Source: Naegleria gruberi (taxonomy: Eukaryota). Taken from it: 43,883 nt of DNA. Position numbers and translations under genes: made by a program. The notes under the pieces were generated by a model that was given only the letters and a program-made list of their open reading frames with translations, did not search any database and was not told the origin of the DNA. The stretch lies in assembly GCA_000004985.1 (NCBI GenBank), contig GG738970.1. One strand, 5' to 3'. Below, piece after piece: positions 1 through 43,883 of this stretch (position 1 is the first letter of the stretch; every line of letters starts with the position of its first letter).

Positions 1-1252
1 TTGATCTGTTCAATACTGATTGAGGAATGAAAGTTTTAATTTCAGCAAGCCACTCAACTGTATTCTTCAAATTATTGAAAATTGAGTTCACTTCTCTAAA
101 CATGGAACTGTTATTCGAAACACTACCCAAATCAAGAACTTTGATTCTTTCGAATTGCTTCTCCAAGAACTTCATAGGTCTCGAAACAACTAGTCCAGTA
201 ACAAAACTTCCAACAATTCCAAGAACAATAATTCCAACAGTGACACCAATAGAAATTGAAGTTGTCAAAATCAAAGCTTCAGTCACCTCTGATTCGTACA
301 AAACAAAGAAAATGTTCCACTGCATATTTTCCAAAACATACTTGTACGGAGTAATGATATAGCTAACACCATCAGATTCTCCCACAATTTTCATCACAGA
401 TGGCAAAATACTAAATGTTCTATTGTTCAACTCGTAGAATTGTTTCATTAGTGAACCAGCATTTCTCGACTTGACATCAAAGATGTTTGTGCTATTTAAA
501 CCATCTCCTGAAATGGTATCGATGGATCCACCAATGACAATGAAATTGTCCTGAGCTACCAGAACGTAACCTCTTCCCAGTAATTCAATCTTGGAGAGAA
601 AGTTTACAATCGTTTCTAGTGAAAGATTAACTTTGGCCAATCCAACCAATGATTTCGTCTTGTTTAGTTTGTAAATTTCTGGATCGTACATTAATTGAGA
701 ATAATAAATGGCAACTGTACTTCCCAAAACCTTGTATGGTTCTCCATACACTCCTTCCAACCCCTTTTCGTAATAGTTTTTCAATGTATAAATGAAGAAA
801 TCTTGTTTGGCAGGTACGTAAGGAGTCAAGTCAACTGTAGAATTGACTTTTACAATGTCTCCTGTGGTGATATTCACAATATCTCTAATGGTGCCTGGAT
901 ATCCATATGGTTGATAGGCAAAAACTGGAAATGGATTACTCGTGGTTCCACTAATAGTATAGGTATATCTGGATGGGAGAGGAACGCTGAAGAAGAATCC
1001 ACAACCAGTAGTTCGAAATTCTACAAACTTTGGAAACAAGTAATTTCTAAACATGGGAATGGTCACAACACCTGTGGTATATTCTCTGGCCATGGTTTTG
1101 GTCAATTTGGCGATTGGTGTCATAACACCATCGAGATAGGTTATAATCTTTCTTCCAGATTCGTTTATGAGCTTGGTAGACAAATCATTAATTGCCTTCT
1201 CTGTTACCAGATAAGAAGATAGCCAAACCAATAAACACCCACTTAGAATCAT
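1..1252 (-). CDS. Two-TM extracellular sensor protein, N-terminal 417 aa: signal-anchor/TM1, double-Cache-like ectodomain, TM2 and HAMP linker. The output domain lies beyond the window start and may be a class III adenylate/guanylate cyclase.
   Basis: I translated the minus strand by hand from the ATG at 1252 (MILSGCLLVWLSSYLV...) down to position 1 and found no stop in 417 codons. The nearest upstream in-frame stop is the TAG at 1361-1363. Hydrophobic TM1 is aa 2-16. The ~300-aa ectodomain carries seven N-x-S/T sequons and a Cache-like core (SLVGLAKVNLSLETIVNFLSKIELLGRGYVLVAQDNFIVIGG, compare the Cache consensus lGVlgvDisL...GYvflvDkdG). TM2 is aa 327-356 (ILTTSISIGVTVGIIVLGIVGSFVTGLVV, plus 185-274). 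The HAMP-like segment is SRPMKFLEKQFERIKVLDLGS...REVNSIFNNLKNTV. The last residues, EIKTFIPQSVLNRS, resemble the LLxxxLPxSVAxxL start of cyclase homology domains. The plus-strand track ORFs 27..362 and 695..1222 are antisense shadows of this gene. Confidence 0.6.
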   Translation of the reverse strand, partial: MILSGCLLVWLSSYLVTEKAINDLSTKLINESGRKIITYLDGVMTPIAKLTKTMAREYTTGVVTIPMFRNYLFPKFVEFRTTGCGFFFSVPLPSRYTYTISGTTSNPFPVFAYQPYGYPGTIRDIVNITTGDIVKVNSTVDLTPYVPAKQDFFIYTLKNYYEKGLEGVYGEPYKVLGSTVAIYYSQLMYDPEIYKLNKTKSLVGLAKVNLSLETIVNFLSKIELLGRGYVLVAQDNFIVIGGSIDTISGDGLNSTNIFDVKSRNAGSLMKQFYELNNRTFSILPSVMKIVGESDGVSYIITPYKYVLENMQWNIFFVLYESEVTEALILTTSISIGVTVGIIVLGIVGSFVTGLVVSRPMKFLEKQFERIKVLDLGSVSNNSSMFREVNSIFNNLKNTVEWLAEIKTFIPQSVLNRS

Positions 1253-1287
1253 TACTGAAATAATTGAAACAATAAAGAGATTGAGTG

Positions 1288-1296
1288 GAATAATAC
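1288..1296. repeat. Left 9-bp target-site duplication (GAATAATAC) of the MULE-like element
   Basis: The same 9-mer, GAATAATAC, recurs in direct orientation at 3950-3958. Each copy sits immediately outside a terminus that begins 5'-GAGT (left) or ends ...ACTC-3' (right). Confidence 0.45.
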
Positions 1297-1400
1297 GAGT
1301 TGATACAAATAAACGGTGAGACGGGCAACGGGATGAACGGGATTCAGGCCGTTCCTTATTCTAAACGGGAGATTCTCTCCGCTTAATACATCTCACTGGT
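1297..1400. repeat. Left terminal / subterminal repeat region of the MULE-like element (AACGGG motif x3-4)
   Basis: A GC-richer island in AT-rich DNA. It reads gagttgatacaaataaacggtgagacgggcaacgggatgaacgggattcaggccgttcc...ctaaacggga. Confidence 0.45.
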
Positions 1401-1677
1401 ATTCAAATAAGGAGTGAGAGAATAGTAACTTTTGAAAAAAGAAGGAGACAATAAATTATATACGAATTTCTTTTTTTACTTATCATGAAAGCAAAAAAAA
1501 GAAACAATATTTTACCTTAGTAACCATTCACTTCGCTCAGTCTGCCTTAGGAAGTCATACGTTGAGAGAATAACATTTCTTAAATTTTCTCTCTAGTAAA
1601 CTTATTGCTAAAGATTTTATTCGATTGCTTTAAAAAAAATGGTTTTCGATTACAAATCTGTCATCAAAGCAAACAAT

Positions 1678-1770
1678 AAGAAGTTTCACTCTGATACACT
1701 ACACCAGTTTCTGGGTATTGTGGTGGTTTTGTTACTACAACTGGTGTAGTGTATCAGAGTGAAACTTCTT
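1678..1770. repeat. Perfect 30-bp inverted repeat (hairpin) with a 33-nt loop, overlapping the 5' end of the transposase ORF
   Basis: The left arm 1678-1707 (aagaagtttcactctgatacactacaccag) is the exact reverse complement of the right arm 1741-1770 (ctggtgtagtgtatcagagtgaaacttctt). Confidence 0.85.
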
Positions 1771-3650
1771 TTTCTGACAAAGCTCAATATTCATTTCGAC
1801 AAGACCCAAAATATTGGGTTGAAGTGAATAAAGAGCAATTCGAGGTTCTCATTTTGAGATGTAATGGCGTTAAAACTTGTTCTAAATGTCCAAATGTATA
1901 TCCAGTCAGTTGCAAGAAAAAGCTATGTAAGACTCATGGTGAACAACTAGAAAAAATTGGGTGTGAGGTAAAGTTCTATCAATTAAAGAAAAGGAATGAA
2001 GCATTATTCTTCTTTACTGGCGATGGAATTCATTCACACGATGTCCCACCACCGAATAAGGTTGACAAGGATGAAGAACAAGCTATTGTGTTGTCATTTC
2101 AACAAAATCCAACTCTTACACCAAAACAAGCTCTGCTTGGTGTTGGAACTCATGATTTGCCTTACCTTAGAAATCCTGCTTTATTGAACATTTCCAAGTA
2201 TCAAAATTTCAAAAGAAAAGCCCTTCTCAAAGTTTCAATGGATAATCCTAATCCAATGTCTACATTGTTTAAAGTAGAACAAGAAATACCAATTTTATTG
2301 AAAGAGTATTTTGAGAAAGAAAGTTTCACTATTCATGTCTCAGATTTAATGACAACATATATGAGACAGTTTTATTTCAATGGTGTTGATACTTTTGCTG
2401 TTATTCAGTTTCCAATTCAATCTTTAATCACTAACTCTTGTGATTTTCTTGTGATTGACTTGAAACACGCTTCCAAATCAGGTCCATTCACTAACTGTCT
2501 TGGAATTTCAAGCTATATTGATACTCCTAAAGGAGGTTTGCCAATGCATTTATCTAGAATACTAATGGATAACTTCAACTATTATCAATCCTTCAAACTT
2601 TGGCTTATTACTTTAGCTGATGATGGTGTAGATTTGACTGATTTATTTAAAAATCAACTAAAGGGTATATTGATTGATTTCTCTCAATCTCAATTAGCTG
2701 GATTGAAAAAAGCCGTTGCAGAATATGTTGTCGATGGAGAAATGCTTATTACAAAGCTAGCTTCTGGTTGCTTTGTTCATTTTTTGAGAAGTGTCAAAAG
2801 AGCTATAAAAACACTCTCTATCTCTGAAGAACACCAAAAGCTGATTCTTGAATTGGCTAAAACTATTCAATTTGTCAAAACCAAGAAGGAGATTGTGTCA
2901 ATATTAGATTCAATTGTTTGTATCGCTTCTTCTCTCGGTTCCTGGAGAAATTGGTGGATCATTCCTGAAGTTTTGAATTTATTGCATTCAGCTAGTCACC
3001 GTCAGAATCCTGAAATTGTTCCAGATAACACAAATAATCAAGAGATTCTCCATGCTGTAGACGTTCCATGCTATTTCGCTAATGCACTTGTTGAATGTGC
3101 TATGCTGTTGAAACATGATATACTAGCAGTTTCCAAATTTGTTGGTTTGAATCAAGGATTCAAGATTTCCAACATATCCACAACTAAAGAGGATAGAGAG
3201 AAAAGAAATGACAGAAGAAAGGAGCTTAAGAATGCTGCTCAAACAGCCAAGTATGATTCTAGACCACCTGATAGTTTGACAAATGGTTTAGAAGCTGGAT
3301 TTACATCAGTTGATGTTTTGAAATCATTTGTCAGCGCTTGGGATAAGACAACTGTTACTGAGCTTGGTGAAATCCTTGTTGATGATGAAAAAGATGAAGA
3401 TTTCTTAATGCCTGTTTCTCCAAATCATTCCTCATCCAAGAGTACCAGTTCTCCTTCTACACCAAAGGCCAAGAAGAAGAGAAAGAGATCTCCAAAAGCT
3501 GCCACTCCTACAACAAGTTCAAATTCAGCTACTTCTCCATCTTTCTCCAGACAGCTTAGAGAAATAGCTAAACAATCATCCTCAACAGGAACTTCTCTTC
3601 CAAGAAATCTACGTCCGAATAGATTCTCTCTTCCTGGCAGGTTGCAATAA
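1749..3650 (+). CDS. MULE/MuDR-family transposase with an N-terminal WRKY-GCM1 (FLYWCH-like) zinc finger. The frame is open from 1695, and the first codon in the ORF track is GTG, not ATG.
   Basis: The N-terminus reads DPKYW...LRCNGVKTCSKCPNV...FFFTGDGIHSHDVPPP, a WRKY-type C-x-C...H-x-H finger of the kind typical at MULE transposase N-termini. The core reads FYFNGVDTFAV...GILIDFSQSQLAGLKKAVAEYV...SGCFVHFLRSV, matching the MULE DDE region (vDgTf / ilTDgd.al.kAi / C..H motif). There is a possible degenerate SWIM-like PCYFANALVECAMLLKH. The C-terminus is basic and S/T-rich (KAKKKRKRSPK). The intact 633 codons lie inside the TSD-flanked element. Confidence 0.65.
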   Translation: MYQSETSFSDKAQYSFRQDPKYWVEVNKEQFEVLILRCNGVKTCSKCPNVYPVSCKKKLCKTHGEQLEKIGCEVKFYQLKKRNEALFFFTGDGIHSHDVPPPNKVDKDEEQAIVLSFQQNPTLTPKQALLGVGTHDLPYLRNPALLNISKYQNFKRKALLKVSMDNPNPMSTLFKVEQEIPILLKEYFEKESFTIHVSDLMTTYMRQFYFNGVDTFAVIQFPIQSLITNSCDFLVIDLKHASKSGPFTNCLGISSYIDTPKGGLPMHLSRILMDNFNYYQSFKLWLITLADDGVDLTDLFKNQLKGILIDFSQSQLAGLKKAVAEYVVDGEMLITKLASGCFVHFLRSVKRAIKTLSISEEHQKLILELAKTIQFVKTKKEIVSILDSIVCIASSLGSWRNWWIIPEVLNLLHSASHRQNPEIVPDNTNNQEILHAVDVPCYFANALVECAMLLKHDILAVSKFVGLNQGFKISNISTTKEDREKRNDRRKELKNAAQTAKYDSRPPDSLTNGLEAGFTSVDVLKSFVSAWDKTTVTELGEILVDDEKDEDFLMPVSPNHSSSKSTSSPSTPKAKKKRKRSPKAATPTTSSNSATSPSFSRQLREIAKQSSSTGTSLPRNLRPNRFSLPGRLQ

Positions 3651-3849
3651 TAAAATTGACTTATTGAATTTTTTGTTCTATTTGTTTTATAATTGGAAAA
3701 TCTCTTTATTGCAATAGACTAGAGTTGAATAATGAAATATATCCATTTTTGAATTGTTACACACTTTCTTTGTAATTCTAAATTCAGTCATTTCACCTTT
3801 TAAGCGTTTTTACAGTGTTCCTTAGTTAGAGAGCTACCTTACTTTCCTG

Positions 3850-3949
3850 TTCCGTTTCTTACTCCAAACTGGACCGTCCTACCGTTTCTTATTTGAAACG
3901 GATTCCGTTAGACTGGCTTTCCCGCTATCCCGTTTCTTAGTATTCACTC
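3850..3949. repeat. Right terminal / subterminal repeat region of the MULE-like element (CCGTTTCTTA x3 plus ccgtt)
   Basis: The sequence is ttccgtttcttactcc...ctaccgtttcttatttgaaacggattccgtta...tatcccgtttcttagtattcactc. It is inverted relative to the left-end AACGGG copies. It also contains a small hairpin, ccgtttc-ttattt-gaaacgg. Confidence 0.45.
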
Positions 3950-3958
3950 GAATAATAC
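3950..3958. repeat. Right 9-bp target-site duplication (GAATAATAC)
   Basis: Identical to 1288-1296. Confidence 0.45.
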
Positions 3959-4748
3959 CTGTGCAGCAAGTACGCGGCTGTGTCTTTGGATTGAGTGGTT
4001 CTTTGATAGCCACAACGGATGGAGTTGTCTGTTCCTCATACTCACTTCCTGATGGTGCAACTTTCGTCATTGAAACTGAAGGTTATGATGATGTTTTTTC
4101 TTATTGTGTTTCAATACGTTATTGTAGTTTTATGACATAACTTTTTTCACCTCAACACCAATCATTTTTCCATCTCATCCATGTTGATAGATTAAAATCA
4201 TGATTAACTAACAATTTCAATGTATGCCATATCGTGAGATGAAAATTGTAAGGATTTGGCAATTATAATAAAGATTGTTGTTTGATTTCTTGTGATGTTT
4301 TAAAATAAAGCACATAAAAACACAAAACTTGCCGCGATTTGAGATAAAAAGGAAATTGTAGTGTACTCCCATAGCTTCAAAACACATCAAGAAGGCAAAC
4401 AACAGGCAAACGATTTTCGTTAAATTCTAAGCCCACCATTATCTCAAAACCTGGCATGTTTTTCCAAATTGCTTAAAGCAGGATACTCAAACAACTTTTA
4501 ATTTCCCTACAGCAAATTATTGTAGTTTTCGAAGGATTTTTTTTACACTCTAAGACCTCGACAATTCAACAAATCAAACTCTTTGGACATGAGGATTTGG
4601 CAGTCTCGTGCTTGTTACGTAGAGGTGAGAAGTAGAGAGTGATAGGGTGAGAGTTTAACTCCTGATGTTTTGTGCTCAAGGAGGTTTCGTTCCAATTCTT
4701 GTTTGTAAGGAGGCAATTAAGTTAAGGCTTGGTGCTCTCCAAATAAAA

Positions 4749-5021
4749 ATGTCGGAACCAACTAACAGCAACACTCTGGACGGCACTCAAGAAATTATGT
4801 GGGAGGAAACACCTAACAAAGAAGCCGAGGAAATTGAAGAAATACTTCAACAATATTTGCACTCATTGTGTGATATTTATAATACAAAGTATAAAACAAA
4901 TCATACAATCGGTGCTATATGTGATACAATTTTCACCAAGAATGGAATTGAGTTGTTTGTTGGTGGTTGCACAGAGAGTAAGGCAAAAGGAATTGAAATA
5001 ATTGAACAATTATTAACTTAG
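4749..5021 (+). CDS. Small acidic hypothetical protein (about 90 aa)
   Basis: The ATG at 4749 sits in an A-rich context (aaataaaaATGtcg). The product reads MSEPTNSNTLDGTQEIMWEETPNKEAEEIEEILQQYLHSLCDIYNTKYKTNHTIGAICDTIFTKNGIELFVGGCTESKAKGIEIIEQLLT*. The track ORF starts at an upstream ATG at 4665, which I consider less likely. I recognise no family. Confidence 0.4.
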   Translation: MSEPTNSNTLDGTQEIMWEETPNKEAEEIEEILQQYLHSLCDIYNTKYKTNHTIGAICDTIFTKNGIELFVGGCTESKAKGIEIIEQLLT

Positions 5022-5136
5022 TAGTACCGTTTCAGTTTTACCTAGTTGTAATAACACCGGAAATTTATTTATGTTTTTACAATAAAGCTGAAGTAGTCAA
5101 ATGATGATATTTAAATATATATATAATATATATATA
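5021..5136. repeat. About 120-bp segment duplicated in direct orientation at 5418-5540, on either side of the 50-N gap. It is the 3' flank of the 4749 gene, contains an aataaa, and ends in a (TA)n run.
   Basis: Both copies read tagtaccgtttcagttttacctagttgtaataa(a)caccggaaatttatttatgtttttaacaataaa(a)gctgaa(a)gtagtcaaatgatgatattt(a/g)aaatatatat, differing only by 1-bp indels. Confidence 0.75.
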
Positions 5137-5186
5137 NNNNNNNNNNNNNNNNNNNNNNNNNNNNNNNNNNNNNNNNNNNNNNNNNN
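5137..5186. other. Assembly gap (50 N)
   Basis: Run of n. Confidence 0.95.
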
Positions 5187-5310
5187 AAATGTCTGGTAAT
5201 AACAAGAATACTGGAAAGACACAAAGGAAACAACACGCTGTATCATCTCCATCTCATCCTAAACAAAGAGTGGACCCACCACTCCCTCCCAAAAACCGTT
5301 GCGCTCATTA
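5187..5310 (+). pseudogene. Duplicated 5' fragment of the minus-strand gene that starts at 7964. It encodes MSGNNKNTGKTQRKQHAVSSPSHPKQRVD, then diverges, and is immediately gap-adjacent.
   Basis: 5187-5208 and 5221-5274 are identical to the reverse complement of 7967-7870, with a 12- versus 9-nt substituted block in between. Homology ends after aaacaaagagtgga, and the frame stops at a TAA at 5308-5310. Confidence 0.45.
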
Positions 5311-5317
5311 ATCTTTG

Positions 5318-5415
5318 GTAAGGGATTAATTTCTGAGTGAGGTTTCATCAATGTTTCGGAAACATTGTAAAATTTTCTTTATTTCACTAACATTTCTTTC
5401 TCATATTCACCTTAG
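5318..5415 (+). other. Intron-like segment: GTAAGG donor, ACTAAC branch point 24 nt upstream of a TTAG acceptor
   Basis: gtaagg lies at 5318-5323, actaac at 5386-5391 and ttag ends at 5415. The duplicated 3'-flank repeat begins right after the acceptor. I cannot place the element in a coherent gene model. Confidence 0.3.
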
Positions 5416-5417
5416 TA

Positions 5418-5530
5418 GTACCGTTTCAGTTTTACCTAGTTGTAATAAACACCGGAAATTTATTTATGTTTTTAACAATAAAAGCTGAAAGTAGTCAAAT
5501 GATGATATTTGAAATATATATATATTTGAA

Positions 5531-5540
<10 letters not shown>
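5418..5540. repeat. Second copy of the 3'-flank repeat (see 5021-5136)
   Basis: Near-identical to 5021-5136. Confidence 0.75.

Positions 5541-5560
<20 letters not shown>
5511..5560. repeat. (TA)n microsatellite, interrupted
   Basis: Contains atatatatatatttgaaatatatatatatatatatatatatatat. Confidence 0.9.
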
Positions 5561-5561
<1 letters not shown>

Positions 5562-6036
5562 AATTGATGTTAGTTCCATTTATTTTTAAACTTATCACTC
5601 CATCAACCTCCATGAATCTAGTTGTCTGTTTCTTGTTGTAAGAGTTTTTCTTTGTTTTAATAAACAACTATCATAACTCTACTTTTACTACTTCTAATAA
5701 CAGTGTTTTTGTAATATTTTTACAAAGTTTGTTCTTTCTTTGAATTCATTTTCTTTGGATTTACCATAAAGATTATTACTTCCAATCAATAATCTTCATA
5801 ATGATAATACCAACTTTAGAAGATTTTTAAAAATTAATGGGTTTTTATATTATATATATTACTTTGTTAAGCTTTTCTAAATTTCAAATCGATAAATTTT
5901 TGAAAATTTATTTTAGCTTCTTAATTTTCAATTAATTTCATTATCTTTATATCTAAATCACTTTTAAATGATTTTTCAGATAAACCAATTTAACCACCAT
6001 CTTATAAACCAACTTTCAACAAAAATTTTTTCGGAT

Positions 6037-6061
6037 GTATATATATATATATATATATATA
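6037..6061. repeat. (TA)n microsatellite
   Basis: Contains gtatatatatatatatatatatatat. Confidence 0.9.
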
Positions 6062-6062
6062 A

Positions 6063-6340
6063 ATGCATGCGAAAATTTTTATTTTATTTTTATTAAATAT
6101 CTAATATGACAAACATATCCCACCAACGCATGTATGAAAATTCGTATTTTTCATTGAAATACTAATAAATTTCTAGGTTTTATCGAAATTTTTTTCAAAA
6201 AAACATTTTTTAAAAAAATACCAAAACTCAACATTTTTTCCTTTTTTTAATTTACATATTTTTACTACTCGATATTAAATGGTAAACATGGTATGGAAAA
6301 AATTGTATCATCAAGATTCTAATAAATATGATTGAAGTTG
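6063..6340. repeat. Degenerate ~45-bp tandem minisatellite-like repeat (3 copies)
   Basis: The three units are catgcgaaaattttta...attaaatatctaatatgacaaacat, catgtatgaaaattcgtatttttcattgaaatactaataaatttcta and catggtatggaaaaaattgtatcatcaagattctaataaatatgatt. They share a CATG..GAAAA..T..CTAATAAAT skeleton. Confidence 0.3.
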
Positions 6341-6480
6341 TTTAACCATTGATTTTTAAGACAATTAACGCCGATAACTTGATCTCTAATAAAAAGAAAG
6401 TACTTTTTATAGCTTTTCATATAAAGATTTATTACACTCAAATTAAATTTTAACTACAACACTTGATAAATATTTCAAAT

Positions 6481-6483
<3 letters not shown>

Positions 6484-6526
<43 letters not shown>
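6484..6526. repeat. (TA)n microsatellite (about 21 units)
   Basis: Perfect ta repeat. Confidence 0.9.
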
Positions 6527-6529
<3 letters not shown>

Positions 6530-6927
6530 TCTCAAAGTCATTTACAACTAATAAAGTGACAATATACAACACTTGACTTACCAAGGTAACTAAATTACTA
6601 GATTCTAAAGGAAATACAATATATATTCATGGTATTACTCATCATACTCAAGTTTCTATTATCTTAAAATGTTATTACGGCCAATTCAAACAGGCAACAA
6701 AAGACACACATTATCAGACATTGTAATAACAAATGCTCAACCTTTTGTTATAATATGTGAAATCTGTTGACAGAACAAAATGAAATACAAACAGTTGTTT
6801 CGATAGTAAACACACAAAATAAAGTTCAAATAATATTTAGACAATTGGGTATTAAAGCTCAGGGGCTGAACCACCTTAATGGTGAAACAGCCTGGAACCT
6901 GCTTTGAAGGATGTAAATCTTTATTAA

Positions 6928-7386
6928 GGAATGTGGGCATGCAAGTTGGATTTAAAGAAAGGTTATTTTCAAGTTCCAGTAAGGAAACAACACAAAGTCC
7001 TATTAGGATTCATCTTCGAAGGCAAAACTTACCACTTTCAATGCCTTCCGTTCGGTTTAAGTACAGCCCCTCGGTTATTCACCAAAATAATGAAGGAAGT
7101 TATCAAGAAATGGAGGCAGAGAGGCACAATCATATTTATTTACATAGACGACATGTTAATATTAGACAATTCAGCAAAAGAGGTTTCCGAAAAGATAAGA
7201 ACAATTCTTTCAGATTTAAACTTGCTAGGTTGGCTAGTTCAAGAAGAAAAATCTATACTTATCCCAACTCAATCAATAGATTTTCTTGGTCTCCACTTCG
7301 ATCTGGAAAAGGGAAAAGTGCAAATCCCATTAGAAAAACAAGAGTTACCATTTCTCAATCTTTTACAAACTTGTACAATAATGTGA
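6928..7386 (+). pseudogene. Reverse transcriptase relic (DIRS / LTR-retrotransposon type), truncated at both ends; motif A through the region just past YxDD only
   Basis: The frame opens right after a TAA at 6925-6927. It reads LDLKKGYFQVPV...GFIFEGKTYHFQCLPFGLSTAPRLFTKIM...IFIYIDDMLIL...IDFLGLHFDLEKGKVQIP. This matches the RT LDLxxgY motif, the PFGLxxAPxxFTK motif (which fits DIRS/BEL-like better than gypsy's PFGLxNAP..FQ) and YxDD. The upstream RT motifs 1-2 are missing, and so are RNase H and integrase/YR. The frame ends at a TGA at 7387-7389. Confidence 0.75.
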
Positions 7387-7964
7387 GATTGGGCAAGTAG
7401 TAAAGGATAACCTTTACTTCTAAATTCTTTTCCACCATAGACATCAGGAACAGGGGCGTCAACTTCTTCTCTGAACACTCTTTGTAGAAAAGCCATTCTA
7501 TTCTTGAATTCAGAGTCAGCTGAATATTGTTCATTAGAAGTTGACAATATCAACTCAAATATATCATCTGAAGATAACTCGTCATTAATTGATTCTCCAG
7601 TGATTGATTGATAGCAATCACGTAGGTACTCTTTCAATGAAATACCTTCAGAATCTCTCTCTCTTTTACCAGTACCGAAATTGTTGTTCGAATCAGATTG
7701 TTTAAGATTAAGAGCATTAGCGAGAGCCGCAGCACCTGAAGATACAAGACCGGAATTTTGGTTTTCAGGGTTGGCGATACGGTCTTGGCTTTGTTGATAT
7801 GTAGTAGTAGAATCACCATCAGCATAAATTCTAGCTGTTGTGTCGGTAGCTGATGAAGATGAATCAGATGGGCTGAATACTTCCACTCTTTGTTTAGGAT
7901 GAGATGGAGATGATACAGCGTGTTGTTTCCTTTGTGGAGTTCCTTTCTTGTTATTACCAGACAT
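7269..7964 (-). CDS. Ser/Thr-rich low-complexity hypothetical protein. The start is probably the ATG at 7964 (MSGNNKKGTPQRKQHAVSSPSHPKQRVE...), and the 3' boundary is uncertain.
   Basis: The track gives an ORF at 7985..7269. The second ATG at 7964 coincides with the start of the duplicated copy at 5187 (aaATGtctggtaataac). The last ~40 codons (7269-7386) are antisense to the RT relic and are probably a chance extension or lie beyond an unrecognised splice. I recognise no family. Confidence 0.4.
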   Translation of the reverse strand: MSGNNKKGTPQRKQHAVSSPSHPKQRVEVFSPSDSSSSATDTTARIYADGDSTTTYQQSQDRIANPENQNSGLVSSGAAALANALNLKQSDSNNNFGTGKRERDSEGISLKEYLRDCYQSITGESINDELSSDDIFELILSTSNEQYSADSEFKNRMAFLQRVFREEVDAPVPDVYGGKEFRSKGYPLLLAQSHIIVQVCKRLRNGNSCFSNGICTFPFSRSKWRPRKSID

Positions 7965-8001
7965 TTCGAATAATTTTTTGAGCATGGAAAATTTTTAACA
8001 A

Positions 8002-8100
8002 CTCGGAATTGAGGTCGCTTATTAAGCATATCGGAATATTTTCACTTTATTTTGTAATTTACAATCGGAAACAAGTCCATTCCTCATATTCAATCGGAAT
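8002..8100. promoter_or_regulatory. Array of four (A)TCGGAAT motifs spaced about 30 bp apart in the divergent intergenic region, upstream of the 7964 minus-strand gene
   Basis: The copies are actcggaatt at 8001, tatcggaatatt at 8029, caatcggaaac at 8062 and caatcggaat at 8091. Similar xTCGGAAT words recur at about 43004 and 43469. Confidence 0.25.
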
Positions 8101-8354
8101 TCAACACTACTAATAAAGAGTTCTTACCAAGAAATCACCGAAAAACTCATGTAAAATGAAGAATGGAAAATCACTTTTAAGGGGTAAATAAATGTAATCT
8201 GAACAGATAAATGAATTTGCGAGGAATTATGATGAAAAGGATGTAGTGAGAATGGGATTTGATAAAGACAGGATGTGTAAAAAACATGATGAGGAGCATG
8301 ATGAAGAATAAAAGGGAAATGATTTTTCTAACATAGATAAATATAATTTTTGTT

Positions 8355-8356
<2 letters not shown>

Positions 8357-8386
<30 letters not shown>
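8357..8386. repeat. (TA)n microsatellite
   Basis: Contains acatatatatatatatatatatatatatatatt. Confidence 0.9.
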
Positions 8387-8388
<2 letters not shown>

Positions 8389-8534
8389 CCCAATAATTTA
8401 TCAAAAAAATAAAATACAAAAAATCAATGCTCATATAACAACAAAATAAATTGTGAAAATGTACAAAAATTATATTCAAACTCAAATTTAGATCGAGAAA
8501 CACACTAAACCACCAAACGGTACTACTAAGATTA

Positions 8535-8941
8535 ATGATGGAGCCTGCTAATAGTTGTTGTGAAGGGAAAATTATTGAGGAGGAGATTCAACAACTAAAT
8601 CACAACGACACTAGTACCTACAAAAAAGCACTGGCTGAAGAAAATAGAACATTCTTGGATCAACATAATGCAAAGTTGGACGATAATACTTTCAATTTTT
8701 GTGTAAACTTTCAAATATGTTTCAAGACTGAACCAACAACCATTAATATTGCAGACACAACAAGGATTTCCAGATTTGATGGCACTTCATCCAATACTCG
8801 AATATTTTCTCTATTCGATCCTTTATTAAACTATTCTAAATTCACAAAAGCTGGAATAGAAAACGAGTGGACATATCAATTCCCACTGACTTGCATTATT
8901 GCAAATGCATGTTTAAGTAACGATCAGCTTTTATTCCAAAC
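8535..8941 (+). CDS. Hypothetical protein, probable exon 1 (MMEPANSCCEGKIIEEEIQQLNHND...CLSNDQLLFQ)
   Basis: The ORF runs from the ATG at 8535 and ends exactly at a consensus fungal donor, GTAAGT, at 8942-8947. The in-frame TAA at 8943-8945 lies inside that GTAAGT. Confidence 0.45.
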
Positions 8942-8976
8942 GTAAGTACTAGTTGTTTAAAACAACAACTTTGAAG
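8942..8976 (+). other. Candidate 35-bp mini-intron (GTAAGT...AAG) joining the 8535 exon to the 8977/8993 exon in frame. The alternative 58-bp intron 8942-8999 has canonical signals but breaks the frame.
   Basis: Exon 1 ends in phase 2 (..caa ac|). Only an acceptor at 8975-8976 gives ...QTDDPFNMVDECLDR in frame. The canonical alternative uses a TTAAC branch at 8988-8992 and a TAG at 8997-8999, and leads to a TGA 11 codons later. Confidence 0.25.
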
Positions 8977-9478
8977 AGATGACCCCTTTAACATGGTAGA
9001 CGAATGTTTGGATCGAGCCCTGAAATTTTGTGACATCCAATCCCATTCTTTCAAGTCATCTTTGAAAAGGGATTGTCATGTAATTGCTTCAGTTGATACC
9101 ACTCTAAATCACATATGCCTTGTTATAGAACACCAAAGAGACAATTGCTCTTCCATTTGGAAACACAAAGACTTTGCAAAAATGCTCTTATTGATGAGAA
9201 CATGTTTGAAATCTTCCATGTTAACAGCTCAAAGAAACAGAAAACATTGCCCAAAGCCACTAAGAACATTTGGAATTTTGTCTTCTAGAGACAACATATT
9301 CATACTCTGCATGCAAGCCGATTTACTTTCAGTTGAGAATGTTCATATCGAGACTTTTGGAATTGAGCACGCATTGACCTCGCATGCATTCTCGTTGAAC
9401 AAAGAAGAGGAAAGAGAACAATTTATCAAGACACTTACAGCTCATTTAGATTATTTCAGAGCTATTTCTCTTGTTGAA
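8977..9478 (+). CDS. Hypothetical protein, probable exon 2 (...MVDECLDRALKFCDIQSHSFKSSLKRDCHVIASVD...AHLDYFRAISLVE), 3' end lost in the gap
   Basis: The frame is open from 8977. It has an internal ATG at 8993 in good context (ttaacATGg) and runs uninterrupted to the N-run at 9479. I recognise no family. Confidence 0.45.
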
Positions 9479-12400
9479 NNNNNNNNNNNNNNNNNNNNNN
9501 NNNNNNNNNNNNNNNNNNNNNNNNNNNNNNNNNNNNNNNNNNNNNNNNNNNNNNNNNNNNNNNNNNNNNNNNNNNNNNNNNNNNNNNNNNNNNNNNNNNN
9601 NNNNNNNNNNNNNNNNNNNNNNNNNNNNNNNNNNNNNNNNNNNNNNNNNNNNNNNNNNNNNNNNNNNNNNNNNNNNNNNNNNNNNNNNNNNNNNNNNNNN
9701 NNNNNNNNNNNNNNNNNNNNNNNNNNNNNNNNNNNNNNNNNNNNNNNNNNNNNNNNNNNNNNNNNNNNNNNNNNNNNNNNNNNNNNNNNNNNNNNNNNNN
9801 NNNNNNNNNNNNNNNNNNNNNNNNNNNNNNNNNNNNNNNNNNNNNNNNNNNNNNNNNNNNNNNNNNNNNNNNNNNNNNNNNNNNNNNNNNNNNNNNNNNN
9901 NNNNNNNNNNNNNNNNNNNNNNNNNNNNNNNNNNNNNNNNNNNNNNNNNNNNNNNNNNNNNNNNNNNNNNNNNNNNNNNNNNNNNNNNNNNNNNNNNNNN
10001 NNNNNNNNNNNNNNNNNNNNNNNNNNNNNNNNNNNNNNNNNNNNNNNNNNNNNNNNNNNNNNNNNNNNNNNNNNNNNNNNNNNNNNNNNNNNNNNNNNNN
10101 NNNNNNNNNNNNNNNNNNNNNNNNNNNNNNNNNNNNNNNNNNNNNNNNNNNNNNNNNNNNNNNNNNNNNNNNNNNNNNNNNNNNNNNNNNNNNNNNNNNN
10201 NNNNNNNNNNNNNNNNNNNNNNNNNNNNNNNNNNNNNNNNNNNNNNNNNNNNNNNNNNNNNNNNNNNNNNNNNNNNNNNNNNNNNNNNNNNNNNNNNNNN
10301 NNNNNNNNNNNNNNNNNNNNNNNNNNNNNNNNNNNNNNNNNNNNNNNNNNNNNNNNNNNNNNNNNNNNNNNNNNNNNNNNNNNNNNNNNNNNNNNNNNNN
10401 NNNNNNNNNNNNNNNNNNNNNNNNNNNNNNNNNNNNNNNNNNNNNNNNNNNNNNNNNNNNNNNNNNNNNNNNNNNNNNNNNNNNNNNNNNNNNNNNNNNN
10501 NNNNNNNNNNNNNNNNNNNNNNNNNNNNNNNNNNNNNNNNNNNNNNNNNNNNNNNNNNNNNNNNNNNNNNNNNNNNNNNNNNNNNNNNNNNNNNNNNNNN
10601 NNNNNNNNNNNNNNNNNNNNNNNNNNNNNNNNNNNNNNNNNNNNNNNNNNNNNNNNNNNNNNNNNNNNNNNNNNNNNNNNNNNNNNNNNNNNNNNNNNNN
10701 NNNNNNNNNNNNNNNNNNNNNNNNNNNNNNNNNNNNNNNNNNNNNNNNNNNNNNNNNNNNNNNNNNNNNNNNNNNNNNNNNNNNNNNNNNNNNNNNNNNN
10801 NNNNNNNNNNNNNNNNNNNNNNNNNNNNNNNNNNNNNNNNNNNNNNNNNNNNNNNNNNNNNNNNNNNNNNNNNNNNNNNNNNNNNNNNNNNNNNNNNNNN
10901 NNNNNNNNNNNNNNNNNNNNNNNNNNNNNNNNNNNNNNNNNNNNNNNNNNNNNNNNNNNNNNNNNNNNNNNNNNNNNNNNNNNNNNNNNNNNNNNNNNNN
11001 NNNNNNNNNNNNNNNNNNNNNNNNNNNNNNNNNNNNNNNNNNNNNNNNNNNNNNNNNNNNNNNNNNNNNNNNNNNNNNNNNNNNNNNNNNNNNNNNNNNN
11101 NNNNNNNNNNNNNNNNNNNNNNNNNNNNNNNNNNNNNNNNNNNNNNNNNNNNNNNNNNNNNNNNNNNNNNNNNNNNNNNNNNNNNNNNNNNNNNNNNNNN
11201 NNNNNNNNNNNNNNNNNNNNNNNNNNNNNNNNNNNNNNNNNNNNNNNNNNNNNNNNNNNNNNNNNNNNNNNNNNNNNNNNNNNNNNNNNNNNNNNNNNNN
11301 NNNNNNNNNNNNNNNNNNNNNNNNNNNNNNNNNNNNNNNNNNNNNNNNNNNNNNNNNNNNNNNNNNNNNNNNNNNNNNNNNNNNNNNNNNNNNNNNNNNN
11401 NNNNNNNNNNNNNNNNNNNNNNNNNNNNNNNNNNNNNNNNNNNNNNNNNNNNNNNNNNNNNNNNNNNNNNNNNNNNNNNNNNNNNNNNNNNNNNNNNNNN
11501 NNNNNNNNNNNNNNNNNNNNNNNNNNNNNNNNNNNNNNNNNNNNNNNNNNNNNNNNNNNNNNNNNNNNNNNNNNNNNNNNNNNNNNNNNNNNNNNNNNNN
11601 NNNNNNNNNNNNNNNNNNNNNNNNNNNNNNNNNNNNNNNNNNNNNNNNNNNNNNNNNNNNNNNNNNNNNNNNNNNNNNNNNNNNNNNNNNNNNNNNNNNN
11701 NNNNNNNNNNNNNNNNNNNNNNNNNNNNNNNNNNNNNNNNNNNNNNNNNNNNNNNNNNNNNNNNNNNNNNNNNNNNNNNNNNNNNNNNNNNNNNNNNNNN
11801 NNNNNNNNNNNNNNNNNNNNNNNNNNNNNNNNNNNNNNNNNNNNNNNNNNNNNNNNNNNNNNNNNNNNNNNNNNNNNNNNNNNNNNNNNNNNNNNNNNNN
11901 NNNNNNNNNNNNNNNNNNNNNNNNNNNNNNNNNNNNNNNNNNNNNNNNNNNNNNNNNNNNNNNNNNNNNNNNNNNNNNNNNNNNNNNNNNNNNNNNNNNN
12001 NNNNNNNNNNNNNNNNNNNNNNNNNNNNNNNNNNNNNNNNNNNNNNNNNNNNNNNNNNNNNNNNNNNNNNNNNNNNNNNNNNNNNNNNNNNNNNNNNNNN
12101 NNNNNNNNNNNNNNNNNNNNNNNNNNNNNNNNNNNNNNNNNNNNNNNNNNNNNNNNNNNNNNNNNNNNNNNNNNNNNNNNNNNNNNNNNNNNNNNNNNNN
12201 NNNNNNNNNNNNNNNNNNNNNNNNNNNNNNNNNNNNNNNNNNNNNNNNNNNNNNNNNNNNNNNNNNNNNNNNNNNNNNNNNNNNNNNNNNNNNNNNNNNN
12301 NNNNNNNNNNNNNNNNNNNNNNNNNNNNNNNNNNNNNNNNNNNNNNNNNNNNNNNNNNNNNNNNNNNNNNNNNNNNNNNNNNNNNNNNNNNNNNNNNNNN

Positions 12401-13976
12401 NNNNNNNNNNNNNNNNNNNNNNNNNNNNNNNNNNNNNNNNNNNNNNNNNNNNNNNNNNNNNNNNNNNNNNNNNNNNNNNNNNNNNNNNNNNNNNNNNNNN
12501 NNNNNNNNNNNNNNNNNNNNNNNNNNNNNNNNNNNNNNNNNNNNNNNNNNNNNNNNNNNNNNNNNNNNNNNNNNNNNNNNNNNNNNNNNNNNNNNNNNNN
12601 NNNNNNNNNNNNNNNNNNNNNNNNNNNNNNNNNNNNNNNNNNNNNNNNNNNNNNNNNNNNNNNNNNNNNNNNNNNNNNNNNNNNNNNNNNNNNNNNNNNN
12701 NNNNNNNNNNNNNNNNNNNNNNNNNNNNNNNNNNNNNNNNNNNNNNNNNNNNNNNNNNNNNNNNNNNNNNNNNNNNNNNNNNNNNNNNNNNNNNNNNNNN
12801 NNNNNNNNNNNNNNNNNNNNNNNNNNNNNNNNNNNNNNNNNNNNNNNNNNNNNNNNNNNNNNNNNNNNNNNNNNNNNNNNNNNNNNNNNNNNNNNNNNNN
12901 NNNNNNNNNNNNNNNNNNNNNNNNNNNNNNNNNNNNNNNNNNNNNNNNNNNNNNNNNNNNNNNNNNNNNNNNNNNNNNNNNNNNNNNNNNNNNNNNNNNN
13001 NNNNNNNNNNNNNNNNNNNNNNNNNNNNNNNNNNNNNNNNNNNNNNNNNNNNNNNNNNNNNNNNNNNNNNNNNNNNNNNNNNNNNNNNNNNNNNNNNNNN
13101 NNNNNNNNNNNNNNNNNNNNNNNNNNNNNNNNNNNNNNNNNNNNNNNNNNNNNNNNNNNNNNNNNNNNNNNNNNNNNNNNNNNNNNNNNNNNNNNNNNNN
13201 NNNNNNNNNNNNNNNNNNNNNNNNNNNNNNNNNNNNNNNNNNNNNNNNNNNNNNNNNNNNNNNNNNNNNNNNNNNNNNNNNNNNNNNNNNNNNNNNNNNN
13301 NNNNNNNNNNNNNNNNNNNNNNNNNNNNNNNNNNNNNNNNNNNNNNNNNNNNNNNNNNNNNNNNNNNNNNNNNNNNNNNNNNNNNNNNNNNNNNNNNNNN
13401 NNNNNNNNNNNNNNNNNNNNNNNNNNNNNNNNNNNNNNNNNNNNNNNNNNNNNNNNNNNNNNNNNNNNNNNNNNNNNNNNNNNNNNNNNNNNNNNNNNNN
13501 NNNNNNNNNNNNNNNNNNNNNNNNNNNNNNNNNNNNNNNNNNNNNNNNNNNNNNNNNNNNNNNNNNNNNNNNNNNNNNNNNNNNNNNNNNNNNNNNNNNN
13601 NNNNNNNNNNNNNNNNNNNNNNNNNNNNNNNNNNNNNNNNNNNNNNNNNNNNNNNNNNNNNNNNNNNNNNNNNNNNNNNNNNNNNNNNNNNNNNNNNNNN
13701 NNNNNNNNNNNNNNNNNNNNNNNNNNNNNNNNNNNNNNNNNNNNNNNNNNNNNNNNNNNNNNNNNNNNNNNNNNNNNNNNNNNNNNNNNNNNNNNNNNNN
13801 NNNNNNNNNNNNNNNNNNNNNNNNNNNNNNNNNNNNNNNNNNNNNNNNNNNNNNNNNNNNNNNNNNNNNNNNNNNNNNNNNNNNNNNNNNNNNNNNNNNN
13901 NNNNNNNNNNNNNNNNNNNNNNNNNNNNNNNNNNNNNNNNNNNNNNNNNNNNNNNNNNNNNNNNNNNNNNNNNNNN
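9479..13976. other. Assembly gap (4498 N)
   Basis: Run of n. The track ORFs 8993..14104 and 9471..13985 are artefacts of translating N. Confidence 0.95.
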
Positions 13977-14784
13977 AAAGGGTGAGCTATTGGCTCCAGT
14001 TGGTTTGTTTGGAGCGAATCTATTCTCAGCTGATTCTAATAATCCACTTTGGAAAAAGCACAGAACATTGGCTAATCCAGTATTCAGTAACAGTTCTCAT
14101 TTAAGGAATGTTTTTAGAGTTACAATGGAGGAATTAGCAAAGATGATTCCATACTGGACTAAATATTATGATTCAGATTCTAATGGAAATATTCGAAATG
14201 TTAACACTACACAAGAGTTGAAGTCTATTACATTAAGCATTATCAATAGAGTTGCATTCGATTTCAATATAGAGATATTTGATAAGAATCCTGAACACAG
14301 AGACGAAGTACATGGTTGGATTTCTGATTTATTAGTTGGTTTATTATACAAGTTTGTATTCCCTGAATGGTTATTCGAATATGTTCCTTTTGGAATTTTC
14401 AAAAGATTTAAAGATGCAAAGAATAGATTCAGAGAGACAGCCATGAAGATGATTCTCAAAAAGACAAAGGAATATGAGAATGCCAATCAAGTGAAAGAAG
14501 ATGAAGATTTACTAAGCTTATTGTTGAAAAGCTCCAATAATGGTAAATTAACAGAGGAAGAACGTTTGACAAATGACGAATTGGTTAGTGCCATTTTCAT
14601 TATTTTCTTTGCTGGATTTGAAACAAGTTCCAATTCTTTGAACTTCATGTTGAGATTGTTGGCAACCAGACCAGAAATACAAGAAAAACTCATTGAAGAA
14701 ATTGATAATGAAATTCCATCCATGGATTCAATCAAATCAAAAGAGAGTTTAATAAACTTAAATATTTTACAACACTCAATTTAG
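13977..14784 (+). CDS. Cytochrome P450, internal fragment (helix C region through the I-helix and EEID). The 5' part is in the gap, and the C-terminal third (ExxR, PERF, heme-binding Cys loop) is not recoverable downstream.
   Basis: The frame is open straight out of the gap. It reads KGELLAPVGLFGANLFSADSNNPLWKKHRTLANPVFS (P450 G.GL...G..W...R...P.F region), then ...DLLSLLLKS...LTNDELVSAIFIIFFAGFETSSNSLNFMLRLLATRPEIQEKLIEEID (the canonical I-helix A/G-G-x-E-T-S motif plus hP.vq.kl.eEid). It stops at a TAG at 14782-14784, where the K-helix is expected. The next in-frame codons read RLFSCKRFPLIKIPVKQ*. The track's first codon, at 13990, is TTG and not a true start. Confidence 0.8.
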
Positions 14785-14996
14785 CGCTTATTTTCTTGTA
14801 AACGTTTCCCGTTAATCAAAATTCCAGTTAAACAATAAAATGATTATCGTCAGTGCTGTCCATATTATTTGACCCATAGCAATACTTTTCTCTAATGAGT
14901 CTTCTTTCTTCTAGTTTCCATGTCCTTTCTACTAATCTATCAATGGAATAAAATGGTATTAAACAAGAGGCTAATGTACATTCTCCTATTATTCTC

Positions 14997-15294
14997 ATGT
15001 TTCAACAGATTTATCAGTTATGTGGTTTAATAGGTTATACTTCAGCTATGAATATGGGACCACTTGCGTTGACTGGAACTTTTCTTGGTTTTGAGTTTGC
15101 TGGTTATTTATTGAGCTTGACCTTGTGGATATATATTCAGGCAGTCATCATCAAAGTTCTTTATGGTGTCTACTTTAATGAAAATCAGGCATGGATGAGA
15201 CATTCGAAAGTTCATTCTATTTGTAAGAAAGTGGTACTAATCTCAACGATCGCTCTGGTTGCATTTTTCAATTCATTGTTGATATTGACCGTCC
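14997..15294 (+). CDS. Possible N-terminus of a multi-pass membrane protein (MFQQIYQLCGLIGYTSAMNMGPLALTGTFLGFEFAGYLLSLTLWIYIQAVIIKVLYGVYF...), continuing into the gap
   Basis: A 99-codon frame opens at an ATG and runs into the N-run. It is very hydrophobic. AT-rich DNA inflates hydrophobic spurious ORFs, so confidence is low. It is not a P450 C-terminus. Confidence 0.3.
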
Positions 15295-18200
15295 NNNNNN
15301 NNNNNNNNNNNNNNNNNNNNNNNNNNNNNNNNNNNNNNNNNNNNNNNNNNNNNNNNNNNNNNNNNNNNNNNNNNNNNNNNNNNNNNNNNNNNNNNNNNNN
15401 NNNNNNNNNNNNNNNNNNNNNNNNNNNNNNNNNNNNNNNNNNNNNNNNNNNNNNNNNNNNNNNNNNNNNNNNNNNNNNNNNNNNNNNNNNNNNNNNNNNN
15501 NNNNNNNNNNNNNNNNNNNNNNNNNNNNNNNNNNNNNNNNNNNNNNNNNNNNNNNNNNNNNNNNNNNNNNNNNNNNNNNNNNNNNNNNNNNNNNNNNNNN
15601 NNNNNNNNNNNNNNNNNNNNNNNNNNNNNNNNNNNNNNNNNNNNNNNNNNNNNNNNNNNNNNNNNNNNNNNNNNNNNNNNNNNNNNNNNNNNNNNNNNNN
15701 NNNNNNNNNNNNNNNNNNNNNNNNNNNNNNNNNNNNNNNNNNNNNNNNNNNNNNNNNNNNNNNNNNNNNNNNNNNNNNNNNNNNNNNNNNNNNNNNNNNN
15801 NNNNNNNNNNNNNNNNNNNNNNNNNNNNNNNNNNNNNNNNNNNNNNNNNNNNNNNNNNNNNNNNNNNNNNNNNNNNNNNNNNNNNNNNNNNNNNNNNNNN
15901 NNNNNNNNNNNNNNNNNNNNNNNNNNNNNNNNNNNNNNNNNNNNNNNNNNNNNNNNNNNNNNNNNNNNNNNNNNNNNNNNNNNNNNNNNNNNNNNNNNNN
16001 NNNNNNNNNNNNNNNNNNNNNNNNNNNNNNNNNNNNNNNNNNNNNNNNNNNNNNNNNNNNNNNNNNNNNNNNNNNNNNNNNNNNNNNNNNNNNNNNNNNN
16101 NNNNNNNNNNNNNNNNNNNNNNNNNNNNNNNNNNNNNNNNNNNNNNNNNNNNNNNNNNNNNNNNNNNNNNNNNNNNNNNNNNNNNNNNNNNNNNNNNNNN
16201 NNNNNNNNNNNNNNNNNNNNNNNNNNNNNNNNNNNNNNNNNNNNNNNNNNNNNNNNNNNNNNNNNNNNNNNNNNNNNNNNNNNNNNNNNNNNNNNNNNNN
16301 NNNNNNNNNNNNNNNNNNNNNNNNNNNNNNNNNNNNNNNNNNNNNNNNNNNNNNNNNNNNNNNNNNNNNNNNNNNNNNNNNNNNNNNNNNNNNNNNNNNN
16401 NNNNNNNNNNNNNNNNNNNNNNNNNNNNNNNNNNNNNNNNNNNNNNNNNNNNNNNNNNNNNNNNNNNNNNNNNNNNNNNNNNNNNNNNNNNNNNNNNNNN
16501 NNNNNNNNNNNNNNNNNNNNNNNNNNNNNNNNNNNNNNNNNNNNNNNNNNNNNNNNNNNNNNNNNNNNNNNNNNNNNNNNNNNNNNNNNNNNNNNNNNNN
16601 NNNNNNNNNNNNNNNNNNNNNNNNNNNNNNNNNNNNNNNNNNNNNNNNNNNNNNNNNNNNNNNNNNNNNNNNNNNNNNNNNNNNNNNNNNNNNNNNNNNN
16701 NNNNNNNNNNNNNNNNNNNNNNNNNNNNNNNNNNNNNNNNNNNNNNNNNNNNNNNNNNNNNNNNNNNNNNNNNNNNNNNNNNNNNNNNNNNNNNNNNNNN
16801 NNNNNNNNNNNNNNNNNNNNNNNNNNNNNNNNNNNNNNNNNNNNNNNNNNNNNNNNNNNNNNNNNNNNNNNNNNNNNNNNNNNNNNNNNNNNNNNNNNNN
16901 NNNNNNNNNNNNNNNNNNNNNNNNNNNNNNNNNNNNNNNNNNNNNNNNNNNNNNNNNNNNNNNNNNNNNNNNNNNNNNNNNNNNNNNNNNNNNNNNNNNN
17001 NNNNNNNNNNNNNNNNNNNNNNNNNNNNNNNNNNNNNNNNNNNNNNNNNNNNNNNNNNNNNNNNNNNNNNNNNNNNNNNNNNNNNNNNNNNNNNNNNNNN
17101 NNNNNNNNNNNNNNNNNNNNNNNNNNNNNNNNNNNNNNNNNNNNNNNNNNNNNNNNNNNNNNNNNNNNNNNNNNNNNNNNNNNNNNNNNNNNNNNNNNNN
17201 NNNNNNNNNNNNNNNNNNNNNNNNNNNNNNNNNNNNNNNNNNNNNNNNNNNNNNNNNNNNNNNNNNNNNNNNNNNNNNNNNNNNNNNNNNNNNNNNNNNN
17301 NNNNNNNNNNNNNNNNNNNNNNNNNNNNNNNNNNNNNNNNNNNNNNNNNNNNNNNNNNNNNNNNNNNNNNNNNNNNNNNNNNNNNNNNNNNNNNNNNNNN
17401 NNNNNNNNNNNNNNNNNNNNNNNNNNNNNNNNNNNNNNNNNNNNNNNNNNNNNNNNNNNNNNNNNNNNNNNNNNNNNNNNNNNNNNNNNNNNNNNNNNNN
17501 NNNNNNNNNNNNNNNNNNNNNNNNNNNNNNNNNNNNNNNNNNNNNNNNNNNNNNNNNNNNNNNNNNNNNNNNNNNNNNNNNNNNNNNNNNNNNNNNNNNN
17601 NNNNNNNNNNNNNNNNNNNNNNNNNNNNNNNNNNNNNNNNNNNNNNNNNNNNNNNNNNNNNNNNNNNNNNNNNNNNNNNNNNNNNNNNNNNNNNNNNNNN
17701 NNNNNNNNNNNNNNNNNNNNNNNNNNNNNNNNNNNNNNNNNNNNNNNNNNNNNNNNNNNNNNNNNNNNNNNNNNNNNNNNNNNNNNNNNNNNNNNNNNNN
17801 NNNNNNNNNNNNNNNNNNNNNNNNNNNNNNNNNNNNNNNNNNNNNNNNNNNNNNNNNNNNNNNNNNNNNNNNNNNNNNNNNNNNNNNNNNNNNNNNNNNN
17901 NNNNNNNNNNNNNNNNNNNNNNNNNNNNNNNNNNNNNNNNNNNNNNNNNNNNNNNNNNNNNNNNNNNNNNNNNNNNNNNNNNNNNNNNNNNNNNNNNNNN
18001 NNNNNNNNNNNNNNNNNNNNNNNNNNNNNNNNNNNNNNNNNNNNNNNNNNNNNNNNNNNNNNNNNNNNNNNNNNNNNNNNNNNNNNNNNNNNNNNNNNNN
18101 NNNNNNNNNNNNNNNNNNNNNNNNNNNNNNNNNNNNNNNNNNNNNNNNNNNNNNNNNNNNNNNNNNNNNNNNNNNNNNNNNNNNNNNNNNNNNNNNNNNN

Positions 18201-21200
18201 NNNNNNNNNNNNNNNNNNNNNNNNNNNNNNNNNNNNNNNNNNNNNNNNNNNNNNNNNNNNNNNNNNNNNNNNNNNNNNNNNNNNNNNNNNNNNNNNNNNN
18301 NNNNNNNNNNNNNNNNNNNNNNNNNNNNNNNNNNNNNNNNNNNNNNNNNNNNNNNNNNNNNNNNNNNNNNNNNNNNNNNNNNNNNNNNNNNNNNNNNNNN
18401 NNNNNNNNNNNNNNNNNNNNNNNNNNNNNNNNNNNNNNNNNNNNNNNNNNNNNNNNNNNNNNNNNNNNNNNNNNNNNNNNNNNNNNNNNNNNNNNNNNNN
18501 NNNNNNNNNNNNNNNNNNNNNNNNNNNNNNNNNNNNNNNNNNNNNNNNNNNNNNNNNNNNNNNNNNNNNNNNNNNNNNNNNNNNNNNNNNNNNNNNNNNN
18601 NNNNNNNNNNNNNNNNNNNNNNNNNNNNNNNNNNNNNNNNNNNNNNNNNNNNNNNNNNNNNNNNNNNNNNNNNNNNNNNNNNNNNNNNNNNNNNNNNNNN
18701 NNNNNNNNNNNNNNNNNNNNNNNNNNNNNNNNNNNNNNNNNNNNNNNNNNNNNNNNNNNNNNNNNNNNNNNNNNNNNNNNNNNNNNNNNNNNNNNNNNNN
18801 NNNNNNNNNNNNNNNNNNNNNNNNNNNNNNNNNNNNNNNNNNNNNNNNNNNNNNNNNNNNNNNNNNNNNNNNNNNNNNNNNNNNNNNNNNNNNNNNNNNN
18901 NNNNNNNNNNNNNNNNNNNNNNNNNNNNNNNNNNNNNNNNNNNNNNNNNNNNNNNNNNNNNNNNNNNNNNNNNNNNNNNNNNNNNNNNNNNNNNNNNNNN
19001 NNNNNNNNNNNNNNNNNNNNNNNNNNNNNNNNNNNNNNNNNNNNNNNNNNNNNNNNNNNNNNNNNNNNNNNNNNNNNNNNNNNNNNNNNNNNNNNNNNNN
19101 NNNNNNNNNNNNNNNNNNNNNNNNNNNNNNNNNNNNNNNNNNNNNNNNNNNNNNNNNNNNNNNNNNNNNNNNNNNNNNNNNNNNNNNNNNNNNNNNNNNN
19201 NNNNNNNNNNNNNNNNNNNNNNNNNNNNNNNNNNNNNNNNNNNNNNNNNNNNNNNNNNNNNNNNNNNNNNNNNNNNNNNNNNNNNNNNNNNNNNNNNNNN
19301 NNNNNNNNNNNNNNNNNNNNNNNNNNNNNNNNNNNNNNNNNNNNNNNNNNNNNNNNNNNNNNNNNNNNNNNNNNNNNNNNNNNNNNNNNNNNNNNNNNNN
19401 NNNNNNNNNNNNNNNNNNNNNNNNNNNNNNNNNNNNNNNNNNNNNNNNNNNNNNNNNNNNNNNNNNNNNNNNNNNNNNNNNNNNNNNNNNNNNNNNNNNN
19501 NNNNNNNNNNNNNNNNNNNNNNNNNNNNNNNNNNNNNNNNNNNNNNNNNNNNNNNNNNNNNNNNNNNNNNNNNNNNNNNNNNNNNNNNNNNNNNNNNNNN
19601 NNNNNNNNNNNNNNNNNNNNNNNNNNNNNNNNNNNNNNNNNNNNNNNNNNNNNNNNNNNNNNNNNNNNNNNNNNNNNNNNNNNNNNNNNNNNNNNNNNNN
19701 NNNNNNNNNNNNNNNNNNNNNNNNNNNNNNNNNNNNNNNNNNNNNNNNNNNNNNNNNNNNNNNNNNNNNNNNNNNNNNNNNNNNNNNNNNNNNNNNNNNN
19801 NNNNNNNNNNNNNNNNNNNNNNNNNNNNNNNNNNNNNNNNNNNNNNNNNNNNNNNNNNNNNNNNNNNNNNNNNNNNNNNNNNNNNNNNNNNNNNNNNNNN
19901 NNNNNNNNNNNNNNNNNNNNNNNNNNNNNNNNNNNNNNNNNNNNNNNNNNNNNNNNNNNNNNNNNNNNNNNNNNNNNNNNNNNNNNNNNNNNNNNNNNNN
20001 NNNNNNNNNNNNNNNNNNNNNNNNNNNNNNNNNNNNNNNNNNNNNNNNNNNNNNNNNNNNNNNNNNNNNNNNNNNNNNNNNNNNNNNNNNNNNNNNNNNN
20101 NNNNNNNNNNNNNNNNNNNNNNNNNNNNNNNNNNNNNNNNNNNNNNNNNNNNNNNNNNNNNNNNNNNNNNNNNNNNNNNNNNNNNNNNNNNNNNNNNNNN
20201 NNNNNNNNNNNNNNNNNNNNNNNNNNNNNNNNNNNNNNNNNNNNNNNNNNNNNNNNNNNNNNNNNNNNNNNNNNNNNNNNNNNNNNNNNNNNNNNNNNNN
20301 NNNNNNNNNNNNNNNNNNNNNNNNNNNNNNNNNNNNNNNNNNNNNNNNNNNNNNNNNNNNNNNNNNNNNNNNNNNNNNNNNNNNNNNNNNNNNNNNNNNN
20401 NNNNNNNNNNNNNNNNNNNNNNNNNNNNNNNNNNNNNNNNNNNNNNNNNNNNNNNNNNNNNNNNNNNNNNNNNNNNNNNNNNNNNNNNNNNNNNNNNNNN
20501 NNNNNNNNNNNNNNNNNNNNNNNNNNNNNNNNNNNNNNNNNNNNNNNNNNNNNNNNNNNNNNNNNNNNNNNNNNNNNNNNNNNNNNNNNNNNNNNNNNNN
20601 NNNNNNNNNNNNNNNNNNNNNNNNNNNNNNNNNNNNNNNNNNNNNNNNNNNNNNNNNNNNNNNNNNNNNNNNNNNNNNNNNNNNNNNNNNNNNNNNNNNN
20701 NNNNNNNNNNNNNNNNNNNNNNNNNNNNNNNNNNNNNNNNNNNNNNNNNNNNNNNNNNNNNNNNNNNNNNNNNNNNNNNNNNNNNNNNNNNNNNNNNNNN
20801 NNNNNNNNNNNNNNNNNNNNNNNNNNNNNNNNNNNNNNNNNNNNNNNNNNNNNNNNNNNNNNNNNNNNNNNNNNNNNNNNNNNNNNNNNNNNNNNNNNNN
20901 NNNNNNNNNNNNNNNNNNNNNNNNNNNNNNNNNNNNNNNNNNNNNNNNNNNNNNNNNNNNNNNNNNNNNNNNNNNNNNNNNNNNNNNNNNNNNNNNNNNN
21001 NNNNNNNNNNNNNNNNNNNNNNNNNNNNNNNNNNNNNNNNNNNNNNNNNNNNNNNNNNNNNNNNNNNNNNNNNNNNNNNNNNNNNNNNNNNNNNNNNNNN
21101 NNNNNNNNNNNNNNNNNNNNNNNNNNNNNNNNNNNNNNNNNNNNNNNNNNNNNNNNNNNNNNNNNNNNNNNNNNNNNNNNNNNNNNNNNNNNNNNNNNNN

Positions 21201-24200
21201 NNNNNNNNNNNNNNNNNNNNNNNNNNNNNNNNNNNNNNNNNNNNNNNNNNNNNNNNNNNNNNNNNNNNNNNNNNNNNNNNNNNNNNNNNNNNNNNNNNNN
21301 NNNNNNNNNNNNNNNNNNNNNNNNNNNNNNNNNNNNNNNNNNNNNNNNNNNNNNNNNNNNNNNNNNNNNNNNNNNNNNNNNNNNNNNNNNNNNNNNNNNN
21401 NNNNNNNNNNNNNNNNNNNNNNNNNNNNNNNNNNNNNNNNNNNNNNNNNNNNNNNNNNNNNNNNNNNNNNNNNNNNNNNNNNNNNNNNNNNNNNNNNNNN
21501 NNNNNNNNNNNNNNNNNNNNNNNNNNNNNNNNNNNNNNNNNNNNNNNNNNNNNNNNNNNNNNNNNNNNNNNNNNNNNNNNNNNNNNNNNNNNNNNNNNNN
21601 NNNNNNNNNNNNNNNNNNNNNNNNNNNNNNNNNNNNNNNNNNNNNNNNNNNNNNNNNNNNNNNNNNNNNNNNNNNNNNNNNNNNNNNNNNNNNNNNNNNN
21701 NNNNNNNNNNNNNNNNNNNNNNNNNNNNNNNNNNNNNNNNNNNNNNNNNNNNNNNNNNNNNNNNNNNNNNNNNNNNNNNNNNNNNNNNNNNNNNNNNNNN
21801 NNNNNNNNNNNNNNNNNNNNNNNNNNNNNNNNNNNNNNNNNNNNNNNNNNNNNNNNNNNNNNNNNNNNNNNNNNNNNNNNNNNNNNNNNNNNNNNNNNNN
21901 NNNNNNNNNNNNNNNNNNNNNNNNNNNNNNNNNNNNNNNNNNNNNNNNNNNNNNNNNNNNNNNNNNNNNNNNNNNNNNNNNNNNNNNNNNNNNNNNNNNN
22001 NNNNNNNNNNNNNNNNNNNNNNNNNNNNNNNNNNNNNNNNNNNNNNNNNNNNNNNNNNNNNNNNNNNNNNNNNNNNNNNNNNNNNNNNNNNNNNNNNNNN
22101 NNNNNNNNNNNNNNNNNNNNNNNNNNNNNNNNNNNNNNNNNNNNNNNNNNNNNNNNNNNNNNNNNNNNNNNNNNNNNNNNNNNNNNNNNNNNNNNNNNNN
22201 NNNNNNNNNNNNNNNNNNNNNNNNNNNNNNNNNNNNNNNNNNNNNNNNNNNNNNNNNNNNNNNNNNNNNNNNNNNNNNNNNNNNNNNNNNNNNNNNNNNN
22301 NNNNNNNNNNNNNNNNNNNNNNNNNNNNNNNNNNNNNNNNNNNNNNNNNNNNNNNNNNNNNNNNNNNNNNNNNNNNNNNNNNNNNNNNNNNNNNNNNNNN
22401 NNNNNNNNNNNNNNNNNNNNNNNNNNNNNNNNNNNNNNNNNNNNNNNNNNNNNNNNNNNNNNNNNNNNNNNNNNNNNNNNNNNNNNNNNNNNNNNNNNNN
22501 NNNNNNNNNNNNNNNNNNNNNNNNNNNNNNNNNNNNNNNNNNNNNNNNNNNNNNNNNNNNNNNNNNNNNNNNNNNNNNNNNNNNNNNNNNNNNNNNNNNN
22601 NNNNNNNNNNNNNNNNNNNNNNNNNNNNNNNNNNNNNNNNNNNNNNNNNNNNNNNNNNNNNNNNNNNNNNNNNNNNNNNNNNNNNNNNNNNNNNNNNNNN
22701 NNNNNNNNNNNNNNNNNNNNNNNNNNNNNNNNNNNNNNNNNNNNNNNNNNNNNNNNNNNNNNNNNNNNNNNNNNNNNNNNNNNNNNNNNNNNNNNNNNNN
22801 NNNNNNNNNNNNNNNNNNNNNNNNNNNNNNNNNNNNNNNNNNNNNNNNNNNNNNNNNNNNNNNNNNNNNNNNNNNNNNNNNNNNNNNNNNNNNNNNNNNN
22901 NNNNNNNNNNNNNNNNNNNNNNNNNNNNNNNNNNNNNNNNNNNNNNNNNNNNNNNNNNNNNNNNNNNNNNNNNNNNNNNNNNNNNNNNNNNNNNNNNNNN
23001 NNNNNNNNNNNNNNNNNNNNNNNNNNNNNNNNNNNNNNNNNNNNNNNNNNNNNNNNNNNNNNNNNNNNNNNNNNNNNNNNNNNNNNNNNNNNNNNNNNNN
23101 NNNNNNNNNNNNNNNNNNNNNNNNNNNNNNNNNNNNNNNNNNNNNNNNNNNNNNNNNNNNNNNNNNNNNNNNNNNNNNNNNNNNNNNNNNNNNNNNNNNN
23201 NNNNNNNNNNNNNNNNNNNNNNNNNNNNNNNNNNNNNNNNNNNNNNNNNNNNNNNNNNNNNNNNNNNNNNNNNNNNNNNNNNNNNNNNNNNNNNNNNNNN
23301 NNNNNNNNNNNNNNNNNNNNNNNNNNNNNNNNNNNNNNNNNNNNNNNNNNNNNNNNNNNNNNNNNNNNNNNNNNNNNNNNNNNNNNNNNNNNNNNNNNNN
23401 NNNNNNNNNNNNNNNNNNNNNNNNNNNNNNNNNNNNNNNNNNNNNNNNNNNNNNNNNNNNNNNNNNNNNNNNNNNNNNNNNNNNNNNNNNNNNNNNNNNN
23501 NNNNNNNNNNNNNNNNNNNNNNNNNNNNNNNNNNNNNNNNNNNNNNNNNNNNNNNNNNNNNNNNNNNNNNNNNNNNNNNNNNNNNNNNNNNNNNNNNNNN
23601 NNNNNNNNNNNNNNNNNNNNNNNNNNNNNNNNNNNNNNNNNNNNNNNNNNNNNNNNNNNNNNNNNNNNNNNNNNNNNNNNNNNNNNNNNNNNNNNNNNNN
23701 NNNNNNNNNNNNNNNNNNNNNNNNNNNNNNNNNNNNNNNNNNNNNNNNNNNNNNNNNNNNNNNNNNNNNNNNNNNNNNNNNNNNNNNNNNNNNNNNNNNN
23801 NNNNNNNNNNNNNNNNNNNNNNNNNNNNNNNNNNNNNNNNNNNNNNNNNNNNNNNNNNNNNNNNNNNNNNNNNNNNNNNNNNNNNNNNNNNNNNNNNNNN
23901 NNNNNNNNNNNNNNNNNNNNNNNNNNNNNNNNNNNNNNNNNNNNNNNNNNNNNNNNNNNNNNNNNNNNNNNNNNNNNNNNNNNNNNNNNNNNNNNNNNNN
24001 NNNNNNNNNNNNNNNNNNNNNNNNNNNNNNNNNNNNNNNNNNNNNNNNNNNNNNNNNNNNNNNNNNNNNNNNNNNNNNNNNNNNNNNNNNNNNNNNNNNN
24101 NNNNNNNNNNNNNNNNNNNNNNNNNNNNNNNNNNNNNNNNNNNNNNNNNNNNNNNNNNNNNNNNNNNNNNNNNNNNNNNNNNNNNNNNNNNNNNNNNNNN

Positions 24201-27200
24201 NNNNNNNNNNNNNNNNNNNNNNNNNNNNNNNNNNNNNNNNNNNNNNNNNNNNNNNNNNNNNNNNNNNNNNNNNNNNNNNNNNNNNNNNNNNNNNNNNNNN
24301 NNNNNNNNNNNNNNNNNNNNNNNNNNNNNNNNNNNNNNNNNNNNNNNNNNNNNNNNNNNNNNNNNNNNNNNNNNNNNNNNNNNNNNNNNNNNNNNNNNNN
24401 NNNNNNNNNNNNNNNNNNNNNNNNNNNNNNNNNNNNNNNNNNNNNNNNNNNNNNNNNNNNNNNNNNNNNNNNNNNNNNNNNNNNNNNNNNNNNNNNNNNN
24501 NNNNNNNNNNNNNNNNNNNNNNNNNNNNNNNNNNNNNNNNNNNNNNNNNNNNNNNNNNNNNNNNNNNNNNNNNNNNNNNNNNNNNNNNNNNNNNNNNNNN
24601 NNNNNNNNNNNNNNNNNNNNNNNNNNNNNNNNNNNNNNNNNNNNNNNNNNNNNNNNNNNNNNNNNNNNNNNNNNNNNNNNNNNNNNNNNNNNNNNNNNNN
24701 NNNNNNNNNNNNNNNNNNNNNNNNNNNNNNNNNNNNNNNNNNNNNNNNNNNNNNNNNNNNNNNNNNNNNNNNNNNNNNNNNNNNNNNNNNNNNNNNNNNN
24801 NNNNNNNNNNNNNNNNNNNNNNNNNNNNNNNNNNNNNNNNNNNNNNNNNNNNNNNNNNNNNNNNNNNNNNNNNNNNNNNNNNNNNNNNNNNNNNNNNNNN
24901 NNNNNNNNNNNNNNNNNNNNNNNNNNNNNNNNNNNNNNNNNNNNNNNNNNNNNNNNNNNNNNNNNNNNNNNNNNNNNNNNNNNNNNNNNNNNNNNNNNNN
25001 NNNNNNNNNNNNNNNNNNNNNNNNNNNNNNNNNNNNNNNNNNNNNNNNNNNNNNNNNNNNNNNNNNNNNNNNNNNNNNNNNNNNNNNNNNNNNNNNNNNN
25101 NNNNNNNNNNNNNNNNNNNNNNNNNNNNNNNNNNNNNNNNNNNNNNNNNNNNNNNNNNNNNNNNNNNNNNNNNNNNNNNNNNNNNNNNNNNNNNNNNNNN
25201 NNNNNNNNNNNNNNNNNNNNNNNNNNNNNNNNNNNNNNNNNNNNNNNNNNNNNNNNNNNNNNNNNNNNNNNNNNNNNNNNNNNNNNNNNNNNNNNNNNNN
25301 NNNNNNNNNNNNNNNNNNNNNNNNNNNNNNNNNNNNNNNNNNNNNNNNNNNNNNNNNNNNNNNNNNNNNNNNNNNNNNNNNNNNNNNNNNNNNNNNNNNN
25401 NNNNNNNNNNNNNNNNNNNNNNNNNNNNNNNNNNNNNNNNNNNNNNNNNNNNNNNNNNNNNNNNNNNNNNNNNNNNNNNNNNNNNNNNNNNNNNNNNNNN
25501 NNNNNNNNNNNNNNNNNNNNNNNNNNNNNNNNNNNNNNNNNNNNNNNNNNNNNNNNNNNNNNNNNNNNNNNNNNNNNNNNNNNNNNNNNNNNNNNNNNNN
25601 NNNNNNNNNNNNNNNNNNNNNNNNNNNNNNNNNNNNNNNNNNNNNNNNNNNNNNNNNNNNNNNNNNNNNNNNNNNNNNNNNNNNNNNNNNNNNNNNNNNN
25701 NNNNNNNNNNNNNNNNNNNNNNNNNNNNNNNNNNNNNNNNNNNNNNNNNNNNNNNNNNNNNNNNNNNNNNNNNNNNNNNNNNNNNNNNNNNNNNNNNNNN
25801 NNNNNNNNNNNNNNNNNNNNNNNNNNNNNNNNNNNNNNNNNNNNNNNNNNNNNNNNNNNNNNNNNNNNNNNNNNNNNNNNNNNNNNNNNNNNNNNNNNNN
25901 NNNNNNNNNNNNNNNNNNNNNNNNNNNNNNNNNNNNNNNNNNNNNNNNNNNNNNNNNNNNNNNNNNNNNNNNNNNNNNNNNNNNNNNNNNNNNNNNNNNN
26001 NNNNNNNNNNNNNNNNNNNNNNNNNNNNNNNNNNNNNNNNNNNNNNNNNNNNNNNNNNNNNNNNNNNNNNNNNNNNNNNNNNNNNNNNNNNNNNNNNNNN
26101 NNNNNNNNNNNNNNNNNNNNNNNNNNNNNNNNNNNNNNNNNNNNNNNNNNNNNNNNNNNNNNNNNNNNNNNNNNNNNNNNNNNNNNNNNNNNNNNNNNNN
26201 NNNNNNNNNNNNNNNNNNNNNNNNNNNNNNNNNNNNNNNNNNNNNNNNNNNNNNNNNNNNNNNNNNNNNNNNNNNNNNNNNNNNNNNNNNNNNNNNNNNN
26301 NNNNNNNNNNNNNNNNNNNNNNNNNNNNNNNNNNNNNNNNNNNNNNNNNNNNNNNNNNNNNNNNNNNNNNNNNNNNNNNNNNNNNNNNNNNNNNNNNNNN
26401 NNNNNNNNNNNNNNNNNNNNNNNNNNNNNNNNNNNNNNNNNNNNNNNNNNNNNNNNNNNNNNNNNNNNNNNNNNNNNNNNNNNNNNNNNNNNNNNNNNNN
26501 NNNNNNNNNNNNNNNNNNNNNNNNNNNNNNNNNNNNNNNNNNNNNNNNNNNNNNNNNNNNNNNNNNNNNNNNNNNNNNNNNNNNNNNNNNNNNNNNNNNN
26601 NNNNNNNNNNNNNNNNNNNNNNNNNNNNNNNNNNNNNNNNNNNNNNNNNNNNNNNNNNNNNNNNNNNNNNNNNNNNNNNNNNNNNNNNNNNNNNNNNNNN
26701 NNNNNNNNNNNNNNNNNNNNNNNNNNNNNNNNNNNNNNNNNNNNNNNNNNNNNNNNNNNNNNNNNNNNNNNNNNNNNNNNNNNNNNNNNNNNNNNNNNNN
26801 NNNNNNNNNNNNNNNNNNNNNNNNNNNNNNNNNNNNNNNNNNNNNNNNNNNNNNNNNNNNNNNNNNNNNNNNNNNNNNNNNNNNNNNNNNNNNNNNNNNN
26901 NNNNNNNNNNNNNNNNNNNNNNNNNNNNNNNNNNNNNNNNNNNNNNNNNNNNNNNNNNNNNNNNNNNNNNNNNNNNNNNNNNNNNNNNNNNNNNNNNNNN
27001 NNNNNNNNNNNNNNNNNNNNNNNNNNNNNNNNNNNNNNNNNNNNNNNNNNNNNNNNNNNNNNNNNNNNNNNNNNNNNNNNNNNNNNNNNNNNNNNNNNNN
27101 NNNNNNNNNNNNNNNNNNNNNNNNNNNNNNNNNNNNNNNNNNNNNNNNNNNNNNNNNNNNNNNNNNNNNNNNNNNNNNNNNNNNNNNNNNNNNNNNNNNN

Positions 27201-30200
27201 NNNNNNNNNNNNNNNNNNNNNNNNNNNNNNNNNNNNNNNNNNNNNNNNNNNNNNNNNNNNNNNNNNNNNNNNNNNNNNNNNNNNNNNNNNNNNNNNNNNN
27301 NNNNNNNNNNNNNNNNNNNNNNNNNNNNNNNNNNNNNNNNNNNNNNNNNNNNNNNNNNNNNNNNNNNNNNNNNNNNNNNNNNNNNNNNNNNNNNNNNNNN
27401 NNNNNNNNNNNNNNNNNNNNNNNNNNNNNNNNNNNNNNNNNNNNNNNNNNNNNNNNNNNNNNNNNNNNNNNNNNNNNNNNNNNNNNNNNNNNNNNNNNNN
27501 NNNNNNNNNNNNNNNNNNNNNNNNNNNNNNNNNNNNNNNNNNNNNNNNNNNNNNNNNNNNNNNNNNNNNNNNNNNNNNNNNNNNNNNNNNNNNNNNNNNN
27601 NNNNNNNNNNNNNNNNNNNNNNNNNNNNNNNNNNNNNNNNNNNNNNNNNNNNNNNNNNNNNNNNNNNNNNNNNNNNNNNNNNNNNNNNNNNNNNNNNNNN
27701 NNNNNNNNNNNNNNNNNNNNNNNNNNNNNNNNNNNNNNNNNNNNNNNNNNNNNNNNNNNNNNNNNNNNNNNNNNNNNNNNNNNNNNNNNNNNNNNNNNNN
27801 NNNNNNNNNNNNNNNNNNNNNNNNNNNNNNNNNNNNNNNNNNNNNNNNNNNNNNNNNNNNNNNNNNNNNNNNNNNNNNNNNNNNNNNNNNNNNNNNNNNN
27901 NNNNNNNNNNNNNNNNNNNNNNNNNNNNNNNNNNNNNNNNNNNNNNNNNNNNNNNNNNNNNNNNNNNNNNNNNNNNNNNNNNNNNNNNNNNNNNNNNNNN
28001 NNNNNNNNNNNNNNNNNNNNNNNNNNNNNNNNNNNNNNNNNNNNNNNNNNNNNNNNNNNNNNNNNNNNNNNNNNNNNNNNNNNNNNNNNNNNNNNNNNNN
28101 NNNNNNNNNNNNNNNNNNNNNNNNNNNNNNNNNNNNNNNNNNNNNNNNNNNNNNNNNNNNNNNNNNNNNNNNNNNNNNNNNNNNNNNNNNNNNNNNNNNN
28201 NNNNNNNNNNNNNNNNNNNNNNNNNNNNNNNNNNNNNNNNNNNNNNNNNNNNNNNNNNNNNNNNNNNNNNNNNNNNNNNNNNNNNNNNNNNNNNNNNNNN
28301 NNNNNNNNNNNNNNNNNNNNNNNNNNNNNNNNNNNNNNNNNNNNNNNNNNNNNNNNNNNNNNNNNNNNNNNNNNNNNNNNNNNNNNNNNNNNNNNNNNNN
28401 NNNNNNNNNNNNNNNNNNNNNNNNNNNNNNNNNNNNNNNNNNNNNNNNNNNNNNNNNNNNNNNNNNNNNNNNNNNNNNNNNNNNNNNNNNNNNNNNNNNN
28501 NNNNNNNNNNNNNNNNNNNNNNNNNNNNNNNNNNNNNNNNNNNNNNNNNNNNNNNNNNNNNNNNNNNNNNNNNNNNNNNNNNNNNNNNNNNNNNNNNNNN
28601 NNNNNNNNNNNNNNNNNNNNNNNNNNNNNNNNNNNNNNNNNNNNNNNNNNNNNNNNNNNNNNNNNNNNNNNNNNNNNNNNNNNNNNNNNNNNNNNNNNNN
28701 NNNNNNNNNNNNNNNNNNNNNNNNNNNNNNNNNNNNNNNNNNNNNNNNNNNNNNNNNNNNNNNNNNNNNNNNNNNNNNNNNNNNNNNNNNNNNNNNNNNN
28801 NNNNNNNNNNNNNNNNNNNNNNNNNNNNNNNNNNNNNNNNNNNNNNNNNNNNNNNNNNNNNNNNNNNNNNNNNNNNNNNNNNNNNNNNNNNNNNNNNNNN
28901 NNNNNNNNNNNNNNNNNNNNNNNNNNNNNNNNNNNNNNNNNNNNNNNNNNNNNNNNNNNNNNNNNNNNNNNNNNNNNNNNNNNNNNNNNNNNNNNNNNNN
29001 NNNNNNNNNNNNNNNNNNNNNNNNNNNNNNNNNNNNNNNNNNNNNNNNNNNNNNNNNNNNNNNNNNNNNNNNNNNNNNNNNNNNNNNNNNNNNNNNNNNN
29101 NNNNNNNNNNNNNNNNNNNNNNNNNNNNNNNNNNNNNNNNNNNNNNNNNNNNNNNNNNNNNNNNNNNNNNNNNNNNNNNNNNNNNNNNNNNNNNNNNNNN
29201 NNNNNNNNNNNNNNNNNNNNNNNNNNNNNNNNNNNNNNNNNNNNNNNNNNNNNNNNNNNNNNNNNNNNNNNNNNNNNNNNNNNNNNNNNNNNNNNNNNNN
29301 NNNNNNNNNNNNNNNNNNNNNNNNNNNNNNNNNNNNNNNNNNNNNNNNNNNNNNNNNNNNNNNNNNNNNNNNNNNNNNNNNNNNNNNNNNNNNNNNNNNN
29401 NNNNNNNNNNNNNNNNNNNNNNNNNNNNNNNNNNNNNNNNNNNNNNNNNNNNNNNNNNNNNNNNNNNNNNNNNNNNNNNNNNNNNNNNNNNNNNNNNNNN
29501 NNNNNNNNNNNNNNNNNNNNNNNNNNNNNNNNNNNNNNNNNNNNNNNNNNNNNNNNNNNNNNNNNNNNNNNNNNNNNNNNNNNNNNNNNNNNNNNNNNNN
29601 NNNNNNNNNNNNNNNNNNNNNNNNNNNNNNNNNNNNNNNNNNNNNNNNNNNNNNNNNNNNNNNNNNNNNNNNNNNNNNNNNNNNNNNNNNNNNNNNNNNN
29701 NNNNNNNNNNNNNNNNNNNNNNNNNNNNNNNNNNNNNNNNNNNNNNNNNNNNNNNNNNNNNNNNNNNNNNNNNNNNNNNNNNNNNNNNNNNNNNNNNNNN
29801 NNNNNNNNNNNNNNNNNNNNNNNNNNNNNNNNNNNNNNNNNNNNNNNNNNNNNNNNNNNNNNNNNNNNNNNNNNNNNNNNNNNNNNNNNNNNNNNNNNNN
29901 NNNNNNNNNNNNNNNNNNNNNNNNNNNNNNNNNNNNNNNNNNNNNNNNNNNNNNNNNNNNNNNNNNNNNNNNNNNNNNNNNNNNNNNNNNNNNNNNNNNN
30001 NNNNNNNNNNNNNNNNNNNNNNNNNNNNNNNNNNNNNNNNNNNNNNNNNNNNNNNNNNNNNNNNNNNNNNNNNNNNNNNNNNNNNNNNNNNNNNNNNNNN
30101 NNNNNNNNNNNNNNNNNNNNNNNNNNNNNNNNNNNNNNNNNNNNNNNNNNNNNNNNNNNNNNNNNNNNNNNNNNNNNNNNNNNNNNNNNNNNNNNNNNNN

Positions 30201-33200
30201 NNNNNNNNNNNNNNNNNNNNNNNNNNNNNNNNNNNNNNNNNNNNNNNNNNNNNNNNNNNNNNNNNNNNNNNNNNNNNNNNNNNNNNNNNNNNNNNNNNNN
30301 NNNNNNNNNNNNNNNNNNNNNNNNNNNNNNNNNNNNNNNNNNNNNNNNNNNNNNNNNNNNNNNNNNNNNNNNNNNNNNNNNNNNNNNNNNNNNNNNNNNN
30401 NNNNNNNNNNNNNNNNNNNNNNNNNNNNNNNNNNNNNNNNNNNNNNNNNNNNNNNNNNNNNNNNNNNNNNNNNNNNNNNNNNNNNNNNNNNNNNNNNNNN
30501 NNNNNNNNNNNNNNNNNNNNNNNNNNNNNNNNNNNNNNNNNNNNNNNNNNNNNNNNNNNNNNNNNNNNNNNNNNNNNNNNNNNNNNNNNNNNNNNNNNNN
30601 NNNNNNNNNNNNNNNNNNNNNNNNNNNNNNNNNNNNNNNNNNNNNNNNNNNNNNNNNNNNNNNNNNNNNNNNNNNNNNNNNNNNNNNNNNNNNNNNNNNN
30701 NNNNNNNNNNNNNNNNNNNNNNNNNNNNNNNNNNNNNNNNNNNNNNNNNNNNNNNNNNNNNNNNNNNNNNNNNNNNNNNNNNNNNNNNNNNNNNNNNNNN
30801 NNNNNNNNNNNNNNNNNNNNNNNNNNNNNNNNNNNNNNNNNNNNNNNNNNNNNNNNNNNNNNNNNNNNNNNNNNNNNNNNNNNNNNNNNNNNNNNNNNNN
30901 NNNNNNNNNNNNNNNNNNNNNNNNNNNNNNNNNNNNNNNNNNNNNNNNNNNNNNNNNNNNNNNNNNNNNNNNNNNNNNNNNNNNNNNNNNNNNNNNNNNN
31001 NNNNNNNNNNNNNNNNNNNNNNNNNNNNNNNNNNNNNNNNNNNNNNNNNNNNNNNNNNNNNNNNNNNNNNNNNNNNNNNNNNNNNNNNNNNNNNNNNNNN
31101 NNNNNNNNNNNNNNNNNNNNNNNNNNNNNNNNNNNNNNNNNNNNNNNNNNNNNNNNNNNNNNNNNNNNNNNNNNNNNNNNNNNNNNNNNNNNNNNNNNNN
31201 NNNNNNNNNNNNNNNNNNNNNNNNNNNNNNNNNNNNNNNNNNNNNNNNNNNNNNNNNNNNNNNNNNNNNNNNNNNNNNNNNNNNNNNNNNNNNNNNNNNN
31301 NNNNNNNNNNNNNNNNNNNNNNNNNNNNNNNNNNNNNNNNNNNNNNNNNNNNNNNNNNNNNNNNNNNNNNNNNNNNNNNNNNNNNNNNNNNNNNNNNNNN
31401 NNNNNNNNNNNNNNNNNNNNNNNNNNNNNNNNNNNNNNNNNNNNNNNNNNNNNNNNNNNNNNNNNNNNNNNNNNNNNNNNNNNNNNNNNNNNNNNNNNNN
31501 NNNNNNNNNNNNNNNNNNNNNNNNNNNNNNNNNNNNNNNNNNNNNNNNNNNNNNNNNNNNNNNNNNNNNNNNNNNNNNNNNNNNNNNNNNNNNNNNNNNN
31601 NNNNNNNNNNNNNNNNNNNNNNNNNNNNNNNNNNNNNNNNNNNNNNNNNNNNNNNNNNNNNNNNNNNNNNNNNNNNNNNNNNNNNNNNNNNNNNNNNNNN
31701 NNNNNNNNNNNNNNNNNNNNNNNNNNNNNNNNNNNNNNNNNNNNNNNNNNNNNNNNNNNNNNNNNNNNNNNNNNNNNNNNNNNNNNNNNNNNNNNNNNNN
31801 NNNNNNNNNNNNNNNNNNNNNNNNNNNNNNNNNNNNNNNNNNNNNNNNNNNNNNNNNNNNNNNNNNNNNNNNNNNNNNNNNNNNNNNNNNNNNNNNNNNN
31901 NNNNNNNNNNNNNNNNNNNNNNNNNNNNNNNNNNNNNNNNNNNNNNNNNNNNNNNNNNNNNNNNNNNNNNNNNNNNNNNNNNNNNNNNNNNNNNNNNNNN
32001 NNNNNNNNNNNNNNNNNNNNNNNNNNNNNNNNNNNNNNNNNNNNNNNNNNNNNNNNNNNNNNNNNNNNNNNNNNNNNNNNNNNNNNNNNNNNNNNNNNNN
32101 NNNNNNNNNNNNNNNNNNNNNNNNNNNNNNNNNNNNNNNNNNNNNNNNNNNNNNNNNNNNNNNNNNNNNNNNNNNNNNNNNNNNNNNNNNNNNNNNNNNN
32201 NNNNNNNNNNNNNNNNNNNNNNNNNNNNNNNNNNNNNNNNNNNNNNNNNNNNNNNNNNNNNNNNNNNNNNNNNNNNNNNNNNNNNNNNNNNNNNNNNNNN
32301 NNNNNNNNNNNNNNNNNNNNNNNNNNNNNNNNNNNNNNNNNNNNNNNNNNNNNNNNNNNNNNNNNNNNNNNNNNNNNNNNNNNNNNNNNNNNNNNNNNNN
32401 NNNNNNNNNNNNNNNNNNNNNNNNNNNNNNNNNNNNNNNNNNNNNNNNNNNNNNNNNNNNNNNNNNNNNNNNNNNNNNNNNNNNNNNNNNNNNNNNNNNN
32501 NNNNNNNNNNNNNNNNNNNNNNNNNNNNNNNNNNNNNNNNNNNNNNNNNNNNNNNNNNNNNNNNNNNNNNNNNNNNNNNNNNNNNNNNNNNNNNNNNNNN
32601 NNNNNNNNNNNNNNNNNNNNNNNNNNNNNNNNNNNNNNNNNNNNNNNNNNNNNNNNNNNNNNNNNNNNNNNNNNNNNNNNNNNNNNNNNNNNNNNNNNNN
32701 NNNNNNNNNNNNNNNNNNNNNNNNNNNNNNNNNNNNNNNNNNNNNNNNNNNNNNNNNNNNNNNNNNNNNNNNNNNNNNNNNNNNNNNNNNNNNNNNNNNN
32801 NNNNNNNNNNNNNNNNNNNNNNNNNNNNNNNNNNNNNNNNNNNNNNNNNNNNNNNNNNNNNNNNNNNNNNNNNNNNNNNNNNNNNNNNNNNNNNNNNNNN
32901 NNNNNNNNNNNNNNNNNNNNNNNNNNNNNNNNNNNNNNNNNNNNNNNNNNNNNNNNNNNNNNNNNNNNNNNNNNNNNNNNNNNNNNNNNNNNNNNNNNNN
33001 NNNNNNNNNNNNNNNNNNNNNNNNNNNNNNNNNNNNNNNNNNNNNNNNNNNNNNNNNNNNNNNNNNNNNNNNNNNNNNNNNNNNNNNNNNNNNNNNNNNN
33101 NNNNNNNNNNNNNNNNNNNNNNNNNNNNNNNNNNNNNNNNNNNNNNNNNNNNNNNNNNNNNNNNNNNNNNNNNNNNNNNNNNNNNNNNNNNNNNNNNNNN

Positions 33201-36200
33201 NNNNNNNNNNNNNNNNNNNNNNNNNNNNNNNNNNNNNNNNNNNNNNNNNNNNNNNNNNNNNNNNNNNNNNNNNNNNNNNNNNNNNNNNNNNNNNNNNNNN
33301 NNNNNNNNNNNNNNNNNNNNNNNNNNNNNNNNNNNNNNNNNNNNNNNNNNNNNNNNNNNNNNNNNNNNNNNNNNNNNNNNNNNNNNNNNNNNNNNNNNNN
33401 NNNNNNNNNNNNNNNNNNNNNNNNNNNNNNNNNNNNNNNNNNNNNNNNNNNNNNNNNNNNNNNNNNNNNNNNNNNNNNNNNNNNNNNNNNNNNNNNNNNN
33501 NNNNNNNNNNNNNNNNNNNNNNNNNNNNNNNNNNNNNNNNNNNNNNNNNNNNNNNNNNNNNNNNNNNNNNNNNNNNNNNNNNNNNNNNNNNNNNNNNNNN
33601 NNNNNNNNNNNNNNNNNNNNNNNNNNNNNNNNNNNNNNNNNNNNNNNNNNNNNNNNNNNNNNNNNNNNNNNNNNNNNNNNNNNNNNNNNNNNNNNNNNNN
33701 NNNNNNNNNNNNNNNNNNNNNNNNNNNNNNNNNNNNNNNNNNNNNNNNNNNNNNNNNNNNNNNNNNNNNNNNNNNNNNNNNNNNNNNNNNNNNNNNNNNN
33801 NNNNNNNNNNNNNNNNNNNNNNNNNNNNNNNNNNNNNNNNNNNNNNNNNNNNNNNNNNNNNNNNNNNNNNNNNNNNNNNNNNNNNNNNNNNNNNNNNNNN
33901 NNNNNNNNNNNNNNNNNNNNNNNNNNNNNNNNNNNNNNNNNNNNNNNNNNNNNNNNNNNNNNNNNNNNNNNNNNNNNNNNNNNNNNNNNNNNNNNNNNNN
34001 NNNNNNNNNNNNNNNNNNNNNNNNNNNNNNNNNNNNNNNNNNNNNNNNNNNNNNNNNNNNNNNNNNNNNNNNNNNNNNNNNNNNNNNNNNNNNNNNNNNN
34101 NNNNNNNNNNNNNNNNNNNNNNNNNNNNNNNNNNNNNNNNNNNNNNNNNNNNNNNNNNNNNNNNNNNNNNNNNNNNNNNNNNNNNNNNNNNNNNNNNNNN
34201 NNNNNNNNNNNNNNNNNNNNNNNNNNNNNNNNNNNNNNNNNNNNNNNNNNNNNNNNNNNNNNNNNNNNNNNNNNNNNNNNNNNNNNNNNNNNNNNNNNNN
34301 NNNNNNNNNNNNNNNNNNNNNNNNNNNNNNNNNNNNNNNNNNNNNNNNNNNNNNNNNNNNNNNNNNNNNNNNNNNNNNNNNNNNNNNNNNNNNNNNNNNN
34401 NNNNNNNNNNNNNNNNNNNNNNNNNNNNNNNNNNNNNNNNNNNNNNNNNNNNNNNNNNNNNNNNNNNNNNNNNNNNNNNNNNNNNNNNNNNNNNNNNNNN
34501 NNNNNNNNNNNNNNNNNNNNNNNNNNNNNNNNNNNNNNNNNNNNNNNNNNNNNNNNNNNNNNNNNNNNNNNNNNNNNNNNNNNNNNNNNNNNNNNNNNNN
34601 NNNNNNNNNNNNNNNNNNNNNNNNNNNNNNNNNNNNNNNNNNNNNNNNNNNNNNNNNNNNNNNNNNNNNNNNNNNNNNNNNNNNNNNNNNNNNNNNNNNN
34701 NNNNNNNNNNNNNNNNNNNNNNNNNNNNNNNNNNNNNNNNNNNNNNNNNNNNNNNNNNNNNNNNNNNNNNNNNNNNNNNNNNNNNNNNNNNNNNNNNNNN
34801 NNNNNNNNNNNNNNNNNNNNNNNNNNNNNNNNNNNNNNNNNNNNNNNNNNNNNNNNNNNNNNNNNNNNNNNNNNNNNNNNNNNNNNNNNNNNNNNNNNNN
34901 NNNNNNNNNNNNNNNNNNNNNNNNNNNNNNNNNNNNNNNNNNNNNNNNNNNNNNNNNNNNNNNNNNNNNNNNNNNNNNNNNNNNNNNNNNNNNNNNNNNN
35001 NNNNNNNNNNNNNNNNNNNNNNNNNNNNNNNNNNNNNNNNNNNNNNNNNNNNNNNNNNNNNNNNNNNNNNNNNNNNNNNNNNNNNNNNNNNNNNNNNNNN
35101 NNNNNNNNNNNNNNNNNNNNNNNNNNNNNNNNNNNNNNNNNNNNNNNNNNNNNNNNNNNNNNNNNNNNNNNNNNNNNNNNNNNNNNNNNNNNNNNNNNNN
35201 NNNNNNNNNNNNNNNNNNNNNNNNNNNNNNNNNNNNNNNNNNNNNNNNNNNNNNNNNNNNNNNNNNNNNNNNNNNNNNNNNNNNNNNNNNNNNNNNNNNN
35301 NNNNNNNNNNNNNNNNNNNNNNNNNNNNNNNNNNNNNNNNNNNNNNNNNNNNNNNNNNNNNNNNNNNNNNNNNNNNNNNNNNNNNNNNNNNNNNNNNNNN
35401 NNNNNNNNNNNNNNNNNNNNNNNNNNNNNNNNNNNNNNNNNNNNNNNNNNNNNNNNNNNNNNNNNNNNNNNNNNNNNNNNNNNNNNNNNNNNNNNNNNNN
35501 NNNNNNNNNNNNNNNNNNNNNNNNNNNNNNNNNNNNNNNNNNNNNNNNNNNNNNNNNNNNNNNNNNNNNNNNNNNNNNNNNNNNNNNNNNNNNNNNNNNN
35601 NNNNNNNNNNNNNNNNNNNNNNNNNNNNNNNNNNNNNNNNNNNNNNNNNNNNNNNNNNNNNNNNNNNNNNNNNNNNNNNNNNNNNNNNNNNNNNNNNNNN
35701 NNNNNNNNNNNNNNNNNNNNNNNNNNNNNNNNNNNNNNNNNNNNNNNNNNNNNNNNNNNNNNNNNNNNNNNNNNNNNNNNNNNNNNNNNNNNNNNNNNNN
35801 NNNNNNNNNNNNNNNNNNNNNNNNNNNNNNNNNNNNNNNNNNNNNNNNNNNNNNNNNNNNNNNNNNNNNNNNNNNNNNNNNNNNNNNNNNNNNNNNNNNN
35901 NNNNNNNNNNNNNNNNNNNNNNNNNNNNNNNNNNNNNNNNNNNNNNNNNNNNNNNNNNNNNNNNNNNNNNNNNNNNNNNNNNNNNNNNNNNNNNNNNNNN
36001 NNNNNNNNNNNNNNNNNNNNNNNNNNNNNNNNNNNNNNNNNNNNNNNNNNNNNNNNNNNNNNNNNNNNNNNNNNNNNNNNNNNNNNNNNNNNNNNNNNNN
36101 NNNNNNNNNNNNNNNNNNNNNNNNNNNNNNNNNNNNNNNNNNNNNNNNNNNNNNNNNNNNNNNNNNNNNNNNNNNNNNNNNNNNNNNNNNNNNNNNNNNN

Positions 36201-39200
36201 NNNNNNNNNNNNNNNNNNNNNNNNNNNNNNNNNNNNNNNNNNNNNNNNNNNNNNNNNNNNNNNNNNNNNNNNNNNNNNNNNNNNNNNNNNNNNNNNNNNN
36301 NNNNNNNNNNNNNNNNNNNNNNNNNNNNNNNNNNNNNNNNNNNNNNNNNNNNNNNNNNNNNNNNNNNNNNNNNNNNNNNNNNNNNNNNNNNNNNNNNNNN
36401 NNNNNNNNNNNNNNNNNNNNNNNNNNNNNNNNNNNNNNNNNNNNNNNNNNNNNNNNNNNNNNNNNNNNNNNNNNNNNNNNNNNNNNNNNNNNNNNNNNNN
36501 NNNNNNNNNNNNNNNNNNNNNNNNNNNNNNNNNNNNNNNNNNNNNNNNNNNNNNNNNNNNNNNNNNNNNNNNNNNNNNNNNNNNNNNNNNNNNNNNNNNN
36601 NNNNNNNNNNNNNNNNNNNNNNNNNNNNNNNNNNNNNNNNNNNNNNNNNNNNNNNNNNNNNNNNNNNNNNNNNNNNNNNNNNNNNNNNNNNNNNNNNNNN
36701 NNNNNNNNNNNNNNNNNNNNNNNNNNNNNNNNNNNNNNNNNNNNNNNNNNNNNNNNNNNNNNNNNNNNNNNNNNNNNNNNNNNNNNNNNNNNNNNNNNNN
36801 NNNNNNNNNNNNNNNNNNNNNNNNNNNNNNNNNNNNNNNNNNNNNNNNNNNNNNNNNNNNNNNNNNNNNNNNNNNNNNNNNNNNNNNNNNNNNNNNNNNN
36901 NNNNNNNNNNNNNNNNNNNNNNNNNNNNNNNNNNNNNNNNNNNNNNNNNNNNNNNNNNNNNNNNNNNNNNNNNNNNNNNNNNNNNNNNNNNNNNNNNNNN
37001 NNNNNNNNNNNNNNNNNNNNNNNNNNNNNNNNNNNNNNNNNNNNNNNNNNNNNNNNNNNNNNNNNNNNNNNNNNNNNNNNNNNNNNNNNNNNNNNNNNNN
37101 NNNNNNNNNNNNNNNNNNNNNNNNNNNNNNNNNNNNNNNNNNNNNNNNNNNNNNNNNNNNNNNNNNNNNNNNNNNNNNNNNNNNNNNNNNNNNNNNNNNN
37201 NNNNNNNNNNNNNNNNNNNNNNNNNNNNNNNNNNNNNNNNNNNNNNNNNNNNNNNNNNNNNNNNNNNNNNNNNNNNNNNNNNNNNNNNNNNNNNNNNNNN
37301 NNNNNNNNNNNNNNNNNNNNNNNNNNNNNNNNNNNNNNNNNNNNNNNNNNNNNNNNNNNNNNNNNNNNNNNNNNNNNNNNNNNNNNNNNNNNNNNNNNNN
37401 NNNNNNNNNNNNNNNNNNNNNNNNNNNNNNNNNNNNNNNNNNNNNNNNNNNNNNNNNNNNNNNNNNNNNNNNNNNNNNNNNNNNNNNNNNNNNNNNNNNN
37501 NNNNNNNNNNNNNNNNNNNNNNNNNNNNNNNNNNNNNNNNNNNNNNNNNNNNNNNNNNNNNNNNNNNNNNNNNNNNNNNNNNNNNNNNNNNNNNNNNNNN
37601 NNNNNNNNNNNNNNNNNNNNNNNNNNNNNNNNNNNNNNNNNNNNNNNNNNNNNNNNNNNNNNNNNNNNNNNNNNNNNNNNNNNNNNNNNNNNNNNNNNNN
37701 NNNNNNNNNNNNNNNNNNNNNNNNNNNNNNNNNNNNNNNNNNNNNNNNNNNNNNNNNNNNNNNNNNNNNNNNNNNNNNNNNNNNNNNNNNNNNNNNNNNN
37801 NNNNNNNNNNNNNNNNNNNNNNNNNNNNNNNNNNNNNNNNNNNNNNNNNNNNNNNNNNNNNNNNNNNNNNNNNNNNNNNNNNNNNNNNNNNNNNNNNNNN
37901 NNNNNNNNNNNNNNNNNNNNNNNNNNNNNNNNNNNNNNNNNNNNNNNNNNNNNNNNNNNNNNNNNNNNNNNNNNNNNNNNNNNNNNNNNNNNNNNNNNNN
38001 NNNNNNNNNNNNNNNNNNNNNNNNNNNNNNNNNNNNNNNNNNNNNNNNNNNNNNNNNNNNNNNNNNNNNNNNNNNNNNNNNNNNNNNNNNNNNNNNNNNN
38101 NNNNNNNNNNNNNNNNNNNNNNNNNNNNNNNNNNNNNNNNNNNNNNNNNNNNNNNNNNNNNNNNNNNNNNNNNNNNNNNNNNNNNNNNNNNNNNNNNNNN
38201 NNNNNNNNNNNNNNNNNNNNNNNNNNNNNNNNNNNNNNNNNNNNNNNNNNNNNNNNNNNNNNNNNNNNNNNNNNNNNNNNNNNNNNNNNNNNNNNNNNNN
38301 NNNNNNNNNNNNNNNNNNNNNNNNNNNNNNNNNNNNNNNNNNNNNNNNNNNNNNNNNNNNNNNNNNNNNNNNNNNNNNNNNNNNNNNNNNNNNNNNNNNN
38401 NNNNNNNNNNNNNNNNNNNNNNNNNNNNNNNNNNNNNNNNNNNNNNNNNNNNNNNNNNNNNNNNNNNNNNNNNNNNNNNNNNNNNNNNNNNNNNNNNNNN
38501 NNNNNNNNNNNNNNNNNNNNNNNNNNNNNNNNNNNNNNNNNNNNNNNNNNNNNNNNNNNNNNNNNNNNNNNNNNNNNNNNNNNNNNNNNNNNNNNNNNNN
38601 NNNNNNNNNNNNNNNNNNNNNNNNNNNNNNNNNNNNNNNNNNNNNNNNNNNNNNNNNNNNNNNNNNNNNNNNNNNNNNNNNNNNNNNNNNNNNNNNNNNN
38701 NNNNNNNNNNNNNNNNNNNNNNNNNNNNNNNNNNNNNNNNNNNNNNNNNNNNNNNNNNNNNNNNNNNNNNNNNNNNNNNNNNNNNNNNNNNNNNNNNNNN
38801 NNNNNNNNNNNNNNNNNNNNNNNNNNNNNNNNNNNNNNNNNNNNNNNNNNNNNNNNNNNNNNNNNNNNNNNNNNNNNNNNNNNNNNNNNNNNNNNNNNNN
38901 NNNNNNNNNNNNNNNNNNNNNNNNNNNNNNNNNNNNNNNNNNNNNNNNNNNNNNNNNNNNNNNNNNNNNNNNNNNNNNNNNNNNNNNNNNNNNNNNNNNN
39001 NNNNNNNNNNNNNNNNNNNNNNNNNNNNNNNNNNNNNNNNNNNNNNNNNNNNNNNNNNNNNNNNNNNNNNNNNNNNNNNNNNNNNNNNNNNNNNNNNNNN
39101 NNNNNNNNNNNNNNNNNNNNNNNNNNNNNNNNNNNNNNNNNNNNNNNNNNNNNNNNNNNNNNNNNNNNNNNNNNNNNNNNNNNNNNNNNNNNNNNNNNNN

Positions 39201-42200
39201 NNNNNNNNNNNNNNNNNNNNNNNNNNNNNNNNNNNNNNNNNNNNNNNNNNNNNNNNNNNNNNNNNNNNNNNNNNNNNNNNNNNNNNNNNNNNNNNNNNNN
39301 NNNNNNNNNNNNNNNNNNNNNNNNNNNNNNNNNNNNNNNNNNNNNNNNNNNNNNNNNNNNNNNNNNNNNNNNNNNNNNNNNNNNNNNNNNNNNNNNNNNN
39401 NNNNNNNNNNNNNNNNNNNNNNNNNNNNNNNNNNNNNNNNNNNNNNNNNNNNNNNNNNNNNNNNNNNNNNNNNNNNNNNNNNNNNNNNNNNNNNNNNNNN
39501 NNNNNNNNNNNNNNNNNNNNNNNNNNNNNNNNNNNNNNNNNNNNNNNNNNNNNNNNNNNNNNNNNNNNNNNNNNNNNNNNNNNNNNNNNNNNNNNNNNNN
39601 NNNNNNNNNNNNNNNNNNNNNNNNNNNNNNNNNNNNNNNNNNNNNNNNNNNNNNNNNNNNNNNNNNNNNNNNNNNNNNNNNNNNNNNNNNNNNNNNNNNN
39701 NNNNNNNNNNNNNNNNNNNNNNNNNNNNNNNNNNNNNNNNNNNNNNNNNNNNNNNNNNNNNNNNNNNNNNNNNNNNNNNNNNNNNNNNNNNNNNNNNNNN
39801 NNNNNNNNNNNNNNNNNNNNNNNNNNNNNNNNNNNNNNNNNNNNNNNNNNNNNNNNNNNNNNNNNNNNNNNNNNNNNNNNNNNNNNNNNNNNNNNNNNNN
39901 NNNNNNNNNNNNNNNNNNNNNNNNNNNNNNNNNNNNNNNNNNNNNNNNNNNNNNNNNNNNNNNNNNNNNNNNNNNNNNNNNNNNNNNNNNNNNNNNNNNN
40001 NNNNNNNNNNNNNNNNNNNNNNNNNNNNNNNNNNNNNNNNNNNNNNNNNNNNNNNNNNNNNNNNNNNNNNNNNNNNNNNNNNNNNNNNNNNNNNNNNNNN
40101 NNNNNNNNNNNNNNNNNNNNNNNNNNNNNNNNNNNNNNNNNNNNNNNNNNNNNNNNNNNNNNNNNNNNNNNNNNNNNNNNNNNNNNNNNNNNNNNNNNNN
40201 NNNNNNNNNNNNNNNNNNNNNNNNNNNNNNNNNNNNNNNNNNNNNNNNNNNNNNNNNNNNNNNNNNNNNNNNNNNNNNNNNNNNNNNNNNNNNNNNNNNN
40301 NNNNNNNNNNNNNNNNNNNNNNNNNNNNNNNNNNNNNNNNNNNNNNNNNNNNNNNNNNNNNNNNNNNNNNNNNNNNNNNNNNNNNNNNNNNNNNNNNNNN
40401 NNNNNNNNNNNNNNNNNNNNNNNNNNNNNNNNNNNNNNNNNNNNNNNNNNNNNNNNNNNNNNNNNNNNNNNNNNNNNNNNNNNNNNNNNNNNNNNNNNNN
40501 NNNNNNNNNNNNNNNNNNNNNNNNNNNNNNNNNNNNNNNNNNNNNNNNNNNNNNNNNNNNNNNNNNNNNNNNNNNNNNNNNNNNNNNNNNNNNNNNNNNN
40601 NNNNNNNNNNNNNNNNNNNNNNNNNNNNNNNNNNNNNNNNNNNNNNNNNNNNNNNNNNNNNNNNNNNNNNNNNNNNNNNNNNNNNNNNNNNNNNNNNNNN
40701 NNNNNNNNNNNNNNNNNNNNNNNNNNNNNNNNNNNNNNNNNNNNNNNNNNNNNNNNNNNNNNNNNNNNNNNNNNNNNNNNNNNNNNNNNNNNNNNNNNNN
40801 NNNNNNNNNNNNNNNNNNNNNNNNNNNNNNNNNNNNNNNNNNNNNNNNNNNNNNNNNNNNNNNNNNNNNNNNNNNNNNNNNNNNNNNNNNNNNNNNNNNN
40901 NNNNNNNNNNNNNNNNNNNNNNNNNNNNNNNNNNNNNNNNNNNNNNNNNNNNNNNNNNNNNNNNNNNNNNNNNNNNNNNNNNNNNNNNNNNNNNNNNNNN
41001 NNNNNNNNNNNNNNNNNNNNNNNNNNNNNNNNNNNNNNNNNNNNNNNNNNNNNNNNNNNNNNNNNNNNNNNNNNNNNNNNNNNNNNNNNNNNNNNNNNNN
41101 NNNNNNNNNNNNNNNNNNNNNNNNNNNNNNNNNNNNNNNNNNNNNNNNNNNNNNNNNNNNNNNNNNNNNNNNNNNNNNNNNNNNNNNNNNNNNNNNNNNN
41201 NNNNNNNNNNNNNNNNNNNNNNNNNNNNNNNNNNNNNNNNNNNNNNNNNNNNNNNNNNNNNNNNNNNNNNNNNNNNNNNNNNNNNNNNNNNNNNNNNNNN
41301 NNNNNNNNNNNNNNNNNNNNNNNNNNNNNNNNNNNNNNNNNNNNNNNNNNNNNNNNNNNNNNNNNNNNNNNNNNNNNNNNNNNNNNNNNNNNNNNNNNNN
41401 NNNNNNNNNNNNNNNNNNNNNNNNNNNNNNNNNNNNNNNNNNNNNNNNNNNNNNNNNNNNNNNNNNNNNNNNNNNNNNNNNNNNNNNNNNNNNNNNNNNN
41501 NNNNNNNNNNNNNNNNNNNNNNNNNNNNNNNNNNNNNNNNNNNNNNNNNNNNNNNNNNNNNNNNNNNNNNNNNNNNNNNNNNNNNNNNNNNNNNNNNNNN
41601 NNNNNNNNNNNNNNNNNNNNNNNNNNNNNNNNNNNNNNNNNNNNNNNNNNNNNNNNNNNNNNNNNNNNNNNNNNNNNNNNNNNNNNNNNNNNNNNNNNNN
41701 NNNNNNNNNNNNNNNNNNNNNNNNNNNNNNNNNNNNNNNNNNNNNNNNNNNNNNNNNNNNNNNNNNNNNNNNNNNNNNNNNNNNNNNNNNNNNNNNNNNN
41801 NNNNNNNNNNNNNNNNNNNNNNNNNNNNNNNNNNNNNNNNNNNNNNNNNNNNNNNNNNNNNNNNNNNNNNNNNNNNNNNNNNNNNNNNNNNNNNNNNNNN
41901 NNNNNNNNNNNNNNNNNNNNNNNNNNNNNNNNNNNNNNNNNNNNNNNNNNNNNNNNNNNNNNNNNNNNNNNNNNNNNNNNNNNNNNNNNNNNNNNNNNNN
42001 NNNNNNNNNNNNNNNNNNNNNNNNNNNNNNNNNNNNNNNNNNNNNNNNNNNNNNNNNNNNNNNNNNNNNNNNNNNNNNNNNNNNNNNNNNNNNNNNNNNN
42101 NNNNNNNNNNNNNNNNNNNNNNNNNNNNNNNNNNNNNNNNNNNNNNNNNNNNNNNNNNNNNNNNNNNNNNNNNNNNNNNNNNNNNNNNNNNNNNNNNNNN

Positions 42201-42333
42201 NNNNNNNNNNNNNNNNNNNNNNNNNNNNNNNNNNNNNNNNNNNNNNNNNNNNNNNNNNNNNNNNNNNNNNNNNNNNNNNNNNNNNNNNNNNNNNNNNNNN
42301 NNNNNNNNNNNNNNNNNNNNNNNNNNNNNNNNN
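15295..42333. other. Assembly gap (27039 N)
   Basis: Run of n. The track ORFs 14997..42368 and 15212..42337 are artefacts. Confidence 0.95.
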
Positions 42334-42714
42334 TCAATTCTACTGGATCGTTATTTGTTGCATTGTAAAGGGAAAGAGCTTTCTAAATTCCTCTTCTGTA
42401 ACATTGTTTTCTGAAATATCATGATTGGCAGTATCCAATAGGTATTCTGAGATTCTTCAGAAGTCTTGTTTTCGTTAGCCTCCATCCATAATGGATAGAC
42501 GTAATTTGTATTGTTCAATTTTGTCTTGTAGATTTGAAGATGGGAAACTGGCTTTCTAAGTTGTTCATGTTGCAATCTTAAGTCGTTAGCTTTTATCGGA
42601 AACTTGTTCAAAAAAATTTCATAGGAAGCATGTGTAGTGTGGTAAGAGACAAAATAATGGTATTTTTTTAAGGTAGTTCGTTAAGCTTAGAATAAAAAGG
42701 TTTTGATGTTTGCC

Positions 42715-42718
42715 AAAA
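42715..42718 (-). terminator. RNA polymerase III T-run terminator just downstream of tRNA-Tyr
   Basis: The minus-strand sequence after the discriminator is T-GATTTTGGC. A second T5 run lies at 42694-42698. Confidence 0.5.
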
Positions 42719-42721
42719 TCA

Positions 42722-42809
42722 TCCGATGAGACGGAATCGAACCGCCGACCACAGGATTACAGTTGTTTCTTGCTACAGTCCCATGCTCTACCAGCTGAGC
42801 TATCATCGG
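42722..42809 (-). tRNA. tRNA-Tyr (anticodon GUA) with a 15-nt intron just 3' of the anticodon; 73 nt mature
   Basis: The minus-strand sequence is CCGATGA-TA-GCTCAGCTGGTAGAGC-A-TGGGA-CTGTAG-[CAAGAAACAACTGTA]-A-TCCTG-TGGTC-GGCGGTTCGATTCCGTC-TCATCGG-A. It has a 7-bp acceptor stem. The D-arm is identical to animal and fungal tRNA-Tyr. The anticodon stem TGGGA/TCCTG includes two G-U pairs. The GTA anticodon sits in a CU-GUA loop, the T-arm is GGCGG/CCGTC with GTTCGATTC, and the discriminator is A. An intron at this position is universal for eukaryotic tRNA-Tyr. Confidence 0.85.
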
Positions 42810-43689
42810 TACATATATTGAAATTAAGGTTGAAATATTTGTTATTGCGATTCTCCAATAAAACTCAAACTTTTCAGTCTTAGTACAATCTGTTGTTTCT
42901 CCCTATCAAATATTTCACCCACACAACATATCTACACAATATTCCTCCCAACAAAAGATATCCAATCCTAGCATCAAACTTGACCTCAATTATTTTTCTC
43001 AATTCGGAATTATCACACCAATATTTTTATTCAAATACTTTCTTACTAAGTTTCGAATGACGCAAGTAACGGATGTTGTAGTTCATGATTTATAAAATTG
43101 TTTATCATTTTAAATCATGATTATTTAATGGATTTGGTTGATGCTCCATCTTTTTCTTAGCCAGAATTTGATTTAACCATTTTCAAAGAACAGCACCATA
43201 GTAAATATGACTTTACAAAATACGAATATTCCACACAATAATATTAGTCAGTTACCATATATAGTTTTTAAGCAAGGTTCCACATCGCACTTAGATGATT
43301 CCCAAAAACATCCACATTAACCCGCTTATTCAACCAGACTAACCACCAACTGACTCAGAACTTCGTTCTCTGCTCATCGGGTAAGAAGATACTTTGCCAT
43401 ACGATAATCAAACATTCATCTTTTACATTAATAAAAATTGATGATGAAGTAGGGAATCGAGATTGTTTAATCGGAATCCAATATTGATGAATTTCCATTA
43501 AGAAGAACTTTTAATTCATCCACCCCAACGTTTTCTTACCAACAAATGACTGAGAAAAGAAGCAAAAACCCTTATCTTTTTATCATGCTCTTGATGATTC
43601 GTTAATCGGTTTCTTAATGTCTCTTGTCAAATTGAGAGAATTGTAATCTCAACACCCTAGAACCTCAATAATTATTTTTACGATCCTCA

Positions 43690-43854
43690 ACCATGACGAC
43701 GAACCAACCAGAAATTACCTCATTCCTCAGTTTCGTCCTGCCTTCTCACGCAGCGAAACTAAACCCTCAACGCCAGACGCTGTCAGCAATCACACAGCCC
43801 TAAAAAAAAACCTCAACGTTGCTCTCTGTTCAACAAACAAAAAACCTTTATAAA
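43690..43854 (+). promoter_or_regulatory. C-rich, G-poor strand-asymmetric leader / promoter-like region upstream of an ATG at the window edge
   Basis: The region reads ccctcaacgccagacgctgtcagcaatcacacagccctaaaaaaaaacctcaacgttgctctctgttcaacaaacaaaaaacctttataaaATG. This contrasts with the surrounding AT-rich DNA and is typical of 5' leaders of fungal genes. Confidence 0.25.
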
Positions 43855-43883
43855 ATGAGTGAAGCAGCAATTCTCAACGCTCA
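43855..43883 (+). CDS. Possible gene start (MSEAAILNA...) running off the window
   Basis: The ATG is in an A-rich context (tataaaATGagt). Only 9 codons are visible. Confidence 0.2.

What the first reader, a model, noticed from the sequence alone, without database searches (positions are those of the whole stretch)
1..1252. Gene missed by the ORF track: a dCache-like ectodomain / TM / HAMP receptor, likely a receptor-type nucleotidyl cyclase, in a eukaryotic context
Hand translation of the minus strand gives a stop-free 417-codon N-terminal fragment that runs off the window; the ORF track shows only plus-strand shadow ORFs here. The topology is a short N-terminus, TM1, a ~300-aa ectodomain with a Cache-type core and seven N-glycosylation sequons, TM2, then a HAMP-like amphipathic linker (RPMKFLEKQFERIKVLDLGS...EVNSIFNNLKN). 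The final visible residues, FIPQSVLNRS, resemble the opening helix of class III cyclase catalytic domains.

Cache plus HAMP is a hallmark prokaryotic sensor architecture. In an intron-bearing eukaryotic contig it suggests either a lineage-specific receptor cyclase or histidine kinase family, or horizontal acquisition.
Basis: partly seen in the sequence, partly recalled or inferred. Interest (0 to 1): 0.55.

Follow-up and report, generated by a model that had tools for sequence, protein, structure and literature searches.

The report
Naegleria dCache receptor with degenerate cyclase domain
The stretch encodes the front 60% of an already-annotated Naegleria gruberi membrane receptor with a bacterial-style dCache sensor outside the cell and a HAMP-like linker inside; its near-identical full-length copy ends in a cyclase-type domain that has lost most of the residues needed to make cAMP or cGMP.

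Summary
The minus strand of 1-1252 is a stop-free 417-codon frame, open back to 1360, with two TM helices and seven ectodomain sequons.

It is not a missed gene. The window is a whole N. gruberi scaffold and the ORF is EFC35967.1, "predicted protein, partial".

The ectodomain is a dCache fold: the top 50 Foldseek hits are all dCache sensors, and the family profile reaches solved dCache domains at E=4.6e-6. The juxtamembrane segment is HAMP-like in position, length and motifs, but statistically weak.

The missing C-terminus, read from the 99%-identical NAEGRDRAFT_64468, is a class III cyclase-homology domain (profile vs ADCY10 E=4.7e-6). It lacks the first metal Asp, the substrate Lys/Glu and the transition-state Asn/Arg. 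A polar insertion of roughly 40 residues (Pro-to-beta1 spacing 67 vs 26) separates it from its opening helix.

"VLNRS" at the window edge is a 1-bp indel artefact; the true sequence is VFEQI.

The gene belongs to a Naegleria/Willaertia paralogue expansion (at least 11 N. gruberi models) that Pfam barely detects. Cache plus cyclase in Naegleria was published in 2016 as "a single protein". There are no signs of recent horizontal transfer.

This is a modestly new variant, a probable receptor pseudo-cyclase.

The parts
1516..1527 (-). Candidate first mini-exon, ATG GTT ACT AAG (MVTK). Inferred only.
   Evidence: an ATG is followed by a GTAAAA donor, and splicing to 1360 keeps the frame. No RNA evidence is available. 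There is no in-frame ATG between the upstream stop and Met1252.
1361..1515 (-). Candidate 155-nt GT...AG intron. Inferred only.
   Evidence: The in-frame 'stop' TAG at 1361-1363 coincides with a pyrimidine-rich ...CCCGTTTAG acceptor.
1295..1360 (-). Cytoplasmic N-terminal segment, NKERPESRSSRCPSHRLFVSTR, rich in Arg (positive-inside).
   Evidence: It aligns with the pre-TM1 region of the homologues.
1205..1294 (-). TM1 (IIPLNLFIVSIISVMILSGCLLVWLSSYLV). The annotated Met (1250-1252) lies inside it.
   Evidence: Kyte-Doolittle peak 2.59. Helix in the model. Aligned with TM1 of P0003-P0007.
284..1201 (-). Extracellular dCache (double Cache) sensor domain, 306 aa, with 7 N-glycosylation sequons.
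   Evidence: AF2 model: stalk helix plus two alpha/beta modules. Foldseek: top 50 hits are all dCache LBDs. Family profile against PDB: 8 of 8 hits are dCache, best 4.6e-6. Pfam dCache_1 in 13 of 40 relatives. Sequons.
794..820 (-). Pocket motif Y-VPAK-Q-D-F-F, in register with the amino-acid motif YxxxxRxWY but with R->Q, W->F and Y->F.
   Evidence: Alignment to Mlp24 with exact motif spacing. Family members with YxxxxRxWY occupy the same columns. Motif definition from PMC8915833.
626..628 (-). Asn (KVNLSL) at the position of the ligand-amino-group Asp (PctA D173). It also forms an N-L-S sequon.
   Evidence: Mlp24 and Mlp37 'YD' aligns to 'vN'. At least 90% conserved in A8. D173N abolishes binding in PctA (PMC8915833).
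185..274 (-). TM2.
   Evidence: Kyte-Doolittle peak 2.43. Continuous helix 356-407 in the model.
32..184 (-). HAMP-like juxtamembrane module: helix (SRPMKFLEKQFERIKVLDL), connector (GSVSNNSS), helix (MFREVNSIFNNLKNTVEWLAEIKT).
   Evidence: Helix-loop-helix in the model at low pLDDT. Linker profile against PDB: 13 of 21 hits are HAMP, gap-free over 50 residues, E 0.14-1.2. Pfam HAMP hit by 5 of 53 linker segments, best 2.3e-4.
1..31 (-). Start of the conserved helix FIPQSV(FEQI), homologous to the opening helix of the cyclase-homology domain. A 1-bp deletion at about 10-13 shifts the frame, and the scaffold then ends.
   Evidence: frame restored by one T. (aligned with KYVPAEVV of canonical P0070, 26 aa before beta1).

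Best explanation
Window 1-1360 (minus strand), probably with a 12-nt first exon at 1516-1527, encodes the N-terminal ~60% of a two-pass plasma-membrane receptor of Naegleria gruberi (EFC35967.1).

Shown:
- The topology is N-in, then TM1, then a glycosylatable extracellular dCache domain, then TM2, then a cytoplasmic HAMP-like helix-loop-helix.
- The rest of the protein, read from the 99%-identical copy NAEGRDRAFT_64468, is a polar and probably disordered stretch (67 residues from the conserved Pro to beta1), then a class III cyclase-homology domain, then a ~120-aa helical tail.

Inferred mechanism:
- The protein acts as a dimer, like bacterial dCache receptors.
- A small ligand binds the membrane-distal pocket. 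It is not a canonical alpha-amino acid, because the Arg and Asp of the amino-acid motif are Gln and Asn here.
- That binding displaces TM2 and resets the HAMP-like bundle.
- The cyclase-homology domain lacks the first metal Asp (Lys), the substrate Lys/Glu (Val) and the transition-state Asn/Arg (Glu / gap-Lys). A homodimer is therefore predicted not to make cAMP or cGMP.
- The output is then most likely non-catalytic: regulated dimerisation, or partner binding through the degenerate domain and the helical tail. Pairing with a competent cyclase paralogue is less likely.

The gene is one member of a paralogue family expanded in Naegleria and Willaertia.
For: - ORF and topology.
- Identity and annotation.
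- dCache.
- HAMP-like.
- Cyclase-homology domain in P0002 and the family:
  - Pfam sub-threshold to threshold hits.
  - Profile against PDB: the top 20 hits are all class III cyclases, best 4.7e-6.
  - 15 of 40 and 27 of 57 relatives hit Guanylate_cyc.
  - Family CHD HMM against canonical P0070: 73 bits.
  - Foldseek of the P0002 model gives only dCache and cyclase folds.
- Degenerate catalytic set:
  - MAFFT columns and an independent HMM register.
  - Among 39 relatives, Asp1 is never D; Lys/Glu is never K or E; Asn is kept in 3 and Arg in 2.
  - Only 1 of 159 retrieved relatives has both canonical motifs.
- Insertion: Pro-to-beta1 spacing is 67 in P0002 and a median of 71 in the family, against 26 in canonical P0070. 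pLDDT is below 50 there.
- Pocket substitutions.
- Family distribution.
Against: - The C-terminal half is not in the window. It is inferred from a 99%-identical copy whose DNA I could not fetch.
- The window protein alone gives no Cache, HAMP or cyclase HMM hit.
- The HAMP evidence is not individually significant (E 0.14-1.2).
- The P0002 model is poor (pLDDT 54), so the catalytic-site reading rests on sequence alignment only. Around beta1 the alignment is ambiguous (3-residue indel).
- The second acidic residue is retained (D/E in 24 of 39) and a Lys is conserved next to the Arg position, so an unusual active site cannot be excluded.
- The exon-1 model has no RNA support. This copy may not be expressed, because it has no in-frame ATG before TM1 and a frameshift at the scaffold end.
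Confidence: 0.7

Rival explanations
1. It is a catalytically active receptor adenylyl or guanylyl cyclase, using a non-canonical active site or Mn2+. Ligand binding to the dCache domain then directly controls cNMP synthesis.
For: - Clear homology to class III cyclases.
- The second acidic residue is retained in 24 of 39 members, and a Lys is conserved beside the Arg position.
- The closest canonical relative, P0070, has the same sensor and linker plus an intact catalytic set, so the ancestral protein was probably an enzyme.
- Sources label relatives 'adenylate cyclase' or 'Guanylate cyclase domain-containing'.
Against: - The first metal Asp, the substrate Lys/Glu and the transition-state Asn and Arg are all replaced, in two independent alignments.
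- Replacements are variable (K/R/T/Q...), not a conserved alternative chemistry.
- A polar, probably disordered insertion (spacing 67 vs 26 residues) uncouples the domain from its opening helix.
- Source labels are automatic domain names, not assays.
Confidence: 0.2
2. The degenerate domain works like the C2 half of mammalian or soluble adenylyl cyclase. It heterodimerises with a catalytically competent Naegleria cyclase paralogue and supplies a regulatory pseudo-site, so that dCache ligand binding tunes the partner.
For: - The best PDB sequence match is to the C2 domain of ADCY10, residues 293-418.
- Naegleria carries many cyclases ('at least 81', PMC9928731).
- The dimer-interface motif GN(L/I)G...R(Y/F)F is strongly conserved.
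Against: - A C2-type partner normally contributes Lys/Asp, Asn and Arg, and these are also missing here.
- No partner was identified. Of the top 159 relatives, only one, from a metagenome, is canonical.
Confidence: 0.1
3. This particular copy is a non-functional duplicate, either an unplaced haplotig or a decaying paralogue of NAEGRDRAFT_64468. The feature in the window would then be a gene fragment without a function of its own.
For: - The scaffold is 72% N and ends inside the gene.
- There is no in-frame ATG upstream of TM1.
- There is a 1-bp frameshift at the end.
- A 99%-identical copy exists on a 665-kb scaffold.
Against: - 453 codons are open (p about 2e-15).
- A plausible spliced start exists.
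- The frameshift is within 15 nt of the scaffold end, where read quality is lowest.
- It is the other copy (P0002) whose 5' part looks frame-disrupted. The window therefore holds the only intact version of the first ~120 ectodomain residues.
Confidence: 0.2
4. The gene is a recent horizontal acquisition from bacteria, or bacterial contamination of the assembly.
For: - dCache-HAMP-cyclase is a typical prokaryotic architecture.
- Upadhyay et al. 2016 attribute eukaryotic Cache domains to horizontal transfer and call the Naegleria protein 'bacterial-type'.
Against: - GC is 36%, like its neighbours at 31-35%.
- Seven N-glycosylation sequons.
- Homologues occur in four heterolobosean species, with many paralogues.
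- There is an intron in the homologue on L001.
- All top-150 relatives are of the same degenerate eukaryote-type family.
- No prokaryotic relative was found in the genome-contig scan (a weak test based on one pattern).
- An ancient transfer is not excluded.
Confidence: 0.03

Closest known systems
Naegleria 'bacterial-type adenylate cyclase' with a Cache domain (Upadhyay, Fleetwood, Adebali, Finn & Zhulin 2016, PMC4822843)
   Same: Same organism group and same architecture class: an extracellular Cache domain plus a class III cyclase domain. This shows the combination is already published.
   Different: That paper reports 'a single protein' detectable with Pfam-type models. The window gene and at least 10 further N. 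gruberi paralogues fall below those thresholds, and their cyclase domains lack the catalytic residues.
Bacterial dCache-HAMP-class III adenylate cyclases (e.g. M. tuberculosis Rv2435c, cited in PMC4822843) and the metagenomic relative P0070
   Same: Same order of modules: TM1, dCache, TM2, juxtamembrane helices, Pro-helix, cyclase-homology domain. P0070 aligns over the sensor, linker and CHD.
   Different: The canonical enzymes keep FxD, K..GD and VN..R, and have about 26 residues between the Pro-helix and beta1. The window family has lost these residues and carries a polar insertion that stretches the spacing to 34-126 residues. It also has a ~120-aa helical C-terminal tail.
Bacterial dCache chemoreceptors (B. 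subtilis McpB/YvaQ, P. aeruginosa PctA/PctC, V. cholerae Mlp24/Mlp37, C. jejuni Tlp3)
   Same: Best structural matches for the in-window part. The McpB and YvaQ models align over about 440 columns including TM and HAMP. Mlp24 aligns by sequence with exact motif spacing.
   Different: The output is a cyclase-like domain, not an MCP signalling hairpin. The amino-acid motif is broken (R126->Q, W128->F, D173->N). The protein is eukaryotic and carries N-glycosylation sequons.
C2 domain of soluble adenylyl cyclase ADCY10, and C2 of transmembrane adenylyl cyclases (pseudo-symmetric, metal-Asp-less halves)
   Same: Best PDB sequence match (E=4.7e-6, residues 293-418). Like C2, it lacks the first metal-binding Asp.
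   Different: C2 domains retain the substrate Lys and the transition-state Asn/Arg and work with a C1 partner in the same chain. Here those residues are also missing, and there is only one cyclase-homology domain per chain.
Eukaryotic dCache proteins alpha2delta / CACHD1 (Gumerov et al. 2022, PMC8915833)
   Same: Extracellular dCache_1 in a eukaryote. That paper also lists Heterolobosea among the lineages with dCache_1AA proteins.
   Different: No VWA insertion, a single dCache, a bacterial-like two-TM topology, the amino-acid motif not intact, and a different output.
Trypanosomatid receptor adenylate cyclases (ESAG4/GRESAG4 type) and Dictyostelium ACG
   Same: Protist receptor-type class III cyclases with a large extracellular sensor.
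   Different: Those use a periplasmic-binding-protein-like or other ectodomain with a single TM and an active catalytic domain (established knowledge). Only 1 of 57 distant relatives here hit Peripla_BP_A-cyclase.

Membership tests
dCache_1 (double Cache extracellular sensor, Pfam PF02743 / Cache superfamily) | Extracytoplasmic location between two transmembrane helices, with TM2 directly C-terminal of the domain | tested here: met
   Two hydrophobic segments flank the 306-aa domain, and Arg/Lys-rich segments lie on the cytoplasmic sides. Continuous helices in the model.
dCache_1 (double Cache extracellular sensor, Pfam PF02743 / Cache superfamily) | Fold: a long N-terminal stalk helix followed by two tandem PAS-like alpha/beta modules | tested here: met
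   AF2 model pLDDT 72. The Foldseek top 50 are all dCache LBDs, prob 1.0, TM (target) up to 0.76.
dCache_1 (double Cache extracellular sensor, Pfam PF02743 / Cache superfamily) | Sequence match to the Pfam dCache_1 model at or above the gathering score (45 bits) | tested here: not met
   The window protein has no hit even at E<=10. Close paralogues score 12-19 bits. The best relatives reach E=4.9e-10 and 4.7e-12, and the individually scored ones reach 29.7-31.5 bits, still below 45.
dCache_1 (double Cache extracellular sensor, Pfam PF02743 / Cache superfamily) | Significant profile-level sequence homology to experimentally solved dCache domains | tested here: met
   Ectodomain family profile A8 against PDB: all 8 hits are dCache LBDs. 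6mni E=4.6e-6, Mlp24 E=6.4e-4.
dCache_1AA (amino-acid-sensing subfamily; Gumerov et al. 2022) | AA_motif Y121-x4-R126-x-W128(-Y129) ... Y144 ... D173 | tested here: not met
   In-register mapping through Mlp24 and through family members that keep YxxxxRxWY gives Y, Q, F, F, Y, N. R126A and D173N are loss-of-function in PctA (PMC8915833).
HAMP domain (Pfam PF00672) | Position immediately after the last TM helix; about 50 residues forming helix, connector, helix | tested here: met
   SRPMKF starts right after TM2. The model shows a helix to residue 407, a loop at 408-419 and a helix at 420-444 (low pLDDT 43-66). The alignment to Af1503 and NarQ HAMP is gap-free over 50 residues.
HAMP domain (Pfam PF00672) | Conserved Pro at the start of helix 1 and Glu at the start of helix 2 | tested here: met
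   P6 is conserved in at least 90% and E34 is invariant in the 53-sequence linker alignment. They align with the Pro of 'TRP' and the Glu of 'DEIG' in Af1503. That these are the signature residues rests on established knowledge of HAMP.
HAMP domain (Pfam PF00672) | Statistically significant match to a HAMP model or to solved HAMP sequences | tested here: inconclusive
   The window linker itself has no HAMP hit. 5 of 53 family linkers hit Pfam HAMP, best E=2.3e-4. 13 of 21 PDB hits are HAMP, but at E 0.14-1.2.
HAMP domain (Pfam PF00672) | Parallel four-helix bundle in the dimer | not testable with these tools
   Only monomer prediction was available.
Class III nucleotidyl cyclase (Pfam PF00211 Guanylate_cyc) | Cyclase-homology-domain fold and sequence homology (C-terminal half, taken from P0002, outside the window) | tested here: met
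   - Profile against PDB: top 20 hits are all class III cyclases, best 4.7e-6.
- P0008 scores 22.1 bits, above the GA of 21.9.
- 15 of 40 and 27 of 57 relatives hit Guanylate_cyc.
- 73 bits to canonical P0070.
- Foldseek hits to Cya2, CyaC, CyaB and sGC, TM about 0.5.
Class III nucleotidyl cyclase (Pfam PF00211 Guanylate_cyc) | Two metal-binding Asp residues (FxD... and ...GD) | tested here: not met
   Asp1 is Lys in P0002 and is never Asp in 39 relatives. Asp2 is retained as D in P0002 and as D/E in 24 of 39.
Class III nucleotidyl cyclase (Pfam PF00211 Guanylate_cyc) | Substrate-specifying Lys (AC) or Glu (GC) four residues before the second Asp | tested here: not met
   Val in P0002, and I/V in 31 of 39. 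Same register in the HMM alignment.
Class III nucleotidyl cyclase (Pfam PF00211 Guanylate_cyc) | Transition-state-stabilising Asn and Arg (G-x-x-V-N-x-x-x-R) | tested here: not met
   Asn is Glu, and Arg is a gap or Lys, in P0002. Asn is kept in 3 of 39 and Arg in 2 of 39. Only 1 of 159 relatives has both motifs.
Class III nucleotidyl cyclase (Pfam PF00211 Guanylate_cyc) | Formation of cAMP or cGMP | not testable with these tools
   Needs an enzyme assay.
   No HisKA or HATPase_c hit in P0002 or in any of the 97 scanned relatives.

The most novel reading that the evidence does not exclude
The window gene represents a large, previously unrecognised eukaryotic class of chemoreceptor. These are dCache/HAMP receptors, expanded in Naegleria and Willaertia and including the pathogen N. 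fowleri, whose class III cyclase domain has become a pseudo-enzyme. They would signal without making cyclic nucleotides, for example through ligand-controlled dimer geometry read out by the helical tail or by phosphorylation of the Ser-rich insertion. The published cyclase counts for Naegleria ('at least 81') would then mix true enzymes with such pseudo-cyclases.
Probability: 0.35. Interest if true: 0.6.

Novelty: new variant of a known kind. Interest (0 to 1): 0.38.

Why it matters
- Naegleria is known for an unusually large sensory repertoire, but the ligands and outputs of its receptors are unknown.
- Cache-type receptors were thought to be almost absent from this lineage (one protein, PMC4822843). 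This analysis finds at least 11 gene models in N. gruberi alone, with orthologues in N. fowleri, N. lovaniensis and Willaertia, because standard Pfam thresholds miss them.
- If the cyclase-homology domain really is catalytically dead, part of the 'cyclase' expansion counted in Naegleria genomes consists of pseudo-enzymes. cAMP/cGMP-centred models of how these amoebae sense prey, hosts or differentiation cues would then need revising.
- The recombinant ectodomains are directly testable by ligand screening, as has been done for bacterial dCache domains.
- For the scan itself, the lesson is practical.

Tried and rejected
1. Direct Pfam and NCBIfam scans of the 417-aa fragment gave only a spurious NucS_C hit. 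This was uninformative, not negative evidence, as the later family-level tests showed.
2. The word-indexed homology search with the fragment alone found only 3 proteins. The exhaustive HMMER search was needed to see the family.
3. I could not retrieve the genomic locus of P0002. The allele-versus-paralogue question and the exact 3' continuation of the window remain open.
4. The AF2 model of P0002 was poor (pLDDT 54, pTM 0.30). I used it only for fold class, not for active-site geometry.
5. The genome-contig scan for prokaryotic relatives used a single peptide pattern and found nothing. This is a weak negative.
6. Literature searches for pseudo-cyclase or degenerate cyclase in Naegleria found nothing relevant. 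The library is incomplete and the original genome paper was not among the hits, so I cannot claim that nobody has noted this.
7. Histidine-kinase output: rejected.
8. An intron after FIPQS, my first reading of the window end: rejected in favour of a 1-bp indel, because one inserted T reproduces the P0002 sequence.
9. P0002's N-terminus as a genuine alternative exon: rejected as unlikely, since parts of it are out-of-frame readings of window-like DNA.
10. The plus-strand ORFs 27-362 and 695-1222 are shadows of the minus-strand gene.
Full report
**1. The observation**

Translating the minus strand of 1-1252 gives 417 codons without a stop. The frame stays open for another 36 codons, up to a TAG at 1361-1363. 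At this composition, 453 open codons have a chance probability of about 2e-15.

A hydropathy scan finds exactly two strong hydrophobic segments, at window 1205-1294 and 185-274. Between them lie seven N-x-S/T sequons, against 2.8 +/- 1.5 in shuffles. The quoted linker peptide is present. So the thing described is in the sequence.

Three details need correcting.

- The ORF lister does not report ORFs that run off the source (its own description). "Missed by the ORF track" is therefore a tool rule, not a biological gap.
- The window is an entire 43,883-bp Naegleria gruberi scaffold, 72% of it N. The ORF is already deposited as EFC35967.1 / XP_002668711.1, "predicted protein, partial".
- The residues upstream of Met1252 (…STRIIPLNLFIVSIISV-M-ILSGC…) align with TM1 of the homologues, so that Met lies inside TM1. 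There is no in-frame ATG between the upstream stop and it.
  - A plausible solution is a 12-nt first exon (ATGGTTACTAAG, 1516-1527) spliced over a 155-nt GT…AG intron, whose acceptor contains the apparent stop. This is inference only.

At the other end, "VLNRS" is not real protein. Inserting one T into the TATT run at window 10-13 turns the reading into IKTFIPQSVFEQI, identical to the 99% copy P0002.

**2. What the in-window part is**

Single-sequence scans of the fragment against Pfam and NCBIfam give no Cache, HAMP or cyclase hit. Family-level and structural tests reverse it.

Finding the family:
- An alignment-based search found Naegleria paralogues and orthologues.
- An exhaustive HMMER search with an 8-sequence profile found 6,758 representatives at E<=1e-3 and 130 at E<=1e-30.
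- About 60 of these align over the full length.

The ectodomain is a dCache domain:
- An AlphaFold model of the window fragment (pLDDT 72, pTM 0.64) shows TM1 running into a long stalk helix, then two alpha/beta modules, then TM2.
- All 50 best Foldseek matches in the PDB are dCache ligand-binding domains of bacterial chemoreceptors and sensor kinases (PctC, Mlp24, Tlp3, CtaA, TlpA, PctD, mmHK1S-Z2/Z3), with prob 1.0 and TM up to 0.76 by target. The two best are full-length B. subtilis McpB and YvaQ models, aligned over about 440 columns.
- A 19-sequence ectodomain profile reaches solved dCache domains by sequence alone. All 8 hits are dCache, with 6mni at E=4.6e-6 and Mlp24 at 6.4e-4.
- 13 of 40 full-length relatives hit Pfam dCache_1, best 4.9e-10.

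**3. The ligand pocket**

The published amino-acid-binding motif of dCache_1 is Y121-x4-R126-x-W128-Y129 … Y144 … D173. R126A weakens binding 61-fold, and D173A and D173N abolish it (PMC8915833).

The HMMER alignment to Mlp24 reproduces the exact motif spacing (+5, +2, +16, +29). It maps the window residues as Y181, Q186, F188, F189, Y209 and N245. More distant family members keep Y-x4-R-x-W-Y in the same columns, which confirms the register.

The two residues most critical for amino-acid binding are therefore replaced. The Asn at the D173 column is at least 90% conserved across the family. The ligand is therefore probably not an alpha-amino acid bound in the canonical way. What it is remains unknown.

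**4. The HAMP claim**

The segment after TM2 has several HAMP-like features:
- It is in the right place and has the right length.
- It is predicted as helix-loop-helix, though at low confidence.
- Its Pro is conserved in at least 90% of 53 family linkers, and its Glu is invariant.

A profile of those linkers finds 21 PDB sequences at E<=10. Of these, 13 are HAMP domains (Af1503, Af1503-EnvZ chimeras, NarQ), each aligned gap-free over 50 residues with Pro on Pro and Glu on Glu. However, each E-value is only 0.14-1.2. In Pfam, HAMP is the only family hit by more than two linkers (5 of 53, best 2.3e-4), and the window's own linker does not hit it.

I call it a divergent HAMP-like module: architecturally convincing, statistically inconclusive.

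**5. The output domain (outside the window)**

P0002 (NAEGRDRAFT_64468, 678 aa) is 99% identical to the window protein over 71% of its length, and it continues past the scaffold end. Several lines show its C-terminal half is a class III cyclase-homology domain:

- Pfam Guanylate_cyc scores 17.2 bits in P0002, 18 in P0004 and 22.1 in P0008, against a cut-off of 21.9.
- The family profile hits PDB class III cyclases only in its top 20, the best being the ADCY10 C2 domain at E=4.7e-6.
- 15 of 40 and 27 of 57 relatives hit Guanylate_cyc.
- An HMM of the family's domain scores 73 bits against P0070, the one canonical relative.
- Even the poor P0002 model (pLDDT 54) returns only dCache and cyclase folds.
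- No histidine-kinase domains occur anywhere.

The guess that FIPQSV… is the opening helix of the cyclase domain is also borne out. It aligns with KYVPAEVV of P0070, which lies the canonical 26 residues before strand beta1.

**6. Why it is probably not an enzyme**

P0070 (Guanylate_cyc 87.6 bits) carries FTDI, K-x-x-GDA and VNASSR, so I used it as the in-alignment reference. The table gives the catalytic columns.

| Position | Canonical | P0002 | 39 relatives |
|---|---|---|---|
| First metal Asp | D | K | R/K in 19; never D |
| Substrate-specifying residue | K or E | V | I/V in 31; never K or E |
| Second metal Asp | D | D | D/E in 24 |
| Transition-state Asn | N | E | N in 3 |
| Transition-state Arg | R | gap or K | R in 2 |

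An independent HMM alignment gives the same register. It treats the "TDI" of FTDI as having no counterpart in the family. Only 1 of 159 retrieved relatives has both canonical motifs.

In addition, the spacing between the opening helix and beta1 is 67 residues in P0002. The family median is 71 (range 34-126), against 26 in P0070. The extra sequence is S/T/N/Q-rich and has pLDDT below 50.

A homodimer of such domains lacks what established class III chemistry requires. I therefore favour a receptor pseudo-cyclase. I cannot exclude an unusual active site, because one acidic residue and a neighbouring Lys are conserved. Nor can I exclude a C2-like role beside a competent paralogue.

**7. Family and origin**

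Named members include:
- at least 11 N. gruberi gene models (the window gene and P0002, P0005, P0006, P0010, P0011, P0017, P0018, P0021, P0032, P0128);
- seven N. lovaniensis proteins;
- several N. fowleri and Willaertia magna proteins;
- more distant relatives that share only the linker-cyclase-tail module. These include an Apiculatamorpha transcript and ankyrin-repeat metagenome proteins labelled class 3 adenylate cyclase.

UniRef already calls the N. lovaniensis and N. fowleri members "Guanylate cyclase domain-containing protein". The N. gruberi ones are "predicted protein".

Upadhyay et al. [quoted passage not shown] The pangenome paper counts "at least 81 cyclases" (PMC9928731). So the architecture is known. 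Its multiplicity, its invisibility to Pfam and the degenerate catalytic site were not reported in the papers I could search.

Recent horizontal transfer or contamination is unlikely:
- The gene's GC (36%) matches its surroundings.
- A homologue has an intron inside the cyclase domain.
- The family spans four heterolobosean species.
- A pattern scan of 185,579 prokaryotic genomes found no relative. This is a weak test.

An ancient bacterial origin of the architecture remains plausible but was not tested.

**8. Status of this copy**

The window copy is cut by the scaffold end and has a 1-bp indel within 15 nt of that end, which is probably a sequencing error.

Residues 1-35 of the P0002 model look like out-of-frame readings of window-like DNA. 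For example, DIQAPL matches an alternative frame at about window position 903. The window therefore holds the only intact version of the first ~120 ectodomain residues of this gene pair.

Whether the two are alleles or paralogues cannot be settled without the other scaffold's DNA.

**9. Verdict**

It was wrong on "missed gene", on the last four residues, and probably on enzymatic function and horizontal acquisition.

The feature is a new variant of a known kind. It is a eukaryotic dCache/HAMP receptor whose class III cyclase domain appears to have become a pseudo-enzyme, and it belongs to a sizeable heterolobosean expansion. Interest is moderate.

Noticed in passing
window 1675-1709 and 1739-1773: A 35-nt inverted repeat, 97% complementary with a 28-nt perfect core and a 29-nt loop, unique in the window. 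It lies in the divergent intergenic region between the receptor gene's 5' end and the 633-aa ORF, and its right arm overlaps that ORF's first codons. Its function is unknown (hairpin, bidirectional regulatory element, or a transposon end).
   Followed up: partly
window 1749-3650 (+): A 633-aa ORF with no Pfam match. It has a Cys/His-rich N-terminal region and a Ser/Lys-rich tail with a KKKRKR motif. It is transcribed divergently from the receptor gene. No homology search was run.
   Followed up: partly
window 13990-14784 (+): A cytochrome P450 fragment (Pfam p450, E=5.7e-35, profile positions 90-316) on a sequence island between two N gaps.
   Followed up: partly
window 5137-5186, 9479-13976, 15295-42333: N gaps make up 72% of the scaffold. 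The very long 'ORFs' listed at 8993-14104, 9471-13985, 14997-42368 and 15212-42337 are artefacts of translating runs of N.
   Followed up: yes
P0002 (NAEGRDRAFT_64468) residues 1-35, compared with window ~890-1000: The N-terminus of the near-identical copy's gene model resembles out-of-frame translations of window-like DNA (DIQAPL; SFQSSVGWITRIH against SFCLSTIWISRHH). This suggests a frameshifted, diverged or mis-modelled 5' region in that locus.
   Followed up: partly
P0006 and P0007 (alignment A2, columns ~700-760 and ~835-860): The P0006 gene model lacks the central ~55 residues of the cyclase-homology domain. P0007 carries a 23-aa insert (VCYYSTVGSRCTIKSRFLVTMMK) that looks like a retained intron. 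Both are probably annotation errors in family members.
   Followed up: no
L001 8020-8130: The N. fowleri-like contig has an intron inside the cyclase-homology domain. The prokaryote-style gene call therefore truncates the product (P0003, 679 aa), and the downstream frame continues the protein. The true orthologue, FDP41_008709, is 854 aa.
   Followed up: yes
L002 3342-8259: On a 35%-GC metagenome contig, the only canonical dCache-cyclase relative (P0070, intact catalytic motifs) lies next to a divergently oriented hybrid histidine kinase and an RCC1-repeat gene. The organism is unknown. It may represent the enzymatically active ancestral form of the family.
   Followed up: partly
window 1349-1366, 3852-3869, 3882-3899: An 18-nt direct-repeat family (CCGTTYCTTAYTC/TNAAAC, 83% identity). 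One copy overlaps the candidate intron acceptor and exon 2 start of the receptor gene, and two copies lie 30 nt apart downstream of the 633-aa ORF. It may be chance.
   Followed up: no
alignment A5/A6, C-terminal ~120 residues (P0002 555-678): A conserved helical tail follows the cyclase-homology domain (motif DEW[LM]YEL, with invariant Trp in the distant set). It gives a few weak TPR-type Pfam hits in distant relatives (Fis1_TPR_C, TPR_21, TPR_14). Its function is unknown, and it is a candidate partner-binding module.
   Followed up: partly

What the first reader, a model, noticed from the sequence alone, without database searches (positions are those of the whole stretch)
1288..3958. Apparently intact, recently inserted MULE-like transposon with 9-bp TSDs, sitting in the promoter of the Cache-HAMP receptor gene
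I found by eye a 9-bp direct repeat, GAATAATAC, at 1288-1296 and 3950-3958. It flanks termini that are imperfect inverted repeats of each other (about 20/29 matches, both starting GAGT). The two ends carry inverted clusters of AACGGG / CCGTTT subterminal repeats. The single internal ORF (633 codons, uninterrupted) encodes a Mutator-superfamily transposase with a WRKY/GCM1-type zinc finger.

Perfect 9-bp TSDs and an intact ORF argue for a young and possibly still mobile copy. The left end lies only 45 bp from the start codon of the divergently transcribed sensor gene (ATG at 1252), so the element may contribute to or disrupt its promoter.
Basis: partly seen in the sequence, partly recalled or inferred. 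Interest (0 to 1): 0.6.

Follow-up and report, generated by a model that had tools for sequence, protein, structure and literature searches.

The report
Known GCM-finger Mutator transposon splitting a gene
This is a real 2.65-kb cut-and-paste DNA transposon of the already described MuDRF branch of the Mutator superfamily in the amoeba Naegleria gruberi; it sits inside the coding sequence of a membrane-receptor gene rather than in its promoter, so it is an ordinary, if tidy, example.

Summary
GAATAATAC occurs exactly twice in the window, at 1288-1296 and 3950-3958. It flanks imperfect inverted termini that start GAGT (16/20, 20/29) and inverted clusters of five ACGG / five CCGT repeats. The window is a Naegleria gruberi scaffold.

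The closest relative, in N. lovaniensis, sits at six loci as a 2528-bp element that is 99.96-100% identical. It has GAG...CTC ends and perfect 9-bp duplications at five of the six loci.

Cantu et al. 2011 already named this group MuDRF (GCM domain, DDE transposase, 9-bp TSD) and reported a full-length copy in N. gruberi.

Two corrections:
- The element is inside the neighbour's coding sequence. Excision restores an ORF of at least 469 codons starting at ATG 4070, colinear with paralogues.
- The transposase ORF lacks an in-frame ATG. A 35-nt inverted duplication lies between the out-of-frame ATG 1639 and the ORF, so "intact" is doubtful.

Family already known; low interest.

The parts
1288..1296 (+). 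Left 9-bp target-site duplication, GAATAATAC
   Evidence: Exact match to 3950-3958 and the only two copies in the window. On the minus strand it encodes part of G-I-I-P of the interrupted host gene.
1297..1325 (+). Left terminal inverted repeat, starting GAGTTGATAC
   Evidence: 16/20 and 20/29 identity to the reverse complement of the right end. It shares GAGTTG with the left end of the N. lovaniensis element.
1312..1369 (+). Left subterminal repeat cluster: five (A/G)ACGG(G/T) motifs plus one inverted CCGTT. These are the presumed transposase-binding sites.
   Evidence: ACGG at 1313, 1321, 1328, 1337 and 1365; Poisson P about 1e-8. The binding role is inferred.
1639..1714 (+). Annotated exon 1 of the transposase gene model (ATG 1639), out of frame with the long ORF
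   Evidence: P0001 model MVFDYKSVIKANNKKFHSDTLHQFL|D. ATG 1639 is in a different frame from the ORF and reaches a stop at 1747.
1675..1773 (+). 35-nt inverted duplication (arms 1675-1709 and 1739-1773, 97% complementary, 29-nt loop) between the ATG and the conserved ORF
   Evidence: the repeat finder I1. RNA fold -59.8 kcal/mol, z -10. No counterpart in the N. lovaniensis element. Arm 2 encodes the conserved N-terminal motif.
1715..1803 (+). Annotated 89-nt intron (GT...AG), probably a gene-model workaround
   Evidence: Deduced from P0001 against the DNA. The 'intron' encodes YQSETSFSDKAQYSFRQ. This aligns to coding sequence YEGSSISDNSLKTGIQYSIKF in N. lovaniensis P0068 and YHSSTISDPFKSLIQYNIKL in N. 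gruberi P0086.
1749..3650 (+). Long transposase ORF (633 codons as listed; frame open from 1695; stop TAA 3648-3650)
   Evidence: 100% identical to the NCBI N. gruberi predicted protein P0001. 36% identical to N. lovaniensis P0002, E 4e-77.
1860..2039 (+). GCM-type zinc-finger DNA-binding domain (C45, C51, C54, C67, C79, H102, H104 in P0001 numbering)
   Evidence: The cysteines are invariant in the family alignment. The family profile hits the mouse GCM1 DBD 1ODH at E 1.3e-7. Pfam GCM hits occur in homologues. Model pLDDT is above 90 here.
2457..3044 (+). DDE catalytic core: D244 (2457-2459), D317 (2676-2678), C348xxH351 (2769-2780), W409-W410, N436, E439 (3042-3044), with an all-alpha insertion domain between strand 5 and the E helix
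3252..3275 (+). Conserved C-terminal motif YDSRPPDS (family consensus DGRAPD), followed by a low-complexity S/K-rich tail with KKKRKR
   Evidence: Family alignment. The tail is disordered in the model.
3852..3934 (-). Right subterminal repeat cluster: five ACGG motifs on the minus strand plus one inverted copy
   Evidence: CCGT at 3852, 3874, 3882, 3905 and 3930; P about 1e-8.
3921..3949 (-). Right terminal inverted repeat, starting GAGTGAATAC on the minus strand
3950..3958 (+). Right 9-bp target-site duplication, GAATAATAC
3959..4070 (-). Detached 5' coding piece of the interrupted host gene (ATG 4070; MTKVAPSGSEYEEQTTPSVVAIKEPLNPKTQPRTCCT-G)
   Evidence: It joins in frame to 1296..2 once the element and one TSD copy are removed. 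Its N-terminus is homologous to paralogues P0083, P0084 and P0085.
2..1296 (-). Main body of the interrupted host gene. It covers the rest of TM1, an extracellular domain of about 350 aa, TM2 and a juxtamembrane segment, and runs off the window end.
   Evidence: It is annotated as 'predicted protein, partial' P0081 starting at Met-1252.

Best explanation
Positions 1297-3949 are one copy of a MuDRF-type DNA transposon in Naegleria gruberi. MuDRF is the GCM-finger-bearing, distant branch of the Mutator/MuDR superfamily. The copy inserted by a DDE cut-and-paste reaction. The transposase made a 9-bp staggered cut at GAATAATAC, joined the GAG...CTC ends, and gap repair produced the two TSD copies.

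The single encoded protein has three parts. The N-terminal GCM-type two-zinc DNA-binding domain presumably reads the (A/G)ACGG(G) repeats clustered inside both ends. The RNase H-like DDE core (D244, D317, E439, with the CxxH signature and an all-alpha insertion domain) does the chemistry. A basic, disordered tail follows.

The target was the coding sequence of a two-pass membrane receptor-like gene on the opposite strand. The insertion cuts between its cytoplasmic N-terminus and the first transmembrane helix, so that allele can at best make an N-terminally truncated product.

The insertion looks recent: the TSD is perfect and both halves of the host ORF are still open. This particular copy is probably not autonomous as it stands, because a 35-nt inverted duplication separates the only upstream ATG from the conserved reading frame.

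What is shown: the geometry, the homology, the family's mobility in a sister species, and the in-frame restoration of the host gene. What is inferred: binding of the repeats by the GCM domain, the reaction chemistry, the age of the insertion, and the functional state of the copy.
For: - The TSD, TIRs and subterminal repeats are verified and far beyond chance.
- The organism and protein are identified.
- There are 67 homologues with invariant D/D/E, CxxH and zinc-finger cysteines.
- The family profile hits GCM1 1ODH at E 1.3e-7 and the 'Mutator family transposase' ISCth4 at E 4.8e-7.
- Two of 66 members hit NCBIfam transpos_IS256, the only transposase family matched.
- N. lovaniensis has six loci with a 2528-bp element that is 99.96-100% identical and has GAGTTG...CCTC ends. 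The 9-bp TSDs are perfect at five of the six.
- Excising the window element restores an ORF of at least 469 codons with a complete TM helix. That ORF is colinear with three paralogues across the junction, with G38, P41 and L42 invariant.
- Cantu et al. 2011 (PMC3164196) describe MuDRF as having a GCM domain, a DDE transposase and a 9-bp TSD, and report a full-length element in N. gruberi.
Against: - The protein itself has no Pfam hit at E<=1, and only 1 of 66 relatives touches PF10551 MULE, at E 0.0065.
- No second copy with these termini could be looked for, because the N. gruberi assembly is not in any searchable collection. No close paralogue is annotated.
- Direct comparison with the Repbase MuDRF consensus sequences was not possible.
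- The N-terminal region of the gene is irregular.
Confidence: 0.85

Rival explanations
1. The element belongs to a separate superfamily-level lineage within the hAT/P/MuDR/Kolobok 'CxxH' assemblage. On this reading it is not truly a Mutator, and the 9-bp TSD is convergent.
Against: By sequence, the profile reaches only ISCth4/IS256 among transposases. A 9-bp TSD is the Mutator hallmark: 8-11 bp in PMC6446971, against 8 bp for hAT and TTAA for Kolobok. The published PSI-BLAST link of MuDRF to MuDR also argues against it. No hAT dimerisation domain was found.
Confidence: 0.08
2. On this reading the element lies upstream of the receptor gene, in its promoter or 5' UTR, the gene starts at ATG 1252, and the open frame across the junction is coincidence.
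For: The NCBI annotation starts the (partial) protein P0081 at Met-1252. The left end is 45 bp from that ATG.
Against: Removing the element and one TSD copy joins ATG 4070 in frame to the ORF, with 37 further stop-free codons, and completes a TM helix. Three paralogues (46-58% identical) carry homologous N-termini running straight through the junction: MTK(V/I)APS..., G-x-x-P-L-N-x-F-I-V. P0081 is flagged as 'partial'.
Confidence: 0.05
3. The copy is fully autonomous. On this reading the annotated 89-nt intron (1715-1803) is real, splicing yields the 640-aa transposase P0001, and the hairpin is a regulatory feature.
For: GT...AG boundaries are present and the spliced frame is correct. All DNA-binding and catalytic residues are retained downstream. 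The hairpin is very stable, z -10.
Against: The N. lovaniensis gene is intronless with the same ATG-to-finger distance, 186 nt against 185 nt. The 'intron' encodes a motif conserved as protein in two other lineages. The hairpin is absent from the active N. lovaniensis element.
Confidence: 0.25
4. This is not a mobile element. On this reading it is a host (domesticated) gene that happens to be bracketed by a chance direct repeat.
For: There is only one annotated close copy in N. gruberi.
Against: The chance of the 9/9 repeat at fixed ends is about 1e-5. The ends carry TIRs and symmetric repeat clusters. The nearest relative is multi-copy, near-identical and flanked by TSDs. The host gene is precisely interrupted.
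Confidence: 0.01

Closest known systems
MuDRF elements (Repbase MuDRF-1_PSt and relatives; Cantu et al. 2011, PMC3164196)
   Same: One ORF, an N-terminal GCM DNA-binding domain, a DDE transposase only remotely similar to other MuDR transposases, and a 9-bp TSD. The paper explicitly reports a full-length element in Naegleria gruberi.
   Different: No difference could be established. Direct sequence comparison with the Repbase entries was not possible, so I cannot say whether this window holds the deposited N. gruberi copy or a second lineage. N. gruberi also encodes P0086, which is about 36-40% identical.
Naegleria lovaniensis element encoding P0068 (loci L001-L006)
   Same: The protein is 36% identical over its whole length. 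The left terminus is the same GAGTTG, the ends are GAG...CTC, and the TSD is 9 bp. Both have subterminal repeat clusters, a single ORF and a size near 2.5 kb.
   Different: The subterminal repeats have a different sequence (CACCTTACAC / CACTTGAGTG instead of ACGG). There are six or more near-identical copies. The ORF is continuous and intronless with its own ATG, and there is no 5' hairpin.
Canonical eukaryotic MULEs (MuDR/MURA, Jittery, Hop, Muta1, FAR1-type)
   Different: No PF10551 MULE hit, no SWIM finger and short TIRs of about 20-30 bp. The DNA-binding domain is of the GCM type proper, with the extra zinc site, rather than the FAR1/HxC type.
IS256-family transposase ISCth4 (PDB 6XG8, 6XGW, 6XGX)
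   Same: It is the best structural and the only sequence-detectable solved relative. The aligned region runs from the CxxH segment to TTN-x-x-E.
   Different: It is a bacterial insertion sequence of about 400 aa with no GCM finger and about 9-10% identity. Its copy-out/paste-in mechanism (recalled from the depositors' paper, not checked here) need not apply to this element.
Animal GCM transcription factors (mouse GCM1, PDB 1ODH)
   Same: The DNA-binding domain is homologous, with matching cysteine and histidine ligands and the GEH-x-H-P-x-P motif. The core of the element's repeats, (A/G)CGGG, resembles the GCM octamer ATGCGGGT (recalled from memory).
   Different: GCM factors have no transposase domain and are not mobile.

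Membership tests
MuDRF (GCM-domain branch of MuDR; Cantu et al. 2011) | Single protein with an N-terminal GCM DNA-binding domain | tested here: met
   The family profile hits mouse GCM1 1ODH at E 1.3e-7 over the finger. Pfam GCM hits occur in homologues, down to E 4.4e-7. All cysteine ligands are invariant and present in the window protein. The window protein alone does not reach Pfam GCM.
MuDRF (GCM-domain branch of MuDR; Cantu et al. 2011) | DDE transposase only distantly related to other MuDR transposases | tested here: met
MuDRF (GCM-domain branch of MuDR; Cantu et al. 2011) | 9-bp target-site duplication | tested here: met
   The window TSD is 9/9. Five of six N. lovaniensis copies have perfect 9-bp TSDs.
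MuDRF (GCM-domain branch of MuDR; Cantu et al. 2011) | Sequence similarity to the deposited Repbase MuDRF consensus sequences | not testable with these tools
   Repbase is not available here. The only link is the paper's statement that a full-length MuDRF exists in N. gruberi.
Mutator/MULE superfamily (Pfam PF10551 definition) | Significant match to the MULE transposase domain model | tested here: not met
   There are 0 Pfam families at E<=1 for the protein. One of 66 relatives matches at E 0.0065, below the cut-off.
Mutator/MULE superfamily (structural/TSD definition) | 8-11 bp TSD, TIRs, and an IS256-like DDE core with the C/DxxH signature | tested here: met
   The criteria come from PMC6446971 and PMC9587614.
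hAT superfamily | 8-bp TSD and a C-terminal hAT dimerisation domain | tested here: not met
   The TSD is 9 bp in 6 of 7 insertions. There is no hAT-domain Pfam hit. Hermes is a near-equal structural neighbour only at the level of the shared fold.
   No Cache or HAMP hit at E<=1 in the window ORF or in three full-length paralogues. There is only a sub-threshold Guanylate_cyc match, E 4e-4 to 7e-3. The two-TM topology with a large extracellular domain is compatible with a receptor, but the label is unproven.

The most novel reading that the evidence does not exclude
The 89-nt interval 1715-1803 and its -60 kcal/mol hairpin could form a genuine, regulated intron. Transposase would then be made only when the intron is spliced, a control analogous to that of the P element. 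In that case this copy would still be autonomous, and the insertion in the receptor gene would be a segregating, very recent event in the NEG-M strain.
Probability: 0.1. Interest if true: 0.4.

Novelty: already known. Interest (0 to 1): 0.2.

Why it matters
As a discovery it matters little. The family (MuDRF) and its presence in N. gruberi were published in 2011.

The useful outputs are corrections to the annotation:
- The 'partial' receptor-like gene is a transposon-split gene whose true start is at 4070.
- The transposase gene model probably hides a 5' lesion behind a predicted intron.

As a by-product, the N. lovaniensis relative appears to be currently or very recently active. It has six near-identical copies, and at least three interrupt long ORFs. 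That makes it a candidate tool for insertional mutagenesis in Naegleria. It also gives a clean non-fungal, non-animal example for studying how the GCM DNA-binding domain moved between transposases and animal transcription factors.

Tried and rejected
- Pfam on the ORF and on the neighbour: no MULE, FAR1, SWIM, Cache or HAMP hits.
- phmmer of the single protein against PDB sequences: only noise.
- Word-indexed protein search with the single protein, and later with the 66-sequence profile: both returned only the query itself.
- Exact-protein look-ups for N. gruberi DNA (P0001, the 633-aa ORF, P0082, P0086): none on record. No other N. gruberi copy, and no empty allele, could therefore be inspected.
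- Foldseek against AFDB50: library unavailable.
- P0082, a gene model on a 665-kb N. gruberi scaffold, is 100% identical to the window's host gene over 291 aa. I considered it as a possible empty allele. Its N-terminus is a frame-scrambled version of similar DNA, probably a contig edge beside a gap, so it says nothing either way.
- KDZ/Zisupton (8-bp TSD) and Kolobok (TTAA TSD; known in Naegleria) were considered from the literature and rejected on TSD length and on the profile hits.
- An introner-like reading, in which the element is spliced out of the host mRNA via GT in the TSD and TTTCAG at 1255-1257, stays in frame. It has no supporting data, and the N. lovaniensis ends carry no splice signals, so I did not adopt it.
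Full report
**What the window is.** The long ORF is 100% identical to an NCBI 'predicted protein' of Naegleria gruberi on a 43,883-bp contig. Only 12.3 kb of the window is sequence; the rest is three runs of N. GC content is 33%.

**Check of the observation.** GAATAATAC occurs at 1288-1296 and 3950-3958 and nowhere else. Immediately inside lie GAGTTGATACAAATAAACGG (+) and GAGTGAATACTAAGAAACGG (-). They match 16/20 and 20/29 ungapped, and their consensus is found only at these two sites, with none in shuffles. With the ends fixed by these termini, nine matching flanking bases have a chance probability of about 1e-5. ACGG occurs five times within 1313-1368, and CCGT five times within 3852-3933. 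About 0.07 occurrences per 100 nt are expected, giving P of about 1e-8 for each end. Each end also carries one oppositely oriented copy. The ORF 1749-3650 is open for 633 codons.

**What the protein is.** The protein alone has no Pfam family at E<=1 and no PDB relative by phmmer. A full HMMER scan of 1.8 billion representative proteins found 67 relatives. The best is a 679-aa protein at 36% identity, E 4e-77.

The alignment shows the following conserved features:
- an N-terminal C-x5-C-x2-C...C...C...H-x-H finger with invariant cysteines;
- an invariant D in hhhhD-x-K-H;
- a second D in DFS-x-AQ-x-x-G;
- GC-x-x-H-x-x-RS;
- W-x-x-WW;
- T-N-x-x-E;
- a C-terminal DGRAPD motif.

The window protein keeps all of them. 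D244, D317 and E439 lie at 2457, 2676 and 3042.

A profile of this alignment hits exactly two things among PDB sequences. One is the mouse GCM1 DNA-binding domain (1ODH, E 1.3e-7), over the finger. The other is the 'Mutator family transposase' ISCth4, an IS256-family enzyme (E 4.8e-7), from the CxxH segment to the catalytic E. Two relatives also hit NCBIfam transpos_IS256, the only transposase family matched. Pfam GCM is hit by two or three relatives, and Pfam MULE by only one, weakly.

**Is the family mobile?** The closest relative is from N. lovaniensis. Its 696-aa form is encoded identically at six loci. These loci share a 2528-bp block at 99.96-100% identity, with unrelated flanks. The block begins GAGTTGTTATA... 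and ends ...ATGTCCTC, has TIRs of about 40 bp, and carries subterminal repeats of its own. The 9-bp duplications are perfect at L003, L004, L005 and L006. The duplication at L001 is also perfect once an assembly gap and a duplicated partial copy are accounted for. L002 differs by an indel. This independently fixes the family's ends (GAG...CTC) and its TSD length, and it matches the window copy.

**Comparison with the literature.** Cantu et al. 2011 (PMC3164196) named 'MuDRF' a distant branch of the MuDR superfamily. Its single protein carries a GCM domain and a DDE transposase, and it has 9-bp TSDs. [quoted passage not shown] Babu et al. 2006 had already tied WRKY-GCM1 fingers to MULE transposases. 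The broad MULE survey of Dupeyron et al. 2019 gives 8-11 bp TSDs and does not include this branch. The kind is therefore known. N. gruberi also encodes a second lineage (P0086, 677 aa). Relatives occur in N. fowleri, Acrasis kona, a mucoromycete and many metagenomic eukaryotes.

**Where the element sits.** On the minus strand, an ATG at 4070 opens a short frame that runs into the right TSD. Deleting 1297-3958 (the element plus one TSD copy) joins it in frame to the large minus-strand ORF. The result is MTKVAPSGSEYEEQTTPSVVAIKEPLNPKTQPRTCCTGIIPLNLFIVSIISVMILSGCLLVWLSSYLV..., at least 469 codons, with a complete transmembrane helix. Three paralogues (46-58% identical, 755-797 aa) start the same way and run straight through the junction, with G38, P41 and L42 invariant. 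This works as a paralogue-based empty site. It shows that the insertion is in the coding sequence and that ATG 1252 is an internal Met. The NCBI protein that starts there is flagged 'partial'. Neither this gene nor its paralogues give Cache or HAMP hits, only a sub-threshold cyclase-domain match.

**State of this copy.** The long frame is open only from 1695 and has no ATG before the finger. ATG 1639 is in another frame and stops at 1747. The annotated model bridges the two frames with an 89-nt GT...AG intron at 1715-1803. Three observations argue against that intron:
- The N. lovaniensis gene is intronless, and its ATG-to-finger distance is 186 nt, against 185 nt here.
- The 'intron' encodes YQSETSFSDKAQYSFRQ, which aligns with coding motifs in N. 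lovaniensis and in N. gruberi P0086.
- A 35-nt, 97% inverted duplication (1675-1709 / 1739-1773; -59.8 kcal/mol, z -10) lies exactly there and is absent from the N. lovaniensis element.

The simplest reading is a local rearrangement, or a 1-nt error, that disconnects the start codon. 'Intact and possibly mobile' is therefore unproven.

**Mechanism.** I infer a standard Mutator-type DDE cut-and-paste reaction with a 9-bp staggered target cut. The GCM finger would recognise the (A/G)ACGG(G) repeats, whose CGGG core recalls the GCM octamer (from memory). The perfect TSD and the still-open halves of the host gene point to a recent event.

**Verdict.** The promoter placement is wrong. The kind of element is already published.

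Noticed in passing
L001-L006 (N. lovaniensis GCA_003324165.2), element at locus coordinates 3742-6269: There are six near-identical (99.96-100%) copies of the related 2528-bp element. Removing the element restores long ORFs across the junction at L001 (570 codons), L004 (511 codons, a Na/Ca-exchanger gene annotated as two genes) and L005 (566 codons). This suggests very recent or ongoing insertional disruption of genes.
   Followed up: partly
window 1675-1773: A 35-nt, 97% inverted duplication forms a -59.8 kcal/mol hairpin (z -10) between the transposase ATG and the conserved frame. One arm is conserved coding sequence and the other is its inverted copy, which looks like a template-switch type mutation.
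   Followed up: partly
window 6931-7386 (+): A reverse-transcriptase fragment (Pfam RVT_1, E 2e-21, with a YIDD motif) lies about 3 kb from the element and is overlapped by other short ORFs. It is probably a degraded retroelement.
   Followed up: partly
window 13990-14784 (+): A cytochrome P450 fragment (Pfam p450, E 6e-35) lies between two large N gaps.
   Followed up: no
window 1-890 (minus strand) against protein P0082: A gene model on a 665-kb N. gruberi scaffold is 100% identical to this gene over 291 aa, but its N-terminus is a frame-scrambled version of similar DNA. The last bases of the window also differ by a 1-nt indel. The small scaffold may be an unmerged haplotype, or it may be the filler of a gap in the large scaffold.
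   Followed up: partly
homologues P0004, P0026, P0095 (metagenomic): Some members of the transposase family carry extra domains: a C-terminal chromodomain (P0004, E 4e-12) and a RecQ-type helicase fusion (P0026 at 1666 aa; P0095).
   Followed up: no
window 3958-1255 (minus strand): On the host-gene strand the right TSD reads CAG|GTATTATTC, and a TTTCAG lies at 1255-1257. Splicing between them would remove the whole element and stay in frame, losing 13 codons. This is pure sequence observation with no expression data.
   Followed up: no

What the first reader, a model, noticed from the sequence alone, without database searches (positions are those of the whole stretch)
1639..1805. The transposase ORF has no in-frame ATG before its zinc finger, and a perfect 30-bp hairpin sits exactly there
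The track's first M at 1749 is a GTG codon. Reading the same frame upstream, it is open from a TGA at 1692-1694, but the first in-frame ATG is about 165 codons in, after the WRKY-like finger. A functional protein therefore needs a spliced upstream exon or non-AUG initiation.

One possible splice runs from the ATG at 1485 and a GTAACC donor at 1520 to an AG at 1758-1759, which restores the frame as MKAKKRNNILP-Y-ETSFSD. The 30-bp perfect inverted repeat (1678-1707 / 1741-1770) spans this junction. Its loop plus right arm reads like a polypyrimidine tract plus TAG. Such a stable hairpin could regulate splicing or translation of the transposase. Alternatively it could be a nested foldback/MITE insertion that has decapitated the ORF.
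Basis: seen in the sequence. Interest (0 to 1): 0.5.

Follow-up and report, generated by a model that had tools for sequence, protein, structure and literature searches.

The report
Hairpin scar breaks a transposase gene
A perfect 32-bp hairpin near the start of a Mutator-like transposon gene in the amoeba Naegleria gruberi is most likely a mutation scar: a short stretch of the gene was copied backwards just upstream of itself, which knocked the gene out of frame. It does not look like a splicing or translation control element.

Summary
Two perfectly complementary 32-nt arms (1678-1709 / 1739-1770, 29-nt loop) give an RNA fold of about -60 kcal/mol (z about -10). The long ORF (1695-3650) has no in-frame ATG until codon 164.

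ATG 1639 has the same context (AAAAAATGGT) as the start of the closest relative, in N. lovaniensis, whose ORF has no intron and no hairpin. ATG 1639 is one base out of frame with the long ORF. Both frames are open only at 1695-1746, inside the hairpin.

The right arm encodes a family-conserved motif (G-V-V-Y-Q-S). The left arm is its reverse complement, and removing it (32 nt, 2 mod 3) restores a 659-codon ORF. Four relatives have no structure there.

Best reading: a copy-specific template-switch inverted duplication that frameshifted this copy. The annotated 89-nt intron (1715-1803) removes conserved residues and looks like an annotation patch.

The element (1297-3949) has a 9-bp target-site duplication (TSD), a GCM1/WRKY-type finger and a Mutator/IS256-like DDE fold. 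It sits in a host coding exon. No transcript data or other copies could be reached. Ordinary, low interest.

The parts
1297..3949 (+). Complete 2653-bp DNA transposon (Mutator-like) carrying one transposase gene
   Evidence: Removing 1297-3949 plus one copy of the 9-bp duplication restores one continuous minus-strand host ORF. The ends align as imperfect inverted repeats.
1288..1296 (.). Left copy of the 9-bp target-site duplication, GAATAATAC
   Evidence: Identical 9-mers flank the element on both sides.
3950..3958 (.). Right copy of the 9-bp target-site duplication, GAATAATAC
1297..1316 (+). Left terminal inverted repeat, GAGTTGATACAAATAAACGG, followed by subterminal AACGG(G) motifs
   Evidence: 16 of 20 bases match the reverse complement of the right end.
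3930..3949 (-). Right terminal inverted repeat (reverse complement GAGTGAATACTAAGAAACGG)
1639..1749 (+). Ancestral start codon (ATG 1639) and the 36-codon frame it now opens (MVFDYKSVIKANNKKFHSDTLHQFLGIVVVLLLQLV), closed by TAG 1747-1749
   Evidence: The context AAAAAAAATGGT and the MV.F start match the N. lovaniensis relative. The annotated model P0001 also uses this start. Translation.
1678..1709 (+). Left hairpin arm, inferred to be the derived, reverse-complement copy. It carries the TGA (1692-1694) that closes the main frame upstream.
   Evidence: It is identical to the reverse complement of 1739-1770. Deleting it joins ATG 1639 in frame to the main ORF, giving 659 codons.
1710..1738 (+). 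Hairpin loop (29 nt, T/G-rich), with a small internal stem when folded as RNA
1739..1770 (+). Right hairpin arm, inferred to be the source copy. It encodes T-G-V-V-Y-Q-S-E-T-S in the main frame.
   Evidence: It aligns with the conserved motif of relatives: PGLLYQS, PNILYSY, PNVVYHQ, NGILYQL. The alignment to P0002 starts at residue 22-23, which is nt 1758-1761.
1695..3650 (+). Main transposase reading frame (651 codons after the TGA; stop TAA 3648-3650)
   Evidence: It is 36% identical over about 590 residues to N. lovaniensis P0002, E = 5e-78.
1857..2042 (+). GCM1/WRKY-type zinc-finger DNA-binding domain (from RCNGVKTC to GIHSHD)
2448..3050 (+). DDE catalytic core with candidate motifs LVIDLKH (2448-2468), LIDFSQ (2670-2687), GCFVHF (2766-2783) and TNNQEIL (3030-3050)
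1715..1803 (+). The 89-nt 'intron' implied by the public gene model P0001 (GTATTG...ACAAG), judged to be an annotation patch
   Evidence: It is the only GT..AG join that reproduces the N-terminus of P0001. It removes GVVYQSETSFSDKAQYSFRQ, which aligns with conserved residues of relatives.

Best explanation
The window is a small Naegleria gruberi scaffold. Positions 1297-3949 are a Mutator-like DNA transposon that recently inserted into a coding exon of a host gene on the minus strand.

Its transposase gene originally began at ATG 1639 and ran without an intron into the long ORF. In this copy, or its immediate lineage, a single template-switch mutation copied 32 nt of the gene's own coding sequence in reverse-complement orientation to a point 29 nt upstream. 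The source was 1739-1770, which encodes the conserved G-V-V-Y-Q-S segment. The copy is now 1678-1709.

That one event did two things. It created the perfect hairpin, and it changed the length by 2 (mod 3). This separated the start codon from the rest of the gene and introduced a TGA in the main frame.

The hairpin is therefore a mutational scar that decapitates this copy, not a designed regulator. The intron in the public gene model is software bridging the frameshift.

Shown:
- the hairpin itself;
- the frame offset, confined to 1695-1746;
- the orthologous start codon;
- conservation of the right-arm peptide;
- absence of the hairpin in relatives;
- restoration of the frame when the left arm is removed.

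Inferred:
- the mutational mechanism;
- that the left arm was inserted (net +32 nt) rather than overwriting an older imperfect arm with a net 1-nt loss;
- that no transposase is made from this copy.
For: Organism: the ORF matches only 'predicted protein [Naegleria gruberi]' on a contig of exactly the window's length.

Hairpin: perfect 32-nt arms, with z about -10 as RNA and as DNA.

Start codon: the N. lovaniensis relative P0002/L001 starts at an ATG in the context AAAAAATGGT. It runs uninterrupted through MVRF...KVIQYPLPNILYSY...IQYS. The window has AAAAAAAATGGT at 1639, and the public model P0001 uses that ATG.

Frames: the ATG frame closes at TAG 1747, and the main frame opens after TGA 1692. 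Any single frameshift must therefore lie in 1695-1746, inside the hairpin.

Direction of copying: the right arm encodes TGVVYQSETS, which aligns with the motif conserved in P0002, P0004, P0006 and P0017. Two perfectly complementary coding arms cannot both be free to evolve as protein, so the left arm is the derived one.

Frame restoration: deleting the left arm gives one ORF of 659 codons from ATG 1639.

Not a family feature: the first 150 nt of the coding sequence give z = +1.2, +0.7, -1.3 and -0.4 in four relatives, against -9.2 here. There is no inverted repeat at the N. lovaniensis N-terminus.

Mechanism is established elsewhere. Template switching creates perfect reverse-complement stems in a single event (PMC8794818, PMC5453318). 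Double-strand-break repair raises quasipalindrome and frameshift mutations (bioRxiv 10.1101/2023.08.09.552703). Cut-and-paste elements are restored by exactly that kind of repair; this last point is my inference.
Against: - No second copy of this element could be obtained, so 'private to this copy' rests on distant relatives (36% identity or less), not on sister copies.
- In the ATG frame the left arm reads KKFHSDTLHQ. This resembles KSIHHEHLSK at the matching position of the N. lovaniensis protein (score 16, p about 0.03-0.07).
- A reconstruction that keeps the left arm and adds one base aligns somewhat better to that protein than the deletion reconstruction (score 27 against 16). An older imperfect hairpin that was later 'perfected' is therefore possible.
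- Microhomology at the inferred junctions is short (2-4 nt), so the switch points cannot be reconstructed.
- The main frame is intact for 651 codons and the insertion is recent. This fits a very young mutation, but it also fits a gene that is still expressed in some way.
- A frame restored by removing 32 nt has a 1 in 3 chance of being coincidence.
Confidence: 0.6

Rival explanations
1. A real spliceosomal intron rescues the frame. Exon 1 runs from ATG 1639 to 1714. An intron starting at GTATTG (1715) ends at 1803 (the public model), or at 1749 or 1782. The hairpin may influence which splice site is chosen.
For: Several GT..AG joins from ATG 1639 give an open frame, and one of them is the deposited gene model P0001. 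A CTGAC branch-like motif lies at 1773-1777 (sequence). A study of the related N. fowleri set the minimum intron length for read mapping to 30 bp, based on predicted genes (PMC8296547).
Against: The N. lovaniensis relative has no intron in this region. The 89-nt and 68-nt versions delete residues that align with conserved positions (GVVYQS and, in the 89-nt version, QYS). The only usable donor, GTATTG, lacks the +5 G of the usual GTAAGT/GTATGT donor, which I judge from general knowledge of splice sites. The 35-nt version is very short. Gene-prediction software routinely bridges frameshifts with short introns, and the N. lovaniensis model does the same at an internal frameshift.
Confidence: 0.12
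2. The frameshift is a sequencing or assembly error. The real element has one more base in the hairpin region (for example in GGG 1713-1715 or TTTT 1727-1730), or two fewer. The gene would then be intact from ATG 1639, with a real hairpin lying inside the coding sequence.
For: Adding one base anywhere in 1695-1746 gives a 670-codon ORF. That ORF's N-terminus aligns slightly better with the N. lovaniensis protein (27 against 16). The scaffold is poor: only 12.3 kb of its 43.9 kb is called sequence. Strong hairpins are classic sites of Sanger band compression, which I state from general knowledge.
Against: There is no direct evidence of an error. A perfect 32-bp palindrome inside a coding sequence would still need a template-switch origin, and such events usually change length.
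Confidence: 0.12
3. The hairpin is a functional cis-element of the transposon. It could throttle translation, or act as a Dicer substrate that silences the family, working like a miniature Mu killer.
For: The stem is very stable and lies 39 nt downstream of the start codon. [quoted passage not shown] Template switching has been proposed as a source of new miRNA hairpins (bioRxiv 10.1101/2023.04.19.537475, title and abstract). Generic miRNA-precursor models give weak matches.
Against: No relative has the hairpin. The Rfam matches are far below threshold (36 bits against 180) and reflect only hairpin shape. No small-RNA or expression data are available. Any silencing effect would be a side effect of the mutation rather than evidence of design.
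Confidence: 0.06
4. Translational recoding rescues the protein. Candidates are non-AUG initiation at GTG 1749, termination-reinitiation at the overlapping UAGUG (TAG 1747-1749 and GTG 1749-1751), ribosomal bypassing of part of the hairpin, or -1 frameshifting.
For: The main ORF is in the -1 frame relative to the ATG frame. The stop of the short ORF overlaps the GTG by one base (sequence). A strong structure is present.
Against: The overlap region contains no X XXY YYZ slippery heptamer. The main frame has a TGA at 1692 inside the left arm, so a shift upstream of the hairpin would terminate at once. None of these mechanisms is known for eukaryotic cut-and-paste transposases, to my knowledge.
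Confidence: 0.04
5. A foreign foldback element or MITE inserted into the 5' end of the gene.
For: The feature is compact: two arms and a loop, 93 bp in all.
Against: The right arm encodes the family-conserved motif. No target-site duplication flanks the 93 bp; the flanks are AGCAAACAAT and TTTCTGACAA. The arm occurs nowhere else in the window.
Confidence: 0.02

Closest known systems
Short template-switch / quasipalindrome mutations (Ripley-type; four-point model of Loytynoja and Goldman)
   Same: A reverse-complement copy of an adjacent segment appears in one step. It produces a perfect stem where relatives have none, and it changes the length (PMC5453318, PMC8794818; arms and frame).
   Different: No ancestral or sister sequence is available, so the four switch points and the direction of the event are inferred rather than reconstructed. 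A 32-nt arm seems long to me for such events, though I did not check published size distributions.
Mutator superfamily (MULE) DNA transposons with WRKY-GCM1-type DNA-binding domains
   Same: 9-bp target-site duplication and terminal inverted repeats. DDE fold closest to a Mutator/IS256-family transposase. N-terminal GCM1/WRKY-like finger. A C-x-x-H motif lies between the second D and the E.
   Different: Neither this protein nor ten relatives match any Pfam model, including the MULE, MuDR DNA-binding and SWIM domains. The terminal repeats are short and imperfect (16 of 20).
Maize Mu killer
   Same: A Mutator-type element in which part of the 5' transposase region is present as an inverted duplication able to form a hairpin RNA (PMC3440606).
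   Different: Mu killer is described as giving a hairpin RNA of about 4 kb, transcribed from a flanking gene, with demonstrated silencing. Here the stem is 32 bp, lies inside an otherwise complete element, and has no functional data.
Frameshift-bridging 'introns' in automated eukaryotic gene models
   Same: An 89-nt GT..AG interval whose only visible merit is that it restores the frame. The N. lovaniensis relative's model does the same at an internal frameshift.
   Different: Nothing distinguishes this case. It is the ordinary situation.

Membership tests
Mutator superfamily (MULE) transposon | Target-site duplication of 8-11 bp, typically 9 | tested here: met
   Identical GAATAATAC at 1288-1296 and 3950-3958. 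Removing the element and one copy restores the host ORF.
Mutator superfamily (MULE) transposon | Terminal inverted repeats | tested here: met
   The ends match at 16 of the first 20 bases, with shared AACGG motifs further in. They are short and imperfect compared with classical MuDR.
Mutator superfamily (MULE) transposon | DDE transposase with the Mutator/IS256 type of RNase H-like fold | tested here: met
Mutator superfamily (MULE) transposon | Sequence match to the Pfam MULE transposase domain | tested here: not met
   No Pfam family at E up to 1 for the window protein. None at E up to 0.01 for ten relatives, apart from a chromodomain in P0004.
WRKY-GCM1 zinc-finger superfamily | Cys/His zinc-finger beta-sheet DNA-binding domain | tested here: met
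Template-switch (quasipalindrome) mutation | The new segment is the exact reverse complement of a nearby segment | tested here: met
   1678-1709 equals the reverse complement of 1739-1770, 32 of 32 bases.
Template-switch (quasipalindrome) mutation | The ancestral state lacks the perfect repeat | tested here: inconclusive
   Four relatives at 36% protein identity or less have no hairpin. No sister copy or close outgroup could be obtained.
Spliceosomal intron (public gene model, 1715-1803) | Removed from mature mRNA | not testable with these tools
   No transcript data are reachable. Exact-product look-ups found nothing.
Spliceosomal intron (public gene model, 1715-1803) | The interval is non-coding, so it is not conserved as protein and the intron position is shared with relatives | tested here: not met
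   The interval encodes GVVYQSETSFSDKAQYSFRQ, which aligns with relatives. The N. lovaniensis gene has no intron there.
Programmed -1 ribosomal frameshift site | A slippery heptamer 5-9 nt upstream of the structure, with the shifted frame open from the slip site | tested here: not met
   There is no X XXY YYZ heptamer in the overlap. The shifted frame has a TGA at 1692-1694 inside the left arm.
Foldback element / MITE | A foreign repeat unit with its own target-site duplication and other genomic copies | tested here: not met
   There is no flanking duplication. The right arm is conserved coding sequence. There is no other copy in the window. The rest of the genome could not be searched.

The most novel reading that the evidence does not exclude
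The hairpin might define a structure-guided processing event in the transposase pre-mRNA. In this reading, base pairing of the arms brings two weak or non-canonical splice sites together, and excision restores the frame. One example is removal of 1677-1771, which is 95 nt (2 mod 3). This would resemble the non-conventional, secondary-structure-dependent introns of euglenids, which are relatives of Naegleria within Discoba. That comparison is recalled from memory and was not tested. If true, it would be the first such intron in a heterolobosean, created in a single mutational step inside a transposon.
Probability: 0.03. Interest if true: 0.75.

Novelty: new member of a known kind. Interest (0 to 1): 0.22.

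Why it matters
Mostly as a correction. The public N. gruberi protein model for this locus contains an intron that was probably invented to bridge a frameshift, and that intron deletes a conserved N-terminal motif. The locus is better described as a frameshifted copy of a transposon.

There are two smaller points:
1. It is a clean natural example of a template-switch mutation that builds a perfect 32-bp hairpin and destroys a reading frame in one step.
2. It documents a Naegleria family of Mutator-like transposases with a GCM1/WRKY-type finger that no Pfam model detects. One member inserted recently into a host coding exon, apparently on one haplotype only.

None of this changes current understanding of transposon regulation.

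Tried and rejected
Searches for other copies, all negative:
- Two word-indexed protein searches returned only the window's own protein.
- A metagenome scan with peptide patterns found nothing.
- A metagenome scan with a 20-mer from the 5' coding region gave two unrelated chance matches.
- A viral-contig scan found nothing.
- Exact-product look-ups for P0001, the host allele P0072 and the 633-residue GTG-start ORF found nothing on record.
- A 12-sequence alignment was too divergent to use as a locus-search query.

Other dead ends:
- DNA alignment of the 5' regions of the N. gruberi and N. lovaniensis elements was uninformative at this divergence.
- I tried to derive a Naegleria intron consensus from the N. 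lovaniensis gene models. This gave mostly ambiguous or frameshift-bridging 'introns' and only one convincing example, a 45-nt GTAAGT...TTAAC...TAG intron.
- A GTAAGT-containing stretch at 8942-8999 in the window does not restore a frame, so I did not use it.
- The contig of relative P0004 (L007) has 92-nt terminal inverted repeats but no clear target-site duplication.
- The AlphaFold-database fold library was unavailable.

Readings considered and rejected: -1 frameshifting, a MITE insertion and the ATG-1485 splice.
Full report
**What the window is.** The long ORF matches a single database entry, 'predicted protein [Naegleria gruberi]', on a contig of 43,883 bases, which is exactly the window length. 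Only 12.3 kb of the window is called sequence; the rest is three runs of N. The finding lies in the first 5.1-kb contiguous block.

**The observation.**
- The inverted repeat is real. The perfect arms are 32 nt, 1678-1709 and 1739-1770, separated by 29 nt.
- Positions 1660-1790 fold at -59.8 kcal/mol as RNA (z = -10.0) and at -36.2 kcal/mol as DNA (z = -10.7). No shuffle folded as well.
- The long ORF runs from just after a TGA at 1692-1694 to a TAA at 3648-3650. Its first listed start is a GTG at 1749, and its first in-frame ATG is at 2238, codon 164 from that GTG.
- The loop plus right arm is only 55% pyrimidine, so 'polypyrimidine tract' is not accurate.

**The element around it.**
- Identical 9-mers (GAATAATAC) lie at 1288-1296 and 3950-3958.
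- Removing 1297-3949 and one 9-mer restores a single continuous minus-strand host ORF, MTKVAPSG...CCTGIIPLNLFIV....
- The ends are imperfect inverted repeats, 16 of 20 bases, with AACGG motifs further in.
- The protein has no Pfam match.
- A profile of the protein and its relatives hits the GCM1 DNA-binding domain, E = 2.9e-5.
- With the 9-bp duplication, this identifies a Mutator-like element carrying a WRKY/GCM1-type finger.
- A 99%-identical copy of the host protein exists on a 665-kb N. gruberi scaffold. This small scaffold is probably an unmerged haplotype that carries a recent insertion. That is my inference, because the empty site could not be read.

**Where the gene really starts.**
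- An exhaustive HMMER search found 70 relatives. The best, P0002 (36% identity, E = 5e-78), is encoded in Naegleria lovaniensis.
- Its ORF begins at an ATG in the context gattAAAAAATGGTc. It runs without interruption through MVRFNPWQLLSDKSIHHEHLSKVIQYPLPNILYSYEGSS...IQYS.
- The window has tttAAAAAAAATGGTt at 1639 (MVF...), and the public model P0001 also starts there. ATG 1639 is therefore the orthologous start.

**The frame problem sits inside the hairpin.**
- The ATG-1639 frame reads MVFDYKSVIKANNKKFHSDTLHQFLGIVVVLLLQLV and stops at TAG 1747-1749.
- The main ORF is in the -1 frame. Both frames are open only at 1695-1746, which covers the inner part of the left arm, the loop and the first bases of the right arm.
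- The public model bridges this with an 89-nt GT..AG interval, 1715-1803.
- That interval encodes GVVYQSETSFSDKAQYSFRQ. The alignments to P0002 begin at SETSFSDKAQYSF.
- The multiple alignment places GVVYQ under PNILY, PNVVY, NGILY and PGLLY, and places QYS under a conserved Q-[YF]-[SC].
- Together with the intron-less N. lovaniensis gene, this makes the annotated intron unlikely to be real. The N. lovaniensis model contains a similar 'intron' that bridges an internal frameshift.

**Which arm is the copy.** In this register, codon position 1 pairs with position 1 and position 2 pairs with position 3. Two perfectly complementary arms therefore cannot both evolve freely as protein, and one must have been written from the other. 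The right arm carries the conserved motif, so the left arm is the derived one. Deleting exactly the left arm (32 nt, 2 mod 3) joins ATG 1639 to the main frame as one 659-codon ORF. A single event can thus explain both the hairpin and the frameshift.

**Not a family feature.** The first 150 nt of the coding sequence fold with z = -9.2 here. The same stretch gives +1.2 in N. lovaniensis and +0.7, -1.3 and -0.4 in three metagenomic relatives. No inverted repeat is found at the N. lovaniensis N-terminus. Rfam gives only far-sub-threshold matches to generic long miRNA hairpins.

**Mechanism.** Template switching during replication or repair makes reverse-complement copies of adjacent sequence. It can create a perfect stem in one step (PMC5453318, PMC8794818). 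Repair of double-strand breaks greatly increases quasipalindrome and frameshift mutations (bioRxiv 10.1101/2023.08.09.552703). Cut-and-paste transposons are restored by such repair after excision, so they are plausible substrates; this step is my inference. I therefore read the hairpin as a template-switch scar.

**Caveats.**
- In the ATG frame the left arm (KKFHSDTLHQ) resembles KSIHHEHLSK at the matching place in the N. lovaniensis protein (p about 0.03-0.07).
- A reconstruction that keeps the arm and adds one base aligns a little better to that protein (27 against 16).
- An older imperfect hairpin that was later perfected with a net one-base loss, or a one-base sequencing error in a real in-frame hairpin, therefore remains possible.
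- No sister copy or transcript could be reached.

**Rivals.**
- A real intron cannot be excluded without RNA data, but it is disfavoured by the conservation argument and by the weak donor GTATTG.
- -1 frameshifting is excluded in its classical form, because the shifted frame has a TGA inside the left arm and there is no slippery heptamer.
- A foreign MITE is excluded by the coding conservation of the right arm and by the absence of flanking duplications.
- A silencing side effect like Mu killer (PMC3440606) is conceivable but untested.

**Verdict.** The most likely cause is an ordinary mutational event in one copy of a Mutator-like transposon, compounded by a gene model that hides it. Interest is low.

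Noticed in passing
window 1-1296 and 3950-4070 (minus strand): The transposon sits inside the coding exon of a host gene for a membrane protein. The N-terminus MTKVAPSG... is followed by one hydrophobic stretch, then a large domain, then a second hydrophobic stretch. Excising the element precisely restores the ORF. A 99%-identical protein (P0072) is annotated on a 665-kb N. gruberi scaffold, so this small scaffold may be an unmerged haplotype with a recent, heterozygous insertion.
   Followed up: partly
window 1747-1751: The stop codon of the 36-codon ATG-1639 frame (TAG 1747-1749) overlaps by one base the GTG (1749-1751) that is the first listed start of the long ORF, giving UAGUG. This resembles the stop-start overlaps used in termination-reinitiation, but it is probably coincidence.
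   Followed up: no
L001 (N. lovaniensis PYSW02000044.1) 5001-8341: The closest relative is itself damaged. An internal frameshift near 6100-6170 is bridged by a 50-nt 'intron' in its gene model. The C-terminal 332 codons are present twice in tandem as identical ORFs (6092-7090 and 7343-8341). Upstream of its ATG lie three direct repeats of about 31 nt (4785-4886).
   Followed up: partly
window 5017-5125 and 5411-5524: A direct repeat of about 110 nt (matching blocks of 38, 25, 22 and 13 nt) flanks the 50-N gap at 5137-5186. It could be a long terminal repeat or an assembly duplication around the gap.
   Followed up: partly
window 5200-5274 and 7882-7956; 6931-7386: A 75-nt inverted pair, 89% complementary, encodes the same N-terminus (MSGNNK..GKTQRKQHAVSSPSHPKQRV) on opposite strands. 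Between the two copies lies a reverse-transcriptase-like ORF fragment containing YIDDML. These look like remnants of retroelements, rearranged or nested.
   Followed up: no
window 5520-5560, 6040-6062, 6486-6527, 8360-8386: Several (AT)n microsatellites lie in the AT-rich region between the retroelement fragments.
   Followed up: no
window 5137-5186, 9479-13976, 15295-42333: 72% of the scaffold is N. The two huge 'ORFs' at about 15000-42300 in the ORF list are artefacts of the gap.
   Followed up: yes
L007 (ENA metagenome contig k119_38196) 385-2625: A relative (P0004, 653 aa, no intron) carries a C-terminal chromodomain (Pfam PF00385, E = 4e-12) and is flanked by inverted repeats of about 92 nt. 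None of the 11 family members scanned against Pfam matched a transposase model.
   Followed up: partly
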